Shown in pieces: positions 1-64,000 of a DNA stretch of 64,000 bases; positions within the stretch are counted from its first letter, which is position 1, and each line of letters opens with the position of its first letter. This stretch comes from an uncultured delta proteobacterium. Its GTDB lineage: Bacteria; Desulfobacterota; Binatia; UBA9968. The DNA lies in NCBI GenBank assembly GCA_963816145.1, contig CAWFJP010000003.1, forward strand, positions 32,001-96,000, read 5' to 3'. The notes under the pieces were generated by a model. That model made no database searches, was not told the DNA's origin, and saw nothing but the letters and a program-made list of their open reading frames with translations. Position numbers and translations under genes: made by a program.

Positions 1-2
1 CT

Positions 3-3000
3 TCGAGGCGACTCGATTCACGGAACGAGACTGGAGAAACCGATATGGCGGGAGCCTCCATGGTGTCGAATACTACGTCCGACCACCAAGAAGAAATCAG
101 GTCGAAGCTTCGAAGGCTCTTTGCTGATCTCTCCGGCATTGAGGGCGCCAAACTGGACGTCTCTGCCAACTTTATGGAACTGGGATTTGATTCGCTATTT
201 TTAACTCAAGTCGCTACGGCAGTACAAAAAGCGTTCGGTCTCAAGGTGTCGTTTCGACAGCTCATCGAAGAACACTCGACTATTGAATCTCTAACGGATT
301 ATCTTGCTCGGATGACGGCGCCCGATCATTCGGCCGGGGACCGCTTAAGTCAGGCCGCCGTATCTCAGGGCGAGTTTAAGGAAGTTGCAGCTGGCGAATC
401 AGTTCCCCCGACTTTGGGATTGCCGAAACGCTTAGAACCCCTGACATTAAGTTCCGAAACGATGGAACGAATTGTGAGCAAGCAGTTAGAGATCATGTCA
501 CGACAACTCGAACTGCTCCGAAATGGGTCTGTGGTCCCATCCTCAGTAACTGCGGTAACGGCGGATCAAAAGGGCCACACCAGTCGGCATTCGAAAATTC
601 TGAGCACATTTCCTGCCGCAAACGCGACAAGCCTCGGGGAAAAAACTACTCTCGAAGTCGAAGGGAGCGACGCCTCTGCGTTTGGACCTTATAAAGCGAT
701 CGAAAAGGGTTCTCAGGAAAACTTGACACGAGAGCAGCGGAAACACCTCGATGAGCTACTCGATAGATATGGAAAACGCACGAAGGCATCGAAGCGTTAC
801 ACCGAAGCCCATCGCCCTCATCTCGCCGACCCGAGATCGGTTACGGGATTCCGTTTGTTGTGGAAGGAGACGACGTACCCGATAGTCGTTTCGCGCTCCT
901 CGGGTTGCAGACTCTGGGATATCGACGGCAATCAATACGTCGACCTCGTCAGCGGGTTTGGCTCAAGCCTTTTTGGGTACGCTCCTCGGTTCATTAAAGA
1001 CGCCATCGCGGCCCAACTGGAGGCGGGGATTGAGATTGGTCCGCAGTCGCCGCTCGCAGGTGAGGTGGCCAATCTGATCTGCGAGTTAACGGGGATGGAG
1101 CGGACGGCATTCTGTAATACGGGGTCCGAGGCCGTGATGGCGGCGCTCAGGGTAGCCCGAACGGTCACAGGACGTGACAAAATCGCGCTGTTCTCCGGAT
1201 CCTATCACGGGATATTTGATGAAGTACTGGTGCGACCCACGCGAATCAATGGGGTTGCCAAACCAATACCGGTTGCGCCTGGAATCGCTGGAAACATGTT
1301 GGAGAACGTCATCGTGCTCGAGTACGACAGCGGGCGATCCCTGGAGCTTTTACGAGAAACTTCCCAGGATCTGGCGGCTGTGCTGGTAGAACCGGTGCAA
1401 AGTCGTAGGCCCGAGCTGCAACCGAAGCAATTTCTGCATGACCTTCGTGAATTGACCGCTGCTTCGGGAACCGCGCTTATATTTGACGAAATGGTCACTG
1501 GATTCCGCAGCTGCCCCGGGGGGGCGCAGGCGCTGTTCGGTGTCAAAGCTGATTTGGCGACCTACGGTAAAGTCGTGGGCGGTGGTTTGCCGATCGGAAT
1601 CGTCGCTGGTCAAGGCCGCTTCATGGATGCGCTAGACGGTGGAAAGTGGAGTTATGGCGACGATTCACTTCCGGAAATCGGTGTGACGTTCTTTGCTGGA
1701 ACTTTTGTACGGCATCCGTTGGCGTTGGCGGCTGCGAAGGCTGTTCTTCGCCACCTCAAAGATACGGGCCCGAGCCTGCAATCCCGGCTAAACGATAGAA
1801 CGGCGGATTTTGTTGCGACTTTGAATGCTTATGCGAAGCAAGTGGACGCGCCAATTCATCTCACGCATTTTAGCTCATGGTTCTGCATCAACTTATCCCA
1901 TGAGTTGCCGATGTCGAGCTTATTTTTCATCTACATGAGAGAGAAGGGAGTTCATGTCTGGGAAGGTCGGCCCTGCTTCCTTACCACCGCACATACAATC
2001 GCGGATCTGGAACTGGTCGGCAAGGCATTCCAGCAGAGCATTGCGGAGATGCAAGAAGCCGGTTTCTTTCCTTCGCGAGTCCGCGTTACGGACGGAAAGG
2101 GACAAGCCCGCCCAGAGCAAGTTAATTGCGGATCAAGCCTGCCCTCGACCGAAGCCCAACGCGAACTTTGGCTGGCCGCACAGATGGGCGAGGATGCCTC
2201 ACGTGCCTTTGTCGATACTCTCCGAATCCACATGCGCGGCCTGTTTCAAACGGCGTCTATGGTTGAAGCCATTCAAGAGCTTGTCGCACGGCACGATTCT
2301 CTACGGAGCACGTTTAGCGAAGATGGAGAAGAACTACGCGTAGCAGCGAGCCTGAAGCTCGATGTATCTGTTAGCGACCTTTCAGGTCTTGAAGAGACTG
2401 AGAGCGGTACACAGTTGGCAGAGATAGCAGCTAAGCAGAGTCGAGCACCTTTCAATCTCAGTCGAGATCCTCTTCTTCGCGCCCACATCGTCAAAATGAA
2501 TGAGCAGCACCACGTGTTGGTGCTTACAACGCACCATATCGCGGTCGACGGATGGTCTATGGGAGTCTTGCTGTCCGAGCTCGGAGCCATTTATTCGGCA
2601 CACTGTAGAAACGAGGCGGTCGGGCTCCCAAGCTCGTCTCAATTCGTCAACTACGCGCGGTGGGAAAAAAGCCAGCGAGAAAGAGGCGAGACTTCAGAGA
2701 GCGAAACCTACTGGCTGACGCAGTTCAAAGATTTAGCTCCGGTGCTCGATCTGCCAACCGATAGACCACGTCTCGCGGTTAAGACGTACGCCGGAGCTAG
2801 GGAGCGAGTCGTAATACCGACATCCCTTTGCCGAGACCTCAGGCGAATTGCCGCTAGAAAGGGAGCTACGTTGTTTGCGACGCTGCTCGCTGGCTTCTAT
2901 GTATTATTACAGCGCCTGACGGGCCAGCATGACATCGTCGTCGGAATTCCCGCGGCTGGCCAGCTGGCCTTTGATGCCCGAGATCTTGTGGGTCACTGCG

Positions 3001-5357
3001 TGAATTTTCTACCGCTACGCAGTCGAATTGATGAGAGCGCGTCTTTCTCGAATTACCTCGCCTCGATTAGAAGCCTCCTCCTAGATGGCTACGAGCATCA
3101 AAATTACACTTATGGAAGCTTGATACAAAAGCTAAATATTCTCAGAGACGCCAGCCACTCACCGCTTGTGTCAGTAAGTTTCAATCTCGACAAGGACGGA
3201 AGTGCCCCCGACTTTGCCGATCTGGACGTTGAAGTTTCGAATCAGCCGAAGACCGCCATCAACTTCGACTGCGAGATCAACGTCCTGGAGGCGGGCGACG
3301 AACTCAGAGTGTCATGGGATTACAATACCGATCTCTTTGATACAGATACCATCCGTCGCTGGCTACATCACTACCGTTGGTTGCTTGAAACGGTTGTTAC
3401 TAACCCTGATCAGCGCATTTCAGAACTACCGATGCTCACCGAAGCCGAGCGGCATCAGCTACTCGTTGCGTGGAACGACACTCGGAGAGAGTACCCGAAA
3501 GATAAGTGTGTCCATCACCTTGTTGAAGCACAGGAAGAAAAAACTCCTCACGCCGTCGCGGCAGTATTTGATGATCAGAACCTCACGTACCGAGATCTCA
3601 ATGCCAGAGCGAATCAGCTGGCGCACTATCTTATAAAATTAGGAGTGGGGCCGGAGACTCTCGTTGGGATTTGCATGGAGAGATCCTTGGACATGGTCGT
3701 GGGTCTGCTCGGTATTCTCAAGGCCGGAGGAGCCTATGTACCTCTCGATGCGGCTTATCCCAAAGAGCGCCTTGAGTATATGCTCCAAGAGGGCCGAGTC
3801 CAGATCCTTTTAACCCAACAACGGTTACTATCGATACTCCCTAGCGATCACGGAGCACAACTCCTGTGTCTCGATACAGATTGGGCACTAGTTGCTGAAC
3901 AGGTAGATAGCAATCCGGACAACACTACCACACCTGAAAATGTCGCGTATGTCATCTACACCTCCGGGTCCACAGGCAAACCCAAGGGCGTGAAGATTTC
4001 ACACAATGCTGTGGTGAATTTCTTGAGCGCCATGCAACGGGAGACCGGGATTGCGGCCAATGACACGCTGCTGGCAATCACCACGCTATCGTTCGATATC
4101 GCTGGGCTAGAGCTTTATTTGCCAATTACTGTAGGCGCACGCGTCGTGCTCGTTTCCCGGGAGGTCGCCTGGGATGGGGTTCTGCTGGCCGAGCACTTAG
4201 CGAAATCCGGCGCCACGATGATGCAGGCTACTCCCACCACTTGGCGGATGCTGATTGAGGATGGATGGCGTGGCGGCAGTCACTTGAAGATCTTGTGTGG
4301 AGGAGAGACTCTAACTCCCGATCTCGCCACCCAGTTACTGACAAGAAGCTCTACGCTATGGAATGTGTATGGACCTACCGAGACCACCATCTGGTCCTCG
4401 ATCTTTAGAATCGAAGCACCCAATGGACTCATTCCCATTGGTCGGCCAATTGCCAACACCCAAATGTATATTTTGGATCGCTATCAGCAGCCACTCCCCA
4501 TCGGCGTTCCGGGAGAGCTGTACATTGGCGGGGCCGGTTTAGCACGGGGCTACTTGAACCGTCCCGACCTGACGGATGAATACTTCATCGCCAATCCCTT
4601 CAGCAACGATCCTGAGAGCCGGCTTTACAAGACCGGGGATCTGGCCCGTTACTTGCCCGATGGCAACATACTGTTCCTCGGCCGAATCGACAATCAGGTC
4701 AAGATTCGCGGTTATCGCATCGAGCTCGGCGAGATCGAATCCGTACTCGCTCAACATCCCGCCATCCAACAAGCGGTTGTGCTTGCAAGAGAAGACATTC
4801 CGGGTGACCGTCGCCTAGTGGCCTATACCGTGACTACTGATGGCTCTGCGCCGTCGGCTCACGACCTGCGCAGCTTTGTCCAGCTCAAGCTGCCCGACTA
4901 CATGGTGCCGTCCGCTTACGTGTTCCTAGACTCGCTGCCGCTAACTCCCAACGGCAAGCTTGACCGAAAGGTGCTGCCGGTTCCCGATCACAGCAGACCC
5001 GAGCTAGACGATGCCTTTGCCGCCCCAGGAACTCCCGTTGAGAAGATTCTCGCTAACATTTGGGCCGAAATCCTCAAGCTCGACAAGGTCGGTATCCGCG
5101 ACAACTTCTTCGAGCTGGGTGGACATTCGTTACTCGCCACGCAAGTTGTATCGCGAATCCGCAGTGCTTTCTCTATTGAATTCCCATTGCGTCAGCTTTT
5201 TGAGTCTCCAACGGTGGCCGAAATGGCGATTATTATCACCTCAGACCAAGCGAAGCGAGCAGGTGAAGCTGCGTTAGAGCAGATGCTCCGCGAGGTGGAG
5301 GGGATGAAGGACGAAGAGGCACGGAAACAGACTACCGAATCACGCATGCGAAACTGA
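3..5357 (+). CDS. Hybrid PKS-NRPS, 3' part (ACP - class III aminotransferase - condensation - adenylation - PCP); probably 5'-truncated by the window edge
   Basis: ACP motif LGFDSL; aminotransferase motifs NTGSEA, DEMVTGFR, TYGKVVGGG; C domain HHIAVDG; A domain YTSGSTGKPKG, NVYGPTE, YKTGD, NGKLDR; PCP LGGHSL. The frame is open from position 3 to the ATG at 45, so the gene may start upstream of the window. Confidence 0.93.
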   Translation, partial: SRRLDSRNETGETDMAGASMVSNTTSDHQEEIRSKLRRLFADLSGIEGAKLDVSANFMELGFDSLFLTQVATAVQKAFGLKVSFRQLIEEHSTIESLTDYLARMTAPDHSAGDRLSQAAVSQGEFKEVAAGESVPPTLGLPKRLEPLTLSSETMERIVSKQLEIMSRQLELLRNGSVVPSSVTAVTADQKGHTSRHSKILSTFPAANATSLGEKTTLEVEGSDASAFGPYKAIEKGSQENLTREQRKHLDELLDRYGKRTKASKRYTEAHRPHLADPRSVTGFRLLWKETTYPIVVSRSSGCRLWDIDGNQYVDLVSGFGSSLFGYAPRFIKDAIAAQLEAGIEIGPQSPLAGEVANLICELTGMERTAFCNTGSEAVMAALRVARTVTGRDKIALFSGSYHGIFDEVLVRPTRINGVAKPIPVAPGIAGNMLENVIVLEYDSGRSLELLRETSQDLAAVLVEPVQSRRPELQPKQFLHDLRELTAASGTALIFDEMVTGFRSCPGGAQALFGVKADLATYGKVVGGGLPIGIVAGQGRFMDALDGGKWSYGDDSLPEIGVTFFAGTFVRHPLALAAAKAVLRHLKDTGPSLQSRLNDRTADFVATLNAYAKQVDAPIHLTHFSSWFCINLSHELPMSSLFFIYMREKGVHVWEGRPCFLTTAHTIADLELVGKAFQQSIAEMQEAGFFPSRVRVTDGKGQARPEQVNCGSSLPSTEAQRELWLAAQMGEDASRAFVDTLRIHMRGLFQTASMVEAIQELVARHDSLRSTFSEDGEELRVAASLKLDVSVSDLSGLEETESGTQLAEIAAKQSRAPFNLSRDPLLRAHIVKMNEQHHVLVLTTHHIAVDGWSMGVLLSELGAIYSAHCRNEAVGLPSSSQFVNYARWEKSQRERGETSESETYWLTQFKDLAPVLDLPTDRPRLAVKTYAGARERVVIPTSLCRDLRRIAARKGATLFATLLAGFYVLLQRLTGQHDIVVGIPAAGQLAFDARDLVGHCVNFLPLRSRIDESASFSNYLASIRSLLLDGYEHQNYTYGSLIQKLNILRDASHSPLVSVSFNLDKDGSAPDFADLDVEVSNQPKTAINFDCEINVLEAGDELRVSWDYNTDLFDTDTIRRWLHHYRWLLETVVTNPDQRISELPMLTEAERHQLLVAWNDTRREYPKDKCVHHLVEAQEEKTPHAVAAVFDDQNLTYRDLNARANQLAHYLIKLGVGPETLVGICMERSLDMVVGLLGILKAGGAYVPLDAAYPKERLEYMLQEGRVQILLTQQRLLSILPSDHGAQLLCLDTDWALVAEQVDSNPDNTTTPENVAYVIYTSGSTGKPKGVKISHNAVVNFLSAMQRETGIAANDTLLAITTLSFDIAGLELYLPITVGARVVLVSREVAWDGVLLAEHLAKSGATMMQATPTTWRMLIEDGWRGGSHLKILCGGETLTPDLATQLLTRSSTLWNVYGPTETTIWSSIFRIEAPNGLIPIGRPIANTQMYILDRYQQPLPIGVPGELYIGGAGLARGYLNRPDLTDEYFIANPFSNDPESRLYKTGDLARYLPDGNILFLGRIDNQVKIRGYRIELGEIESVLAQHPAIQQAVVLAREDIPGDRRLVAYTVTTDGSAPSAHDLRSFVQLKLPDYMVPSAYVFLDSLPLTPNGKLDRKVLPVPDHSRPELDDAFAAPGTPVEKILANIWAEILKLDKVGIRDNFFELGGHSLLATQVVSRIRSAFSIEFPLRQLFESPTVAEMAIIITSDQAKRAGEAALEQMLREVEGMKDEEARKQTTESRMRN

Positions 5358-5364
5358 AGTGGCG

Positions 5365-5600
5365 TTGAAAATAAACCATTCGCTTAAGCAAAGCGGAACA
5401 TTAACGCCGGAGCGGAAGGCGAAACGGCTGATTGCTCTCATCCAATAGGGACGTTCGTCGATTCTTCGATTGAAGATGTCGATTATCCATCCCGGGCGGT
5501 TTGAAGCAATTGCGTGGATGTATCCCGAACGGTTTGCGGTTAAGATACGAGATCGAGCTTTTGCCTATGACGAGCTGAACAAAGGCGTAAACTCCCGCGG
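5365..5600 (+). pseudogene. Decayed N-terminus of an adenylation-domain (NRPS-like) gene
   Basis: Three frames give LTPERKAK / CSHPIGTFVDSSIEDVD / RFEAIAWMYPERFAVKIRDRAFAYDELNK. These match the N-terminus of the intact 44840..46849 protein (LPLEQRKLHAKCFHRTG...RFEQIVERYPDRIAVK...YAELN). Similarity stops near 5600. Confidence 0.7.
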
Positions 5601-6208
5601 ATACCTAAGCGGTGATTCGACTGACGTATCGGCACCCCGGGCAGGGCTTGATCGTTATTACGTTCCGCCTTCTTCAATATTCCTCATCGTAAGCGCAAGT
5701 TCAGTTAATAATTACTCGTCTATTTTCAATAAACCGAAAGCGGCATCACAGACTTACGGGTTCTTGCAGTTTGCTTTCGAGAGATACACGGTTTGGTTAT
5801 CCTAACACGTTTTTTTGGGTCGCCGAATTCGACGTCAATGTCCATCTCGGGCATGGATGAAATCGCTCCCTTCAGACGAAGAGTAAATTTACCATGTAAA
5901 CTCGACCGGCATTCAACTTTCGGCGGGGCGAAATCGGCAGAACCTGGTTTCCCGCGTTCGCGGCAACCACAGTGAAGTGAAAATTTACTTCCATTGGCAG
6001 TAAATTTACGATGCGCCTGAGTCCGCCTGTTTTGGGACTCCGCAACGGGTCTGCACATCTGCAATGCTTTCAACTAGGGCAGGCTCGCGGCGGTAGACGA
6101 TACCCGGCTAGAATCGGGCAAAAAGCGGCCTGCATTGCGCATGGCTAACCGCAGAGTTAGAGTCCATGACATCGATGTCATAGGGTTATTACCGGGACGG
6201 AGGGTTTC

Positions 6209-8047
6209 TTGAGTTTAACATTAAAACAAGTGGCGATTGGGCTGGGCGTGGCGCTCGTGTGTTTTACGATTTTTACCGTTTTTAACAAACAATACCGACA
6301 CGAAACCGAGGTTATCTTTAGCGATTTTATCGCCGCGGTGGAACGCGGCGACGTCGGCGAGGTGGTGATCGAAGGCCATCAGGTTCAGGGCCAATACAAG
6401 AGCGGGGAGCAGTTTAAAACTTTTACCCCCGATGATCCGCAACTGGTGAAATCGTTGCGCGCTATGAACGTGAAAGTCGCCGCAAGAGCCGAAGGTGCCT
6501 CGCCGTGGTACGTGACGCTATTAGTTTCCTGGTTTCCGATACTGCTGCTGATCGGCGTGTGGATATTTTTTATGCGCCAGATGAAGCTGGGCGGCGGCAA
6601 GGCGATGTCCTTTGGCAAGAGCCGGGCAAAACTACTTACGGAGAATCAACATCGCATCACCTTTAGCGATGTCGCCGGTGTCGACGAGGCCAAAGATGAC
6701 CTGCAAGAGATCATTCAATTCTTAAAAGATCCGAAAAAATTCACCAAACTTGGCGGCAGAATACCCAAAGGCTGTTTGCTCGTCGGCGCTCCGGGAACCG
6801 GCAAGACTCTGTTGGCGCGCGCGATCGCTGGCGAAGCCGGCGTGCCGTTCTTCAGCATTAGCGGTTCCGATTTCGTCGAAATGTTTGTCGGCGTCGGCGC
6901 GTCGCGGGTTCGCGATCTATTCGTGCAGGGGAAAAAGAAAGCGCCATGTATCATCTTTATTGACGAAATCGACGCCGTCGGGCGCCACCGCGGCGCGGGC
7001 TTCGGCGGCGGCAACGACGAGCGTGAGCAGACGTTGAATCAGCTGCTGGTGGAAATGGATGGCTTCGAGTCCAACGAAGGGGTCATTTTGATCGCAGCAA
7101 CCAACCGGCCCGACGTATTGGATCCGGCGTTGCTCCGGCCGGGGCGGTTCGATCGCCATGTGGTTGTGCCGCGACCGGACATCAAAGGGCGGGAGGGTAT
7201 CTTGCAGGTACACTCCCGCAAGGTTCCCTTGGCAGCGGACGTCGATGTCAACCGATTGGCGCGATCGACGCCTGGGCTCACCGGCGCGGACTTGGAGAAT
7301 CTCGTCAACGAAGCCGCTTTGCTGGCAGCTCGCAATGACCAGGAAAAAGTCAATATGATCGACTTGGAGCTGGCCAAGGACAAGGTCATGATGGGTGCTG
7401 AGCGGCGCAGCATGATCATCAGCGACGAAGAAAAACGCACGACCGCCTATCATGAGGCCGGACATGCCTTGGTGGCCAAGCTCCTGCCGGGCACTGATCC
7501 TGTCCACAAAGTGACGATCATCCCGCGCGGCATTGCTCTAGGTCTGACGCAACAATTGCCGGAAGACGATAAGTATACCTACGCCGCTCAATATCTGCTC
7601 AATAATCTGGTCATCCTATTCGGCGGCCGGGTCGCCGAAGAGCTGGTGTTCAAGCAGGTCACCACGGGCGCAGGCAATGACATTGAAAAGGCCACCGACC
7701 TGGCGCGCCGGATGGTATGCGAGTGGGGTATGAGCGAAAAATTAGGGCCAATGACCTTCGGCAAGAAAGACGGGGAGATTTTTCTCGGCAGAGAGTTTAC
7801 CCAAAAAGAAGGCTATTCCAAAAACACCGCCATTGAGATCGACGCTGAGATCCGGCGCATCATTCAGGAGAGCTACCAGCGGGCACAGGACCTATTGAAG
7901 ACTAATCTCGGTCTGCTCCACAAGATTGCCCAGAAGTTACTCGAAAAGGAAGTTCTCGACGGTTCGGAGATCGACGCCATCGTCAAAGCCTTTGGCGCTA
8001 TCGCTATCGATCGGTTCGCATCTGCGAGCGTGGCGGCAACGGCTTAA
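6209..8047 (+). CDS. ftsH: ATP-dependent zinc metalloprotease FtsH
   Basis: Two N-terminal TM helices, Walker A GAPGTGKT, Walker [12 protein letters not shown] motif [19 protein letters not shown], zinc motif HEAGH; GGAGG RBS before a TTG start. Confidence 0.97.
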
Positions 8048-8100
8048 AGTCGCTAAAGCGAGGTGCTGGCGTCCTTACCTGAGATCACCAAGTCGAAATC

Positions 8101-8282
8101 CGTCATTCCCGCATGTGTTAGGCGGGAATTTAGACGAATCCGGAACTGGATGCTCGCCCCCATCAATGTTACTCGGGGCGTGCTTCAGCCGGAGAGAAGT
8201 TACGTCAATAGCGTCCGTGCGGGTATCATGCGGGCAGGAAGGAAAACACCCTGCCTGGATCCCTGCTTTCGCGACAAAGACG
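8101..8282. repeat. Degenerate CGTCAT-type REP-like palindromic element(s)
   Basis: CGTCATTCCCGC...GCGGGAAT hairpin at 8101-8129 and a decayed TGGATCCCTGCTTTCGCG...GACG end; same style as the elements at 49896 and 54548. Confidence 0.5.
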
Positions 8283-8346
8283 AAAAAGCGCAAGCTGACC
8301 TGGAGTCGACGCACTCAGAATCCCTCGGCTGATAGCCTGGGGATGA

Positions 8347-9978
8347 CTACTGCATCACCTGATCTAGTATCACATCGGCATTCTTCGCCCTCCCCACCTC
8401 CGCTGGATTCTTCTTGTATTCGCCGCTGAGATCGCCGGCGTCGCGGGTGGTGGGATTGCCGTCTTTGTCTAGGCGGACAGTGATATTAATCTTGCCGCTG
8501 AAAGGCGTGCCTTGCATCATGACGTTTTCTTGACTGAGGGAGTAGCTCAGCGGGAACTTCGGCTTGTCTATTTTCTTGACGGCAAGCGGCGGGCCGCCGG
8601 CGCCGCCGGCGGGACGGGCGATGATAAATAATGCGGCGTTGGGGTCGATGTTCGATTTTAATTTGGCATCGATGGTGATGGTGCCGGAAACGGTTTGGCC
8701 GGATGTTGCCGCGGTTGCCGGTTGCGCTGCTGCAACTGCGCCGCCGGATGCAGGAATTTCGGCCAGCACTTTGGCGATTTCATTGCGCTCGTCGCCCGGC
8801 GGCACCATCGCCAAGAGCCTTTCGAAAATCGCCCGGGCGCCGGCGAAATCTTTTTTGTCCTGGTAGAGCACCATGCCTTTGCCCCATAGCGCCATGGGAA
8901 AGTTGGGCGCCCGCGACAGGGCTTTTTCGAAGGCCATCAGTGCGCCGTCGCCGTGGCCGGCCTGCATGAGAATAAATCCCATGTAGCTATGCGCTTCGGG
9001 ATTTGTTGCATCGGCGGCCAGGACTTTTTTGAACGCCTCGATCGCTTTGGGATACTCCTGACGCTCAAACGCTTGCTTGCCGTCGGCTAAAGCTGCGCCA
9101 GCCTCACCGCTGACTGGGCTCGTGCCGGTCATGAAGCCGCCGGTCATGGTATCGCCTTCGCCCTGGCGCGGCCGGATCGATTGGGTCAGCATGACGCCCA
9201 GGGTGAGACCGAAAAGCATGAGAAAAATTCCACCGGTGATCAGTTGCCAGCGCTTGAAGCGGCTGTGCGCGGCGAGATCCTGCGGCTGTTTGTTTTTTTT
9301 CTCCTGCGGCTTGACTTTGGTTTCGGCGGGCAGGGAAGAAAGTTGCTGTAGGACCGGCCCGCCTTTGGTTTCGATATCCCGCTTCAACGCCGCGTAGTCC
9401 GAGTCCGACAGCTTGCCCGACTGAAAATCGAACTCTAATTCGTTCAACTCGTCGCGCAAACGGCCGCGCTCGCGCAGCAGTTGGGCGCGCTGCGTCTCAT
9501 CTTCGATATCCGGTAATTGGAAATCTTCGCGCAGCACATCGCCCTGGGCTTGGCTCTCGGCGGCGCTTGCTTGCGGGAGAGTGTCGGACCGGCGCTTTTT
9601 CGCGGTCCAGCGGCGGATAAAGCAGAGCGCCGCAACCACACCGATGCCGAGCGCGACGTAGGGCAAAATCCACAAGAGCGCGCTGAAGCCGGTGGTCTTG
9701 GGACGGAGCAAGACCCACTCGCCGTATTTCGAAACGAAGAACTCTTTGATCTCGTCGCTGCTCTTGCCGGCTTGCACCTGTTCGCGGACGATTGCGCGCA
9801 TCTGCTGCGCCATCTCCGATGGCGAGTCGGCGACCGAGAGATTTTGACAGACTACACAGCGCAACTCGGTGGCGATCTCGCGGGTGCGGTCGTCGATGTC
9901 GGCGGGAGCCGCGGCGTAAAGCGAGGCAGTGGCGAGAAACAAAAGAGCGCCGACAAATGATAATTTGCAGTAGCGCAT
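8347..9978 (-). CDS. ccmH: Cytochrome c maturation protein CcmH fused to CycH/CcmI-like TPR and C-terminal beta domains
   Basis: LRCVVCQN motif, YGEWVLLRP, ELEFDFQSGKLS segment, TPR repeats and C-terminal PPLAVK...RLDKDGNP; last gene of the ccm operon. Confidence 0.88.
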   Translation of the reverse strand: MRYCKLSFVGALLFLATASLYAAAPADIDDRTREIATELRCVVCQNLSVADSPSEMAQQMRAIVREQVQAGKSSDEIKEFFVSKYGEWVLLRPKTTGFSALLWILPYVALGIGVVAALCFIRRWTAKKRRSDTLPQASAAESQAQGDVLREDFQLPDIEDETQRAQLLRERGRLRDELNELEFDFQSGKLSDSDYAALKRDIETKGGPVLQQLSSLPAETKVKPQEKKNKQPQDLAAHSRFKRWQLITGGIFLMLFGLTLGVMLTQSIRPRQGEGDTMTGGFMTGTSPVSGEAGAALADGKQAFERQEYPKAIEAFKKVLAADATNPEAHSYMGFILMQAGHGDGALMAFEKALSRAPNFPMALWGKGMVLYQDKKDFAGARAIFERLLAMVPPGDERNEIAKVLAEIPASGGAVAAAQPATAATSGQTVSGTITIDAKLKSNIDPNAALFIIARPAGGAGGPPLAVKKIDKPKFPLSYSLSQENVMMQGTPFSGKINITVRLDKDGNPTTRDAGDLSGEYKKNPAEVGRAKNADVILDQVMQ

Positions 9979-9983
9979 CGCCG

Positions 9984-10550
9984 TCAGCGCACTCCCTGAT
10001 AATCGCCCCGCCCTTCTTGGGCGCTGGCGATGCCTTTGGCGGCTTCCTCGATCTTGGTCAATACCAATGAGGCGCGGATGCCGCCGACATGCTTGTATGT
10101 AATGCGCCCCTGCGGGTCGATGAAAAAACTCTCGGGGATGCCCCAGGTGCCATAGTCGACGCCGATCTTGCCGGATTCATCCCGGCCGTTGGGATACGTG
10201 ATGTTGAATTCCTGCAAAAACCCTTTGGCGTTGTCGTCGAGATCTTGCAGCGCGACGCCGAGAAAGATCATGTTCTTGTCTTTGACCTTTTGCCAGGCGG
10301 TTTCAAGATCCTTGGCTTCAGCGCGGCAGGGCTCGCACCAGGATGCCCAAAAATTTAAAAACACCGCCTTGCCGCGTAAATCCTCCAACGTAACTTTCTT
10401 GCCGTCGTAAAGCGTGACGGTAAACGCCGTCGCCGGCTTGGCCAAGAGGGGTGACTTGATGTATTTAGCATCGCGGGTGAAACCCCAAGCCAGGAGCGCC
10501 AGGATAGGCCCAATGACGAGCAGAGTGATGATTAAGCGGCGGACCGGCAT
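9984..10550 (-). CDS. ccmG: Thiol:disulfide oxidoreductase CcmG/TlpA family
   Basis: N-terminal TM, NFWASWCEPC, YGTWGIPESFFID; lies between ccmF and ccmH. Start placed at ATG 10550. Confidence 0.88.
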   Translation of the reverse strand: MPVRRLIITLLVIGPILALLAWGFTRDAKYIKSPLLAKPATAFTVTLYDGKKVTLEDLRGKAVFLNFWASWCEPCRAEAKDLETAWQKVKDKNMIFLGVALQDLDDNAKGFLQEFNITYPNGRDESGKIGVDYGTWGIPESFFIDPQGRITYKHVGGIRASLVLTKIEEAAKGIASAQEGRGDYQGVR

Positions 10551-10632
10551 CAGGCGCCCTCGCCGAGAATCGAGAATGGACAATAGAGAATGAATAAAGT
10601 ACGAATGATTTTCGATATTGGCCGGTTCATTG

Positions 10633-12594
10633 CTAGTCTTCTTGGGGTTTCAACTTGCCCATCGGGATCAGGCAGATGATCGTGCCGAAGGCGATGACGA
10701 AGCCGCCGATCCACATCCAGATCACCAGCGGGCGGACCAGGACCTTGAGCGTTGCGTGATTGCGGTCGACTTCACTGAAACCGGAGAGGATCAGATAAAT
10801 ATCCTCGCTCAAGCTGCTCTGATGCACGGCGCGGCCGATCGGCGACTGTTGGGTCGGGAAGAATTTCAACGCCGGGGTGACCAGGCCTTCGTCCTGGCCG
10901 TTGTGAAACACACGAAACGATCCTTCGACGCGGAAGTGGGTGGGCTGCTGGGAGCCCGTGAGCCCTTCGAATTGAACCTTGTAATTGCCGATGTCGAGGG
11001 ATTGATTGACCGCCAGGGTGGCGTCTTTTTCGCGGCTGTAGGTCATCGACCCGGCGATGCCCATCATGATCAGCACCACGCCCAAGTGAACCACCAGGCC
11101 ACCATAGCGCCGTTGGTTGCGTCGTGTCAGCGTAACCAGGCCGCGCAGGATGTTTTCGCCGGCGACGCGTTTGCGCGCGCGCAAGGCCAAGGCGGTGTCG
11201 TAGACGATCGTGGAGACGACGAAGGCGAGCAGGGTGAAGCCCAAGAGCGGCAGAAACTCTTTGACCTTCCAGACAAATAGAAACAGACCGAAGGCGAGGG
11301 AGGCTGCGGCAGGCCAGAGAAAGTTGCGCTTCAAGTTGTCCCATGAAGCGCGCCGCCAGGCGATGATCGGCCCCACCGCCATCAAGAAAACCAAGAACAG
11401 AAACAACGGCACCGTGACGGTGTTGAAGTAAGGCGCGCCGACGCTCACCTGGGCGCCGGCGACGGCCTCGGAGATCAACGGAAATATCGTGCCGAGAAAG
11501 ATCGTGAACAGTGCCGACACCAGGACGATGTTGTTGAGCAAGAACGCCGACTCGCGGCTAACCATGGAGTCGAGCTCGGGTTGTTCTTTCAAAAGATCGG
11601 CGCGGTAGGCGAGCAGGCCGAAGGAGCCGAGCAGGACGAACGCTAGGAAGCCGAGAAAAAACACACCGACGGGTCCCGAGGAAAATGCGTGGATCGATGA
11701 AATGATACCCGAGCGCGTCAGAAAAGTCCCGAAGATGGTCAAGCTGAAGGCGACGATGATCAGCGACAGGTTCCACACTTTCAGCATGCGGCGGCGCTCC
11801 TGCACCTGGATCGAGTGGAGAAACGCGGTGGCCGGTAGCCAGGGCATGAAGGCGGCGTTCTCCACCGGATCCCAGGCCCAGTAACCACCCCAGCCGAGCA
11901 CATGATAGGACCACCAGGCGCCGACCAGATTGCCTGCGGTGAGAAAGAACCAGGCGGTGATGGTCCAGCGGCGGGTGCTGATGATCCAGGCTTCATCGAG
12001 CTTGCCGACGATCAACGCCGCCATGGCAAAGGCGAAGGGCACGGTGAGACCGACAAAGCCGGTGTAAAGCAGCGGCGGGTGGGTCATCATGTTGGCGTCT
12101 TCGAGCAGCGGGTTCAAACCGCGGCCGTCGAGCGGGATCGGCGCGATGGTGTCAAAGGGGTTGGACAAGAAACCGATGACGCCGAGAAAGAACACCGAGA
12201 CGATGGAAAAAATCATGATCACCCAGGGCATCATCTCGTGATGACGGTTACGATAGACCCAGGCGACGATGCCGGCGAAGATGATCAGGAGCCATTCCCA
12301 GAGCAGGAGCGAGCCTTCCAGGGCGCCCCAAAGACCGGTGATGCGATAGTAGGTCGGCGTCGCGCGGGTGGTGTTGAAGGCAACGTACTTGATCGAAAAA
12401 TCGGTAGTGACCAGGCCGTATATGAGCGCGGCGGCGGCGATGGTGACGAGGATGAATTGGCCAAGGATCGAATAGCTCGCCACGATGCGAAAACGTTCTC
12501 CCGCCGAGCGCGCCGCTACGATCGGGCTCAGGATCCCGATCAGCGCAGCCACGAAGGCCAGGAGGATCGCGGTATGCCCTAAACTAGCAGTCAC
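10633..12594 (-). CDS. ccmF: Heme lyase CcmF
   Basis: WGALEGSLLLW, GLNPLL, HPPLLY, WWSYHVLGWGGYWAWDPVENA, TRSG..SIHAF. Confidence 0.97.
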   Translation of the reverse strand: MTASLGHTAILLAFVAALIGILSPIVAARSAGERFRIVASYSILGQFILVTIAAAALIYGLVTTDFSIKYVAFNTTRATPTYYRITGLWGALEGSLLLWEWLLIIFAGIVAWVYRNRHHEMMPWVIMIFSIVSVFFLGVIGFLSNPFDTIAPIPLDGRGLNPLLEDANMMTHPPLLYTGFVGLTVPFAFAMAALIVGKLDEAWIISTRRWTITAWFFLTAGNLVGAWWSYHVLGWGGYWAWDPVENAAFMPWLPATAFLHSIQVQERRRMLKVWNLSLIIVAFSLTIFGTFLTRSGIISSIHAFSSGPVGVFFLGFLAFVLLGSFGLLAYRADLLKEQPELDSMVSRESAFLLNNIVLVSALFTIFLGTIFPLISEAVAGAQVSVGAPYFNTVTVPLFLFLVFLMAVGPIIAWRRASWDNLKRNFLWPAAASLAFGLFLFVWKVKEFLPLLGFTLLAFVVSTIVYDTALALRARKRVAGENILRGLVTLTRRNQRRYGGLVVHLGVVLIMMGIAGSMTYSREKDATLAVNQSLDIGNYKVQFEGLTGSQQPTHFRVEGSFRVFHNGQDEGLVTPALKFFPTQQSPIGRAVHQSSLSEDIYLILSGFSEVDRNHATLKVLVRPLVIWMWIGGFVIAFGTIICLIPMGKLKPQED

Positions 12595-13034
12595 TTGGCG
12601 CCAGCTTCCCGAGCGGGAATAAAGCTTTTGCTCGCTGTCTTGCCGTCGGCGTGGGGGCTATATTCTTCGGCATGCTTGGCCATGATCGTCGTGGCGTGAA
12701 ATATGCCGTCGTTTTCCACGCGGCCTTCGACCACGGCGCCTTTGCCTTCGACGAATAGATCGGGCGGCACGCCTTTAAAATAGACAGGGAAGCTGGTGTT
12801 TCCATCGGTGATTTGAAATTTGTAGGTGAGGTTTTGCAAATCTTTTTCCATCGAGCCCTTGACTACCATGCCGCCCATGCGAACAAACTTACCCTTCATC
12901 GCGCTCTCTTCGGCGCGCAGTTCCGACGGCATTTTGAAATAGACCAACGCCTGCTGCATGCCGCCGTAGATGATGTAGGCGAGCGCGGCGAGGATGACCG
13001 CTCCGCCGATGAGAAATCGTTTAGTTTTTGTCAT
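12591..13034 (-). CDS. ccmE: Heme chaperone CcmE
   Basis: VRMGGMV, PDLFVEGKG and the heme-binding His in AKHAEEY. Confidence 0.95.
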   Translation of the reverse strand: MTKTKRFLIGGAVILAALAYIIYGGMQQALVYFKMPSELRAEESAMKGKFVRMGGMVVKGSMEKDLQNLTYKFQITDGNTSFPVYFKGVPPDLFVEGKGAVVEGRVENDGIFHATTIMAKHAEEYSPHADGKTASKSFIPAREAGAK

Positions 13035-13176
13035 GGTTGGCGGCCGCCTCCGACGACCTTAACCGGCTGAGTTCTGTTTCGGCGGCGCGGTAACGACGCT
13101 TCAACAAGAACCAATACACGACGAGGATGCCCCAAACAATTCCGTATGCCAGCGAAACATATCCCCAAGCACCCAT
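13021..13176 (-). CDS. ccmD: Heme exporter protein CcmD (51 aa; not separately called in the ORF track)
   Basis: MGAWGYVSLAYGIVWGILVVYWFLLKRRYRAAETELSRLR... single TM plus basic tail; its ATG overlaps the ccmC stop and it lies between ccmC and ccmE. Confidence 0.85.
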   Translation of the reverse strand: MGAWGYVSLAYGIVWGILVVYWFLLKRRYRAAETELSRLRSSEAAANHDKN

Positions 13177-13892
13177 CAGACCCCTCGCTCCAGGCGCAAG
13201 GCCTTGATCTCTTGGCGCATCTCGCCGACGCGATAGCGCAGCGACAATAAGTAAAAGTACAGCAACAGAAAGCCAACGAAGCTGATCGCCAGGGCGGTCA
13301 ACATGGCCGGGTGGACGTTCTCCCAGGGCGCTTTGTCGGGGCGCAGGATCGACGGCGGCTGGTGCAGTGTGCGCCACCAGTACACCGACATGTGAATCAG
13401 CGGGATGTCGAGAAAGCCGATAATCCCCAAGATCGCCGCCGCGGAGGCGGCGCGTTGCTGATCGTCGATCGACGAGCGCAGCATCAAATAACCGGCGTAG
13501 ATGAGCAGCAGGATCGCGGTCAAGGTGAGCCGGGCATCCCAAGTCCACCAGACGCCCCAAGTCGGTTTGCCCCAGATCGAGCCTTCGATGATAGTGAGCG
13601 CGGTAAACAGCACGCCCAATTCGGCCGCGGCGTGGGCGAGCAGGTCGTCCTTCTGCTCGTGCTTCCACAGATACATGCCGCTGCCGATGAAGACGAGAAA
13701 ATAGGACAGATAGGCGGTCAGAATGCTCGGCAGATGGAGGTACATGATGCGCTGCACTTCACCCTGATAGGCGTCGGGCGGCGCCACTAGCAAACTCCAG
13801 CACAGCCCGGCAGTGATTGCGGCCAAAGCCAGGCCGCCGAGTATGCCTTTGCGTTTTTTTGCCGCATTGGTGGACTGCGCCAAGTGTCTCAT
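13176..13892 (-). CDS. ccmC: Heme exporter protein CcmC
   Basis: RIMYLHLP, WWD motif WGKPTWGVWWTWDARLT, WWRTLHQ. Confidence 0.96.
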   Translation of the reverse strand: MRHLAQSTNAAKKRKGILGGLALAAITAGLCWSLLVAPPDAYQGEVQRIMYLHLPSILTAYLSYFLVFIGSGMYLWKHEQKDDLLAHAAAELGVLFTALTIIEGSIWGKPTWGVWWTWDARLTLTAILLLIYAGYLMLRSSIDDQQRAASAAAILGIIGFLDIPLIHMSVYWWRTLHQPPSILRPDKAPWENVHPAMLTALAISFVGFLLLYFYLLSLRYRVGEMRQEIKALRLERGV

Positions 13893-13894
13893 GA

Positions 13895-14572
13895 CTAGCT
13901 TTCAATCACCCAGTCGAAGATCAACACGCCGATGGTCAAAAAGATTACGTCGAAGCCGATGAGTAGCCGCAGCCAAGGTGTTGCGTCGCCGAAGCCGCCG
14001 GTCTTGAGGATCGCTTCCATGCAGCGGATCGTTGCGAGAATTACCGGAATCATCAAGGGAAACAACACCAGTGGCAACAGCAACTCGCGCGCTCTGGCGC
14101 GCAGGGTGATCGCCGCGGTGATCGTGCCCAGAACACAAAAGCCCACGGTGCCCAGTAAAGTTACCAAAAAGAGCTGCGGTAGCAAGTTCCACGCGGACAA
14201 ATTGAACAAGATCCAAAATAACGGGATGACGACGACCTCGACCGCGAGCATGAGAAGAAGATTGAATCCGCTCTTGGCTAAGAACAGCGCGCCGCGATCG
14301 AGCGGCGACAGCAGCAAGGCATCTAGGCAGTGATTGTCGCGCTCGGCTTGAAACAGTTGCGCTAGACCCAAGGTTCCGGTGAACAGAAACGCTAACCAGA
14401 GGAGAGCGGGAGCGAGCTCGGCGACTTTGTCCGGCGGCATATCGAAGGCAAAATGAAACACGAACAGCAGCAGCGTGCCGAAAAAGAACATGGTCAGCAG
14501 GCTGTCGCGCCGGCGCGCCTCCAACAGCAGATCCTTCCACAAAAGCAGGTGCGCTTGCTTGAGAAGCGTCAT
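13895..14572 (-). CDS. ccmB: Heme exporter permease CcmB
   Basis: KDLLLEAR, FQAERDNHCLDALLLSP, ELLLPLVLFPLMIP; six TM helices. Confidence 0.94.
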   Translation of the reverse strand: MTLLKQAHLLLWKDLLLEARRRDSLLTMFFFGTLLLFVFHFAFDMPPDKVAELAPALLWLAFLFTGTLGLAQLFQAERDNHCLDALLLSPLDRGALFLAKSGFNLLLMLAVEVVVIPLFWILFNLSAWNLLPQLFLVTLLGTVGFCVLGTITAAITLRARARELLLPLVLFPLMIPVILATIRCMEAILKTGGFGDATPWLRLLIGFDVIFLTIGVLIFDWVIES

Positions 14573-15276
14573 AGGCCGCCGCGCGGTAAGAAGTCGCCGA
14601 AGGCGTGGTCGAAAGCCGGCCAGGGAGTTTGTTTCGGTTCGTCAAAGTGCAAGCGCCCTTGATGCAGGATCAGCGCGCGGCCGCACAGATTGAGCGCACG
14701 CGCGACATGGTGCGAAGCCAGGATCACAATATGGCCTCGGGCGCAATGCTCACGCAAATAGGTTTCTAACAAATCGACCCCGCTGCCGTCGAGAACGCCG
14801 TAGGGTTCGTCGAGCAGCAATAGTCCGGGGTCGAGCAGACGCCATTTGGCGATGGACAGACGGCATTTCATGCCAGCGGAGAGGTTGCCGGCATATTCCT
14901 GGGCGCGCTCAGCGAGACCAACTTCGTCCAGCGCTGCCTGCAGCGCGCCGGCTGAGGCAGACTTGTTGTAAAGAGCCGTGAAGAAGCGCAAGTTTTCCAG
15001 TACCGTCAATTGATCGTAGAGATGCTCGGCGGGGGTGAGCAGGCCGATCTTGCCGCGCACCGCATGGGCGTTCGCGCTGAGCGGTTGGCCGTCGAGCTCG
15101 ATCGCTCCGGTGGTCGGCGTGGTCAATCCGGCGAGCAGCTTGAGCAGGGTGGTCTTCCCAGCGCCGTTGGGACCGAGCAGGGCGACGAACTCGCCGGGGG
15201 CGAGGGCCAGATCAAGATGGCGCAGTGCCCAGAGGTAGCCATAGGCTTTGGCGAGATTTTTGACGGTAAGGCGCAA
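14569..15276 (-). CDS. ccmA: Heme exporter ATP-binding subunit CcmA
   Basis: Walker A GPNGAGKT, LSAGMK signature, LLLLDEP; first gene of the ccm operon. Start uncertain (TTG at 15276 chosen). Confidence 0.9.
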   Translation of the reverse strand: MRLTVKNLAKAYGYLWALRHLDLALAPGEFVALLGPNGAGKTTLLKLLAGLTTPTTGAIELDGQPLSANAHAVRGKIGLLTPAEHLYDQLTVLENLRFFTALYNKSASAGALQAALDEVGLAERAQEYAGNLSAGMKCRLSIAKWRLLDPGLLLLDEPYGVLDGSGVDLLETYLREHCARGHIVILASHHVARALNLCGRALILHQGRLHFDEPKQTPWPAFDHAFGDFLPRGGL

Positions 15277-15461
15277 GATTCGATCCGTTGACGGTCCGCG
15301 AGGTTCGCTTCGCTGTGCGAGCCGCTCGACTATAGTGATGGGCGGTGATGGATTCAAGTATCGAGATAATATTGTTTCTTTTTGGCATTTGGTTGACTTT
15401 TTGCGGCTGAGACCACTATGTAAATAGTCAATTCTGTTCGCCACCAGTGGAGGAGGAATCA

Positions 15462-16136
15462 ATGAATCCCGTGGTTACGGTCACCGGGTTTTGGGACGCA
15501 TTCACAACCAAAATCGCTGTTTTTCTGCCTAACTTGCTGTTTGCCATCGCGACCATCTTGTTGGGTTGGGTGATTTGCAACGTGATCAAGCGGGTCGTCG
15601 TGCGCGTGCTTAAAATTTGCCAGTTCGACGTTCTCGCCGAACACTCCGGCATCAAGCTGATCCTCGAACGCGGCGGCGTGCGCCAGACGGCTTCGGATAT
15701 CGTCGGCTTGCTGGCGTTCTGGTTTCTCTTCCTGATTGCGATTGTCACCACGTTGGAGACGCTTAACCTGAGCGGCGCCACCGACACGCTTCATACCATC
15801 TATCTTTACATCCCGAAGATTGTTGCCGCCCTGGTTACGCTAATCCTGGGACTCTATTTTGCCAATTTTCTCGAGTCGGTGACTCGGACTTCCTGCGCCA
15901 ACGCCGGCTTGGAAGCCGCAGCGTCGATCGGCAGGGCGGCTTATATCGGTACCAGTATTTTCGTTATCGCCGGCATCTTCGAGATCCTCGATATCGCCTC
16001 GGAGATCGTCATTTGGGCGTTTATTTTGGTGTTCGGCGCGGTCTGTTTGGCGCTCGCTTTAGCGTTCGGTCTGGGTGGCCGAGAGGTCGCCAGCCGATTC
16101 CTCGAAAGGTGGCTAGAGCAGAAGAAAAACGAGTAG
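15462..16136 (+). CDS. Conserved TM-helix membrane protein (MscS-associated / CmpX-like TM_helix repeats)
   Basis: Repeated FLPNLL / YIPKIVAA helices, ALAFGLGGRE C-terminal motif; GGAGGA RBS. Confidence 0.8.
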   Translation: MNPVVTVTGFWDAFTTKIAVFLPNLLFAIATILLGWVICNVIKRVVVRVLKICQFDVLAEHSGIKLILERGGVRQTASDIVGLLAFWFLFLIAIVTTLETLNLSGATDTLHTIYLYIPKIVAALVTLILGLYFANFLESVTRTSCANAGLEAAASIGRAAYIGTSIFVIAGIFEILDIASEIVIWAFILVFGAVCLALALAFGLGGREVASRFLERWLEQKKNE

Positions 16137-16145
16137 TTAGTCACC

Positions 16146-16174
16146 TTGACTAGCTGTAGCTAATCAGTTAGTTT
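16146..16174 (+). promoter_or_regulatory. Putative sigma70 promoter for icd
   Basis: TTGACT-N17-TAGTTT upstream of icd. Confidence 0.4.
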
Positions 16175-16264
16175 CTACCAGTTCACAATCTATTTTTAAG
16201 CAAATAGCCTAAAGCGCGCGGAATTGTTCGTCGCTGTTAGGCTTTTTTTGCACATGAGGAGACT

Positions 16265-17674
16265 ATGGCAGATTACAAAGTGGTAAAAGTTCCGGCCGGC
16301 GGCGCCAAGATCACCATGGGAACCAACAAGAAGCTCCAGGTTCCCGACAATCCGATCATTCCGTTCATCGAAGGCGACGGCACGGGCCGGGATATCTGGC
16401 GGGCTTCGGTTCGAGTTTTTGACGCGGCGGTGGAAAAAGCCTATGGCGGCAAAAAGAAAATTCACTGGATGGAAGTCTACGCCGGTGAGAAGTCCTTTAA
16501 GCAGTATCATAGCTGGCTCCATGAAGAGACCGTGCCGGCGTTCGCCGAATTTCTTGTCGGCATCAAAGGCCCTCTCACCACGCCGATCGGTGGTGGCATG
16601 ACATCGCTTAACGTGGGCTTGCGAAAGCTGCTCGATCTCTACGTCTGCCAACGGCCGGTGCGATATTTTAATGGCGTACCTTCACCCGTGAAGCATCCTG
16701 AATCTGTCGATATGGTGGTGTTCCGCGAAAACACCGAAGACATTTATACTGGCATCGAGTTTCCCAACGGCACCGAAGCCAACGCCAAGTTTAAGTCGCT
16801 GGTCAAAGAAGCTTTCCCCAAGGAATTTGCCAAGATTCGCTTTCCGAACAGCGCGTCAATAGGCTTGAAACCGGTTTCCGTCGAAGGCACCGAGCGCTTG
16901 GTGCGCGCGGCGATTCAATGGTCACTGGCGAACAAGCGTAAGAACATTAACTTTGTCCACAAGGGCAATATCATGAAATACACCGAGGGCTCATTTATGG
17001 AGTGGGGTTATGCCCTCGCTAAGCGCGAATTTCGCAACGACGTAATTGCCGAGCGCGAGTCGTGGATCTTGGGCAATAAAGAAGCCAACCCGAACATCAG
17101 TATCGAGGATAACGCCAAAGCGATCGATCCCGGTTTCGACATGATGTCGCCGGATCAGCAGAATGAAATCAAAAAAGAGGTCGAGGCAGCGCTCAAACTG
17201 TGGCCGACCCATGGCGATGGTAAATGGAAGTCCAAGCTGATGCTCAAGGATTCCATCGCCGACGTAACCTTGCAGTTCGTCTTGATCCGCCCCAAAGATT
17301 ACGATGTCATCGCAACCATGAATTTGAACGGCGATTATCTCTCCGACGCCCTTGCTGCGCAGGTGGGTGGTATCGGTATCGCGCCAGGCGCCAATATCAA
17401 TTACGAGTCGGGCCACGCGGTATTTGAAGCAACCCATGGCACCGCGCCGAAGTATGCCGATTTAGATAAGGTGAATCCCGGGTCGGTCATTCTCTCGGGT
17501 GAAATGATGCTACGTTACATGGGCTGGAATGAAGCGGCGGACTTGATCATCAAGGGTATCGAGGGTGCGGTCAATGCTAAGACTGTGACCTACGACTTCG
17601 AACGGCTCATGCCCGGGTCCAAGTTGGTCAGCTGTTCCGGCTTCGGCGATGCGATCATTGCCAACATGAAGTAA
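16265..17674 (+). CDS. icd: NADP-dependent isocitrate dehydrogenase
   Basis: [59 protein letters not shown]. Confidence 0.97.
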
Positions 17675-17718
17675 TCGGGATCGATTAATTAATTTTTTAC
17701 CATAGGAAAGATCGTAGC

Positions 17719-18663
17719 ATGGCTAGGAAGAAAATTGCACTGATTGGCGCGGGCAACATCGGCGGGTCGATGGCCCATTTAGCGTTGCTTAAGGGTTTGG
17801 GCGACGTGGTAATGTTTGATGTCGTCGACGGCTTGCCCCAAGGCAAAGCGCTCGACCTATCCCACGCCGGCCCGGTTGAAGGCTTTGACGGCAATGTTAT
17901 TGGCACCAACAAGTATGAAGATATTGCCGGCGCCGATGTCTGTATCGTGACTGCGGGTATCGCCCGCAAGCCGGGCATGAGCCGGGACGATTTGCTTGGC
18001 ACCAACTGTAAAATTCTCGGTTCGGTGGCCGACGGCATTAAAACCCACGCACCCAATTCGTTTGTCATCGTCATCACCAATCCGCTCGACGCCATGGTGA
18101 CATTGATGCAACGCAAGCTGGGCTTTCCGAAAAACCGCGTGGTCGGGCAGTCGGGCATTCTCGATTCGTCTCGATACCGGTCGTTTATCGCCAAAGAGCT
18201 CGATGTTTCGGTGAAGAGCGTCCAGGCAATGGTGTTGGGCGGTCATGGCGACGATATGGTGCCGGTGCGCAGCTCCTGCATTATCGGCGGCGTGCCGGTG
18301 GAAAAATTGATCTCCGGTAAACGTCTCGATGAAATCGAGGCGCGGGTGCGCAACGCCGGCGGCGAAGTCGTCGCCTTGCTGAAGACCGGTTCGGCCTATT
18401 TCTCACCGGCGTCGGCGGCGATCCAAATGACCGAGGCGTTTCTTTTCGATAAGAAGGAAATTTTGCCATGCGCGGCGCTGCTCGAGGGCGAATATGGCGT
18501 TAACGGTTATTACTTCTGCGTGCCGGTGCAAATCGGCGCCGGCGGTGTCGAAAAGATCATCGATATCGGTCTGAGTGCGTCGGACAAAAAAGCGTTCGAT
18601 GAGTCGCTCAATCATGTAAAAGATATCGTCCAGGCGATGGACCGGGTCTTGAGCGCAGCGTAA
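17719..18663 (+). CDS. mdh: Malate dehydrogenase (LDH-like type)
   Basis: [37 protein letters not shown]. Confidence 0.97.
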
Positions 18664-18681
18664 ACCAACCCAGGCAAGCTT

Positions 18682-18724
18682 AAGCGAGACCCTGAGGCCG
18701 TCTGTTGGCCCCAGGGTCTCGCTT
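18682..18724. terminator. Strong intergenic hairpin between mdh and sucC
   Basis: AAGCGAGACCCTG / CAGGGTCTCGCTT 13-bp stem extended by GGCC/GGCC; only a short T tail. Confidence 0.5.
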
Positions 18725-18742
18725 TATCGAGCATGTGAGCGC

Positions 18743-19903
18743 ATGAATATTCACGAATTTCAGGCTAAGGAAATTCTCAAGCGTTTCGGCGTAGTGGTGC
18801 CGCGTAGCATCGTCGCAACCACGCCGGAAGAGGCCAAGAGGGCCGCCCAGGAACTGGGTGGCGGGATCTGTGTCGTCAAAGCACAGATTCATGCCGGCGG
18901 CCGGGGCAAGGGCGGTGGTGTGAAAGTCGTCAAGTCGCCCGATGAAGCGGCTGCCAAGGCGGGCGAGATGCTCGGTAAAAATCTCGTCACCCATCAGACC
19001 GGCCCCGATGGGCGCCGTGTTCGCCGGGTTTTGGTCGAGCAGGGGCTCAACATCGCGCGCGAACTTTATCTCGCCATGGTGCTCGATCGGGCGCAATCCC
19101 GGGTCACCGTGATCTGCTCATCGGAAGGTGGCGTCGAGATCGAAGAAGTCGCTGAAAAACACCCGGAAAAGATTCTCAAAGAAACCATCGATCCGGTCAT
19201 CGGCTTAACGGCATTTCAATGCCGGCGGGTCGCTTTCGCATTAAACATCCCGGCGGAACTCACCGGCAAATTCGTCGGCGTCATGCAGGGGCTTTACCGC
19301 GCTTATGACGAGTGTGACGCCGCCTTGGCGGAGATCAATCCTTTGGTTCTGACCAAAGAGGGCCAAGTCTTGGCGCTTGACGCCAAGATGAATTTCGACA
19401 GCAACGCTTTTTTTCGTCAAAAGGATATCGTTGCTCTGCGCGATACCGACGAAGAGGACCCACGCGAAGTCGAAGCGAGCAAGTTCGATCTTTCCTATAT
19501 TTCCCTCGATGGTAACATCGCTTGTATGGTGAATGGCGCCGGTTTAGCGATGGCGACCATGGACATTATTAAGTTCTACGGCGGCGAGCCGGCGAACTTT
19601 CTTGACGTCGGTGGCGGTGCCGACAAGGCTAAGGTCGCCAACGCTTTTCGCATCTTGCTCGCCGATGACCGGGTCGAGGGTGTGTTGATCAATATTTTCG
19701 GCGGCATCATGCGCTGCGACATCCTGGCTCAGGGCGTCGTCGATGCCGCTCGCGAGTTGAGCCTCAAAGTCCCGCTGGTCGTGCGCATGCAAGGAACCAA
19801 TGTCGAGCAAGGGCGAAAGATTCTCGCTGATTCGGGACTGACGATTATTGCCGCCGAGACGATGGCGGACGCAGCCGAGAAAATCGTCCATGCAGTAAAA
19901 TAA
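18743..19903 (+). CDS. sucC: Succinyl-CoA ligase beta subunit
   Basis: [44 protein letters not shown]. Confidence 0.98.
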
Positions 19904-19979
19904 TTTTGCATTGTCGATTTTGGTCATCAGGAAGGGAAAAGAAGAATTGACTTCGATTTCATTATGGCACTGGTCGGAT

Positions 19980-20010
19980 AATCCAAAATCGAAAATCCAA
20001 AATCCAAAAT
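19980..20010. repeat. Short tandem 7-mer repeat (AATCCAA/AATCGAA)
   Basis: AATCCAA AATCGAA AATCCAA AATCCAA AAT; a partial inverted copy (CGATTTTGG) lies near 19915. Confidence 0.7.
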
Positions 20011-20016
20011 AATTCT

Positions 20017-20889
20017 ATGTCCATTCTAGTTAACAAGAACACGCGAGTTTTGACCCAAGGCATCACCGGTGCCACTGGACAATTCCACACCAAGGCTTGC
20101 AAAGACTATGGCACGCAAATGGTGGCGGGAGTGACGCCCGGCAAAGGCGGCTCGGCTTACGAGGGGATTCCGATCTTCGACACTGTCGAAAAAGCGGTCC
20201 GTGAAACCGGCGCCAATGCCACGGTGATTTATGTGCCGCCGCCTTTCGCGGCGGATGCGATCCTTGAAGCGGCCGACGCCGACATTCCGTTGATCATCTG
20301 TATCACCGAGGGTGTGCCGGTGCGTGATATGATTAAGGTGAAACGATTTCTTGCCGGACGGATCTCTCAACTACTCGGCCCAAATTGTCCTGGAACGATT
20401 ACTCCCGGCGAATGTAAGATCGGCATCATGCCGGGTCATATCCACCGCTCTGGGACCATCGGCGTCGTTTCACGCAGTGGTACGTTGACCTACGAAGCAG
20501 TGGATCAGTTGACCCGCTTGGGCATGGGCCAGTCGACCTGCGTCGGTATCGGCGGCGATCCGGTGCATGGATTTGACTTCCTTGATGTGGTGAAATTGTT
20601 CAACGACGATCCGGGCACCGAAGCGGTGGTGATGATCGGCGAAATCGGCGGCAGCTCGGAAGAGGAAGCGGCGGCGTGGATTAAGACCAACATGAATAAG
20701 CCGATGGCCGGATTTATCGCCGGCCAGACGGCGCCGTCGGGAAAGCGCATGGGCCACGCCGGCGCGATCATCTCCGGTGGTAAGGGTACGGCAAGCGAAA
20801 AAATTGCAGCGATGAAACAAGCGGGGATTCGCATGGCATCGTCGCCGGCGGATATCGGCCGCTCAATGCAGGAGGTATTAGCAAAGTAA
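20017..20889 (+). CDS. sucD: Succinyl-CoA ligase alpha subunit
   Basis: [20 protein letters not shown] and the phospho-His motif MGHAGA. Confidence 0.98.
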
Positions 20890-20890
20890 T

Positions 20891-21310
20891 ATGGCTATCG
20901 AAAGAACCTTATCGATCGTTAAACCAGACGCGGTGGCGCGCAATCTGATCGGTGTCATTCTCAGCAAATTCGAAGCGGCCGGACTGAGAATCGCCGGCGG
21001 CAAGTTAATTCGGCTTACGCCGGAGCAGGCCCAATCTTTTTATGCCGTGCACAAGGCCCGGCCGTTTTTTCAGGGTTTGTGCGATTATATGTCTTCGGGA
21101 CCGATCTTCGTCTCAGTTCTCGAAGGTGAGAATGCAGTTGCCAAGAATCGCGAAGTGATGGGCGCGACCGACCCGGCGAAAGCCGCTGCTGGTACGATTC
21201 GCCAGGCTTTCGGCCAGGACATCGAAAAGAACGCCGTGCATGGTTCCGACGCGCCGGAAACCGCTGCCACGGAAATCGCTTTTTACTTCAAACCCGAAGA
21301 AACGTTTTAG
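20891..21310 (+). CDS. ndk: Nucleoside diphosphate kinase
   Basis: [19 protein letters not shown]. Confidence 0.98.
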
Positions 21311-21336
21311 CTATTCGCCTTATTGGGTGGGTTAAT

Positions 21337-22416
21337 GTGAAGGCGGACGGCAAGCCCAGTATCAAGGATTTGAGCTTCAGCGAGTTTGCCGAATATCTCG
21401 CTGCAGCCAACCAGCCTGCCTACCGCGCTAAACAAGTTTGGCAATGGCTGTTCCGCGAGCATGCCACCGATTTCGCGGCGATGACTAACTTGCCGGCGGA
21501 ATTGCGCGAGCAATTGGCCGGCGCTTTTACCATCGGCCGTTTGGCGATCCTGCGCCGCCACGAGTCCTATGACGGCACGGTGAAATTTCTTTTTGGCTTG
21601 ACCGACGGCAAGAGCATCGAGAGCGTCTTAATTCCAGAAAAGAACCGGCTGACGATCTGCGTTTCGACTCAAGTAGGCTGCGCCTATGGCTGCGCCTTTT
21701 GCGCTACCGGGCTTTTAGGGTTTAAACGCAACCTTACCTGCGGCGAGATCGTCGAACAGATTATCGAAGCCAACCGCTCGCTTTCGGACCCCCGGCGCAT
21801 TACCAATGTCGTCCTCATGGGCATGGGCGAGCCCTTGGCGAACTATACGCAGACTCTGCGAGCCATCGAGATCATGGTCGACGCGGCGTGGGGAATGGAA
21901 ATCTCGCCGCGGAAAATTACCCTGTCCAGTGTCGGTTTGGTGCCGCAGATCGAAAAGCTCATGGAGGAGACCAATGTCACGCTGGCGATCTCGTTGCACG
22001 CCGCCACCGAGGAACTGCGTGGCCGCTTGATGCCGGTCAATCGCAAATATTCTCTCGAGCAGCTGATCGACTGCTGCCGCAATTTGCCGCTACCACGACG
22101 CAAACGCATTACCTTCGAGTATGTTTTGCTCGGCGGTGTGAACGATTCAACCGCGGATGCGCTGGCCTTGTGCCGGCTCTTACGTGGGGTGCCAAGCAAG
22201 GTAAACGTGATTCCGTTCAATCCCCATCCCGATAGTGAATTTTACCGGCCCTCCGACAAGGCGGTGAAACGGTTTCAACAAGTACTGTTCGATCACAAGA
22301 TACAAGTCAATTTGCGCCGGCCGCGCGGCGACGACATCGCGGCAGCCTGCGGTCAACTTCAAGGGCAGGCGCAAAGTGAATCTCTCAGTGCCGCCCAACC
22401 GGTCGCGGCGAACTAA
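21337..22416 (+). CDS. rlmN: 23S rRNA/tRNA m2A methyltransferase RlmN (radical SAM)
   Basis: CVSTQVGCAYGCAFCATG, MGMGEP, AISLHA, DIAAACGQL. Confidence 0.96.
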   Translation: MKADGKPSIKDLSFSEFAEYLAAANQPAYRAKQVWQWLFREHATDFAAMTNLPAELREQLAGAFTIGRLAILRRHESYDGTVKFLFGLTDGKSIESVLIPEKNRLTICVSTQVGCAYGCAFCATGLLGFKRNLTCGEIVEQIIEANRSLSDPRRITNVVLMGMGEPLANYTQTLRAIEIMVDAAWGMEISPRKITLSSVGLVPQIEKLMEETNVTLAISLHAATEELRGRLMPVNRKYSLEQLIDCCRNLPLPRRKRITFEYVLLGGVNDSTADALALCRLLRGVPSKVNVIPFNPHPDSEFYRPSDKAVKRFQQVLFDHKIQVNLRRPRGDDIAAACGQLQGQAQSESLSAAQPVAAN

Positions 22417-22422
22417 ATTATT

Positions 22423-23283
22423 ATGAGTCAGCCAATCATCGGCGTCATCGGCGGCAGCGGCCTGTATCAGATGGAAGGCCTCAAAGGAGTACGCGAAGTA
22501 GCTGTCACTACACCGTTCGGCAAACCTTCCGATAAGCTCGTGCGCGGCAAGCTCGGCAACAGCGACTTGGTGTTTTTGCCGCGTCACGGCAAAGGACATC
22601 GCTGGTTGCCCACGGAGGTTAACTTTCGCGCCAACATTTTCGCCATGAAGAAGTTGGGCGTCGAGCGGATTATTTCGGTCAGCGCGGTCGGCAGTCTTCG
22701 CCAGGAAGTCGCGCCCGGTCATCTCGTCGTGCCGGACCAGTTTATCGATCGAACCAGCCAACGCCCGAGCACTTTTTTTGGCAGGGGGCTGGTCGCCCAT
22801 GTCAGCCTGGCTGAGCCATTTTGCAATCATCTCTCTGGAGTGCTGGAACGCTCGGCGCGCCAGGCCGGGGCGACGGTGCACCGCGGCGGCACCTATCTAT
22901 GCATGGAAGGGCCGCAGTTCTCGACTCGAGCGGAGTCACATCTGTATCGCAGTTGGGGCGCCCACGTGATTGGCATGACCAATTTGCAAGAGGCAAAGCT
23001 GGCGCGCGAGGCGGAGATCTGTTTCACCACTTTGGCTCTGGCGACCGACTACGATTGTTGGAACGAGCACGCCGGCGACGTCGAAATCGAGCAAGTCTTG
23101 GCGGTGTTGCAGAACAATGTCACGTTAGCCCGGCAGACGATCGTTACAGCGGCGGCTGCGCTAACCGAGCAGCGCACTTGTAGCTGTGCGAGCGCGTTAA
23201 AGGATGCTATCATAACCGAACGCCGCATGATTCCACGGAAACTTCGGCAGGATCTAAAGCCCATAATAGGAAAATATCTATGA
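22423..23283 (+). CDS. mtnP: S-methyl-5'-thioadenosine phosphorylase
   Basis: IGGSG, PRHG, EGPQFSTRAES, GMTN, TDYDCW. Confidence 0.93.
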   Translation: MSQPIIGVIGGSGLYQMEGLKGVREVAVTTPFGKPSDKLVRGKLGNSDLVFLPRHGKGHRWLPTEVNFRANIFAMKKLGVERIISVSAVGSLRQEVAPGHLVVPDQFIDRTSQRPSTFFGRGLVAHVSLAEPFCNHLSGVLERSARQAGATVHRGGTYLCMEGPQFSTRAESHLYRSWGAHVIGMTNLQEAKLAREAEICFTTLALATDYDCWNEHAGDVEIEQVLAVLQNNVTLARQTIVTAAAALTEQRTCSCASALKDAIITERRMIPRKLRQDLKPIIGKYL

Positions 23284-24185
23284 GCGTACTGGTTGTCGGC
23301 ACGGTTGCTTTCGATTCCATAGAGACGCCCTCGGGCTCGGCCGAGCGGATCCTCGGCGGCTCGGCGTCTTATTTTGCCTTGGGTGCGAGTTATTTTGCGC
23401 CGGTGCGTGTCGTCGGCGTCATCGGTCAAGATTTTCCTCAGGATCACCTCGACTTGTTTACCCAGCGCGGCATCGATATCGAGGGCATCACGCGCGAGAA
23501 GGGCGACACTTTTCATTGGCGCGGCCGCTATCATGAAGATATCAACCAGCGCGATACCATAGAACTTCACCTCAACGTTTTGGCCGGTTTCAAACCCAAC
23601 CTCCCGGAAAGCTATCGCGACGCGGAGTACGTCTTTCTCGGCAACATCGATCCGGTGATACAGATGGAGGTGGTCGAGCAGATTCGCCACATGAAGCTCT
23701 TGGTGTGCGATACCATGGATTACTGGATCCGCGAGAGCAACGAAGCGCTGAAAACGGTTTTGCAGCGCATCGAGATGTTGGTGCTGAACGATTCCGAAGC
23801 GCGGCTACTGAGCGGCTACGACAACATTGTCAAAGCCGCGCGGGCGATCCTGCGCATGGGACCGAAGATGGTTTTGATCAAGCGCGGCGAGTATGGGGTT
23901 TTGCAATTTTCCAATTCTTCAGTTTTCGCCACACCAGCGTATCCTCTCGAAGAGGTTTTCGACCCCACTGGCGCCGGCGACTCTTTTGCGGGTGGCCTCA
24001 TGGGTCAGCTAGCCCGTTCCGGCGATGTCAGCCAGGGCGGCTTGCGCCGCGCCATCGTCTATGGCTCTGTGGTGGCGTCATTCACCGTGGAAGATTTTGG
24101 GGTCAAGCGGCTCACCGATGTTTCCCTGCCGGAAATCGAAGATCGCTACCAACGATTTATCGAGTTGACCGATTTTCATTCTTGA
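23280..24185 (+). CDS. PfkB-family carbohydrate/nucleoside kinase
   Basis: LGGSASYF, NDSEA, DPTGAGDSFAGG. Confidence 0.9.
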   Translation: MSVLVVGTVAFDSIETPSGSAERILGGSASYFALGASYFAPVRVVGVIGQDFPQDHLDLFTQRGIDIEGITREKGDTFHWRGRYHEDINQRDTIELHLNVLAGFKPNLPESYRDAEYVFLGNIDPVIQMEVVEQIRHMKLLVCDTMDYWIRESNEALKTVLQRIEMLVLNDSEARLLSGYDNIVKAARAILRMGPKMVLIKRGEYGVLQFSNSSVFATPAYPLEEVFDPTGAGDSFAGGLMGQLARSGDVSQGGLRRAIVYGSVVASFTVEDFGVKRLTDVSLPEIEDRYQRFIELTDFHS

Positions 24186-24189
24186 ACCG

Positions 24190-25143
24190 ATGGATCTTTC
24201 TGTTGTCATTCCCGTCTACAACGAGGAAGAAAATGTCGAACCGCTGATCGTCGAGATCGAGGCGGCTTTGGCGCCGCTTGGGAAAAGTTATGAAATTGTC
24301 ATGGTCGACGATGGCAGTAATGATGCGACTTTCGCTAAACTAAGATCGATTCACGAGCGCTTGGGCCAACTCAAGGTCGTTCGCCTCAAGCGCAACTTCG
24401 GCCAGACGGCAGCGCTGGCCGCAGGACTAGCGCGGGCGCGCGGCGCCGTGGTGATTCTTATGGATGGCGACGGGCAAAACGATCCCGCCGATATTCCAGC
24501 GCTTTTGCGCAAGCTTGATGAAGGCAACGATCTGGTGGCCGGCTGGCGGCACAATCGCCAAGATCCCTTTCTCAATCGTCGGTTGCCCTCGATGATCGCC
24601 AATCAGCTGATTTCCTTTACGACCCATGTGAAATTGCATGATTACGGCTGTACCTTAAAAGCGATGCGCCAGGATGTCGCGAGAAATTTGCGCCTGTACG
24701 GCGAAATGCACCGCTTTATTCCGGCCATCGCTTATGAGCGCGGCGCGCGCATCGCCGAATTGAAGGTCAATCACCGGCCGCGCCTGCGCGGCACTTCGAA
24801 GTATGGTATTAGCCGAACTTTGCGTGTCGTGTTGGATTTGTTGACGGTAAAATTTCTCAGCAGCTATTCGACCCGACCGTCCCATGTGTTCGGCCCCATC
24901 GGCCTGGGTAGCGCGCTTCTCGGTTTTATCATCGGACTATACCTGTCTGCGCAGAAACTGTTGTATGGCCAGGATATCGGCGGCCGGCCGCTGTTGTTGC
25001 TCAGCATTCTGTTAATATTCATCGGTTTTCAATTTGTCACCATGGGTTTATTGGGCGAGATGTTGGCGCGCACCTATCACGAGTCTCAGGACCGGCCGGT
25101 ATACGTGGTCGGCGAATTTCTAGAGGGAGGAATCGGCGCATGA
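24190..25143 (+). CDS. Glycosyltransferase family 2 (DPM1/GtrB-like, C-terminal TMs)
   Basis: SVVIPVYNEE, VDDGS, RNFGQ, MDGDGQND, HDYGC, GEMHRFIP. Confidence 0.92.
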   Translation: MDLSVVIPVYNEEENVEPLIVEIEAALAPLGKSYEIVMVDDGSNDATFAKLRSIHERLGQLKVVRLKRNFGQTAALAAGLARARGAVVILMDGDGQNDPADIPALLRKLDEGNDLVAGWRHNRQDPFLNRRLPSMIANQLISFTTHVKLHDYGCTLKAMRQDVARNLRLYGEMHRFIPAIAYERGARIAELKVNHRPRLRGTSKYGISRTLRVVLDLLTVKFLSSYSTRPSHVFGPIGLGSALLGFIIGLYLSAQKLLYGQDIGGRPLLLLSILLIFIGFQFVTMGLLGEMLARTYHESQDRPVYVVGEFLEGGIGA

Positions 25144-26444
25144 AGTTGGCGGTAGTGGGAACCGGGTATGTCGGCTTGGTGGCGGGAACCTGCCTGGCCG
25201 AGAGCGGCAACGAGGTGATTTGCGTCGATATTGACGCGAAGAAAATCGACATGCTCCAAGGCGGCAAAGTGCCGATCTATGAGCCGGGCTTGGAAGAGAT
25301 GGTGCGGCGTAATGCCGAGGATCAGCGCTTGAGCTTTACTACGGATCTGCCCGGCGCGGTGAAAAAATCGGAGGTTATTTTTATCGCCGTCGGCACGCCT
25401 CAAGGACCGACCGGCCACGCCAATATAGAATTCGTCAAGGCGACCGCTAAGGACATCGCAAAAGCGCTCGACTCGTTCAAAATCATCGTGACCAAGAGCA
25501 CCGTGCCGGTGGGGACGGCGGATCGAATCATAACGTGGATTGCCGAAGAGACCACACATCCCTTTGCGGTGGCGTCGAATCCAGAGTTCATGAAAGAGGG
25601 CGCGGCGGTGGAGGACTTCATGAAACCGGACCGCGTGGTGCTGGGCGGCGATAACCCGCAAGCGCTGGCGACCCTGCGCGAACTTTACGAACCCTTTGTC
25701 CGAACCGGCAATCCAATACTCATCATGGACAGCCGCAGCGCCGAGATGAGTAAATATGCCGCCAATGCCATGCTGGCGACGAAAATCTCGTTTATCAATG
25801 AAGTCGCCCGGCTGTGCGAAGAGATGAATGCTGACATCGGCGAAGTGCGCCGGGCGATCAGTCTCGATCGGCGCATCGGGCCGCATTTTATTTTCCCCGG
25901 CGTCGGCTACGGCGGCTCCTGCTTCCCCAAAGATACCCGCGCCATGATCGGTATGGGCGGCGATCGCCAAGAGATGGTTCTGCTCAAAGCGGTCGAACAG
26001 GTCAATGAACGGCAGAAACAGTTATTATTCGACAAAGTCCGGGGTCATTTTGGCGGTGAACTCGCCGGGCTGACGTTCGCCGTTTGGGGTTTGGCCTTCA
26101 AGCCGCGCACCGATGACATGCGCGATGCGCCGGCGATTAACATCATTGAATCTTTGCTCACTGCCGGCGCCCGGGTGCAAGCTTTCGATCCCGAGGCTAT
26201 GGAAGAGGCGCGAAAAATCTTCGGCGACCGCATCCAGTATACGCACCGCAATTACGATGCGCTCCATGGCGCCGCCGCGTTGCTGATCGTCACCGAGTGG
26301 AATGAGTTTCGCCGCCCCGATTTCACCCGCGTGAAAAAACTTCTCACCAACTCGGTCATTTTCGATGGCCGCAACATTTATGATCCGGCGGATCTGCGCA
26401 AGCTGGGATTTACTTATTACTCGATCGGGAGAACTCATGGCTAG
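25140..26444 (+). CDS. ugd: UDP-glucose 6-dehydrogenase
   Basis: [34 protein letters not shown]. Confidence 0.95.
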
Positions 26445-27369
26445 ATATTTGATTACCGGCGGCGCGGGTTTTGTCGGCTCGCACCTTTGCGAGCATTTTC
26501 TCAATCAGGGGCACGAAGTCTTGTGCATGGATAACTATTCCACCGGCGCCAACGAAAATATCGGCCAGTTTCAGAAAAATCCCCGTTTCCGCTTTATCGA
26601 TCACAACGTGAGCCGGTATATTGAAGTCCAAGAACCGTTGGACTTCGTCCTACACTTCGCCTCGCCGGCAAGTCCCATCGATTATCTGGAGTTGCCGATT
26701 CCGACCCTGAAAGTGGGCGCCTTGGGCACCCACAACACCCTAGGCCTGGCTAAGGCCAAGAACGCGACTTACCTGCTCGCGTCGACTTCCGAAGTCTACG
26801 GCGATCCGCTGGTGCGGCCGCAAAGTGAAGAGTACTGGGGCAACGTCAATCCCATTGGACCGCGCGGAGTGTACGACGAGGCGAAACGATTCGCCGAGGC
26901 AATGACCATGGCGTATCATCGGTTTCACAATCTCGACACGCGCATCGTGCGCATTTTTAACACCTACGGGCCGCGCATGCGTATCCGCGACGGCCGGGTA
27001 GTGCCCAATTTCATCATGCAGGCACTCAAAGGCGAGCCGCTGACGGTCTACGGCCAGGGGCAACAGACGCGCAGCTTTCAGTATGTCGACGATCTGGTCG
27101 CCGGGCTCGACAAGTTATTGAAGTCCGATCACCACCTGCCGGTCAATATCGGCAATCCGTATGAGATGACCGTATTGGAGTTCGCCAAGAAAATTATCGA
27201 GATGACCAAGTCCAAGAGCGAGATTGTTTACAAGCCGCTGCCGGAAGACGACCCGCAGGTGCGCCAGCCCGATATCACCAAGGCGAGGATGATCCTTGGT
27301 TGGGAGCCCAAGGTGAAACTGGAAGAAGGCTTGGTCAAAACCATCGAATACTTTCGCACCAAACTTTAG
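26437..27369 (+). CDS. UDP-glucuronate decarboxylase (UDP-xylose synthase) family
   Basis: [45 protein letters not shown]. Confidence 0.9.
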
Positions 27370-27379
27370 GATCTACCCT

Positions 27380-28306
27380 ATGCGAATCGTGGTTACCGGC
27401 GGCGCCGGCTTTATCGCCTCGAACATTACCGACGCTTATATTGAGCACGGTCACGAGGTTCATATATTCGATGACTTTTCGACCGGTCAGCGAGCGAACC
27501 TCAACCCCAAAGCCACGCTGCACCAGATCGACATTGCCGACAGCAAGAGCGTTACGCTGATCGAGCAGATCAAACCGGATGTATTGAGCCATCACGCCGC
27601 GCAAATGGATGTGCGCCACTCGGTGGCGGATCCGAGCTTCGATGCGCGGGTGAATATTCTCGGCTTTATCAACTTACTTGAGGGCTGTAAGAACGCCGGC
27701 GTCAAGAAAGTGATCTTCGCTTCTTCCGGCGGCGCGGTGTACGGTGAGCAAGAGAGTTTTCCCGCGCCGGAAAGCCATGCGACGCAACCCGCCAGTCCCT
27801 ACGGCGTGAGCAAGCGGACGGGCGAGTTGTATCTGTCCTGTTATCACCAAACCTTCGGTTTGCCCTATATCGCCTTACGCTATGCCAATGTTTATGGCCC
27901 GCGCCAGTCGACCAAAGGGGAGGCCGGCGTGGTGGCGATCTTTTTGTCGCTGCTCTTGACTGGAAAAACTCCGGTCATCAATGGCGACGGCAAGCAGACC
28001 CGTGACTATGTTTATGTCGGCGATGTCGTCGCGGCCAACGTCGCAGCGCTGACGAGCGCTTTCGTCGGCCCGGTTAACATCGGCACGGGTATCGAAACCG
28101 ATGTAGTGACGATCTACCATCATTTGCGCGACGCCGTCGGCAGCCGGCTGCAAGCCCAACATGGCCCGGCGAAAGCAGGCGAGCAGCGGCGCAGCTGCAT
28201 CGACAATCGGCGCGCCGGTGAAGTACTGGAGTGGCGGCCGCAAGTGGCGCTGCCGGACGGTTTGCAACGCACCGCAGTCTATTATCGCGATCATTTGAGC
28301 CAATGA
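27380..28306 (+). CDS. NAD-dependent epimerase/dehydratase (UDP-glucose 4-epimerase-like)
   Basis: [31 protein letters not shown]. Confidence 0.9.
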
Positions 28307-30096
28307 AACTCGAGCATATTCGAAACTTTTCAATCATCGCGCATATCGACCATGGCAAGTCGACCCTGGCGGATCGGCTATTGGAGTTCACCGGCGCGGT
28401 GAGCGCGCGCGAGAAGACCGACCAGATTCTCGACAGCATGGAACTCGAACGGGAGCGCGGGATTACGATCAAAGCGAGCCCGGTATGCCTGCGCTACCGC
28501 GCCAAGGACGGCAAGGAGTATAAGCTCAATTTGATCGACACCCCGGGCCATGTCGATTTCACCTATGAGGTTTCCCGCAGTCTGGCCGCTTGCGAAGGCG
28601 CTTTGCTGATCGTCGATGCCGCCCAAGGTGTCGAAGCTCAAACCGTTGCTAATGTTCACATGGCGATCGATCTCAATCTCGAAGTCTTGCCGGTGATCAA
28701 CAAGATCGATCTGCCGAGCGCCGAACCGGAGCGGGTTAGACAAGATATCGAAGATGTCATCGGAATCGACGCTTCCAACGCCATCCTCGCCAGCGCTAAA
28801 GAGGGCATCGGTATCGAAGAGATCCTCGAAGGCGTGATTCACTTTTTTCCGCCGCCCGAGGGCGATATCGATGCGCCGCTGACCGCATCGATTATCGATT
28901 GTTGGTTTGATCCATACCATGGCGCGGTGGTGATGGTGCGGGTGATCGACGGCCAAGTCGCCAAGGGTTCGCGGATTCGCATGATGTCGAGTGGGCGGAG
29001 CTTTGAAGTGACCCGAACCGGCGTTTACTCACCCGGCCCGGTGGAAACTACGGGACTCAGCGCCGGCGAAGTTGGTTTTATCATGGCCGGCATCAAAGAA
29101 GTCTCGGAAACCCGGATCGGTGACACCATTACACTGGACGACAATCCCGCCAGCAAAGCGTTACCCGGTTTCAAACCGATGAAACCGATGGTGTTCAGCG
29201 GCCTCTATCCGACTGAGGCCCATCAGTATCAGCCCCTGCGCGATGCTCTCGACAAGCTGCGCTTGAACGATTCGTCGTTTACTTTCGAGCCGGAAACCTC
29301 GCAGGCGTTGGGCTTCGGCTTCCGTTGCGGCTTCTTGGGCTTGTTGCATCTGGATATCATCCGGGAACGGCTCGAACGGGAATTCAATCTAAGTCTAATT
29401 ACCACCGCGGCGACGGTTGTTTATCGGGTGACCAAGGTGACCGGCGAAGTGTTGCTGATCGACAACCCGGTGCGCATGCCCAACGAAGGTGATATCGAAA
29501 AGATTGAAGAGCCGATCATCGATGCCTCGATCCACTTGCCCCAGGAGTTTCTCGGCGGCGTCTTGGGACTCTGCCAGGAGAAACGCGGCACCCAGAAAGA
29601 GATTCGATATCTCGGTCCGAAACGGGTGATGCTGGCCTACGAACTGCCGCTCAACGAGATCGTCGCCGACTTTTACGACCGGCTAAAGTCGGTGAGCCGC
29701 GGCTACGCCTCGATGGAGTATGAACTCGCCGGCTACCGCGAATCCGACCTGGTCAAGCTCGACGTCCGCATCAACGGCGACCTCGTCGATGCCATGTCGA
29801 TGATCGTGCACCGCGACAACGCTTATTACCGCGGCCGCGATCTGGTGCAAAAGATGCGCGAACTGATCCCGCGGCAGATGTTCGAAGTGGTGATCCAGGC
29901 CGCCATCGGCAGCCGGATCGTCTCCCGCGAAGCGGTCAAGGCGCTGCGCAAGAACGTCATCGCCAAATGCTATGGCGGCGATATCACGCGCAAGCGCAAA
30001 TTGCTAGAAAAGCAAAAAGAGGGTAAGAAGCGCATGAAGCAGGTGGGCAAAGTGGAAATTCCCCAAGAGGCTTTTCTTGCCGCGCTAAAGGTGTAA
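28303..30096 (+). CDS. lepA: Elongation factor 4
   Basis: [49 protein letters not shown]; start placed at ATG 28303. Confidence 0.98.
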
Positions 30097-30108
30097 ATTG
30101 GAGTCTTC

Positions 30109-30765
30109 ATGGCTGAAAAAGTAAAAGAACAAGCTGTTAGCGAGGGCAGCGTGGGACAGAAAGTCAAATCGACGTTTCGCGAGTACGCCGAAGCGATCTT
30201 GATGGCGCTGCTCCTGGCGCTGTTCATCCGCACCTTCATCGTCCAGGCGTTCAAGATTCCCTCGGGCTCGATGATCCCGACCTTGGCGATCGGCGATCAT
30301 ATTCTGGTCAACAAGCTCTCCTACGGCATACGTATACCCTTTCTCGAAAAATATCTGGTCGAGTTCGGCGCGCCGGCGCGCGGCGACGTCATCGTTTTCA
30401 TCTATCCCGAAGACCGTTCCAAGGATTTTATAAAGCGGGTGATCGGCGTCGCCGGCGACAATGTCGAAGTGCGCAACAAAAAGGTATACATCAACGGCAA
30501 AGCGGTGGAGGATAGCCACGCCCACTTCGAGGGCTACGATCCCCAGCTCGGCGGGACGGTGAACGGCGACAACTACGGTCCGAAGGTGGTTCCCGAAGGC
30601 CATGTCTTCGTTATGGGCGACAATCGCGACCGCAGTTACGACAGCCGGTTCTGGGGTTATGTCAGCTTAAGCGAAGTGCGCGGCAAAGCGTTTTTGATCT
30701 ATTGGTCTTGGGACGGCACCGACCGCTGGGTGCGTTGGGAGCGTCTCGGTAGCTTGATCCGCTAA
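30109..30765 (+). CDS. lepB: Signal peptidase I
   Basis: IPSGSMIPTL, FIKRVIG, MGDNRDRSYDSR; follows lepA. Confidence 0.97.
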   Translation: MAEKVKEQAVSEGSVGQKVKSTFREYAEAILMALLLALFIRTFIVQAFKIPSGSMIPTLAIGDHILVNKLSYGIRIPFLEKYLVEFGAPARGDVIVFIYPEDRSKDFIKRVIGVAGDNVEVRNKKVYINGKAVEDSHAHFEGYDPQLGGTVNGDNYGPKVVPEGHVFVMGDNRDRSYDSRFWGYVSLSEVRGKAFLIYWSWDGTDRWVRWERLGSLIR

Positions 30766-30818
30766 CCGATGACGCCTTCGCGAGCGATGGAACCCCGAAT
30801 GAAAGGCTAATCGATGAG

Positions 30819-31106
30819 ATGACGAAAACAGTAAAAATACTATTGACCGGATTGTCGGTTTTGCTCCTGCTATTGGTGTTGGTCAATATCTTTATCGGGT
30901 TCGGCAACCAATCGATTCAGAGCGAGGTGAGCGAACGCCAGCAGGTCATCGCCCAGACCATGCAGCTCGAAGCGCTCAACCGGCAACTGATCAACGTGCT
31001 CGCCAATCTGGCGCTGAAGACCAACGACGAGCCACTCATGGGTGTGTTGGCTTCGGCGGGCATCAATCTGCAAACCGCCCCGCAAACTAAAGCGCCGGCG
31101 AAATGA
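30819..31106 (+). CDS. Hypothetical bitopic membrane protein with coiled coil
   Basis: N-terminal TM followed by a Gln-rich helix; sits in the same orientation downstream of lepB. Confidence 0.75.
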   Translation: MTKTVKILLTGLSVLLLLLVLVNIFIGFGNQSIQSEVSERQQVIAQTMQLEALNRQLINVLANLALKTNDEPLMGVLASAGINLQTAPQTKAPAK

Positions 31107-31113
31107 GGCAAGT

Positions 31114-31509
31114 ATGGACGGAGAAAACAATCTCGATAATGACACAGCTGAAGCGGTTGGCGGCGAACCGGCGCCAACTCAGTCCAATCTGCCGCTAGTG
31201 ATCACCTTGGTAGCCCTGCTCACTTATTTCGGCTTTCAAACCTTCTCCCTGCTCGCGGAACGGGGCAACCTGGGCCATGTGAAGAGCAGCCAAGAAAATG
31301 CACTCCAAGAAGCCCAGAAGATCCAGTCCCAATTCCGAACCCTGGTGACCAAGACCGGCGAGCTCGCCGACAAAGGCCACTCCGGCGCGAAGTTGGTGAT
31401 GGAAGGGTTGCAGCGCCAGGGCATGGGCATGGCCGGTCCCGCTGCTAAGGCTGCAGAGAAAACTCCAGAAAACGTTCCAGAAAAGGCCGAAGCGAAACCC
31501 GCCAAATAG
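31114..31509 (+). CDS. Hypothetical bitopic membrane protein with coiled coil
   Basis: GAGG RBS, ATG at 31114, acidic N-terminus, TM (LPLVITLVALLTYFGF), coiled coil, Ala/Lys/Pro-rich tail. Confidence 0.75.
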   Translation: MDGENNLDNDTAEAVGGEPAPTQSNLPLVITLVALLTYFGFQTFSLLAERGNLGHVKSSQENALQEAQKIQSQFRTLVTKTGELADKGHSGAKLVMEGLQRQGMGMAGPAAKAAEKTPENVPEKAEAKPAK

Positions 31510-31668
31510 TTTTCTCCAAGCCATTCAGTTAGCCCCTCTGACGGGTTAGCGCAACGTAACGCGAGAATTGGTTTGCGTTAAATCAAATGAATTGTCGATA
31601 GCGTCGGGTAAGCTGCGCTAATCCGACCTATACCTGCTGCCGCATCCCTGACAATTTGCCATTTCTTA

Positions 31669-31697
31669 TTGACCCTCCGCAAAATTACCTTTAGCTT
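31669..31697 (+). promoter_or_regulatory. Putative sigma70 promoter for lhr
   Basis: TTGACC-N17-TAGCTT about 30 nt upstream of the TTG start. Confidence 0.45.
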
Positions 31698-31727
31698 GAA
31701 ATTCTCCATGCAGCGGGGAATTCCAGC

Positions 31728-34700
31728 TTGAAAGATTTGTTCCATCCGTTAATTCAGCGCTGGTTCACCGAGCGCTTTCACGAGCCGACGCCAGCGCAGC
31801 TCCAGGGTTGGGAGTCGATCGCCGCGGGGCAGGCGACGTTGATCGCGGCGCCGACCGGTTCCGGCAAGACTCTCGCGGCATTTCTTTGGTCCATCGACCG
31901 TTTGGTCAAGCAGGCGCTGTGCGGCGCGCTGGGTGAGCGCACCAGCGTCGTCTATGTCTCGCCTCTCAAAGCTCTTGGCAACGATATCGCCAAGAACCTA
32001 CAGGCGCCGCTGGCGGAGATCTATCAACTAGCCGGACGCGAGGGGATACTCTTGCCGTCAATCCGGGTGGCGGTGCGCTCGGGCGACACACCGGCGCAGG
32101 AGCGCCAGGCGATGGTGCGCCGGCCGCCGCATATTCTCATTACCACGCCCGAATCGCTGTATATTCTGCTCACCTCGGCGCGGAGCCGGGAGTTCCTGCG
32201 CTCGTGCGAAACTCTGATCCTCGATGAAATTCACGCCATCGCCCAGGACAAGCGCGGCGCCCACCTGGCGCTGTCCATCGAACGCTTGGCGGCCTTGGCC
32301 GAGTCGGCCGCTCCAGCGCATCGGTTTGAGCGCGACGCAAAAACCGATCGATGAAGTGGCGCGGCTCTTGGTCGGCACCAAACGGATTCGCCGTGACGGT
32401 ACGCCCGACTGTGCCATCGTCGATGTCGGTCATAAGCGCGAGATGGAACTGCGCATCGAAGTGCCGGATGAGGAGCTCGGGCCGATTATTCGCCAGGATA
32501 TCTGGGCGGCGGTTTACGACAAGCTGGTCGAACAGATCCAACTCCACCGCACAACTTTGATTTTTGTCAACACCCGGCGCCTGGTTGAGCGGGTGTCGCA
32601 TCAGCTGAGCGAACGCTTGGGCGAGGGTAAGGTTGGCGCGCACCATGGCAGTTTGTCGCGCAAGACCAGGCTGGAGGTCGAAGAGAAGCTCAAGTCTGGC
32701 CTCTATCCGGTGGTAGTTGCCACCGCTTCCCTCGAGCTCGGCATCGACATCGGCCACGTCGATGTCGTTTGCCATATCGGCGCGCCGCGCAATCTGGCGG
32801 TGTTGTTACAGCGGATCGGTCGTTCAGGCCACTGGATGGGCGCCATCCCCAAGGGGCTGTTCTATCCCTTGACGCGCGACGATCTCATGCAGTCGATTGC
32901 CGCGATCCGAGCGGTGCGGCAGGGCCAACTGGATAAGCTCAACCTGACTTACAAGCCGCTCGATATCTTGGCGCAGCAGATGGTGGCGACGGTGGCGAGT
33001 TCGGAGAATTTAACCACAAAGAGCACAAAAAGCACAAAAAAATTGCCCCCACTTTCATCCTCCCCCGCAGTGCGGGGGAGGAAAGAGGAGGGGGATGGCT
33101 TTTTAGTCAACTTCGATAAGCTCAACATGTTCGCTAGGTCGCAACACGCAACGAAGACTTCAGAAGAGGGCATTGCTGAAGAGGATCTTTGGCAACTCAT
33201 GCGTAGCGCTTATCCGTATCGCGATCTCTCCCGAAAAGAGTTCGAGGAAGTCTTGGACATGCTCTGCGAGGGAGTTGAGACTCGGCGCAGCCGGCGCAGC
33301 GCCTATATTCACCGCGATCGCATCCATGGCATGTTGCGGCCGCGGCACGGCGCGCGCTTGACGGCGATCACCAACGGCGGGGCGATCCCCGATACCGCCG
33401 ATTACAACGTTGTCGAGTTCGCCACCGAGACCTTCGTCGGCACGGTGAACGAGGATTTCGCCATCGAGAGTTTGGCCGGCGATATTTTTCTCTTAGGCAA
33501 TCGCTCCTGGCGCATCCGGCGCGTCGGTTCAGGCAAGGTCTGGGTCGACGACGCTCAAGGACTGCCGCCGAGTATTCCCTTTTGGATGGGCGAGGCGCCG
33601 GCGCGCACGGTGGAGTTGTCTCAGGCTGTATCCGACCTGCGCGCTGCGGTGGCGGAGCGGGTGGGCGACCGCACCGCAGCGGTGGCATGGCTTCTAGGCG
33701 AAGTCACGATGGCGCCGGCGGCGGCCGAGCAAATCGTCAGCTATGTTGCCGATACCGTCGCAGTCCTCGGCACCGTGCCAGGGCAGGATAAGATTATCGC
33801 CGAGCGTTTTTTCGACGAAGCCGGCGGTATGCAGTTGATTCTTCATTCGCCCTGGGGCGGTCGCGTCAACCGCGCCTGGGGCTTGGCGCTGCGCAAACGT
33901 TTTTGCGTGAGTTTCGACCGTGAGCTGCAAGCGGCGGCCACCGACGACGGCATTTGTATTTCGCTGGTCGAGCAGCATTCGTTTCCGTTAACCGATGTGT
34001 TCGCCATGCTCAAGCCGGCGATCCTCGAATACAATCTTACCCAAGCGGCGCTCGCCTCGCCGATGTTCACCAACCGCTGGCGCTGGAACGCCACCCGGGC
34101 CCTGGCGCTCAAGCGTCATAACGGCGGCAAAAAAGTTCCGGTAGCGATCCAGCGCATGCGCGCCGAAGATTTGCTCGCCGCGGTGTTTCCCGAACAAGTG
34201 ATGTGCCAAGACAACCGCAGCGGTTCTGTGGAAATCCCGGACCACCCCTTGGTGCGCGAAACCATGGGCGATTGCCTGCATGAAGCGATGGACATCGACG
34301 GCCTTTCGGCGATCCTCGCCAAGATCGACAGCGGCGCAATCCAGACGCTCGCCATCGATACGCCGGCGCCCTCGCCGATGGCCCATGAAATTTTGAACGC
34401 CAACCCCTACGCGTTTCTCGACGATGCACCGTTGGAAGAGCGCCGCGCCCGGGCGGTGTCGTTACGTCGCGTCGATCCCTGGCTGGGGCGCGAGTTCGGC
34501 CAGCTCGATCCCCAAGCGATCGCGGAAGTCTGCCGACAAGCCTGGCCCGAACCGCGCAATGCCGACGAGCTGCATGATTTGCTGTTGGGCGTTTGTCTGT
34601 TGCCGGTCGATTGGCGGCGCGATTGGCATTCCCTGGCCGCCGCGTTGATCGATACCGGCCGCGCGACCGTTGCGGCATGGCAAAATTCACAGGGCGTGCA

Positions 34701-36222
34701 GCGCGCCTATGTCGCCGCCGAGCGTGTCGATTTGATCCGAATCGCAATTCCCGAAGTGTCGATCGCTCCCGCCATCGCCTTGCCGCTCGGTTTTACCGAG
34801 ACCGTCGCGTCGGAGGAAGAGGCCGTCAAGAAAATCGTTCAAGGTTGGCTCGAAGTGAGCGGACCGGTGAGCGCCACGGCGCTCGATGCACGGCTCGGTC
34901 TGGCGCGAAATAGAGTTGACGCCGGACTTCTCGCTTTGGAGAGCGCCGGGGTGGCGATGCGCGGCCAATTCACCGGAAAATTTCTTGGCCCCCAAAATGC
35001 CGAAGACGTCGAGTGGTGCGACCGGGTTTTGCTGGCACGCATCCATCGATTGACTCTGGGAAAGTTGCGCCGCGAAGTTGAACCGGTATCGGCCGCCGAC
35101 TTTATCAAGTTTCTCACCCATTGGCAGCATGCCACACCCGGTGCCAGACTGCGCGGCCGAGACGGTGTGTTGCGCGTCATCGAACAGCTGCAAGGCTTAG
35201 AACTACCGGCGCCCGCCTGGGAGCAGCATGTGCTGCCGGCGCGCATCGAAAACTACGATCCGGCCGATCTCGAACACCTTTGCTTGAGCGGCATCGTCGC
35301 CTGGGGGCGGTTGCGCAACGATACCATGCCCGAAGAACTCCGCGGCGGCCCAAAGACTTCGCCGGGCAAGCGCATGAAACGACTGCTGGCGCCGGCGCGC
35401 AACGCGCCCATCGCGTTTTTGCTGCGCGAGGAAATGGCAAACTATCTGGAGCCGCTACACAGCGAATTCAAGAACATACCAAGTCTATCGACGATGGCTT
35501 TGGAAGTGGCGCGCTATCTTGATCAGCACGGCGCGTCGTTTCTTGTCGATATCGCCAAAGAAACCGGTCTGTTGAAAGTCAAAGTTGAAGAAGCTCTCTG
35601 GCAACTGGTCGCCCATGGACTAGCCACCGGCGACGGCATCGCCGGGTTGCGCGTCCTGTTAACTGCGGAACAGAAGCGGGTCGGCCGGCGGCGCAGTTTG
35701 CGGCTCATCAGCGGCGGCCGCAATCCAGAGCGGGCGATGCCGGTGGGGCGGTGGTCGCTCTGGCGCACAAAAATTTCTCAACTGGATGTTAGCGACGAGA
35801 GCCGGATGGAACGGCAAGCGCGTCAGCTGTTACAGCGCTACGGCGTGATGTTTCGCGATTTGTTGGCGCGGGAATCGTTTAGTGGAAGTTGGCGCAACTT
35901 TTTGACGATCTATCGCCGCTGGGAAGCGCGCGGCGAGATCCGCGGCGGGCGTTTCGTCAACGGTTTCGTCGGCGAGCAATTTGCCTTGCCGGAAGCGGTG
36001 CAGCGCTTGCGCGAGCTCCGGCGCGGCAAAAACGAGGCGAACGAGCTACTGATTGCTGCCGGCGATCCATTGAATTTAGCCGGAATTTTGACCCCCGGGG
36101 CGCGCATCTCACCCTATTCGAACCAAATGATCGCTTACCGCAACGGTGCTCTGATCGACTCTGGCTTCTTGGGTGAACTGGTGAGCCGGCTGCAACCGTC
36201 AGAAGGTCGTAATCTGACTTGA
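31728..36222 (+). pseudogene. lhr: Lhr-family SF2 helicase (large form) split by a +1 frameshift near 32304 (real lesion or assembly error)
   Basis: APTGSGKTLAAF, YVSPLKAL, TTPESLY and DEIH in the first frame; GLSATQKP, HHGSLS, SLELGIDIG, QRIGRSGH and the C-terminal GRFV...GEQFA in the second. Deleting T32304 gives ...LAALAERPLQRIGLSAT. Confidence 0.88.
33046..33094. repeat. Palindromic REP-like element inside the lhr reading frame
   Basis: TCCTCCCCCGCA-G-TGCGGGGGAGGA perfect 12-bp inverted repeat (33058-33082) with imperfect outer arms. Confidence 0.75.
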
Positions 36223-36340
36223 ATTCTGCCTATGACTTAAGGCGCAAGTTGCGGGCGAAAATTGCCCGGTGTTAGCCAAGTGTATAAAAACTGGAAGGTG
36301 AATACCGGGAACTTTCAACTTCCGGTTTGCATCGATCCGA

Positions 36341-36655
36341 TTACGCGGAAAATGGCTTGCTTTGCTCGACACGACCGCTGGCGCCATTGACCTTGCCGGA
36401 CATGGGCGAGCTCAATACTTCTTTTAAAACGCGAATCTCCACAATATCTTCCTGCAACCGGGTCAAACCTTCTTTGGCGCGGTGAATTTCCGCGAGCATC
36501 GAGTCCAATTCACCAATCGTGATGGTTTCCAAGGCTTGGCGAATCTTGCGGTTCATGCCGAAGAGATTCTGCACGCCGCCTTTGTCGGAGATTTTGTTGT
36601 CGAGTTCGGTGTAAACGCGGGTCACGCCTTCCATCTGGCCTTTAACGTCGTCCAT
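36341..36655 (-). CDS. Hypothetical helical/coiled-coil protein (104 aa)
   Basis: AGGAGGA RBS before ATG 36655; amphipathic helices. Confidence 0.7.
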   Translation of the reverse strand: MDDVKGQMEGVTRVYTELDNKISDKGGVQNLFGMNRKIRQALETITIGELDSMLAEIHRAKEGLTRLQEDIVEIRVLKEVLSSPMSGKVNGASGRVEQSKPFSA

Positions 36656-36837
36656 GGGATTCCTCCTGAGATGCTTGCGGTGAAACTTAGCTTGATGTAA
36701 CTCTCTCTCAATCATAGTTGTGATGCGAAAACAAGAAGTGATTGCGTCAATGAAAAATCTTGAGCAACTCAAAGCCGTTAGCGATGGGGGCAAAAAAGTT
36801 TTTGTTGCTTTCATCGAAGCGAGATAGGAATAATTGC

Positions 36838-39063
36838 ATGAACCAGATGCGTAGCATTGGCATTCCGAGTCCGCGCGTCGAAGGCGAGCATAAGGTCAGC
36901 GGTGTCGCCCAATACGCTGTCGATGTCAATTTACCCGATATGCTGTGGGCAAAAGTATTGCGCAGCCCGCTCGCCCACGCACGGATCAAGAAGATCGATG
37001 TTGCCAAAGCGCGCGCGCTGCCTGGCGTCGTCGCGCTGTTGACCGGCGCCGACCTCGCCGGCGCCAAGATCGGCAAGAAAATTATCGACATGCCGCTACT
37101 TGCCGACGGCGTGGCGCGTTTTATGGGCGAGAAAATCGCCGCGGTGGCTGCAAAAAGCGAAGAGATCGCCGAGGCGGCGCTCGATTTGATCGAAGTCGAG
37201 TATGAAGAACTGCCGGTAATCATCGACCCGCTGGAAGCCGCCCGACCCGGGGCGCCGTTGATTCATCCCGATGTCGCCGATTACAAAGGGCTGCTGCACA
37301 AGATCGACACGCCGAGCAACGTATGCGTCAGTCTAACTTGGAAAAAAGGTGTGGTGGAAGAGGGCTTTCACCAATCTGATTTGATCGTTGAGAATACCTA
37401 TCGTGTGCCGGCGATCCATCAGGCTTATATCGAGCCGCATTCTTCCATCGTGCGCGTCAATGCGGACGCCACGGCGGACATCTGGTCCTCGAACAAGAGT
37501 CCATTCGGCATGCGCGATGCGGTAGCCAACACGCTGCAGATCGCGCCGGCGGGTCTGATCATTCATTCTTGCTATGTCGGCGGCGATTTCGGCGGCAAAG
37601 GCGATGGCAACGATGTCGCGCTTTGTTACGCCCTGGCTAAACGAGCCGGCCGACCGGTAAAACTCTTGATCGATTACACTGAAGAGCTGACCGCCGGCAA
37701 TCCACGCCACGGCGCGGTGATCAAGATCAAGACCGGCGTGAAGCGAAACGGCTTGATGATCGCCGAGCAGATCGAGTTTTACTTCGACAGCGGTGCCTAC
37801 GGTTCTTACCGGCCGCAGGGCTATTTGGTCGGTGCGCACGATACGCCTGGCCCTTATCGCGTCCCCAACTGCTTGATTGAAGAAAAATATGTCTACACCA
37901 ATACGATGCCGGCGGGGTACATGCGCGCTCCGGGGCACCTCCAAGGCATGTTTGCATCCGAGAGCCACATGGACGTCGTCGCCAAGCGCTTGAACATGAA
38001 TCCCATCGAGTTTCGCCGGATGAATTTCATGCACGATGGCGACCCGTCGCCGTTGGGGCATGTAATCCCGCATGTCAAAGCGACTGAGACGCTCGCTCGC
38101 GCAGTCGAAGCGTCGGGGTTCGCCAAGCCCAAGCGAAAAAATAGCGGCCGGGGCTGCGCTGTCGGCGACTGGGTTTCCAAGGGCGGCGAGTCTTACGCGC
38201 GGATTAAGATTGACGAGGAAGGTGCGATAACTTTGTCTTCGGCGGTCACCGATACCGGTCCCGGTGTCTTCACGATGATGCGCCAGATCGTCGGCGAAGA
38301 GCTGAAAGTACCGCTCGATGCCATTGCAGTTGAAATGCTGGATGCCGATAAAGTCGTCAAAGATACCGGCGTGCGCGGCAGCAGCAGCACCCGTGTCCAT
38401 GGCGGCTCGGCGTTAGATGCCTCGCAGCGGGCGCGCGAGGAGATTCTCAAGACAGCCGCGGCGGCGATGCAGGCGACGCCCGAGGAGTTGATGCTGTTCG
38501 ACGGCGGGGTGACCCACGGCCGTGCCGAGCGACGCATGACCTACGGCGAGATCGCGCGCGCCAATGGCGGCCCGATTTTGGTCGAAGGTCATTACGCCAA
38601 TATGTCGGACGGTCCGGAAGCCTCTCTGGTCGCCCAAGTCGCCGAAGTCGAAGTGGACGAGGAAACCGGCGAGGTGCGGGTGATTAAATTAACCACCGCG
38701 CATAATACTGGCGCGATTCTCAACCCGCTGACCCACCAAGGGCAGATCGACGGTGCGCTGGCGATGGGATTCGGCTACGGTTTGATCGAACACCTCGGCT
38801 ACGACGAGAGCGGCAAAGTTTTGGCGGCGAATCTCGGCGAATACAAAATTCCCAACATCAAGGATATACCGCCGCTGCAGACAACTATCCTGCAGTCGGA
38901 TTTCGGCAGCGGGCCGTACAACAGCATGAGCATCGGCGAGACCGCTTTGATACCCACCGCGGCGGCCATCGCCAACGCGGTGGCGGATGCCGTCGGCGTG
39001 CGGATTACGTCGCTGCCGATTACCGCTGAGAAGGTACTCAACGCGCTAAAGGGACGGGGATAG
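36838..39063 (+). CDS. Xanthine dehydrogenase/CoxL-family molybdopterin-binding large subunit
   Basis: LRSPLAHARI, QAYIEPH, VGGDFGGK, MRAPG, GQIDGA, IGE...PTAAAIANAVADA. Confidence 0.92.
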   Translation: MNQMRSIGIPSPRVEGEHKVSGVAQYAVDVNLPDMLWAKVLRSPLAHARIKKIDVAKARALPGVVALLTGADLAGAKIGKKIIDMPLLADGVARFMGEKIAAVAAKSEEIAEAALDLIEVEYEELPVIIDPLEAARPGAPLIHPDVADYKGLLHKIDTPSNVCVSLTWKKGVVEEGFHQSDLIVENTYRVPAIHQAYIEPHSSIVRVNADATADIWSSNKSPFGMRDAVANTLQIAPAGLIIHSCYVGGDFGGKGDGNDVALCYALAKRAGRPVKLLIDYTEELTAGNPRHGAVIKIKTGVKRNGLMIAEQIEFYFDSGAYGSYRPQGYLVGAHDTPGPYRVPNCLIEEKYVYTNTMPAGYMRAPGHLQGMFASESHMDVVAKRLNMNPIEFRRMNFMHDGDPSPLGHVIPHVKATETLARAVEASGFAKPKRKNSGRGCAVGDWVSKGGESYARIKIDEEGAITLSSAVTDTGPGVFTMMRQIVGEELKVPLDAIAVEMLDADKVVKDTGVRGSSSTRVHGGSALDASQRAREEILKTAAAAMQATPEELMLFDGGVTHGRAERRMTYGEIARANGGPILVEGHYANMSDGPEASLVAQVAEVEVDEETGEVRVIKLTTAHNTGAILNPLTHQGQIDGALAMGFGYGLIEHLGYDESGKVLAANLGEYKIPNIKDIPPLQTTILQSDFGSGPYNSMSIGETALIPTAAAIANAVADAVGVRITSLPITAEKVLNALKGRG

Positions 39064-39083
39064 GCAGAGGGACGAGTGAGTTA

Positions 39084-39506
39084 GTGATCAGCGATTTAGA
39101 GACGCTAAAGCAAGACAAGAACCATGGCGCACTTTCCAACGGCATGACCGGAAACGATATCAGCCCTCTGGAGCGGTTGATCAACGCAACCAGGAATTCG
39201 CTGAGCGGGCTGAGCCGCGCCTGGCGATCCGAGGCGGCGCTGCGCTATGAGATCTATGTTTTAGTTATCGCGCTACCGACGGGGTGGGTACTGGGGCGCA
39301 ACGCGATCGAGCGCGCGCTCATGATCGCCAGTGCGCTTCTGGTTGTCATTGTCGAAGTGCTTAACACGGCCATCGAGGCGGTGGTCGACCGCATCGGCCC
39401 GGATCGCCACGACTTGTCCGCCTTGGCAAAGGATTTGGGTTCCGCCGGGGTTTTATGTTCGATCGTTTTAGCAACTGCAGTTTGGGGGATCCTGCTGTTC
39501 GGTTAG
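39084..39506 (+). CDS. dgkA: Diacylglycerol kinase (membrane, DgkA type); start may be 39144
   Basis: EAALRYE, EVLNTAIEAVVDR, AKDLGS. Confidence 0.9.
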   Translation: MISDLETLKQDKNHGALSNGMTGNDISPLERLINATRNSLSGLSRAWRSEAALRYEIYVLVIALPTGWVLGRNAIERALMIASALLVVIVEVLNTAIEAVVDRIGPDRHDLSALAKDLGSAGVLCSIVLATAVWGILLFG

Positions 39507-39539
39507 GTGAAGTGCAATACTAAACAAATAGGTGAGGAG

Positions 39540-40142
39540 ATGAATACTTTCAAAGGATTGTCCAAGGTCGGTTTAGCGTTGGTGTTGATGGTACATCTCA
39601 GTGGAACGCCGGCACTCTCGGGGGAACCGTTGGAGCTGGTCAAGTCTTCGGGCGAAAAGGTTATTGCTATACTGAAAGATCCCAAGCTGAAGGCGCCGGA
39701 CAAGAAACAAGAGCGGGTGGAGCGGTTGAAGGAGATTATCAACCCGATTTTCGACTATGATGAAATGGCGCGTCGCACCCTGGGCGCGCACTGGCGCCGG
39801 CGCACGCCGGCGGAGCAGCAGGAGTTTCTCAGACTGTTTCACGCTTTCCTGGAGAAAGTTTATTCCGAGAAGCTCGATCTCTACGCGGGCGCGGGAGCGG
39901 TTTTTGGCCGCGAAACCATCGAACAGGACTACGCCGAGGTTGAATCGAAGGTGACCAATGGCAAAGGCGAAGAGAGCCCGGTACTCTACCGTTTGAAGCG
40001 CGCCGACGGCAAGTGGAAAGTCTACGACGCCGTGGTTGAAAACATCAGTATCGTCAACAACTACCGTTCGCAGTTCGACCGCGTGATCACCAAATCATCC
40101 TTTGATGAATTGAAGAAGATGTTGCGGGAAAAGGGCGCTTGA
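39540..40142 (+). CDS. MlaC/Ttg2D phospholipid-binding periplasmic protein
   Basis: Signal peptide, FDYDEMARRTLG.HW, WKVYD..VENISIVNNYRSQF; GAGGAG RBS. Confidence 0.9.
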   Translation: MNTFKGLSKVGLALVLMVHLSGTPALSGEPLELVKSSGEKVIAILKDPKLKAPDKKQERVERLKEIINPIFDYDEMARRTLGAHWRRRTPAEQQEFLRLFHAFLEKVYSEKLDLYAGAGAVFGRETIEQDYAEVESKVTNGKGEESPVLYRLKRADGKWKVYDAVVENISIVNNYRSQFDRVITKSSFDELKKMLREKGA

Positions 40143-40167
40143 GCCGGGCGGTTCAATTATCCTTCTT

Positions 40168-40659
40168 CTATCGCGCCGCCGAATTATTCCGCCGACCATG
40201 CAATTTCACAAACAGTTCATAGAACGATCCTAGACTGCGCTCTTCCAACTCTGGATAGCCTGCCTTATTGCGCGCCAAGATCGTGAAACTGAGCTGTTTT
40301 TTGTGCAACTCAATCAGCTCGGCATTTCTGGTTTCCAGATAGGCGCCGACGGTGCGCAGGGTGTTGGGCAGACTGTGAAAGTCCGGGAGCCGATGGCTTT
40401 TTGTCCGGTTGGCCGATCCCTGGCGGTCGAGTTCGTCGAGATCTTGGTTCGTATACGTTAGCGAAGTTGTCATGCCTTCACTGCGCAGCCGTTTCTGCCA
40501 GTAGCGCAGTGTCGATAAGAGCGATGTTTCTTTTTCCGGCTCGCCGCGCACTGTGTAGTTCTCGCCTTGATGAGTTAGTTCGAATACCCAGATTCGCTGC
40601 GCTTCGAGGGATTGGCCGATGCTGCGCAGTTGCCGTTCGTAGGATGGTCTGTTCGCCAT
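40168..40659 (-). CDS. Hypothetical protein with an internal duplication
   Basis: Two similar halves: LRSIGQSLEAQRIWVFEL and LRTVGAYLETRNAELIEL. Confidence 0.7.
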   Translation of the reverse strand: MANRPSYERQLRSIGQSLEAQRIWVFELTHQGENYTVRGEPEKETSLLSTLRYWQKRLRSEGMTTSLTYTNQDLDELDRQGSANRTKSHRLPDFHSLPNTLRTVGAYLETRNAELIELHKKQLSFTILARNKAGYPELEERSLGSFYELFVKLHGRRNNSAAR

Positions 40660-40770
40660 TGATGAATCCTCATTCATCGCAGATTGGCGCCCGGTGTAAG
40701 GTCGAGATGCTCGCCACCCGCGTCATAGCACTGTCGTTCCATTGCTGACAAGAGCTAAACCGGCGATTTG

Positions 40771-40799
40771 TTGACAAGGTTTAGGGCTGAACGTAAGGT
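40771..40799 (+). promoter_or_regulatory. Putative sigma70 promoter for the UbiD-family gene
   Basis: TTGACA-N17-TAAGGT, followed by an AGGAGG RBS. Confidence 0.55.
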
Positions 40800-40840
40800 G
40801 GACCAACTTCAATTTTGCTGTCAATTGTCAGGAGGATTTC

Positions 40841-42310
40841 ATGGCACGACCGGAACGAGTTGGCGCGAGCCATAGCACAGTGACTTATCGCGGACTCCGC
40901 GACTGGATAGACCAGGTCGATAAAATGGAGGAGTTGCTGCAAGTTAACGGTGCCCACTGGGACCGCGAGATGGGCGCGATCACGCAGATGCTCACGGAAG
41001 GCGGCAAGGGTAAAGCGCCGGCCATCTTATTCGATGAAGTGCCGGATTATCCGAAAGGCTACCGGACGTTGTACGGCCAATTTTCAACCATCAAACGAGT
41101 TGCCTTAACTCTCGGTTTGCCGCTCGAGTACGAACATAAAGCCGATATCGTCAAGGCCTACCACCATGTCATGACCGACATGAAGTTGCTCAAACCCAAG
41201 ATGGTCAAGACCGGACCGATCTTCGAAAACGTTTTGGAGGGCGATAAGGTCGACGTGCTCAAGCTGCCGGTGCCGATCCACCATCAGCGCGATACCCACC
41301 GGTATGTCGGCACGGCGGATATGTGCATCACCAAGGACCCGGATGCCGAGTGGTACAACTTCGGCGCCTATCGCTGCGAAGTCTACGACGGCAAAACCAT
41401 CGGCTGCCAGATCACCGAGGGCAAGCATGGCCGCATTCACCGCGACAAATACTTCGAGCGCGGCCAGAGCTGCAAGTTCGCTATCGTCTGCGGCCAAGAT
41501 CCGCTGCTCTATATGCTCTCCGCCAGTCCTTTGCCGTCGGGAGTTTCCGAATACGATTTCGCCGGCGGCATCCGCGGCGAGCCGGTGGAAGTCGTCAAGG
41601 GTCCGTACACCGGCTTTCCGATTCCCGCCGACGCCGAGATCGTCATCGAAGGCGAGGCGGTGCCGGGAAAGAGCCAGCCCGAAGGGCCGTTCGGCGAGTG
41701 GATGGGCTACTATTCCGACGACGTCGTGCCGCGCCCCTATCTCGATGTTAAAACGGTCATGTACCGCAACAATCCGATCCTCACCTGCGCGCCGCAGCAT
41801 AAGCCGGTGGACGAGACCGGCCTGCTCAAAGGCATTGCCGGCGCGGCGGAGATTTGGAATGCGCTCGAAGCCTGCGGTCTCCCCGACATCCTCGGCGTTT
41901 GGAATCACGAAGGCGCTCCGGCGACCCGTTTTACGGCGATCCAAATTCGCCAGCGTTATCCCGGCCATGCTCGCAACGTCTTGCATGTGGCATCCAATTG
42001 CATGGCCGGCGCCTACAACGGCAAATGGACGGTAGTTGTCGATGACGATGTCGACTGCTCCGATATCGATCAAGTGCTGTGGGCCATGGGCACACGCTTC
42101 GACCCAATCACCGATATCGATTTGGTGCAGAAGGCCTGGTCTTCCGGGCGCGATCCAATGTTTTTGCCGGGCAATTTCAACAACCGGATATTGATCGACG
42201 CCTGCCAGCCTTATAACCGAAAGTTAAAGGGCGAGTTTCCCAAGGTCGTCGAGGTGCCGGAGGACTACCGGGCGAAAATGAAGGCGAAATTTCCGCAGCT
42301 CTTCAAATAA
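40841..42310 (+). CDS. UbiD-family (prFMN-dependent) decarboxylase
   Basis: LRDWID, NFGAYR, SEYDFAGG, AEIVIEG, catalytic EGPFGE, VVDDDVD, VLWAMGTR. Confidence 0.92.
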   Translation: MARPERVGASHSTVTYRGLRDWIDQVDKMEELLQVNGAHWDREMGAITQMLTEGGKGKAPAILFDEVPDYPKGYRTLYGQFSTIKRVALTLGLPLEYEHKADIVKAYHHVMTDMKLLKPKMVKTGPIFENVLEGDKVDVLKLPVPIHHQRDTHRYVGTADMCITKDPDAEWYNFGAYRCEVYDGKTIGCQITEGKHGRIHRDKYFERGQSCKFAIVCGQDPLLYMLSASPLPSGVSEYDFAGGIRGEPVEVVKGPYTGFPIPADAEIVIEGEAVPGKSQPEGPFGEWMGYYSDDVVPRPYLDVKTVMYRNNPILTCAPQHKPVDETGLLKGIAGAAEIWNALEACGLPDILGVWNHEGAPATRFTAIQIRQRYPGHARNVLHVASNCMAGAYNGKWTVVVDDDVDCSDIDQVLWAMGTRFDPITDIDLVQKAWSSGRDPMFLPGNFNNRILIDACQPYNRKLKGEFPKVVEVPEDYRAKMKAKFPQLFK

Positions 42311-42318
42311 CGAAGACG

Positions 42319-42412
42319 GTTCCAGCCGTCCCAATCGTTCCAGAGGTTCCAATGGTAAAACCGGAATCTCCGAAACAAATGGAACGACTGGAACCGTTGG
42401 AACGATTGGAAC
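42319..42412. repeat. Inverted array of 9-mers (GTTCCAnnn x4 ... TGGAACnnn x4)
   Basis: gttccagcc gtcccaatc gttccagag gttccaatg ... tggaacgac tggaaccgt tggaacgat tggaac; fills the intergenic gap. Confidence 0.8.
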
Positions 42413-42419
42413 TGATTTT

Positions 42420-43145
42420 ATGGTATTCACCAGCTGGCGCGGCGTAGTCGGGGTCGTCAAACCCACCCATCGGCCGGGATCGTTGGAAGAATTCATCCGC
42501 TTGATGCCGGAAGGCGTCGGCGTAGTGCCGGTGTACTTGGACTTCAAGCGTGGTACTGAGGACGAGTTCGGCTCGGCACTCAATGCGGTTCACGAAAAAG
42601 TCGCCGAGCTTGCCAAAGAGGGCGTCGACTTGATCCATCCTGAAGGCGCCCCGCCGTTCATGATACAAGGGTTCAAGGGCGAGGCGAAAATCACCAAGCA
42701 GTGGGAAGACGAATTCAAAATCCCCATTGTCACAGCGGCGCAGACCCAAGTCGAAGCGCTACGCGCGCTGGGCGTGAAAAAGTTCGTCGGCGTGACTTAC
42801 TTTGTCGGCAGCATCAACGATATGTTCACACGCTATTTCCAGGAGGCGGGTTTTGAAGTCCTGGCGATGGAGGGGATGAAGGTCGACTTCGCCGACGTTG
42901 GCCGTCTAGCTTCGACAGAAATCTACGGCCACACGCGCCAAGCCTTTCTCAAACATCCCGAAGCCGACGGCATCTATATGCTCGGCACCGGCTGGCGCTG
43001 TCTGGATATTATCCGCCTGCTCGAAGAAGATCTGCAGGTACCGGTCGTCCACGCTGTCCCGGCGCGCGTCTGGTCGGTGCAGAAGCGGCTGCACATCCGC
43101 CAGAAGGTTAAAGGATTCGGCAGGCTGCTCGAAGAGATGCCGTGA
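42420..43145 (+). CDS. Asp/Glu racemase / maleate isomerase / arylmalonate decarboxylase-fold protein lacking the canonical Cys residues
   Basis: GVVKP, GVDLI, IPIVTAAQ..VEALRALG, VTYF, GFEV, ADGIY, LEEDLQVPVV; both usual Cys positions are Gly (PEGAP, MLGTG). Confidence 0.75.
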   Translation: MVFTSWRGVVGVVKPTHRPGSLEEFIRLMPEGVGVVPVYLDFKRGTEDEFGSALNAVHEKVAELAKEGVDLIHPEGAPPFMIQGFKGEAKITKQWEDEFKIPIVTAAQTQVEALRALGVKKFVGVTYFVGSINDMFTRYFQEAGFEVLAMEGMKVDFADVGRLASTEIYGHTRQAFLKHPEADGIYMLGTGWRCLDIIRLLEEDLQVPVVHAVPARVWSVQKRLHIRQKVKGFGRLLEEMP

Positions 43146-43329
43146 CCTCCGAAGACTAAGGGTTCAAAGAATCCCAGTTCATTGACTGGTCAACGTCCAT
43201 TATTGAGAACCGAGCCTAGCCGCGAAAGGCGAACGATTGCGGCCCCACCAAGCTGGGACCTCGACCACCGGAGTGTCCAAAAGGTTGAGCGGATTTGTCC
43301 AGGTATTCACCAACCTCACATTAAACGAG

Positions 43330-43515
43330 AACGACAGGGGCATCGTCCGCGTCATCAGCGGACGTTCGCACAAACCGAGCGTCGTGACCCGCGGCGATGT
43401 GCTGTTCCTCAACGCCGGCAGCGCCGGGCCGAGGAGATTTAAGTTGCTGGTGACCGTTGCGCAACTAAACATTCAGCCCCAAACTTTGTGCTCAGAAATT
43501 GTCGAACTGCTTTAG
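43330..43515 (+). pseudogene. C-terminal remnant of a YfcE/MJ0936-type metallophosphoesterase
   Basis: VISGRSHKPS...LFLNAGSAGPRRFKL matches the GHSH and NPGSAGPRRF motifs with substitutions; the N-terminal DxH/GDxG motifs are absent. Confidence 0.65.
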
Positions 43516-43710
43516 TGAAGCTGTGACAATGCGACTAAACTCCAAGGTCCGCTAATAAGTAGCGGTTATAATTCTGATGATCGGTACGGGATAAATAAAG
43601 TGTGGTTAGCCCGGGTTTTTAGAAAAGAAAGTTAAGGAACCACGTGAGTTGGCCGTCTCTATTCTCCCGCGTCATTTCTGGGTTCTGCAAAGGGAAACCG
43701 GTTATCTGTA

Positions 43711-44706
43711 CTAAAACCTCCCTTCGCGGGCCAATTTTCTTGTGATGTCGTCGACAACCAAATCATCGGCCTTTAGGCGCCGTACTTTTTCGTTGCTGAC
43801 TCCGAGAAGTCGGATTCCGTTGCGAATCCCGTCAACACTCGGATAGATTTTCTTTTCATAGAGTCCGACAACGCGCCGATAGCCTTCTTCGGCATCTTCC
43901 GTCCGTGCCAGCCGAATCCCTTTGATCAAGCTTTTCAACACCTCCGGTTTATTTCCAGGATTGCGGATGAAATCAACGCTATCGAGTAGCGCTCGTAAGA
44001 CGTTTTCAATTGTCGAGGGTGATGAGGTGATGAAACTGCGCCGAACGATAATTCCCGATCCCTGATACGGAATGGGTAAGGCGCCTAGATCAGCTAGGAG
44101 GCGAAAACCCTTGTCCTGCACGAGCTTGCCGAAAGTGTAGCCCAGGTAGGCAGCGTCGACGATGCCAGTTAACAGTCCCTGGGCGATGACCGGTTGATCG
44201 CCCAGGGTTCGAATCTGGATTTTGTCCCGTTCAGGCGCCAGCTTCCAGTGATCCAGCGCGAGCATGGTGAATAACCATCCAGCACCGCTCAAGCTATTCA
44301 GGCCAATTATTTTACCCTTCAGCTCTAACGGATTGGATATCTTGGGATGCGCCATCACTGTGCCTGTGAGCTTATTGATAAACCCCGCCACAAAAACCAG
44401 ATCGGCACCTTCGGCGATTGCTCCGAGATTGGCGTTGGACATCGAGCCCCAGTGCATTTGCGATTCTCCGCTGCTCAGCGCGGCCGTACCGACGAGGCCA
44501 CTACGGACGTGCACCAGGGCCACATCGATACCGTATCGGCGAAAAAGACCTTGGTCTTGAGCGACATAGAGCGCCGCTTCACGCTCGGTTTGGGAACCTG
44601 TGGTGATGACGATATTCGTGATTGGCGTCGCTGCTTGGGCGAACTGATATCCGGAGACCAAAAGAGGGAAGAAGAGGGCTACGACAAAACTGAACGGCTT
44701 GACCAT
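43711..44706 (-). CDS. NMT1/THI5/SsuA-like ABC substrate-binding protein (orphan)
   Basis: Signal peptide, YVAQDQGLFRRYGIDV, ELKGKIIG, GFRLLADL. Confidence 0.88.
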   Translation of the reverse strand: MVKPFSFVVALFFPLLVSGYQFAQAATPITNIVITTGSQTEREAALYVAQDQGLFRRYGIDVALVHVRSGLVGTAALSSGESQMHWGSMSNANLGAIAEGADLVFVAGFINKLTGTVMAHPKISNPLELKGKIIGLNSLSGAGWLFTMLALDHWKLAPERDKIQIRTLGDQPVIAQGLLTGIVDAAYLGYTFGKLVQDKGFRLLADLGALPIPYQGSGIIVRRSFITSSPSTIENVLRALLDSVDFIRNPGNKPEVLKSLIKGIRLARTEDAEEGYRRVVGLYEKKIYPSVDGIRNGIRLLGVSNEKVRRLKADDLVVDDITRKLAREGRF

Positions 44707-44839
44707 AGTTGTTCTACCGTTGGTAATGGTAATCGATGGGGCGGTCAAAAGGCAACCGTGCCGCGGTCATGAATTGCAGCATCTCTTGAAGACATAACAG
44801 TGTCCTTGTAACATTCCTCCGGTTTGAGTTTTCGCTGGA

Positions 44840-46849
44840 ATGACATCTATGCCTACAAAACCAAATGACGCGGGCATTAGTCAAGATTTGGAGCTGCCGC
44901 TGGAACAGCGGAAGCTTCATGCGAAGTGTTTCCACCGGACTGGAATAATCAGTGAATTTGCCAAAGCCGACATTGAACAATCCGTAGACAATCGGTTCGA
45001 ACAGATTGTCGAGAGATATCCTGATCGGATCGCCGTCAAAACATCAAAACAATCTGTGTCCTATGCGGAACTCAACTTCATGGCCAATTGCGTGGCTGGC
45101 GCGATCGCGAAGCAACAAGAGCACCGGTCGGGCCCCGTGGGGATTTTATTTAACAGCGGATATGAACTGCTGGCGGCGATGCTGGGCGTATGGAAAGCGG
45201 GGAATACCGTTACCCTTTTGGACCCCATGTTGCCGAGCGCCAGGATTGCGGCGATGTTAGAAGAGTCCGAGGCTAATCCTCTAATTACTGACAAACAAAA
45301 TACTTCCTTAGCCCTGGACGCGGTGTCTATACACCGATTGTTGCAGTTTGAATCTATTGAACGATCCACCTGGCCTAAAAGTTTGCAGAGGCACCTCTCG
45401 CCCAAAGCATTCTCCTGCTTCGTTTATACGTCGGGTTCAACGGGCCAAGCAAAAGCGGTGATTTTGAGTCACCGAAACATGCTCCATCAGACAAGGCTGT
45501 TTACCAATGCATATCATCTGTGTCCGAATGACAGAATAGCCCTGTTGACTTCCGGCACCAGCAACACAGTTCACACTGCTCTATTGGCTTTGCTCAACGG
45601 TGCCACGCTTCTGCCATTTGATGTGCGACAAGAGGGCATAACCCGCGTTTCCGATTGGCTTGTCCGGGAGGAAATATCGATATGCCTGCTCAGCTCGCCG
45701 CTTTTTCGAAGCTTCTGTCAAACGTTGACGGGCAACGAGATGTTCTCCGATCTTAGACTCCTCCGTTTAAGGAGCGAAGCCGTTTATAAGAGAGACTTCG
45801 AGCTCTACAAAAAATACTTTCCCCGCCAATGTCTGTTAGCGAGCGGCCTGGCATCTACGGAAACAGGACTCTCGCGGAATTGTTTTTTCGATCACGACAG
45901 CGAAATCGCTGCTGATGAAGTTCCCGTGGGGTATGCGGTTGAGGATAAGGAGATAGAATTGCTAGATGTTGAAGGCAGGCGGGTTGGCTTCCACGAAATT
46001 GGCGAAATCGTCGTGCGCAGCCAATATCTTTCGCCTGGTTACTTGCGCCGACCTGATCTGACGGAAGCTAAATTCAGAGCGGATCCGCAAGGCGGAGAGA
46101 ACCGGCTATACTTCACGGGCGATTTGGGTCTGATGCTGCCTGATGGTTGTTTAATTCATAAGGGACGGAAAGATTTTCGCATCAAGATTCGCGGCTACGG
46201 AGTCGAAGTCGCCGAGGTGGAAAGGGCCCTGCGCGCCCATGCGGCAATCAGAGACGCTGTGGTGGTGGGACGAGACAAGAAATCGGCGGAGACGCAATTA
46301 GTTGCCTATTTCACCCTGGCACAACAGAGTAGTCCAAGCGTAAGTGAGCTGCGGGAATTCTTGGCTACATCGCTGCCCGCGTACATGATTCCTTCAGCCT
46401 TTGTTAAATTGGATGCTCTACCGCTAACCCCGCAGGGGAAAATCGCTCGGCGGGCGTTACCTGACCCTGAAAAGAGCCGGCCGGAATTAAGCGTTCCCTA
46501 CGTCGCGCCGCACAGCGACATGGAACTGCAACTCGCAAGAATCTGGAGTAATGTACTCAGCCTCGATCGAGTCGGTATCCATGATAATTTCTTCGACCTG
46601 GGGGGGCATTCGTTGGCAGCCACTCGGATAATTTCCCGGGTGGTCCAAACATTTCAATTTGAACTCCCCGTCAGGTCTCTCTTCGATGCACCGACAATCG
46701 CTGAAATGGCAGTCATCATCAGTCAGAACCAAAGCAAGCGGGCAAGCGACGCGGAGCTAGCACAGATGTTACGCGATGTGGAGACGATGACGGAGGAGGA
46801 GGCCCAGCGGCATGGGGAGGAAATGACTTCGACAATCTCCACCAAGTAA
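44840..46849 (+). CDS. Stand-alone NRPS-like adenylation-PCP didomain protein
   Basis: YTSGSTGQAKAV, YFTGDLG, GRKDFRIKIRGY, LPAYMIPS, PCP motif FFDLGGHSL. Confidence 0.9.
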   Translation: MTSMPTKPNDAGISQDLELPLEQRKLHAKCFHRTGIISEFAKADIEQSVDNRFEQIVERYPDRIAVKTSKQSVSYAELNFMANCVAGAIAKQQEHRSGPVGILFNSGYELLAAMLGVWKAGNTVTLLDPMLPSARIAAMLEESEANPLITDKQNTSLALDAVSIHRLLQFESIERSTWPKSLQRHLSPKAFSCFVYTSGSTGQAKAVILSHRNMLHQTRLFTNAYHLCPNDRIALLTSGTSNTVHTALLALLNGATLLPFDVRQEGITRVSDWLVREEISICLLSSPLFRSFCQTLTGNEMFSDLRLLRLRSEAVYKRDFELYKKYFPRQCLLASGLASTETGLSRNCFFDHDSEIAADEVPVGYAVEDKEIELLDVEGRRVGFHEIGEIVVRSQYLSPGYLRRPDLTEAKFRADPQGGENRLYFTGDLGLMLPDGCLIHKGRKDFRIKIRGYGVEVAEVERALRAHAAIRDAVVVGRDKKSAETQLVAYFTLAQQSSPSVSELREFLATSLPAYMIPSAFVKLDALPLTPQGKIARRALPDPEKSRPELSVPYVAPHSDMELQLARIWSNVLSLDRVGIHDNFFDLGGHSLAATRIISRVVQTFQFELPVRSLFDAPTIAEMAVIISQNQSKRASDAELAQMLRDVETMTEEEAQRHGEEMTSTISTK

Positions 46850-46867
46850 TTTGCAGTTGCCCGCCTT

Positions 46868-47589
46868 TTGTCGGCGTGTGAAATCTTCTCCACAATGTTT
46901 AGGCGAGATTTGCTTCAAGGCATCGTCGTCGAGTCGATCTACAACTGGTACTGGCTGGTCGACGGGTTGATGGATAAAGGGCACAAGCTTCATCTGGCCA
47001 ACACCGCCGCGATCCAGCAGTACGCGGGACTCAAGTACACCGACGACAACTCCGATGCTCGATGGCTCGCCCATATTCTAAGGCTCGGAGTTTTACCTCA
47101 AGGCTATTTCTATCCCAAACATGATCGAGCGGTGCGCGATCTTTTGCGCAAGCGCAGTCAAACGTTAAAGTACGAGGTGCTCAAACGCACGATGCGATCG
47201 GCAGGAGGGTGGGCGGAAGTGAAGTCCCAGAGGCGGCGTCTAAAGCCGCAACCGTCCGACGAGCGGGTCTTGGGAGGCGGAGAGTTCGTCGAGCGCATCT
47301 TGAGCCAGGCTGATAAGGAGGTGCAACGCCAGCAAGCGGCGCGCCGGCAGGGCGGACGGATCGAGCGGTTGATTGCCGCAATGTGTAAGGATAAGGGAGT
47401 CTCGCTGACCGAGCTCAGAAGTGGCAGCCGGCGCGGGGAACTCCCTCAAACTAGGGCTGCGTTGGTGGGCAAGTTGATCGAGGACTTCGGCGTCGCGGCC
47501 GCCGAGGTTGCACGCCAAGTGGGGATATCGACTTCCGGGGTTTCGAAGATATTGAGCCGACGTTTGTCCAACTAGTCAACAACGTCCCC
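46868..47589 (+). mobile_element. Chimeric transposase remnant: IS110 N-terminal (DEDD) fragment fused to the C-terminus of a Y1/RAYT-like transposase
   Basis: VVESIYNWYWLVD...HLAN...KYTDDNSDARWLA...RAVRDLLRKR resembles IS110. RSAGGWAEVK...SDERVLGGGEFVE...ELRSGSRR...AEVARQVGISTSGVSK resembles the Y1-transposase C-terminal HTH. Neither enzyme is complete. Confidence 0.72.
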
Positions 47590-47664
47590 ATGCTTTCCCC
47601 TAAGATTAGAGGTCGCTGGGTATACTCCTCTATACGCTTTCATCAAGGCACACGGCGATTCATC

Positions 47665-47730
47665 TGTCATTTCGAGGCGAGCCGAGAAATCTCTGCAAAC
47701 CCGAGATCTCTCACTTTGTTCGAGATGACA
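47665..47730. repeat. TGTCATTTCGAG...CGAGATGACA palindromic REP-like element
   Basis: Terminal inverted repeats TGTCATTTCGA / TCGAGATGACA with internal GAGAAATCT / AGATCTCTC. Confidence 0.7.
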
Positions 47731-47781
47731 GTCAATAGGGGAATTATAGGCGCTTCGCTGAATTTCCACCGCTGTAAGAAT

Positions 47782-48774
47782 TTAGAACTTTCCTTCCTTC
47801 TCCAGCTTCCTGACGAACCGGTCGTCGACTAAGTCCTCGGCTTTCAGCTTGCGGATCTTTTCATTGGTTTGCCCGAGCAGGCGAATGACATTGCGCACAC
47901 CGTCGACACGCGGGTAGATTTTCTTTTCGTAAATATTGGCGAGGGTGTCGTAGCCTTCCATCGCTTGTTCGACTTTTTGCAAGCGCAAACCCTTCATCAG
48001 ACTCTTCAGCACGGCCGGTTTATTTTCCGGCTTTTCGAGGAACTGCAACGCATCGATCATGCCTCGCAGGACGTTCTCGACGACCTCAGGGTTCGAGTTC
48101 ATGTAGCGCCGGGTCGTCATTATACCCGTGCTCTGGAATGGGATGGGCAGTTTGGAGAGGTCGCCGAGATTGGTGAAGCCCTTGTTGAGCAGCGGCGCGG
48201 AAAAGGTGTAGCCCAAATGCGTCGCTGCAACGGTGTCGTTGGCCAACGCCTGGCTGCGCACCGACTCGTCGCCGAGAATACGAAAGGTGATGCCGTCGCG
48301 CTTGGCGTCGAGGCCCCAATATTCGAGTGCGAGCGTGGTAAACATCCAACTGCCGCCGCTGGCGCTGGTGACCGCGATAGTTTTGCCTTTCAGGTCGGCG
48401 GGGGTTTTAATTTTCGGCGAGGCCATGATGTTGCCGATGAGTTTGTTGATGATACCGGCGACAAAGACGATATCCATGCCCTCGGCGGCGGAGCCGAGGG
48501 TGGCACCGGTGGCCGAGCCAGAATGGAAGTGCGTTTCACCCGATGCGAGGGCGGCCATGCCGACCGGGCCGCTACGCACGACGACAAACGACACCTCCAA
48601 ACCGTAGCGGCGAAAGAAACCCTGGTCCTGGGCCACGTAATTGACCGCATCGCGTTCGCTAAACGACCCGCTGGTCATGATGAGTTTGGTGATCGTTTGA
48701 GCACCGAAAGCGGGCGCAGCTGTGAACAGCAGAACGCAAAGAAGCAATCGCCGGAATATTCGATAAAGTGTCAT
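47782..48774 (-). CDS. NMT1/THI5/SsuA-like ABC substrate-binding protein (orphan), paralog of 43711..44706
   Basis: Signal peptide, YVAQDQGFFRRYGLEV, DLKGKTIAV; GGAGG RBS. Confidence 0.9.
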   Translation of the reverse strand: MTLYRIFRRLLLCVLLFTAAPAFGAQTITKLIMTSGSFSERDAVNYVAQDQGFFRRYGLEVSFVVVRSGPVGMAALASGETHFHSGSATGATLGSAAEGMDIVFVAGIINKLIGNIMASPKIKTPADLKGKTIAVTSASGGSWMFTTLALEYWGLDAKRDGITFRILGDESVRSQALANDTVAATHLGYTFSAPLLNKGFTNLGDLSKLPIPFQSTGIMTTRRYMNSNPEVVENVLRGMIDALQFLEKPENKPAVLKSLMKGLRLQKVEQAMEGYDTLANIYEKKIYPRVDGVRNVIRLLGQTNEKIRKLKAEDLVDDRFVRKLEKEGKF

Positions 48775-49028
48775 AAAGGACCTCCGCGACGCCGAGAGTA
48801 AAGTAAAGCTATGGCACGGTCAAGGCGAAACGCCGGTCGCGGATCGGTGTCATGATTATGAAGGGACAGATTTATCGCTGCGCGCGAAATGACAGAGCCT
48901 GAGTCGCGTTGCGGCGAACCCAGCGAGGCATCCCGCCCAACTGCGCCGCCAGGAAATTCCCTTAGGTTGGCGACCATGCTATAAAAGTGGATAGTCTCAA
49001 GCAGTCTTTATTAGAGCATGAGTCGACA

Positions 49029-49847
49029 ATGATCCTTGAACCGGAAAAATTTCGTAGTTTCGAATTAGCCGGCTGGCAGGAAATTCCTGCCGGTTACCAC
49101 GACGCCTTCGGTCCATTGACCGCGCAAGCGATCGAACCGCTGCTCGATGCCGTGCGGTTGAAGAAAGGCATGAGCTTTCTCGACATAGCCAGCGGGCCGG
49201 GCTATGTCGCAGCTGCTGCCGCCAAGCGCGGCGCCACCGTGCTCGGGGTCGATTTCTCGGCAGCGATGGTCGCCCATGCGCTGCAGTTGCAGCGTGGGGT
49301 GGAGTTTCGCGAAGGCGATGCCGAGGCGCTGCCTTGCGGTAATGGTTTATTCGACGCTGCGGCGATGAACTTCGGCATTCTTCATCTCGGCCAGCCGGAA
49401 AAGGCGCTCCTCGAAGCGCACCGGGTTCTGCGCGCGGGCGGTCGCTTCGCGTTCTCGGTATGGGCCAAATCAGAAGAGACCATCGGCTTTGGCATTGTCC
49501 TGCGAGCCGTGGAACTTCACGGCGAGCCGCGCGTCGAGCTGCCGGAAGGGCCGCCGTTCTTTCGCTACAGCGACCCTGAAGAGTGCAAGCGCGGTTTGAT
49601 CGTCGCCGGCTTTGATTCGCCCAGCGTCGCCAAGGTTCATCAAGTCTGGCGCTTGCCAGCCGGCGACGGCTTGTTCAATGCCATGAAGGAGAGCACGGTC
49701 CGCACGGCCGGTTTGCTGCGCGCGCAGAAGCCGTCGGTGTTGGCAAAAATTCGCGATGAGATGCGCAACGCTTTGGGAAAGTACACCAAGGGCGATGTTG
49801 TTGAGTTACCGATGCCAGCGTGGGTGGCGTCAGGGGTGAAGGCTTAA
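49029..49847 (+). CDS. Class I SAM-dependent methyltransferase
   Basis: LDIASGPG, GVDFS, GDAEALP, RVLRAGGRF. Confidence 0.9.
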   Translation: MILEPEKFRSFELAGWQEIPAGYHDAFGPLTAQAIEPLLDAVRLKKGMSFLDIASGPGYVAAAAAKRGATVLGVDFSAAMVAHALQLQRGVEFREGDAEALPCGNGLFDAAAMNFGILHLGQPEKALLEAHRVLRAGGRFAFSVWAKSEETIGFGIVLRAVELHGEPRVELPEGPPFFRYSDPEECKRGLIVAGFDSPSVAKVHQVWRLPAGDGLFNAMKESTVRTAGLLRAQKPSVLAKIRDEMRNALGKYTKGDVVELPMPAWVASGVKA

Positions 49848-49895
49848 ATTAAGCCCGTTCAAAACGTTTTCCGGATAGATCGGACAGTTCCAATC

Positions 49896-49976
49896 CGTCA
49901 TGCCAGTGAAAAACGGTATCCATCTTCGGTTTCGATTACTTACGAACCGTGGATACCGGCTTTCGCCGGTATGACG
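49896..49976. repeat. CGTCATGCC...CCGGTATGACG REP-like doublet
   Basis: CGTCATGCCAGTGAAAAACGGTATCCA ... TGGATACCGGCTTTCGCCGGTATGACG, between convergent genes. Confidence 0.75.
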
Positions 49977-49999
49977 AGTGGGAGGCGTTTATCGCGTCG

Positions 50000-51199
50000 T
50001 TAACTGACCGCCTTTTCGTTTTCGATGTCAGGGATCGGAGTAGGAAATTCAAATTCCTCAGTGCTCGCGTTTTCCAGTCCGTAGCGGACCAATTCGTTCA
50101 CATCCAACTTCGATTCATCGGATTCGACCTCGTCGAATCGCGCCTTGGTTGCGGGGTGTTTGGGGACGAACAGTTGGCAGCAGTCCTGGTCGGGGATCGA
50201 GGAAGTCTCAAAGGTGCCGATACGGCGCGCTTGGTCGACGATCTCTTGCTTGTCCATTCCCACTAGCGGTCGCAGGATCGGCAGGGTGACAGCCTGTTGA
50301 ATCACGGTCATGTTTTCCAGCGTCTGCGACGCCACCTGGCCGAGACTTTCGCCGGTAACCAAGGCGCGGGCTTTTTCTTTACGCGCGATGCGTTCGCCGA
50401 TGCGCAGCATCATGCGTCGGTACAGGACGACGCGCAGCGGCCGCGCCACGGCGGCGACGATTTGGCGTTGGATCTCGCCGAAGGGAACCATGTAGAGCCG
50501 CGATTGAAACTGGTGGCGGGTCAGCAGCTTGACCAGCTTGCGCACTTTGTCCTGGGAAGTCTTGTCCTGATAGGGCGCGCTGTGAAAGTGCACGAAGATC
50601 ACCCGGCAGCCGCGCTGCATCATGCGATAGGCCGCCACCGGCGAGTCGAAGCCGCCGGAGATCAGCGACAGCAACCGTCCGCTGGCGCCGACCGGCAAAC
50701 CGCCGGCGCCGGGTAATTTATTGAAACCGAAAAAGGTATCCTTCGGCAGGATTTCGACATAGACGGTGAATTCCGGATTGGTGAGATCGACCCGAGCGCC
50801 TGACTTTTCCTGAACGGCTGCGCCGAGTTGGCGATTGATCTCTGGCGAATTCAGCGGGAAGTTCTTGTCGCCGCGTTGGGTATCGATACGGAAGCTGGAG
50901 AAATGCGCGCCATTGAGTCCTGCCAGGATTTGGCTGCGCAGTTGGTCAATATCGCGCTCGCTGCGCTGGACTAGAGAAAAGTTGGCGATGCCGAAGACGC
51001 TGGAGATGCGTTCGCTTAACGTCTGGGGCTCGATTTCGTTGCGAAAAGTCAAAACTAGGCGGGCCGGCAAACTGCGGATTTCCTTGGCGCCCAAATCTTT
51101 GACCGACGCGAGGATATTACGCTTGAGCATCTCAGTAAAATAAGCCCGGTTGCCCTTTTTGAGAGCGATTTCGTGATAGCGGATCAGAACGGAGTCCAT
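50000..51199 (-). CDS. thiI: tRNA 4-thiouridine synthase ThiI (short form, no rhodanese domain)
   Basis: RYHEIALKKGNR, THUMP domain, GGLPVG, PP-loop SGGFDS, TGESLGQVASQT, DCC. Confidence 0.95.
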   Translation of the reverse strand: MDSVLIRYHEIALKKGNRAYFTEMLKRNILASVKDLGAKEIRSLPARLVLTFRNEIEPQTLSERISSVFGIANFSLVQRSERDIDQLRSQILAGLNGAHFSSFRIDTQRGDKNFPLNSPEINRQLGAAVQEKSGARVDLTNPEFTVYVEILPKDTFFGFNKLPGAGGLPVGASGRLLSLISGGFDSPVAAYRMMQRGCRVIFVHFHSAPYQDKTSQDKVRKLVKLLTRHQFQSRLYMVPFGEIQRQIVAAVARPLRVVLYRRMMLRIGERIARKEKARALVTGESLGQVASQTLENMTVIQQAVTLPILRPLVGMDKQEIVDQARRIGTFETSSIPDQDCCQLFVPKHPATKARFDEVESDESKLDVNELVRYGLENASTEEFEFPTPIPDIENEKAVS

Positions 51200-51284
51200 G
51201 CACGAGAACTAACAGATTCAACCGGCTTTTGCATGCCGTCGACCCTATGGTAGTATCGGCGGCAGCAATCAAGAGGAGTGATCC

Positions 51285-51611
51285 ATGAGCAACTTCAAAA
51301 AACTATCCGATGCCAAGAGCTTTTCGGCGGATAAGATGAAAAAGAATAGCGTCTTCGAAACTGAGCACTTTTTCTGCGATACTTATTGTTTCGAACCCGG
51401 ACAGGAGCAGAAGCCGCACACCCACGCTCATGAAGACAAAGTCTATTACGTGCTCGAAGGGCGCGGTTCCTTTAACGTCGGTTCTGAAGAACGTGAACTG
51501 GGAGCAGGGGAGATCGCCCTGGCGCCGGCCGGGCAGAGCCATGGAGTAGCCAACCGCAGCCAGTCGCGTCTAGTGACTTTGGTCTTCGTGACGCCGAAGC
51601 CACATCATTAA
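51285..51611 (+). CDS. Cupin-domain protein
   Basis: PGQEQKPHTH..EDKVYYVLEG...PAGQSHG; GAGGAG RBS. Confidence 0.88.
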   Translation: MSNFKKLSDAKSFSADKMKKNSVFETEHFFCDTYCFEPGQEQKPHTHAHEDKVYYVLEGRGSFNVGSEERELGAGEIALAPAGQSHGVANRSQSRLVTLVFVTPKPHH

Positions 51612-51706
51612 GCCGTAGCTGGCGGTTCAAGGTTCCAGGTTCAATGTCAATTCGGAGCAAAACTTCACCGTATGACGTTCGTGTGTGCGGCTGAATGAGG
51701 AAGATC

Positions 51707-52129
51707 ATGGCCGACGAAATCCAAGCCGTCGCTCAAGCGAACCAAGCTTTTTACCGTGCCTTTGAGACTCTTAAAATCGAGGCGATGGAACAAGTCTGGG
51801 CCAAAGACGCCGACATCCAGTGCGGTCATCCCGGCTGGTGCATCCTGCGCGGCTGGGGCCCGGTGATGGAGAGCTGGAAGCGGATCTTTGAAAACACGCC
51901 ATCGATGCAGTTCACTTTGACCGACGTGAATATCCAGGTGAGCGGCGAAGTTGCCTGGGTGACGCTCTATGAAAACTTGAACAGCTCGATCCAAGGGCAG
52001 AACTTCTCTGCGGCCATTCTGACCACCAACGTTTTCCAAAAAACTGCCGATGGTTGGCGCATGATCCTGCATCACGGCTCATCGGTTTCCCAGCCGATCG
52101 ATCAGGATGAGAGCAATACGGTGCATTGA
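51707..52129 (+). CDS. SnoaL/NTF2-like domain protein
   Basis: ANQAFYRAF, CGHPGW, WRMILHHGS. Confidence 0.88.
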   Translation: MADEIQAVAQANQAFYRAFETLKIEAMEQVWAKDADIQCGHPGWCILRGWGPVMESWKRIFENTPSMQFTLTDVNIQVSGEVAWVTLYENLNSSIQGQNFSAAILTTNVFQKTADGWRMILHHGSSVSQPIDQDESNTVH

Positions 52130-52163
52130 AGCCTACCCTAACTTTCGTCTACGGTCGTTCGAT

Positions 52164-52355
52164 ATGAATAGCTGGATTCGCCGCATTTTGGCTTCGCTAG
52201 CGATTATCCTCATTTTCGTCGCCTTTATGTTTTTCTATCCTGTCCTCTATAATTCGCTTGGGAGAATTTTGGCGATGTCGATGTGGTTGGTATTGATTTT
52301 CATGTGCGAGGTGCTTTGGAACTTTGTATGCGATAATTCAAAACGAAGTGAATGA
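52164..52355 (+). CDS. Small two-TM hypothetical protein
   Basis: Two hydrophobic helices; its stop overlaps the next start (ATGA). AT-richer than its neighbours. Confidence 0.45.
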   Translation: MNSWIRRILASLAIILIFVAFMFFYPVLYNSLGRILAMSMWLVLIFMCEVLWNFVCDNSKRSE

Positions 52356-53071
52356 ATGTGGTAACAAACTCTTTCGCAGGAAAAATCGCGTTGGTCACGG
52401 GTGCAGGGCGCGGCATCGGACGCACCATCGCGATGAGCCTCGCGAAGAACGGGTGCGAGATCTGCCTTACTGCCCGAAGCCTAGATCAGCTTGTCACTGT
52501 GCAGTCGGAGATTCAGGCTCTGGCTGTTAAAGCCAACGTAGTCCAAGCCGATCTCACCCGCGACGATGATCTGCATTCGTTGGTTCAAAGGTGCGGGCCG
52601 GTAGATATTCTCATCAACAACGCCGGTTGGGGCAAGCGCGCGCCGGTGGTCCGCTCGCGCGTCGACGACTGGGATCAAACCTTCCGGCTCAACCTGCGCG
52701 CGCCGATGATCCTCGCCAAAGAGTTTCTGCCGGCGATGATCAAGAAGGGAGATGGCGCGGTCATCAACATCGGCTCGGTGTCCGGCAAGAGCGGCGAAGC
52801 CAACGGCGCCGCGTACTCAGCGTCGAAGTTCGGCCTGATCGGCTTCACGCAATCCCTTTATGAAGAAGTCCGGGAGCATGGCATCAAAGTCGCGGTCATC
52901 TTGCCTGGCTTCGTCGACACGCCGATGATCCCGCCGGTGAAACATCTGGATCGTAGCAAGATGATTCAAGCGGAAGATGTCGCCCAAGCGGTGCTCTATG
53001 TGCTCGACGCGCCACCAACAGCGTGTCCGGTCGAAATCACGATCCGGCCGCAGCGGACACCGTATCGGTGA
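52352..53071 (+). CDS. Short-chain dehydrogenase/reductase
   Basis: TGAGRGIG, NNAG, YSASK, PGFVDT. Confidence 0.93.
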   Translation: MNVVTNSFAGKIALVTGAGRGIGRTIAMSLAKNGCEICLTARSLDQLVTVQSEIQALAVKANVVQADLTRDDDLHSLVQRCGPVDILINNAGWGKRAPVVRSRVDDWDQTFRLNLRAPMILAKEFLPAMIKKGDGAVINIGSVSGKSGEANGAAYSASKFGLIGFTQSLYEEVREHGIKVAVILPGFVDTPMIPPVKHLDRSKMIQAEDVAQAVLYVLDAPPTACPVEITIRPQRTPYR

Positions 53072-53375
53072 TGGAAAAGGGTTGGCTCGGCATGACGCAG
53101 TAGTTTCAGCGCGTCCGTTCGTCCAATCGTGGGCGCCGTCAGGGTTTCCGACGCAGACCATCGGCTTTGCGCGGGTACGAAATGTTACGCACCATGGATT
53201 CGCTTGGCTCAACCATCCGACGGGACAGCTTTAGGCGTGCAACAGGGCGTGGGTGATGCGCCCGTAAAGCGACAGCATATCGCCGTTGACTCCTACCTTC
53301 GCGATTTGACAGGAAAAATCAGAAACTGTAACCCTATTGGAAAGAAATTTTAAAGTTATTTGTGGAGGAGATCCG

Positions 53376-54441
53376 ATGGCCATGATCGATGCCGACACTC
53401 ACGTCGATGAGTGCGAAGAGACTTGGAAAAAGTTGGAGGGTACGCCGTACGCCAAGTACATTCCGGTGACCACCACGATGCCGCCCGATGAGGCCAAGCG
53501 AGCCGGATACAATGCGACTAATAGCCGCTGCTGGGTGGTCGAAGGCCGGCTGCAGAACCGCGCCATCCGTGATGATATCAATCATCCGCTCCGAGTCTTC
53601 CGCGAACTTGAAGATGTGCCCGGCCGGGTCGCGCATATGGACAAGATGGGGGTGGCGGTGCAGGTCATCTTCCCGACATTTTTCATTCGCTACAATACCG
53701 GTAACGCCGAAGCCGAGTGGGCGTTGACCACGACTTACAACCGCTGGCTGGCCGAGAAATGCGCGCCGACCAACGGCCGGTTGCGCTGGGCCGCGGTGCT
53801 GCCGCTCCTGAGTCCCGACAGAGCGGTAACGGAGTTACGCTGGGCAAAAGAGCATGGCGCCTGCGGCATCTTCAAACGCGGCTTCGACCTTGACCGCTAT
53901 GTGACCGATGCCGCACTTCTTTCCAGTTTATGAAGAAGCCAGCGCCCTCGATCTGCCGCTGTGCATCCACACCGGCCACCCGCTGCCTGGCCATGAATGG
54001 GATCGCGGGTTTCCGATCATGTACTCCTGCGGCGCAGTGGTTAGCTCCGGCATCGCCAAGCAGTTTCCCAAGCTAAGATTTGGCTTCATTGAGTCGGGAG
54101 CGTCGTGGATTCCTTATACGATCTCCCAGTTGGGGGCGGTAAAACGCCAATCGCTGCGCGGTAAAGCAACGCGCTTGCCCAACCTTTACGAATTGGAACC
54201 GGATATGTTCCGCGCCAACCGGTTGTTCGTCACCATCGACCCCATCGATGATATCGAGTCGATTCTAAAGTTCGGCACCGAAGACAACTTGATGATCGGC
54301 ACAGACTACAGTCACACCGATATCTCGGCCAACCTGAGCGCGCTCGACGAGGTCAAGGGCTGGGTCGACGAAGGCCGGATCAACAACACCCAGGCGAAAA
54401 AGATTCTCGAGACCAACTCCAAGGAGTTCTACCGGCTGTAA
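53376..54441 (+). pseudogene. Amidohydrolase_2-family protein split by a +1 frameshift near 53910 (real lesion or assembly error)
   Basis: IDADTH, YNRWLAE, then LPLCIHTGH, FPKLRFGFIESG, GTDYSH. Deleting G53910 gives VTDPHFFPVYEEA. GGAGGAG RBS. Confidence 0.82.
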
Positions 54442-54547
54442 AGAAAGAGATTTCGGAAACGGATTATTCCCGCAAAGGCGCAAAGACACCAAGGTAGGAA
54501 GAGGCTAAGGCAGCACAACGCAGACTGGATAAGGCGCGGCGAGAATT

Positions 54548-54631
54548 CGTCATGCCGGTGAAAACCGGCATCCATCTTCGACTTTGGCGCACCGATGATA
54601 GCCCTGAATTCCGGCCTGCGCCGGAATGACG
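54548..54631. repeat. CGTCATGCCGG...CCGGAATGACG REP-like doublet
   Basis: Closely similar to the element at 49896, including the internal CATCTTCG; between convergent genes. Confidence 0.75.
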
Positions 54632-54701
54632 GAGGGAGGCGTCAGCTGTCAGTCAATGATTTCTGAGCCCCCTAGCTTGGAACCAAGGCGGTTCATTCCG
54701 A

Positions 54702-55379
54702 TTAGGCACAGAGCTGCGCTAGACGGGTCAGTTCCACTTCCTCGAGGCTATTTACGATGCTGTCGGCGTCTCGTAGCAGCTCGGCCGGATGCGAGTTGGT
54801 GACCGCCAGACATTTCATGCCGGCCCGCCGGGCGCCTTTGATGCCTTCTTTGGAATCCTCGATGACAACGCATTCGCTGGCATGAATGGCATCGTTATTT
54901 TGCGCATTCAACGTTGCCAGCGCTTTGAGATAGATATCGGGCTCGGGTTTACCCCGTTCGATATCCTCGGCGCTGACGATGGCTTTGAAGTGATGAATTA
55001 AGCCGACGGTGGTAAGGATGGTTTCAATCTCGTGGCGCAGGGCGCCGGATGCGACCGCCAGCGGCAGGTTGTTGGCCAAATCGGCGACGAGTTCTTTCAC
55101 CCCCGGAAAGATCGCGACATGGTTGCGGATCGCTTCCTGGTAGTAGACCGCCTTGCGGTCAATTAATTCTGTCAGTTTTTCATGGTTTAACGGCCGGTTG
55201 TGTTCGCGATAGCCAAAACTGAAGGCGCCGCGGTCGTCGAAGCCTAGGTAGCGTGCATAGTAGGCCTCTTTGCTCAGATCGATGCCTTCCTCGGCAAAGA
55301 CCTTCTGGAACATTTCAAAGTGGATCGGCTCATCGTCGACGATGATGCCATTGAAGTCGAAAATAACCGCGCGCAGCAT
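54702..55379 (-). CDS. HAD-family phosphatase (beta-PGM-like)
   Basis: IFDFNG, VASGA, KPEPDIY, IEDS. Confidence 0.9.
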   Translation of the reverse strand: MLRAVIFDFNGIIVDDEPIHFEMFQKVFAEEGIDLSKEAYYARYLGFDDRGAFSFGYREHNRPLNHEKLTELIDRKAVYYQEAIRNHVAIFPGVKELVADLANNLPLAVASGALRHEIETILTTVGLIHHFKAIVSAEDIERGKPEPDIYLKALATLNAQNNDAIHASECVVIEDSKEGIKGARRAGMKCLAVTNSHPAELLRDADSIVNSLEEVELTRLAQLCA

Positions 55380-55438
55380 GATTCTAACGTACAGGATTCG
55401 TCTTTTGTTTCAACGCGATCTGCGCTAGAAAAGCATCT

Positions 55439-55990
55439 ATGGCAACAGATCATCATGAGGCGCACCACGCTGGCCACGGGCATGGCCATGTCGAGTATCG
55501 CTTCTGTCCTAAGTGCGGCGGCGGTTTGGATAAGAAGATCGTCAAAAGCAATGAGCCCCACCGGCTGGTCTGCCAGGCCTGTTCGTTCATTTTCTACCAA
55601 GATCCCAAGGTAGTTGCCGGCACCGTGTTTACTTTGAACGGCGGCATCGTCTTGCTCAAGCGCGGTGTCGAGCCGGCGTTGGGCAAGTGGGTGTTTCCCG
55701 GCGGCTACGTCGATCGCGGCGAGAGTGTCGCCGACGCCGCAGTGCGCGAGACCAAGGAAGAATGCCTGCTCGACGTAAAACTCGGCCCTTTGCTCAATGT
55801 CTACTCCTACGCCCGCTCACCCAACGTGATTGTGGTTTACACGGCTGAAGTTATTGGCGGGACGCTCACCGCCGCCGATGAGTCGACCGATGCCGCGGTC
55901 TTTGCGCCGACAGACTTGCCGTGGCATGAACTCGCCTTCGACAGCACCCAGGACGCGCTCAAGGATTATATTCGCGCGTACCTGAAATAG
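55439..55990 (+). CDS. NUDIX hydrolase with N-terminal zinc ribbon and His-rich leader
   Basis: FCPKCG...CQAC and the Nudix box GGYVDRGESVADAAVRETKEE. Confidence 0.92.
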   Translation: MATDHHEAHHAGHGHGHVEYRFCPKCGGGLDKKIVKSNEPHRLVCQACSFIFYQDPKVVAGTVFTLNGGIVLLKRGVEPALGKWVFPGGYVDRGESVADAAVRETKEECLLDVKLGPLLNVYSYARSPNVIVVYTAEVIGGTLTAADESTDAAVFAPTDLPWHELAFDSTQDALKDYIRAYLK

Positions 55991-55991
55991 G

Positions 55992-56173
55992 AAAATCCTC
56001 CTCGATCCCCCTTTGTCAAAGGAGGGATGAATTCGCAAATCAAAGCAACTCGATTAGAAGGCGTCTTGTCTGCGGCTTGCGACGACAAGAGAACGCGGCT
56101 TCGCCGAGGAGTGACAACCGCAATCGGGATCAGTACAATTTCCCGCTTCGAAAAAGATGGGTTAGGGAGATTT
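55992..56173. repeat. Degenerate TCCCCCTTT..AAAGGGGG-type inverted repeat pair
   Basis: AAATCCTCCTCGATCCCCCTTTGTCAAAGGAGGGA ... TCCCGCTTCGAAAAAGATGGGTTAGGGAGATTT. Confidence 0.55.
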
Positions 56174-56255
56174 CTGGATTGATGAAGCGCCATATAACGA
56201 AAGGCCCGCGAGCCTGAATGACGCTGCGGGCGTCGTTAAGTGAATGGGGATTGAG

Positions 56256-56564
56256 TTACCCTAAGTCAACCAGCACGTCGTCGCCTTCAACTTGAACTTC
56301 GTATTTCTCCGTCGGCAGGGCGGGGAGGAGTTCGTTTTCACCGGTGGTGACGTTGTAGCGCCAACCATGCCAGGGACAGATGACCGTGGTGCCGTCTATC
56401 TCACCTTCGGCCAGTGGACCGCCGCGGTGGCCGCAGACATCGTTGATCGCGTAGAATGTGCCGTCGATATTGAAGACGCCCACCGCCTTGCCGTTGATCT
56501 CTAAGCTTTTGCCGCAGCCGCCTTTGACATCGTCGGTTTTGCAGACTTTTACGAAATTGGCCAT
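56256..56564 (-). CDS. Rieske [2Fe-2S] ferredoxin
   Basis: CGH and CPWH Rieske ligand motifs. Confidence 0.94.
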   Translation of the reverse strand: MANFVKVCKTDDVKGGCGKSLEINGKAVGVFNIDGTFYAINDVCGHRGGPLAEGEIDGTTVICPWHGWRYNVTTGENELLPALPTEKYEVQVEGDDVLVDLG

Positions 56565-56627
56565 TGCCCAAGTTCCTTTCTGATCTGGAACAAATTTCCG
56601 CTTAATATACGGACTTGAAGCGTGGTT

Positions 56628-57716
56628 TCAAGGGGCGGGGTGACGAGTGGTGACAATCGGCCTCGTACTCACCGTCGCGCCGAATTCGCTGCCGTCGTGA
56701 TGCACCGACAACTTCGTGCCCGGTGTCCAGAAATCTTTGTTGACATAACCCAGGGCGATCGGTTTTTGGAGTGCAATCGAAGCCACCGAACTGGTGATTT
56801 GACCTATTTCCTTACCCCCCGCGCTGAGTTTGTCACCGGGACTTGCCGGCGTATCGCCTTCAACCAGCAGGCCGCAGAGCTTCTTATTGACATGACCGCG
56901 CGAACGGATGCGCTCGACGACCTCCTGGCCGAGATAACAGCCTTTATTGAAGCTTACGGCGTCGTCCAGAGCGACTTCGAGCAGCAAATAGTCTTCGGAA
57001 AAATCCACTCCATAGCGGGGGATGCCGGCTTCGACGCGCAAGGTATTCTGTGCCTGCGCGCCGACCCATGCTGCGCCCCGGTCGATCAACCGTTGGGCGA
57101 ATGCCGAAAGCTGTGCAGTTTGGACGATTAGATCGAAGCCATCGTAGCCGCTGCGGTCGGCGCGCACGACGCAGACCGGAGCGCCGTCGAACTGCACCAT
57201 ACCATGGTGATCGGGCTCTGCTGGCAGATCGGCATTACCAAAGACTTTCTCCAGGATCGCTCGCGCCCGCGGCCCCTGGAGCGACAGCATCTTCCACTGC
57301 TCATTGGGGTCGTGGATCTCCACCTCATCGGCGACCAGGTAGCGATTGAGATGAGTCAAAATCTTTTCTTTGAGCGGTTCCCAAAAATCCAAATAGAAAG
57401 AGTTCAACGAGCACAACACTCGGACATCGGCAATCACTTTGCCCTGCTGGGTGAGGATCGTCGCCTGCTGGCCGTCGAACATCTTCAGCGGTCGCAGATC
57501 GTTGGAGAGCATGCCTTGAAGATAAGACAGCCGATCGTCGCCTGTGAACTGAAGCATGGCGCGATTGGCGAGATCGAACAGACCAGCAAACTTGCCGACC
57601 GCTTGGTATTCGCGCGCCGGATCGCCGAAATGGTCCGGCAAGAGCCAACCATCTTGTTCGATGAATGCAGCCCCTTGGCGTTGCTGCAAATCGGAAAGGG
57701 TCGATCGCTTTGCCAT
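56628..57716 (-). CDS. Folate-binding protein, YgfZ/GcvT family
   Basis: GcvT fold with the YgfZ signature KGCYLGQE. Confidence 0.9.
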   Translation of the reverse strand: MAKRSTLSDLQQRQGAAFIEQDGWLLPDHFGDPAREYQAVGKFAGLFDLANRAMLQFTGDDRLSYLQGMLSNDLRPLKMFDGQQATILTQQGKVIADVRVLCSLNSFYLDFWEPLKEKILTHLNRYLVADEVEIHDPNEQWKMLSLQGPRARAILEKVFGNADLPAEPDHHGMVQFDGAPVCVVRADRSGYDGFDLIVQTAQLSAFAQRLIDRGAAWVGAQAQNTLRVEAGIPRYGVDFSEDYLLLEVALDDAVSFNKGCYLGQEVVERIRSRGHVNKKLCGLLVEGDTPASPGDKLSAGGKEIGQITSSVASIALQKPIALGYVNKDFWTPGTKLSVHHDGSEFGATVSTRPIVTTRHPAP

Positions 57717-57834
57717 TGCTGCGAATATATACCGTCAAGCGCTGCCGTTGACAATGCCAATTGCTGGCTTGCGATCATTGATAGATAGATTAGCGGTGTG
57801 ATAGACAGACAGTATCTTATTACGGAGGTGCTTC

Positions 57835-58302
57835 ATGGCAGGACTCGAAGGGCAAAAAGCGCCGGCGTTCACTCTCGCGGGGAGCGACGGCAAACAGCAT
57901 TCGCTGGCTGAGTACGCCGGCAAAAACGTTATTTTGTGGTTTTATCCGAAAGACGACACACCTGGCTGAACCAAGGAAGCGTGCGGGTTCCGCGACGCTA
58001 TCGATACTGTAACCAAAGCCAATACCGTGGTTGTCGGTGTCAGCCCGGATGGCATCGATTCGCACAATCAATTCATCAGCAAGTTTAACCTGCCCTTTGT
58101 TCTGCTCGCCGACCAGCAAAAAGAGACTATGAAGGCCTACGGTGCTTGGGGACCGCGCAAGAACGCCCAAGGCGAAGTATCGGAAGGGACGATCCGTTCG
58201 ACGGCATTGATCGGCGCCGACGGCACGATTAAGAAACACTGGATTCCCGTTACCGATGCCGGCGCTCACCCGGCGGAAGTTTTGGAATTCTTAAATAAAT
58301 AG
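57835..58302 (+). CDS. bcp: Selenocysteine-containing peroxiredoxin (BCP/PrxQ family), 155 aa, Sec45
   Basis: GGAGGTG RBS and ATG 57835 give MAGLEGQKAPAFTL...WFYPKDDTPG-[TGA 57967-57969]-TKEACGFRD..., in frame with the track ORF 58027..58302. The TGA sits at the peroxidatic Cys of TPGCTxEAC. Confidence 0.92.
57978..57999 (+). promoter_or_regulatory. Candidate bacterial SECIS hairpin 1
   Basis: AGCGT-GCGG-GTT-CCGC-(G)-ACGCT stem-loop; a G-initiated apical loop lies about 16-17 nt 3' of the UGA. Confidence 0.7.
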
Positions 58303-58316
58303 ATTTTCACTCCATC

Positions 58317-58361
58317 GCTCAGGGAGCGCTCCGTTCAATTCGCCGGTGGCGCTCCCTGAGC
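58317..58361. terminator. 13-bp GC-rich hairpin between the Sec-Prx and LysR genes
   Basis: GCTCAGGGAGCGC / GCGCTCCCTGAGC; there is no U-tract, so it may be a stability element rather than a terminator. Confidence 0.45.
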
Positions 58362-58380
58362 TACCCGCTTCACCTATTCC

Positions 58381-59289
58381 ATGGCCAAAGTCAAAGCCGA
58401 TCTTGATCTCCACAAACTAGAAATTTTCTACTGGGTGGCTGAACAGAAGAGTTTTTCTCAAGCTGCCGAATTGTTATCTCTGCGCCAGCCAACCATAAGT
58501 GCTCACGTGCAAGAACTCGAGAAGGCGGTGGGCGGCAAGCTGCTCTACCGCATGCCGGGGAAAGTCAGTCTGACGCCGCTCGGTCTCATGCTCGCCGAAC
58601 GGGCGAAGAATCTGCTCAGTTTCAAGCGCGAAACCATCGCCGCTGTGGAACAGTTTCACGGCACGCTTAGCGGCGAACTTTGGGTCGGTGGTAGCAGCAT
58701 TCCCGGTGAATATCTTTTGCCGCAGAAATTGGGCGAGTTCACCAAGAAGTATCCGAAGGTGAAACCGATCCTGCGCATCGGCGATTCCGCCGGTATCATT
58801 ACCGAACTGATCGAAGGGAAAGTCGAGATCGGCTTTGTCGGCTTTAAAGGCGACGATGGCCGGCTCACCTTCGAGAAGATCTGGGACGATGAAATGGTCG
58901 TGGCGGTACCCAAAGGTCACCCCTGGACCAGGCGTAAAGCCATCGAAGTCGCCGATCTGCGCAATGAAAAATTCATCTCACGCGAACATGGCTCGGGAAC
59001 TCTGGACTCCTTACGCCAATTGCTAGCCAAGCACAAACCACCCGGCGAGCTTTTGAACATCACCATGGAACTCGGTAGCACAGAGGCGGTCAAGGAAGCC
59101 CTGATGGCCGGTTACGGCTTTTCGATCTTATCGCGCATTTCGATCCAACACGAGTTAGCCGACGGCAACATCGTCGAGGTGCCCATCCGCGGCCTCAAGA
59201 TGGAGCGCGGCTTCTATCAAGTATTGCACAGCCGCCGGCCGCTCCATCCCATCGCGCAGACCTTTCGCGTCTTCCTCAAGACACAATAA
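58381..59289 (+). CDS. LysR-type regulator, CysL-like (resembles selenium-metabolism-associated LysR proteins)
   Basis: HTH SFSQAAELLSLRQPTISAHV; CysL-type motifs SSIPGEYLLP, GDS, REHGSGT, ELGSTEAVK. Confidence 0.88.
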   Translation: MAKVKADLDLHKLEIFYWVAEQKSFSQAAELLSLRQPTISAHVQELEKAVGGKLLYRMPGKVSLTPLGLMLAERAKNLLSFKRETIAAVEQFHGTLSGELWVGGSSIPGEYLLPQKLGEFTKKYPKVKPILRIGDSAGIITELIEGKVEIGFVGFKGDDGRLTFEKIWDDEMVVAVPKGHPWTRRKAIEVADLRNEKFISREHGSGTLDSLRQLLAKHKPPGELLNITMELGSTEAVKEALMAGYGFSILSRISIQHELADGNIVEVPIRGLKMERGFYQVLHSRRPLHPIAQTFRVFLKTQ

Positions 59290-59333
59290 TCGCGGCCAAT
59301 TTTTTCAGGAAAAATTTGCCTGCGGGCTCTTTC

Positions 59334-59348
59334 ATAGCTATTTCCTAT
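59334..59348. promoter_or_regulatory. Candidate LysR box (T-N11-A dyad)
   Basis: ATAG-CTATTTC-CTAT dyad about 40 nt upstream of the sulfoxide-synthase start. Confidence 0.5.
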
Positions 59349-59387
59349 TTAGTATATAGCTCAAATGAATTCGCGGAGGGCTGAGAC

Positions 59388-60746
59388 ATGGCACTGTCGC
59401 TGAAGAGCCGGGGACCGAGCGCCGCCGAGCAGTTGCGCGAGAGATTTGCCGCCGCTTGGGCTCGGTCAGATCAATTGTTCGCCATCGTGGGCGACGCGCA
59501 AACGTTGGCCAAGCCGATCGTTTGGCGCCATCCGTTTATTTTCTACATTGGCCATTTGCCGGCGTTCTCTTGGAACCAAGTGTGCGGCGGGATTCTCCAT
59601 TGGCCGTCGTTCAACAGCTATTTCGACGATCTGTTCTGCCGCGGCATCGACCCCGATGTCGACACTGGTGAATGCCATTGGCATCCCGAAGTACCGGACC
59701 AGTGGCCCACACTCGCAGAGACTGTTTATTATCGTGATCGGGTTCGCAGGGCGCTGCTCGATTCTACCGATGCGCTTGGCTATTGCCCTTCCACCGACCT
59801 GCTGGCTCAAGGCGGGCGCGTCTTCGAACTGATCTTGGAGCATGAGTACATGCACCAAGAGACCTTGATGTACATGATGCAACAGATGACGTCCGACGCT
59901 AAGCTCCGGCCGCGCAATTTTCCGCGCTATGCATTCGGACGAGCCGCAGCGAGGGAGACCGTACGGATTCCCGCGGGGAAAGCCCGTTTGGGGACGCGCT
60001 TCGATGAACTAACCTTCGGTTGGGATAATGAATTTTCCGAGATCACTGTGGACGTGGCTGGGTTCAAGATCGACAGTTTGCCGGTGACCAACGGCGAATT
60101 CTTTGAATTCGTCACTGTCGGCGCCTATGCCGATCCGCGCTATTGGCGCCCCGAGGACTGGCAGTGGAAGGAGCTGGAGCACAAACAGCATCCAACTTGC
60201 TGGCTCAAACAAACCGATTGCTGGTTTTATCGCGCCATGTTCGACATTTTGCCCCTCGAACAAGTGGCGAGCTGGCCGGTGTATGTGAGCCTGGCCGAAG
60301 CTCGCGCCTTTGCGAAGTGGCGCGGCCAACGTTTGCCGACGGAAGCCGAATATCAGCGCGCGGCCTATTACGGGCCCAGTGAACGTGAATCGACCTATCC
60401 GTGGGGTGATGGTGAGCCGAGTCCGCGCCACGGCAACTTTGACTTTGCCGCGTGGTCGGCCCATCCGGTCGGATCTCATCCCGCCGGAGCGAGCCGTTGG
60501 GGGGTGCAGGAGCTCATCGGCAATGGCTGGGAGCTGACCGACACACCGTTCGCGCCGCTGCCCGGATTCACGCCATACATGACGACCTATCCGGACTATT
60601 CGAAAGATTTTTTCGACGGCAAGCACTTTGTCGTCAAGGGCGCGTCATGGGCCACAGACAAGCAACTTTTGCGGCCAAGCTTTCGTAACTGGTACCAAGC
60701 CCACTATCCTTATGTGTTCGCCAAATTTCGCTGTGTCAGTGATTGA
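59388..60746 (+). CDS. Non-heme iron sulfoxide synthase family protein (DinB_2 + FGE-sulfatase; EgtB/Egt1/OvoA/SenA superfamily)
   Basis: RHPFIFYIGH (His56), RGIDPDVD, EHEYMHQE (His152, His156), FGWDNE, VTNGEF, RLPTEAE, GNGWE, FRNWYQ..YPY; GGAGG RBS. Confidence 0.9.
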   Translation: MALSLKSRGPSAAEQLRERFAAAWARSDQLFAIVGDAQTLAKPIVWRHPFIFYIGHLPAFSWNQVCGGILHWPSFNSYFDDLFCRGIDPDVDTGECHWHPEVPDQWPTLAETVYYRDRVRRALLDSTDALGYCPSTDLLAQGGRVFELILEHEYMHQETLMYMMQQMTSDAKLRPRNFPRYAFGRAAARETVRIPAGKARLGTRFDELTFGWDNEFSEITVDVAGFKIDSLPVTNGEFFEFVTVGAYADPRYWRPEDWQWKELEHKQHPTCWLKQTDCWFYRAMFDILPLEQVASWPVYVSLAEARAFAKWRGQRLPTEAEYQRAAYYGPSERESTYPWGDGEPSPRHGNFDFAAWSAHPVGSHPAGASRWGVQELIGNGWELTDTPFAPLPGFTPYMTTYPDYSKDFFDGKHFVVKGASWATDKQLLRPSFRNWYQAHYPYVFAKFRCVSD

Positions 60747-60771
60747 TATGGCCGGAGCGAAAGGAATCATC

Positions 60772-61053
60772 ATGAAAGCAATTTGGGAAGATGCCGTTGT
60801 CGCCGAGTCCGACCAAACCATTGTGGTGGAAGGCAATCATTATTTCCCGCCGGATTCGATCAAGAAGGATTGCTTTGGTCCCAGCGACACGCATACGACG
60901 TGCCCCTGGAAGGGTGTCGCTAGCTACTACAACGTGAAGGTTGGCGAAAAGGTCAACGCGGATGCCGCTTGGTTCTATCCCGATCCCAAGGAAGCGGCTA
61001 AGTCAATCAAGGATTATGTAGCGTTTTGGCGCGGCGTAAAAATCGCGGAATAG
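60772..61053 (+). CDS. DUF427 (NTP_transf_9) protein
   Basis: VVAES..VVEGNHYFP, TCPWKG.ASYY, DAAWFYP, VAFW; AAGGA RBS. Confidence 0.9.
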   Translation: MKAIWEDAVVAESDQTIVVEGNHYFPPDSIKKDCFGPSDTHTTCPWKGVASYYNVKVGEKVNADAAWFYPDPKEAAKSIKDYVAFWRGVKIAE

Positions 61054-61064
61054 GGATCCCGTCG

Positions 61065-61865
61065 ATGAAAGTTTTGCAGCTCGCCTCCTGCATGGCGGAA
61101 AATACCGAACCCTTCTGTAGCGCAATCGCCGAGATCCTCGAGATCGAGGTCGGGATCCCGTTTGAATATGTCACGGGAATTCCTTGGCAAGAACGCGAGC
61201 GTTTATTCGACTTGGGCGAAATCCAGATTCTTTGGCTGTGTGGCCTGCCCTATGTCAGCAAAGCCGATCTCGTTGACAGCGGCATGGAACTGCTTGCAGT
61301 GCCGGTCCCAGCGGGGCCGCGCTACCATGGGCGGCCGGTGTATTTTTCCGATGTTATCGTGCATCGAAAAAGCTCATTCGAGTCGTTCGTCGATCTACGA
61401 GGCGCCGCCTTCGCCTATAACGAGCCGCGTTCCCATTCTGGATTCAATGTCGTGCGCGCTTACTTGGCCGAACTCGGCCAGCGCGACGGTTACTTCGGCA
61501 GCGTCGTCGAATCCGGCGCCCATGCGCGGTCGATCGAAATGATTCTATCGGGCTCGGTTGATTGTGCGGCGATCGACAGCACTGTATTGGAGTGGTTCCA
61601 GGCTCAGCGATGGGTTTTTCGCGACGAGCTGCGCGTTATCGAAACCATCGGCCCTAGTCCGATTCCGCCCTGGGTGGTTTCGACGAAATTGTCCGCCGAT
61701 CTACGCTGCCAAATCCGCCAGCTGCTGCTGAAACTCCACTTACTTCCACGAGGCCGGGCCGCGTTGGCGCAGGCGCAACTGGCGAAATTTATTTCTGCCG
61801 AGGATCGCGACTACGACCCGATTCGCCGCATGGCGCGCGTGGCGGAATCGGTTTTGCTCGCTTAG
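61065..61865 (+). CDS. PhnD/SsuA/transferrin-like binding protein without a signal peptide
   Basis: LCGLPY, YFSDVIV, DLRG..FAYNEPRSHSG, GAHARSI, AAIDS, PIPPWV; no hydrophobic N-terminal leader or lipobox. Confidence 0.85.
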   Translation: MKVLQLASCMAENTEPFCSAIAEILEIEVGIPFEYVTGIPWQERERLFDLGEIQILWLCGLPYVSKADLVDSGMELLAVPVPAGPRYHGRPVYFSDVIVHRKSSFESFVDLRGAAFAYNEPRSHSGFNVVRAYLAELGQRDGYFGSVVESGAHARSIEMILSGSVDCAAIDSTVLEWFQAQRWVFRDELRVIETIGPSPIPPWVVSTKLSADLRCQIRQLLLKLHLLPRGRAALAQAQLAKFISAEDRDYDPIRRMARVAESVLLA

Positions 61866-61931
61866 AGTCTATGCTAGAACATTCACCGTGCGCAGGAGCA
61901 CATCGCTAAGACAAGAAGGAGGTCAACGAGA

Positions 61932-62396
61932 ATGGCGAGTTTAGAAGGCAAGAAAGCGCCGGCGTTTAGCCTTGAGGGCAACGATGGCAAGAACCATTCG
62001 TTGGAAGATTACAAAGGTAAAACGGTGGTGATGTTTTTCTATCCAAAAGACAGCACCCCTGGCTGAACTAAGGAAGCTTGCGGGTTCCGTGATTTGAACC
62101 CCTCACTCAAAAAGAAAAATGTTGTCGTTCTTGGCGTCAGCAAAGACACCATCGAGTCGCACAACAAGTTTGCCGAGAAGTATCAGTTGCCCTACGTGCT
62201 GCTGTCGGACCCCAAAACCGAAGTCATGAAAAAATACAGCGCGTTCGGCAAGAAGATGATGTATGGCAAGGAAGTGCAGGGAACGATTCGCTCGACCGTT
62301 GTCATCGGCCCTAAAGGCGATGTAATCAAACATTGGCCGACGGTCAAGAAGGCCGAGGAACATCCGAAAGAAGTGCTGGCGTTCCTCAATGGCTAA
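61932..62396 (+). CDS. bcp: Second selenocysteine-containing peroxiredoxin (BCP/PrxQ family), 154 aa, Sec45
   Basis: AAGGAGGT RBS and ATG 61932 give [14 protein letters not shown]...[10 protein letters not shown]-[TGA 62064-62066]-TKEACGFRD..., in frame with the track ORF 62094..62396. Confidence 0.92.
62074..62095 (+). promoter_or_regulatory. Candidate bacterial SECIS hairpin 2
   Basis: TTGCGG-GTT-CCGTGA stem (two G.U pairs) at the same distance from UGA as hairpin 1; the core TGCGGGTTCCG is identical in both. Confidence 0.65.
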
Positions 62397-62459
62397 TTCG
62401 ATTCCCTCGGTACTTTACATGAGCGCAATTGCGTCCGGTTTCATCGTAATAAATTAGGA

Positions 62460-62487
62460 TTGACATCGGCTCATGGCGTGATATTTT
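62460..62487 (+). promoter_or_regulatory. Putative sigma70 promoter for the transglutaminase-like gene
   Basis: TTGACA-N16-TATTTT with an extended -10 TG. Confidence 0.45.
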
Positions 62488-62528
62488 TCCGTCATCGTAA
62501 ATTTCTATCTCTTTAAGAGGGTGAAACT

Positions 62529-63626
62529 ATGCATCGACGGGAGTTTTTGAAGCAGGGATTGAGCGCCTCGGCGGGATTGGCCTTGGCGGGCATGCCCAGG
62601 TTTGCCGGTTGGGCCTACGCAGACGACCCGACCAAGTGGCGCACTTTTGAAGTCACAACGATTATCGAGGTTAAGGATGCGGTGGGTGGTGTGCGCGCCT
62701 GGGTTCCGGTGCCCTTAACCACCAATACGGATTATTTCAAACGCGAACCCGATACCTGGACCGGCAACTTCAAATCCGCGCGGGCGGTGCAGTATGACAA
62801 ATATGGCACCGGTATTGTTTTCGCGGAATGGGCTCCGAGCGAAAAGGCCCCCCAGCTGGAAGTAAAAAGCAAGTTCATGACCCGCGACCGGGCGATCGAT
62901 GTGAACGGCAAACCGGCGGCCGCGGCAAAAGAAAACGCCGCGGTGCTCAACTATTTCCGCCAGCCCTCCAAATTGATCCGCACCGACGGTGTCGTCGCCA
63001 GCACTTCGAAGAGCATCGTGATGGGGTATAAGAACGATGTCGATAAGGCCAAAGCGATTTACGAATGGATTGTCGACAACACCTTCCGCGACGCCAAGGT
63101 CAAAGGTTGCGGCATCGGCGATATCTCAACCATGCTCGAAAGTGGCTACTTAGGCGGCAAGTGCGCCGATCTAAATGCGCTCTATGTCGGTCTCGCGCGC
63201 GCCGCCGGTTTGCCCGCCCGCGATGTCTACGGCATTCGTGTCGCGAATTCTTCGGAGTTTAAGAGCTTGGGGCGCGCTGACGACATCACCGGGGCGCAGC
63301 ATTGCCGCGCCGAGGTCTATCTCAATGGCCTTGGCTGGACGCCGGTGGATCCTGCCGACGTGCGCAAAGTCGTCCTCGAAGAGAATTTGCCAGGCGAACC
63401 GTTACCGTTGACCGATGCCAAGGTCAAACGGGCGCGAGAGAAATTGTTTGGCGCCTGGGAAATGAACTGGCTGCCGTACAACTACGGTCACGACATCAAA
63501 CTGCCCGGATCGAAGCTGCCAGAAATCGCCTTCCTAATGTATCCGCAATTGGAAACCGCCAACGGCCGACGCGACAGTCTGGACCCGGCGAATTTCAAAT
63601 ACACGATCAAGTCGAAAGAAGTCTAA
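62529..63626 (+). CDS. Tat-exported transglutaminase-like (Cys-His-Asp) protein
   Basis: RREFLK twin-arginine leader ending AYA; GGKCADLN, QHCRAE, PVDPAD. Confidence 0.9.
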   Translation: MHRREFLKQGLSASAGLALAGMPRFAGWAYADDPTKWRTFEVTTIIEVKDAVGGVRAWVPVPLTTNTDYFKREPDTWTGNFKSARAVQYDKYGTGIVFAEWAPSEKAPQLEVKSKFMTRDRAIDVNGKPAAAAKENAAVLNYFRQPSKLIRTDGVVASTSKSIVMGYKNDVDKAKAIYEWIVDNTFRDAKVKGCGIGDISTMLESGYLGGKCADLNALYVGLARAAGLPARDVYGIRVANSSEFKSLGRADDITGAQHCRAEVYLNGLGWTPVDPADVRKVVLEENLPGEPLPLTDAKVKRAREKLFGAWEMNWLPYNYGHDIKLPGSKLPEIAFLMYPQLETANGRRDSLDPANFKYTIKSKEV

Positions 63627-63652
63627 AATTCTCATCCTGAAGCGGGTTTCGT

Positions 63653-63688
63653 AAGCGAGGCCTCCACATTGTGGGGGCCTCGCTTTTT
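63653..63688 (+). terminator. Rho-independent terminator
   Basis: AGCGAGGCCTCCAC-ATT-GTGGGGGCCTCGCT followed by a T run. Confidence 0.75.
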
Positions 63689-63719
63689 GTAAGAGCTGGG
63701 CTGGAGAAGAGGGGGAATA

Positions 63720-63791
63720 TCACCACAGAGGGCACAGTGATCACAGAGAAATTGAATCTTATCTCTGTGTGCTCTGTGATCTCTGTGGTGA
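63720..63791. repeat. Inverted 9-mer array (CACAGAGnn x3 / CTCTGTG x3)
   Basis: TCACCACAGAG GGCACAGTG ATCACAGAG ... CTCTGTGTG CTCTGTGAT CTCTGTGGTGA. Confidence 0.8.
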
Positions 63792-63846
63792 CAAATCCTG
63801 CCGCTTGATGCGCGACCCCTCACGGTTATGAGGGATCACCGGCAAA

Positions 63847-63999
63847 TTACCGGCTCAAAGCTTCTTGGATCGCACGAGCGACATAAACATGAGTGAGATG
63901 AGCGCGGTATTCGGAAGATCCGTTGATGTCTTCGATCACTTCGATATTGCGCGTCGACTCGGCGGCCGCGTCCTCAATCAATTTTGCGTCGAGCTTCTT
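63847..63999 (-). CDS. C-terminus of a CoxM/XdhB-like FAD-binding subunit (truncated by the window edge)
   Basis: Manual translation KKLDAKLIEDAAAESTRNIEVIEDINGSSEYRAHLTHVYVARAIQEALSR* matches the D..GS.EYR..L motif of the CO-dehydrogenase flavoprotein C-terminal domain. Confidence 0.75.
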   Translation of the reverse strand, partial: KKLDAKLIEDAAAESTRNIEVIEDINGSSEYRAHLTHVYVARAIQEALSR

Positions 64000-64000
64000 G

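Follow-up and report, generated by a model that had tools for sequence, protein, structure and literature searches.

An intact gene of the expressed type, which standard gene calling cuts in two, almost certainly encodes a thioredoxin-fold peroxiredoxin of the BCP/PrxQ subfamily in which the UGA at codon 45 specifies the peroxidatic selenocysteine (Sec). The gene lies in a stretch of 64,000 nucleotides (the window; G000:C3:32001-96000) of the genome assembly of an uncultured delta proteobacterium, which comprises 7.8 Mb in 31 contigs. When 57835-58302 is translated with TGA as Sec, a protein of 155 residues is obtained with zero further stops, and it contains the segment YPKDDTPG-U-TKEAC. The active-site motif of this read-through protein is PxxxTxxU, formed by P38, T42 and U45 (T42-P-G-U45). 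A ribosome-binding site, an ATG at 57835, a TGA at 57967 and an open frame up to a TAG had been reported in a preliminary description of this DNA, and all were confirmed by direct reading. The coordinates of these and the neighbouring features are collected in Table 1.

Table 1 Features of the Sec-containing peroxiredoxin gene and its surroundings, in window coordinates
Feature	Position	Strand	Remarks
gcvT	56628-57716	-	upstream of prxQ, on the opposite strand
Shine-Dalgarno-like GGAGG	57824..57828	+	read from the sequence; spacing of 6 nt, then ATG 57835
Sec-containing BCP/PrxQ peroxiredoxin, complete CDS	57835..58302	+	155 aa; U45, C50; stop TAG 58300-58302
TGA as predicted Sec codon, codon 45 (peroxidatic position)	57967..57969	+	same column in relatives; Cys aligned in homologues
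SECIS-like hairpin inside the CDS	57978..57999	+	9 pairs, bulged G on the 3' side; minimum-energy fold, covariation, synonymous trough
Cys50 codon, presumed resolving cysteine (U-x4-C)	57982..57984	+	from the read-through translation; role by inference
Perfect 13-nt inverted repeat, 19 nt between the arms	58317..58361	.	between the prxQ stop and the lysR start
LysR-family regulator, 'selenium metabolism-associated' type	58381..59289	+	NCBIfam NF040786, 267.8 bits versus a cut-off of 250
DinB_2 + FGE-sulfatase protein	after lysR		resembles EgtB, the N-terminal part of OvoA, and SenA; below all three cut-offs
DUF427 protein, then PhnD-like binding protein	after the EgtB-like gene		
Second PrxQ	61932-62396		TGA at codon 45 too; after the PhnD-like gene

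Under translation table 11, the open reading frame list holds only two parts of this gene, namely a product of 44 aa from 57835..57969 and one of 91 aa that starts with GTG (58027..58302). The splitting of the gene and the 91-aa tail had been noted before. The read-through protein matches Pfam AhpC-TSA (PF00578) with an E-value of 4.9e-36 over residues 6-134, covering profile positions 2-123 of 124, and the two pieces cover successive stretches of this profile (positions 2-40 and 62-123). No Pfam family was matched by the fully overlapping antisense frame at 57820..58269.

Within the peroxiredoxins, the protein belongs to the BCP/PrxQ subfamily and is closer to it than to AhpC/Prx1, Tpx or Prx6. 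The top-ranking NCBIfam models were PrxQ (151.8 bits) and BCP (117.1 bits); Tpx scored 31.3 and AhpC 21.8. The equivalog cut-offs of the first two were not reached (PrxQ NF053650, 151.8 versus 260; BCP NF006960, 117.1 versus 140), which argues against membership in those two narrow orthologue groups and not against the BCP/PrxQ subfamily. In a search of PDB sequences, all 14 matches were of BCP/PrxQ type or close to it, the best solved relatives being Bcp1 (3drn, 9.4e-27), 5enu, Xanthomonas BCP and PrxQ. The AlphaFold model of the protein (pLDDT 93.1) agrees with BCP/PrxQ structures at TM 0.85-0.93 and places both U45 and C50 in the helix 43-54, with U45 at its start. Across the aligned Sec and Cys rows, P38, T42 and R121 are invariant (202/202), and R121 is what we take to be the catalytic Arg of peroxiredoxins.

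A resolving cysteine five residues beyond the Sec had also been proposed. C50 is indeed present in the sequence, while its resolving role is drawn from Cys-type BCP/PrxQ enzymes and stays presumptive. Of the 81 Sec-form rows, 57 retain cysteine at this +5 position, as does every one of the 121 rows with a Cys label, a contrast that may reflect sampling since the rows labelled Cys are all close relatives of the query. The other 24 Sec forms have Ser, Thr, Arg, Gln or Asn in its place.

In a bacterial selenoprotein gene, the in-frame UGA is expected to align with a Cys of homologues and to be conserved in orthologues. Both were observed. A six-frame search covered the genomes of 60 relatives, 30 of them from the same genus, and 24 of these 30 yielded an orthologue with a single TGA; 21 of the copies are at least 79% identical with exactly one TGA, one is partial at a contig end, and two are split (genomes G003 and G027). 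In the remaining six same-genus genomes, the same search gave no close orthologue, only distant AhpC/TSA matches. A one-TGA match was obtained for 18 of 19 genomes of the sister family, at 42-48% identity. When 30 loci were fetched and aligned (L014-L043, including L025 from a genome flagged unpublished), the codon aligned with codon 45 was TGA in 29; the exception, L037, has TGC and is the Cys form of a paralogue. A scan with one genome per species gave 80 named loci, the best 80 of 135 relatives; of these, 79 were mappable to codon 45, with TGA in 76, TGC in 2 and TGT in 1, a 76:3 ratio that comes from the best 80 of 135 and is no guide to how frequent Sec forms are in general. Recurrence of the TGA column in 29/30 and 76/79 loci is far beyond chance. 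The submitter labels of the TGA forms belong to many phyla and are Syntrophobacter, delta proteobacterium, Binatia, Planctomycetales, Pyrinomonadaceae, Chloracidobacterium, Latescibacterota, Gemmatimonadetes, Vulcanimicrobiota, Baltobacteraceae, Dormiibacterota and Polyangia. Stops at random positions in orthologues, named beforehand as the mark of a pseudogene, were not seen, the TGA invariably occupying the position that the peroxidatic Cys has in the alignment.

Pairs of Cys and Sec forms at the TGA position, anticipated in the preliminary description, were likewise found. In the protein database, which holds called genes only, full-length Cys forms reach 77-79% identity (P0003-P0005). Two database proteins have other residues in the Sec column, Arg in P0002 and Trp in P0012, and the Trp is probably a TGA read by the gene caller under a code in which TGA means Trp.

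In 17 same-genus pairwise comparisons, with synonymous divergences from about 0.3 up to saturation, both sides of the TGA proved to be under purifying selection. Summed over the pairs, pN/pS is 0.101 in codons 2-44 and 0.151 in codons 46-155. The latter value shows that translation still extends past the nominal stop.

Independent sequence of the site was available as contigs from two DNA runs (X2 and X8) and two RNA-library runs (X15 and X20) of four studies, which were compared over 57600-58500. All four runs cover 57967-57969 and show no alternative letter, so that the TGC or TGT which might have been expected there in case of an error was not encountered. One RNA-library contig of 475 nt spans 57830-58304, thus the entire gene including the TGA; it is gapless and differs in five letters. 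Since such contigs reveal neither the ends nor the level of transcripts, and since DNA may be present in RNA libraries, this contig supports the sequence and gives no more than a hint of expression.

The preliminary description had made the Sec reading depend on the presence of selA, selB and tRNA-Sec in the genome, and all three are present, together with selD. The tRNA-Sec lies at G000:C30:576761 (Rfam RF01852, 74.2 bits versus a cut-off of 47), and ARAGORN calls the same tRNA tRNA-SeC with anticodon tca. The same contig, C30, carries selA (534 bits), a SelB-specific winged-helix domain (73 bits) within a 653-aa frame, and selD (380 bits), which has one in-frame TGA of its own. All four components, selA, selB, selC (tRNA-Sec) and selD, fall within a span of ~15 kb. 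Judged by its genome sequence, the organism is equipped to decode UGA as Sec. Among the 1920 open frames with a length of 400 codons or more, the stops are TGA (742), TAA (620) and TAG (558); with 742 of 1920 long frames ending in TGA, this codon is not reassigned genome-wide.

A SECIS-type element of bacteria is expected directly downstream of the UGA. Here, a stem-loop indeed follows the UGA at SECIS distance and has a G-containing apical loop. Its stem begins 9 nt past the UGA, and the apical loop GUU (57987-57989) lies 17 nt past it, in conformity with what we take to be the distance and loop rules of the bSECIS consensus. The 42-nt fold from the UGA has an energy of -13.2 kcal/mol (z -1.69) with 14 of 200 shuffles folding equally well, and the 64-nt fold has a z of 0.04; folding energy alone is thus weak evidence for the hairpin. 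In the Cys paralogue L037, the same residues (EACGFRD) are encoded at the same place by other codons, and no such hairpin is formed (z +0.57). Synonymous variation among 19 same-genus copies points to constraint at the RNA level. Over codons 49-55, exactly those of the hairpin, synonymous heterozygosity is as low as 0.014, whereas it is 0.445 in the gene's 106 remaining degenerate codons for conserved residues. Codons 49-55 have the lowest value of 68 seven-codon windows and include six of the nine codons that never vary in the whole gene.

Base pairing was followed across 72 distinct TGA-form sequences, aligned without gaps. The hairpin structure pairs in 72.2% of cells, compared with 26-56% after a shift of the 3' partner by 1 to 3 columns, a control in which the tested structure is favoured by its derivation from one aligned sequence. 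The lower stem (13-16 with 29-32) is paired in 61-65 of the 72 sequences, and part of this conservation follows from conserved amino acids (E-A-C..R-D-A). Pair 15-30, which joins two codon wobble positions, covaries (GC 38, AU 14, GU 12, unpaired 8). Changes on both sides were counted in 35 cells, where shuffles gave 18.2 and none of 500 reached 35; such counts of pairing and covariation are inflated by kinship among the 72 sequences. On two of the five whole-structure measures, the same sequences failed to exceed shuffles: there was no excess of pairs with a change on both sides (488/500 shuffles as high) or of further pair types (496/500 as high). The upper stem is clade-specific, with pairing at 19-25 in only 36 of 72 sequences, and distant clades appear to use other hairpin registers. 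At the corresponding site, the sister family carries another hairpin, in which L042 shows a U-A to C-G exchange, and because of this different hairpin sequence the joint consensus fold of the two clades retains only 4 pairs. An Rfam scan of 57800-58400 at E-values up to 10 returned no SECIS family and three chance-level matches to unrelated families; the missing match says nothing against the hairpin. A bSECIS-type signal had been called for as a check, and the hairpin is found at the expected place, with covariation and a trough at synonymous sites. These observations support its prediction as a SECIS-type element under RNA-level constraint.

The conservation data also bear on the possibility that the locus is a pseudogene, that is, a BCP/PrxQ gene killed by a nonsense mutation from TGC or TGT to TGA at the catalytic Cys codon. 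It is in keeping with this that TGA is one base from either codon, that table 11 breaks the gene into pieces of 44 and 91 aa, and that public collections hold short pieces only. However, the same TGA stands in 29/30 and 76/79 loci, down to about 42% identity, pN/pS remains at 0.151 after it without further stops or frameshifts, and the catalytic Arg121, encoded downstream of it, is invariant in all 202 rows. A dead gene is hardly credible in the face of these data. The chance of a sequencing or assembly error that conceals a true TGC or TGT is practically negligible: more than 70 independent assemblies carry TGA, the contigs of two DNA and two RNA-library runs from four studies list no other letter, and no support for such an error was found in these data.

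It is also highly improbable that the UGA is read mainly as a residue other than Sec, such as Cys via mis-acylated tRNA-Sec under scarce selenium or Trp by near-cognate decoding, to give a thiol or an inactive PrxQ. A complete Sec pathway in the genome, a hairpin at SECIS distance under RNA-level constraint, the nature of the site, which is that of a redox-active Cys and the classic position of Cys/Sec exchange, and the frequent use of TGA as a true stop in this genome all argue against such decoding, even though the inserted residue is a prediction from the sequence and two database proteins have Arg (P0002) and Trp (P0012) in this column. Thus, the reading of the gene as that of a 155-aa selenoenzyme, as first put forward in the preliminary description, is supported; a lack of Sec machinery, a TGC or TGT at the site and randomly placed stops in orthologues would each have counted against it, and none was found.

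In the course of translation, SelB with its Sec-tRNA(Sec) would bind to the hairpin at 57978-57999 and Sec would thereby be delivered in place of termination. From established peroxiredoxin chemistry, we infer that U45 would attack the peroxide and become a selenenic acid, which would form an intramolecular selenenylsulfide with C50, and that thioredoxin would reduce this U45-C50 bond. H2O2 or organic hydroperoxides would be the substrates reduced by the enzyme. A thioredoxin reductase (420 bits) is encoded in the genome, as are three thioredoxins that score above cut-off.

The distribution of Sec and Cys forms was examined in a quick, midpoint-rooted FastTree phylogeny of 202 rows, of which 81 are Sec forms and 121 are labelled Cys. 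L070 and L072 (short), L071 (unmapped), P0002 (Arg), P0119 (a fragment) and proteins outside 140-200 aa were left out, and P0012 entered the tree as Cys, its actual residue in the Sec column being Trp. The window gene belongs to a clade of 29 rows, all of them Sec forms, which is nested in a group of 79 rows (starred in the tree) together with 50 Cys forms. A separate group of 50 rows, comprising 49 Sec forms and one Cys form, contains Acidobacteriota, Vulcanimicrobiota, Gemmatimonadota and the sister-family sequences. The fewest label changes that explain the tree are five, a count that includes the wrong label of P0012, and at least three are forced by well-supported branches. Since the tree is quick and midpoint-rooted, no direction of Sec/Cys change is claimed. 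Repeated Cys-to-Sec conversions are reported for Prx in table 1 of PMC1794560, and the pattern in the tree fits them.

In the window, the gene is part of the order gcvT (reverse strand), Sec-PrxQ, LysR, the EgtB/OvoA/SenA-like protein (a putative sulfoxide or selenoxide synthase that stands alone), DUF427, PhnD-like protein and second Sec-PrxQ. The order gcvT / prxQ / lysR / egtB-like is kept in 29 of 31 closely related loci. At distant Sec-PrxQ loci, no LysR or EgtB-like neighbour was detected at E 1e-10, which limits the LysR link to the close clade. The inverted repeat between prxQ and lysR is a candidate transcript-end hairpin or regulator site; scanning 57600-58500 for promoters and terminators gave 0 of each, with no T-run terminator at the repeat. 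Within the genus, the second PrxQ has Sec in 6 copies and Cys in 9, and the origin of SECIS elements could be studied on this nearby paralogue by comparing its Sec and Cys forms inside a single genus. A speculative joint reading, to which we give a small chance, is that these genes form a genus-conserved, selenium-responsive redox island, in which the LysR protein would sense selenium or peroxide, the EgtB-like enzyme would make a thio- or seleno-histidine that works with two Sec peroxidases, and the second PrxQ would represent a live Cys-to-Sec conversion with a SECIS element born in the coding sequence.

The main value of the present case lies in annotation correction, as gene callers routinely cut Sec-PrxQ in half. 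The genome's own public record contains only the 91-aa tail (P0137; NCBI, Logan and ENA). A public cluster of 157 sequences has 67-97 aa in its 15 listed members, some of which are named 'peroxiredoxin Q/BCP', and no NCBIfam selenoprotein model captures the window protein. With only fragments in public collections, protein databases lack the catalytic half of a widespread antioxidant enzyme. Sec-PrxQ will escape any survey of selenium use in soil and wetland phyla that is based on called genes; by locus labels, the phyla concerned include Acidobacteriota, Vulcanimicrobiota, Dormiibacterota and Gemmatimonadota.

Replacement of the catalytic Cys by Sec in some bacterial peroxiredoxins, cited as known in the preliminary description, is indeed on record, and 'Prx (PF00578, TxxU)' has been listed as a bacterial selenoprotein family since 2005-2008 (PMC1794560, PMC2398784, PMC13188914). 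The definition by PF00578 and TxxU appears in table 2 of PMC2398784 and in a table of PMC13188914, a 2026 review that counts the Prx family as known. Zhang 2006 gives 12 Prx selenoproteins, one of them a 'peroxiredoxin' of Syntrophobacter fumaroxidans, and 5 Cys-to-Sec events (PMC1794560), and a GOS ocean metagenome survey gives 253 Sec-Prx (PMC2398784). With TxxU Sec-peroxiredoxins listed for so long, the finding is less novel than the preliminary description implied. The window protein shares with the 'Prx' family of Zhang, Gladyshev and co-workers, as defined in the available parts of these papers, the Pfam domain, the PxxxTxxU motif, the peroxidatic Sec and the many Cys homologues. In those parts, motif and Pfam domain define the family with BCP/PrxQ and AhpC/Prx1 types unseparated, a definition wide enough to take in the window protein, and the term 'BCP' occurs 0 times (PMC1794560, PMC2398784, PMC13188914). 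A literature search over titles and the beginnings of abstracts found no paper naming a Sec-containing BCP/PrxQ as such.

Comparison with solved Cys-type enzymes places the protein more closely. Sulfolobus solfataricus Bcp1 (3drn), Xanthomonas campestris PrxQ (5iiz) and the Burkholderia protein (5enu) have the same fold, 33-43% identity and the same Pro, Thr and Arg, and the solved Cys-type BCP/PrxQ enzymes have Cys at the position of Sec in this protein. Xanthomonas PrxQ differs in its distant resolving Cys, its entry titles naming C48S and C84S mutants, whereas C50 lies at +5 here. This CP-x4-CR spacing is presumably that of the E. coli BCP type.

Experimental precedent for a Sec peroxiredoxin exists in PrxU of Eubacterium acidaminophilum (Sohling et al. 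2001, cited in PMC13188914). PrxU shares with the window protein the peroxidatic Sec in a peroxiredoxin but belongs to another subfamily; the window protein scores 38.1 bits against NF040737, with a cut-off of 270, and has 155 aa compared with 233 profile positions. The thiol peroxidase Prx-SUH, a recently named Sec peroxidase family, has the motif CxxU in the table of PMC13188914. Both it and the window protein are AhpC/TSA-like selenoproteins, but the motif is CxxU there, and the window protein reaches 22.4 bits against NF045827, with a cut-off of 298. Thus, the predicted protein is an orthologue of neither PrxU nor Prx-SUH and fits the known Sec-Prx family. It adds a well-supported case of BCP/PrxQ type to the known Sec-peroxiredoxins and leaves the concepts of the field as they are.

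A second BCP/PrxQ gene with an in-frame TGA lies close to the main selenocysteine (Sec)-encoding PrxQ gene (window positions 57835-58302), and the two products are 58% identical. Across the genus, codon 45 of this second gene is TGA in six copies and TGC or TGT in nine. Hairpins of two variants are found directly 3' of the TGA in the Sec copies; no consistent hairpin is seen at the corresponding place in the Cys copies of the genus. In the tree, the second PrxQ is the single Sec row inside an otherwise Cys-form starred clade of 37 rows.

Features near the main PrxQ gene and further TGA-containing frames elsewhere in the same genome (G000)
Feature	Location	Strand	Evidence or remark
LysR regulator	window 58381-59289	+	NCBIfam NF040786 'selenium metabolism-associated', 267.8 against a cut-off of 250
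Perfect inverted repeat, 13-nt arms, 19 nt apart	window 58317-58361		sequence
Stand-alone DinB_2 + FGE-sulfatase protein	window 59388-60746	+	domain content
Second BCP/PrxQ	window 61932-62396	+	TGA at codon 45, motif U-TKEA-C (P0122)
selD	G000:C30:565877-566803		own in-frame TGA
Another AhpC/TSA-like frame	G000:C1:301858-302286		one TGA; 39% identity to main PrxQ

Many more AhpC/TSA-like matches with one TGA are present in the relatives' genomes, which suggests a selenoprotein-rich lineage. Not all Sec forms retain the Cys five residues downstream: it is absent from 24 of the 81 Sec rows, its place being taken by Ser, Gln, Thr, Asn or Arg, and many such forms fall among homologous loci L093-L123 (labelled Vulcanimicrobiota and Dormiibacterota) and L041-L043. 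These enzymes would require a different resolving partner or a one-residue mechanism.

Residues other than Sec or Cys occupy the Sec column in two called proteins from public collections. The Trp of P0012 (73% identical) is probably a TGA translated with a TGA=Trp code, and the Arg of P0002 (85% identical), from a contig of 659 nt, may reflect a CGA variant or an error. The main PrxQ orthologue is split into two overlapping pieces in two relatives (G003:C31:63052-63517 and G027:C27:73486-73952), where a frameshift or an assembly indel may be responsible. The paralogue in a third relative (G019:C30:49726-50185) also consists of two pieces and contains a TAA.

Downstream, the LysR gene accompanies the Sec-PrxQ gene in 29 of 31 close loci. 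The inverted repeat is located within the 78-nt gap from the prxQ stop to the lysR start and is followed by no T-run. The DinB_2 + FGE-sulfatase protein scores 258.8 bits for the OvoA N-terminal part, 224.5 for EgtB and 220.3 for SenA, under the cut-off for all three, and an EgtD scoring over its cut-off is encoded elsewhere in the genome (G000:C29:302506-303396). In sequence, the DinB_2 + FGE-sulfatase protein resembles the OvoA N-terminal part, EgtB and the selenoneine synthase SenA.
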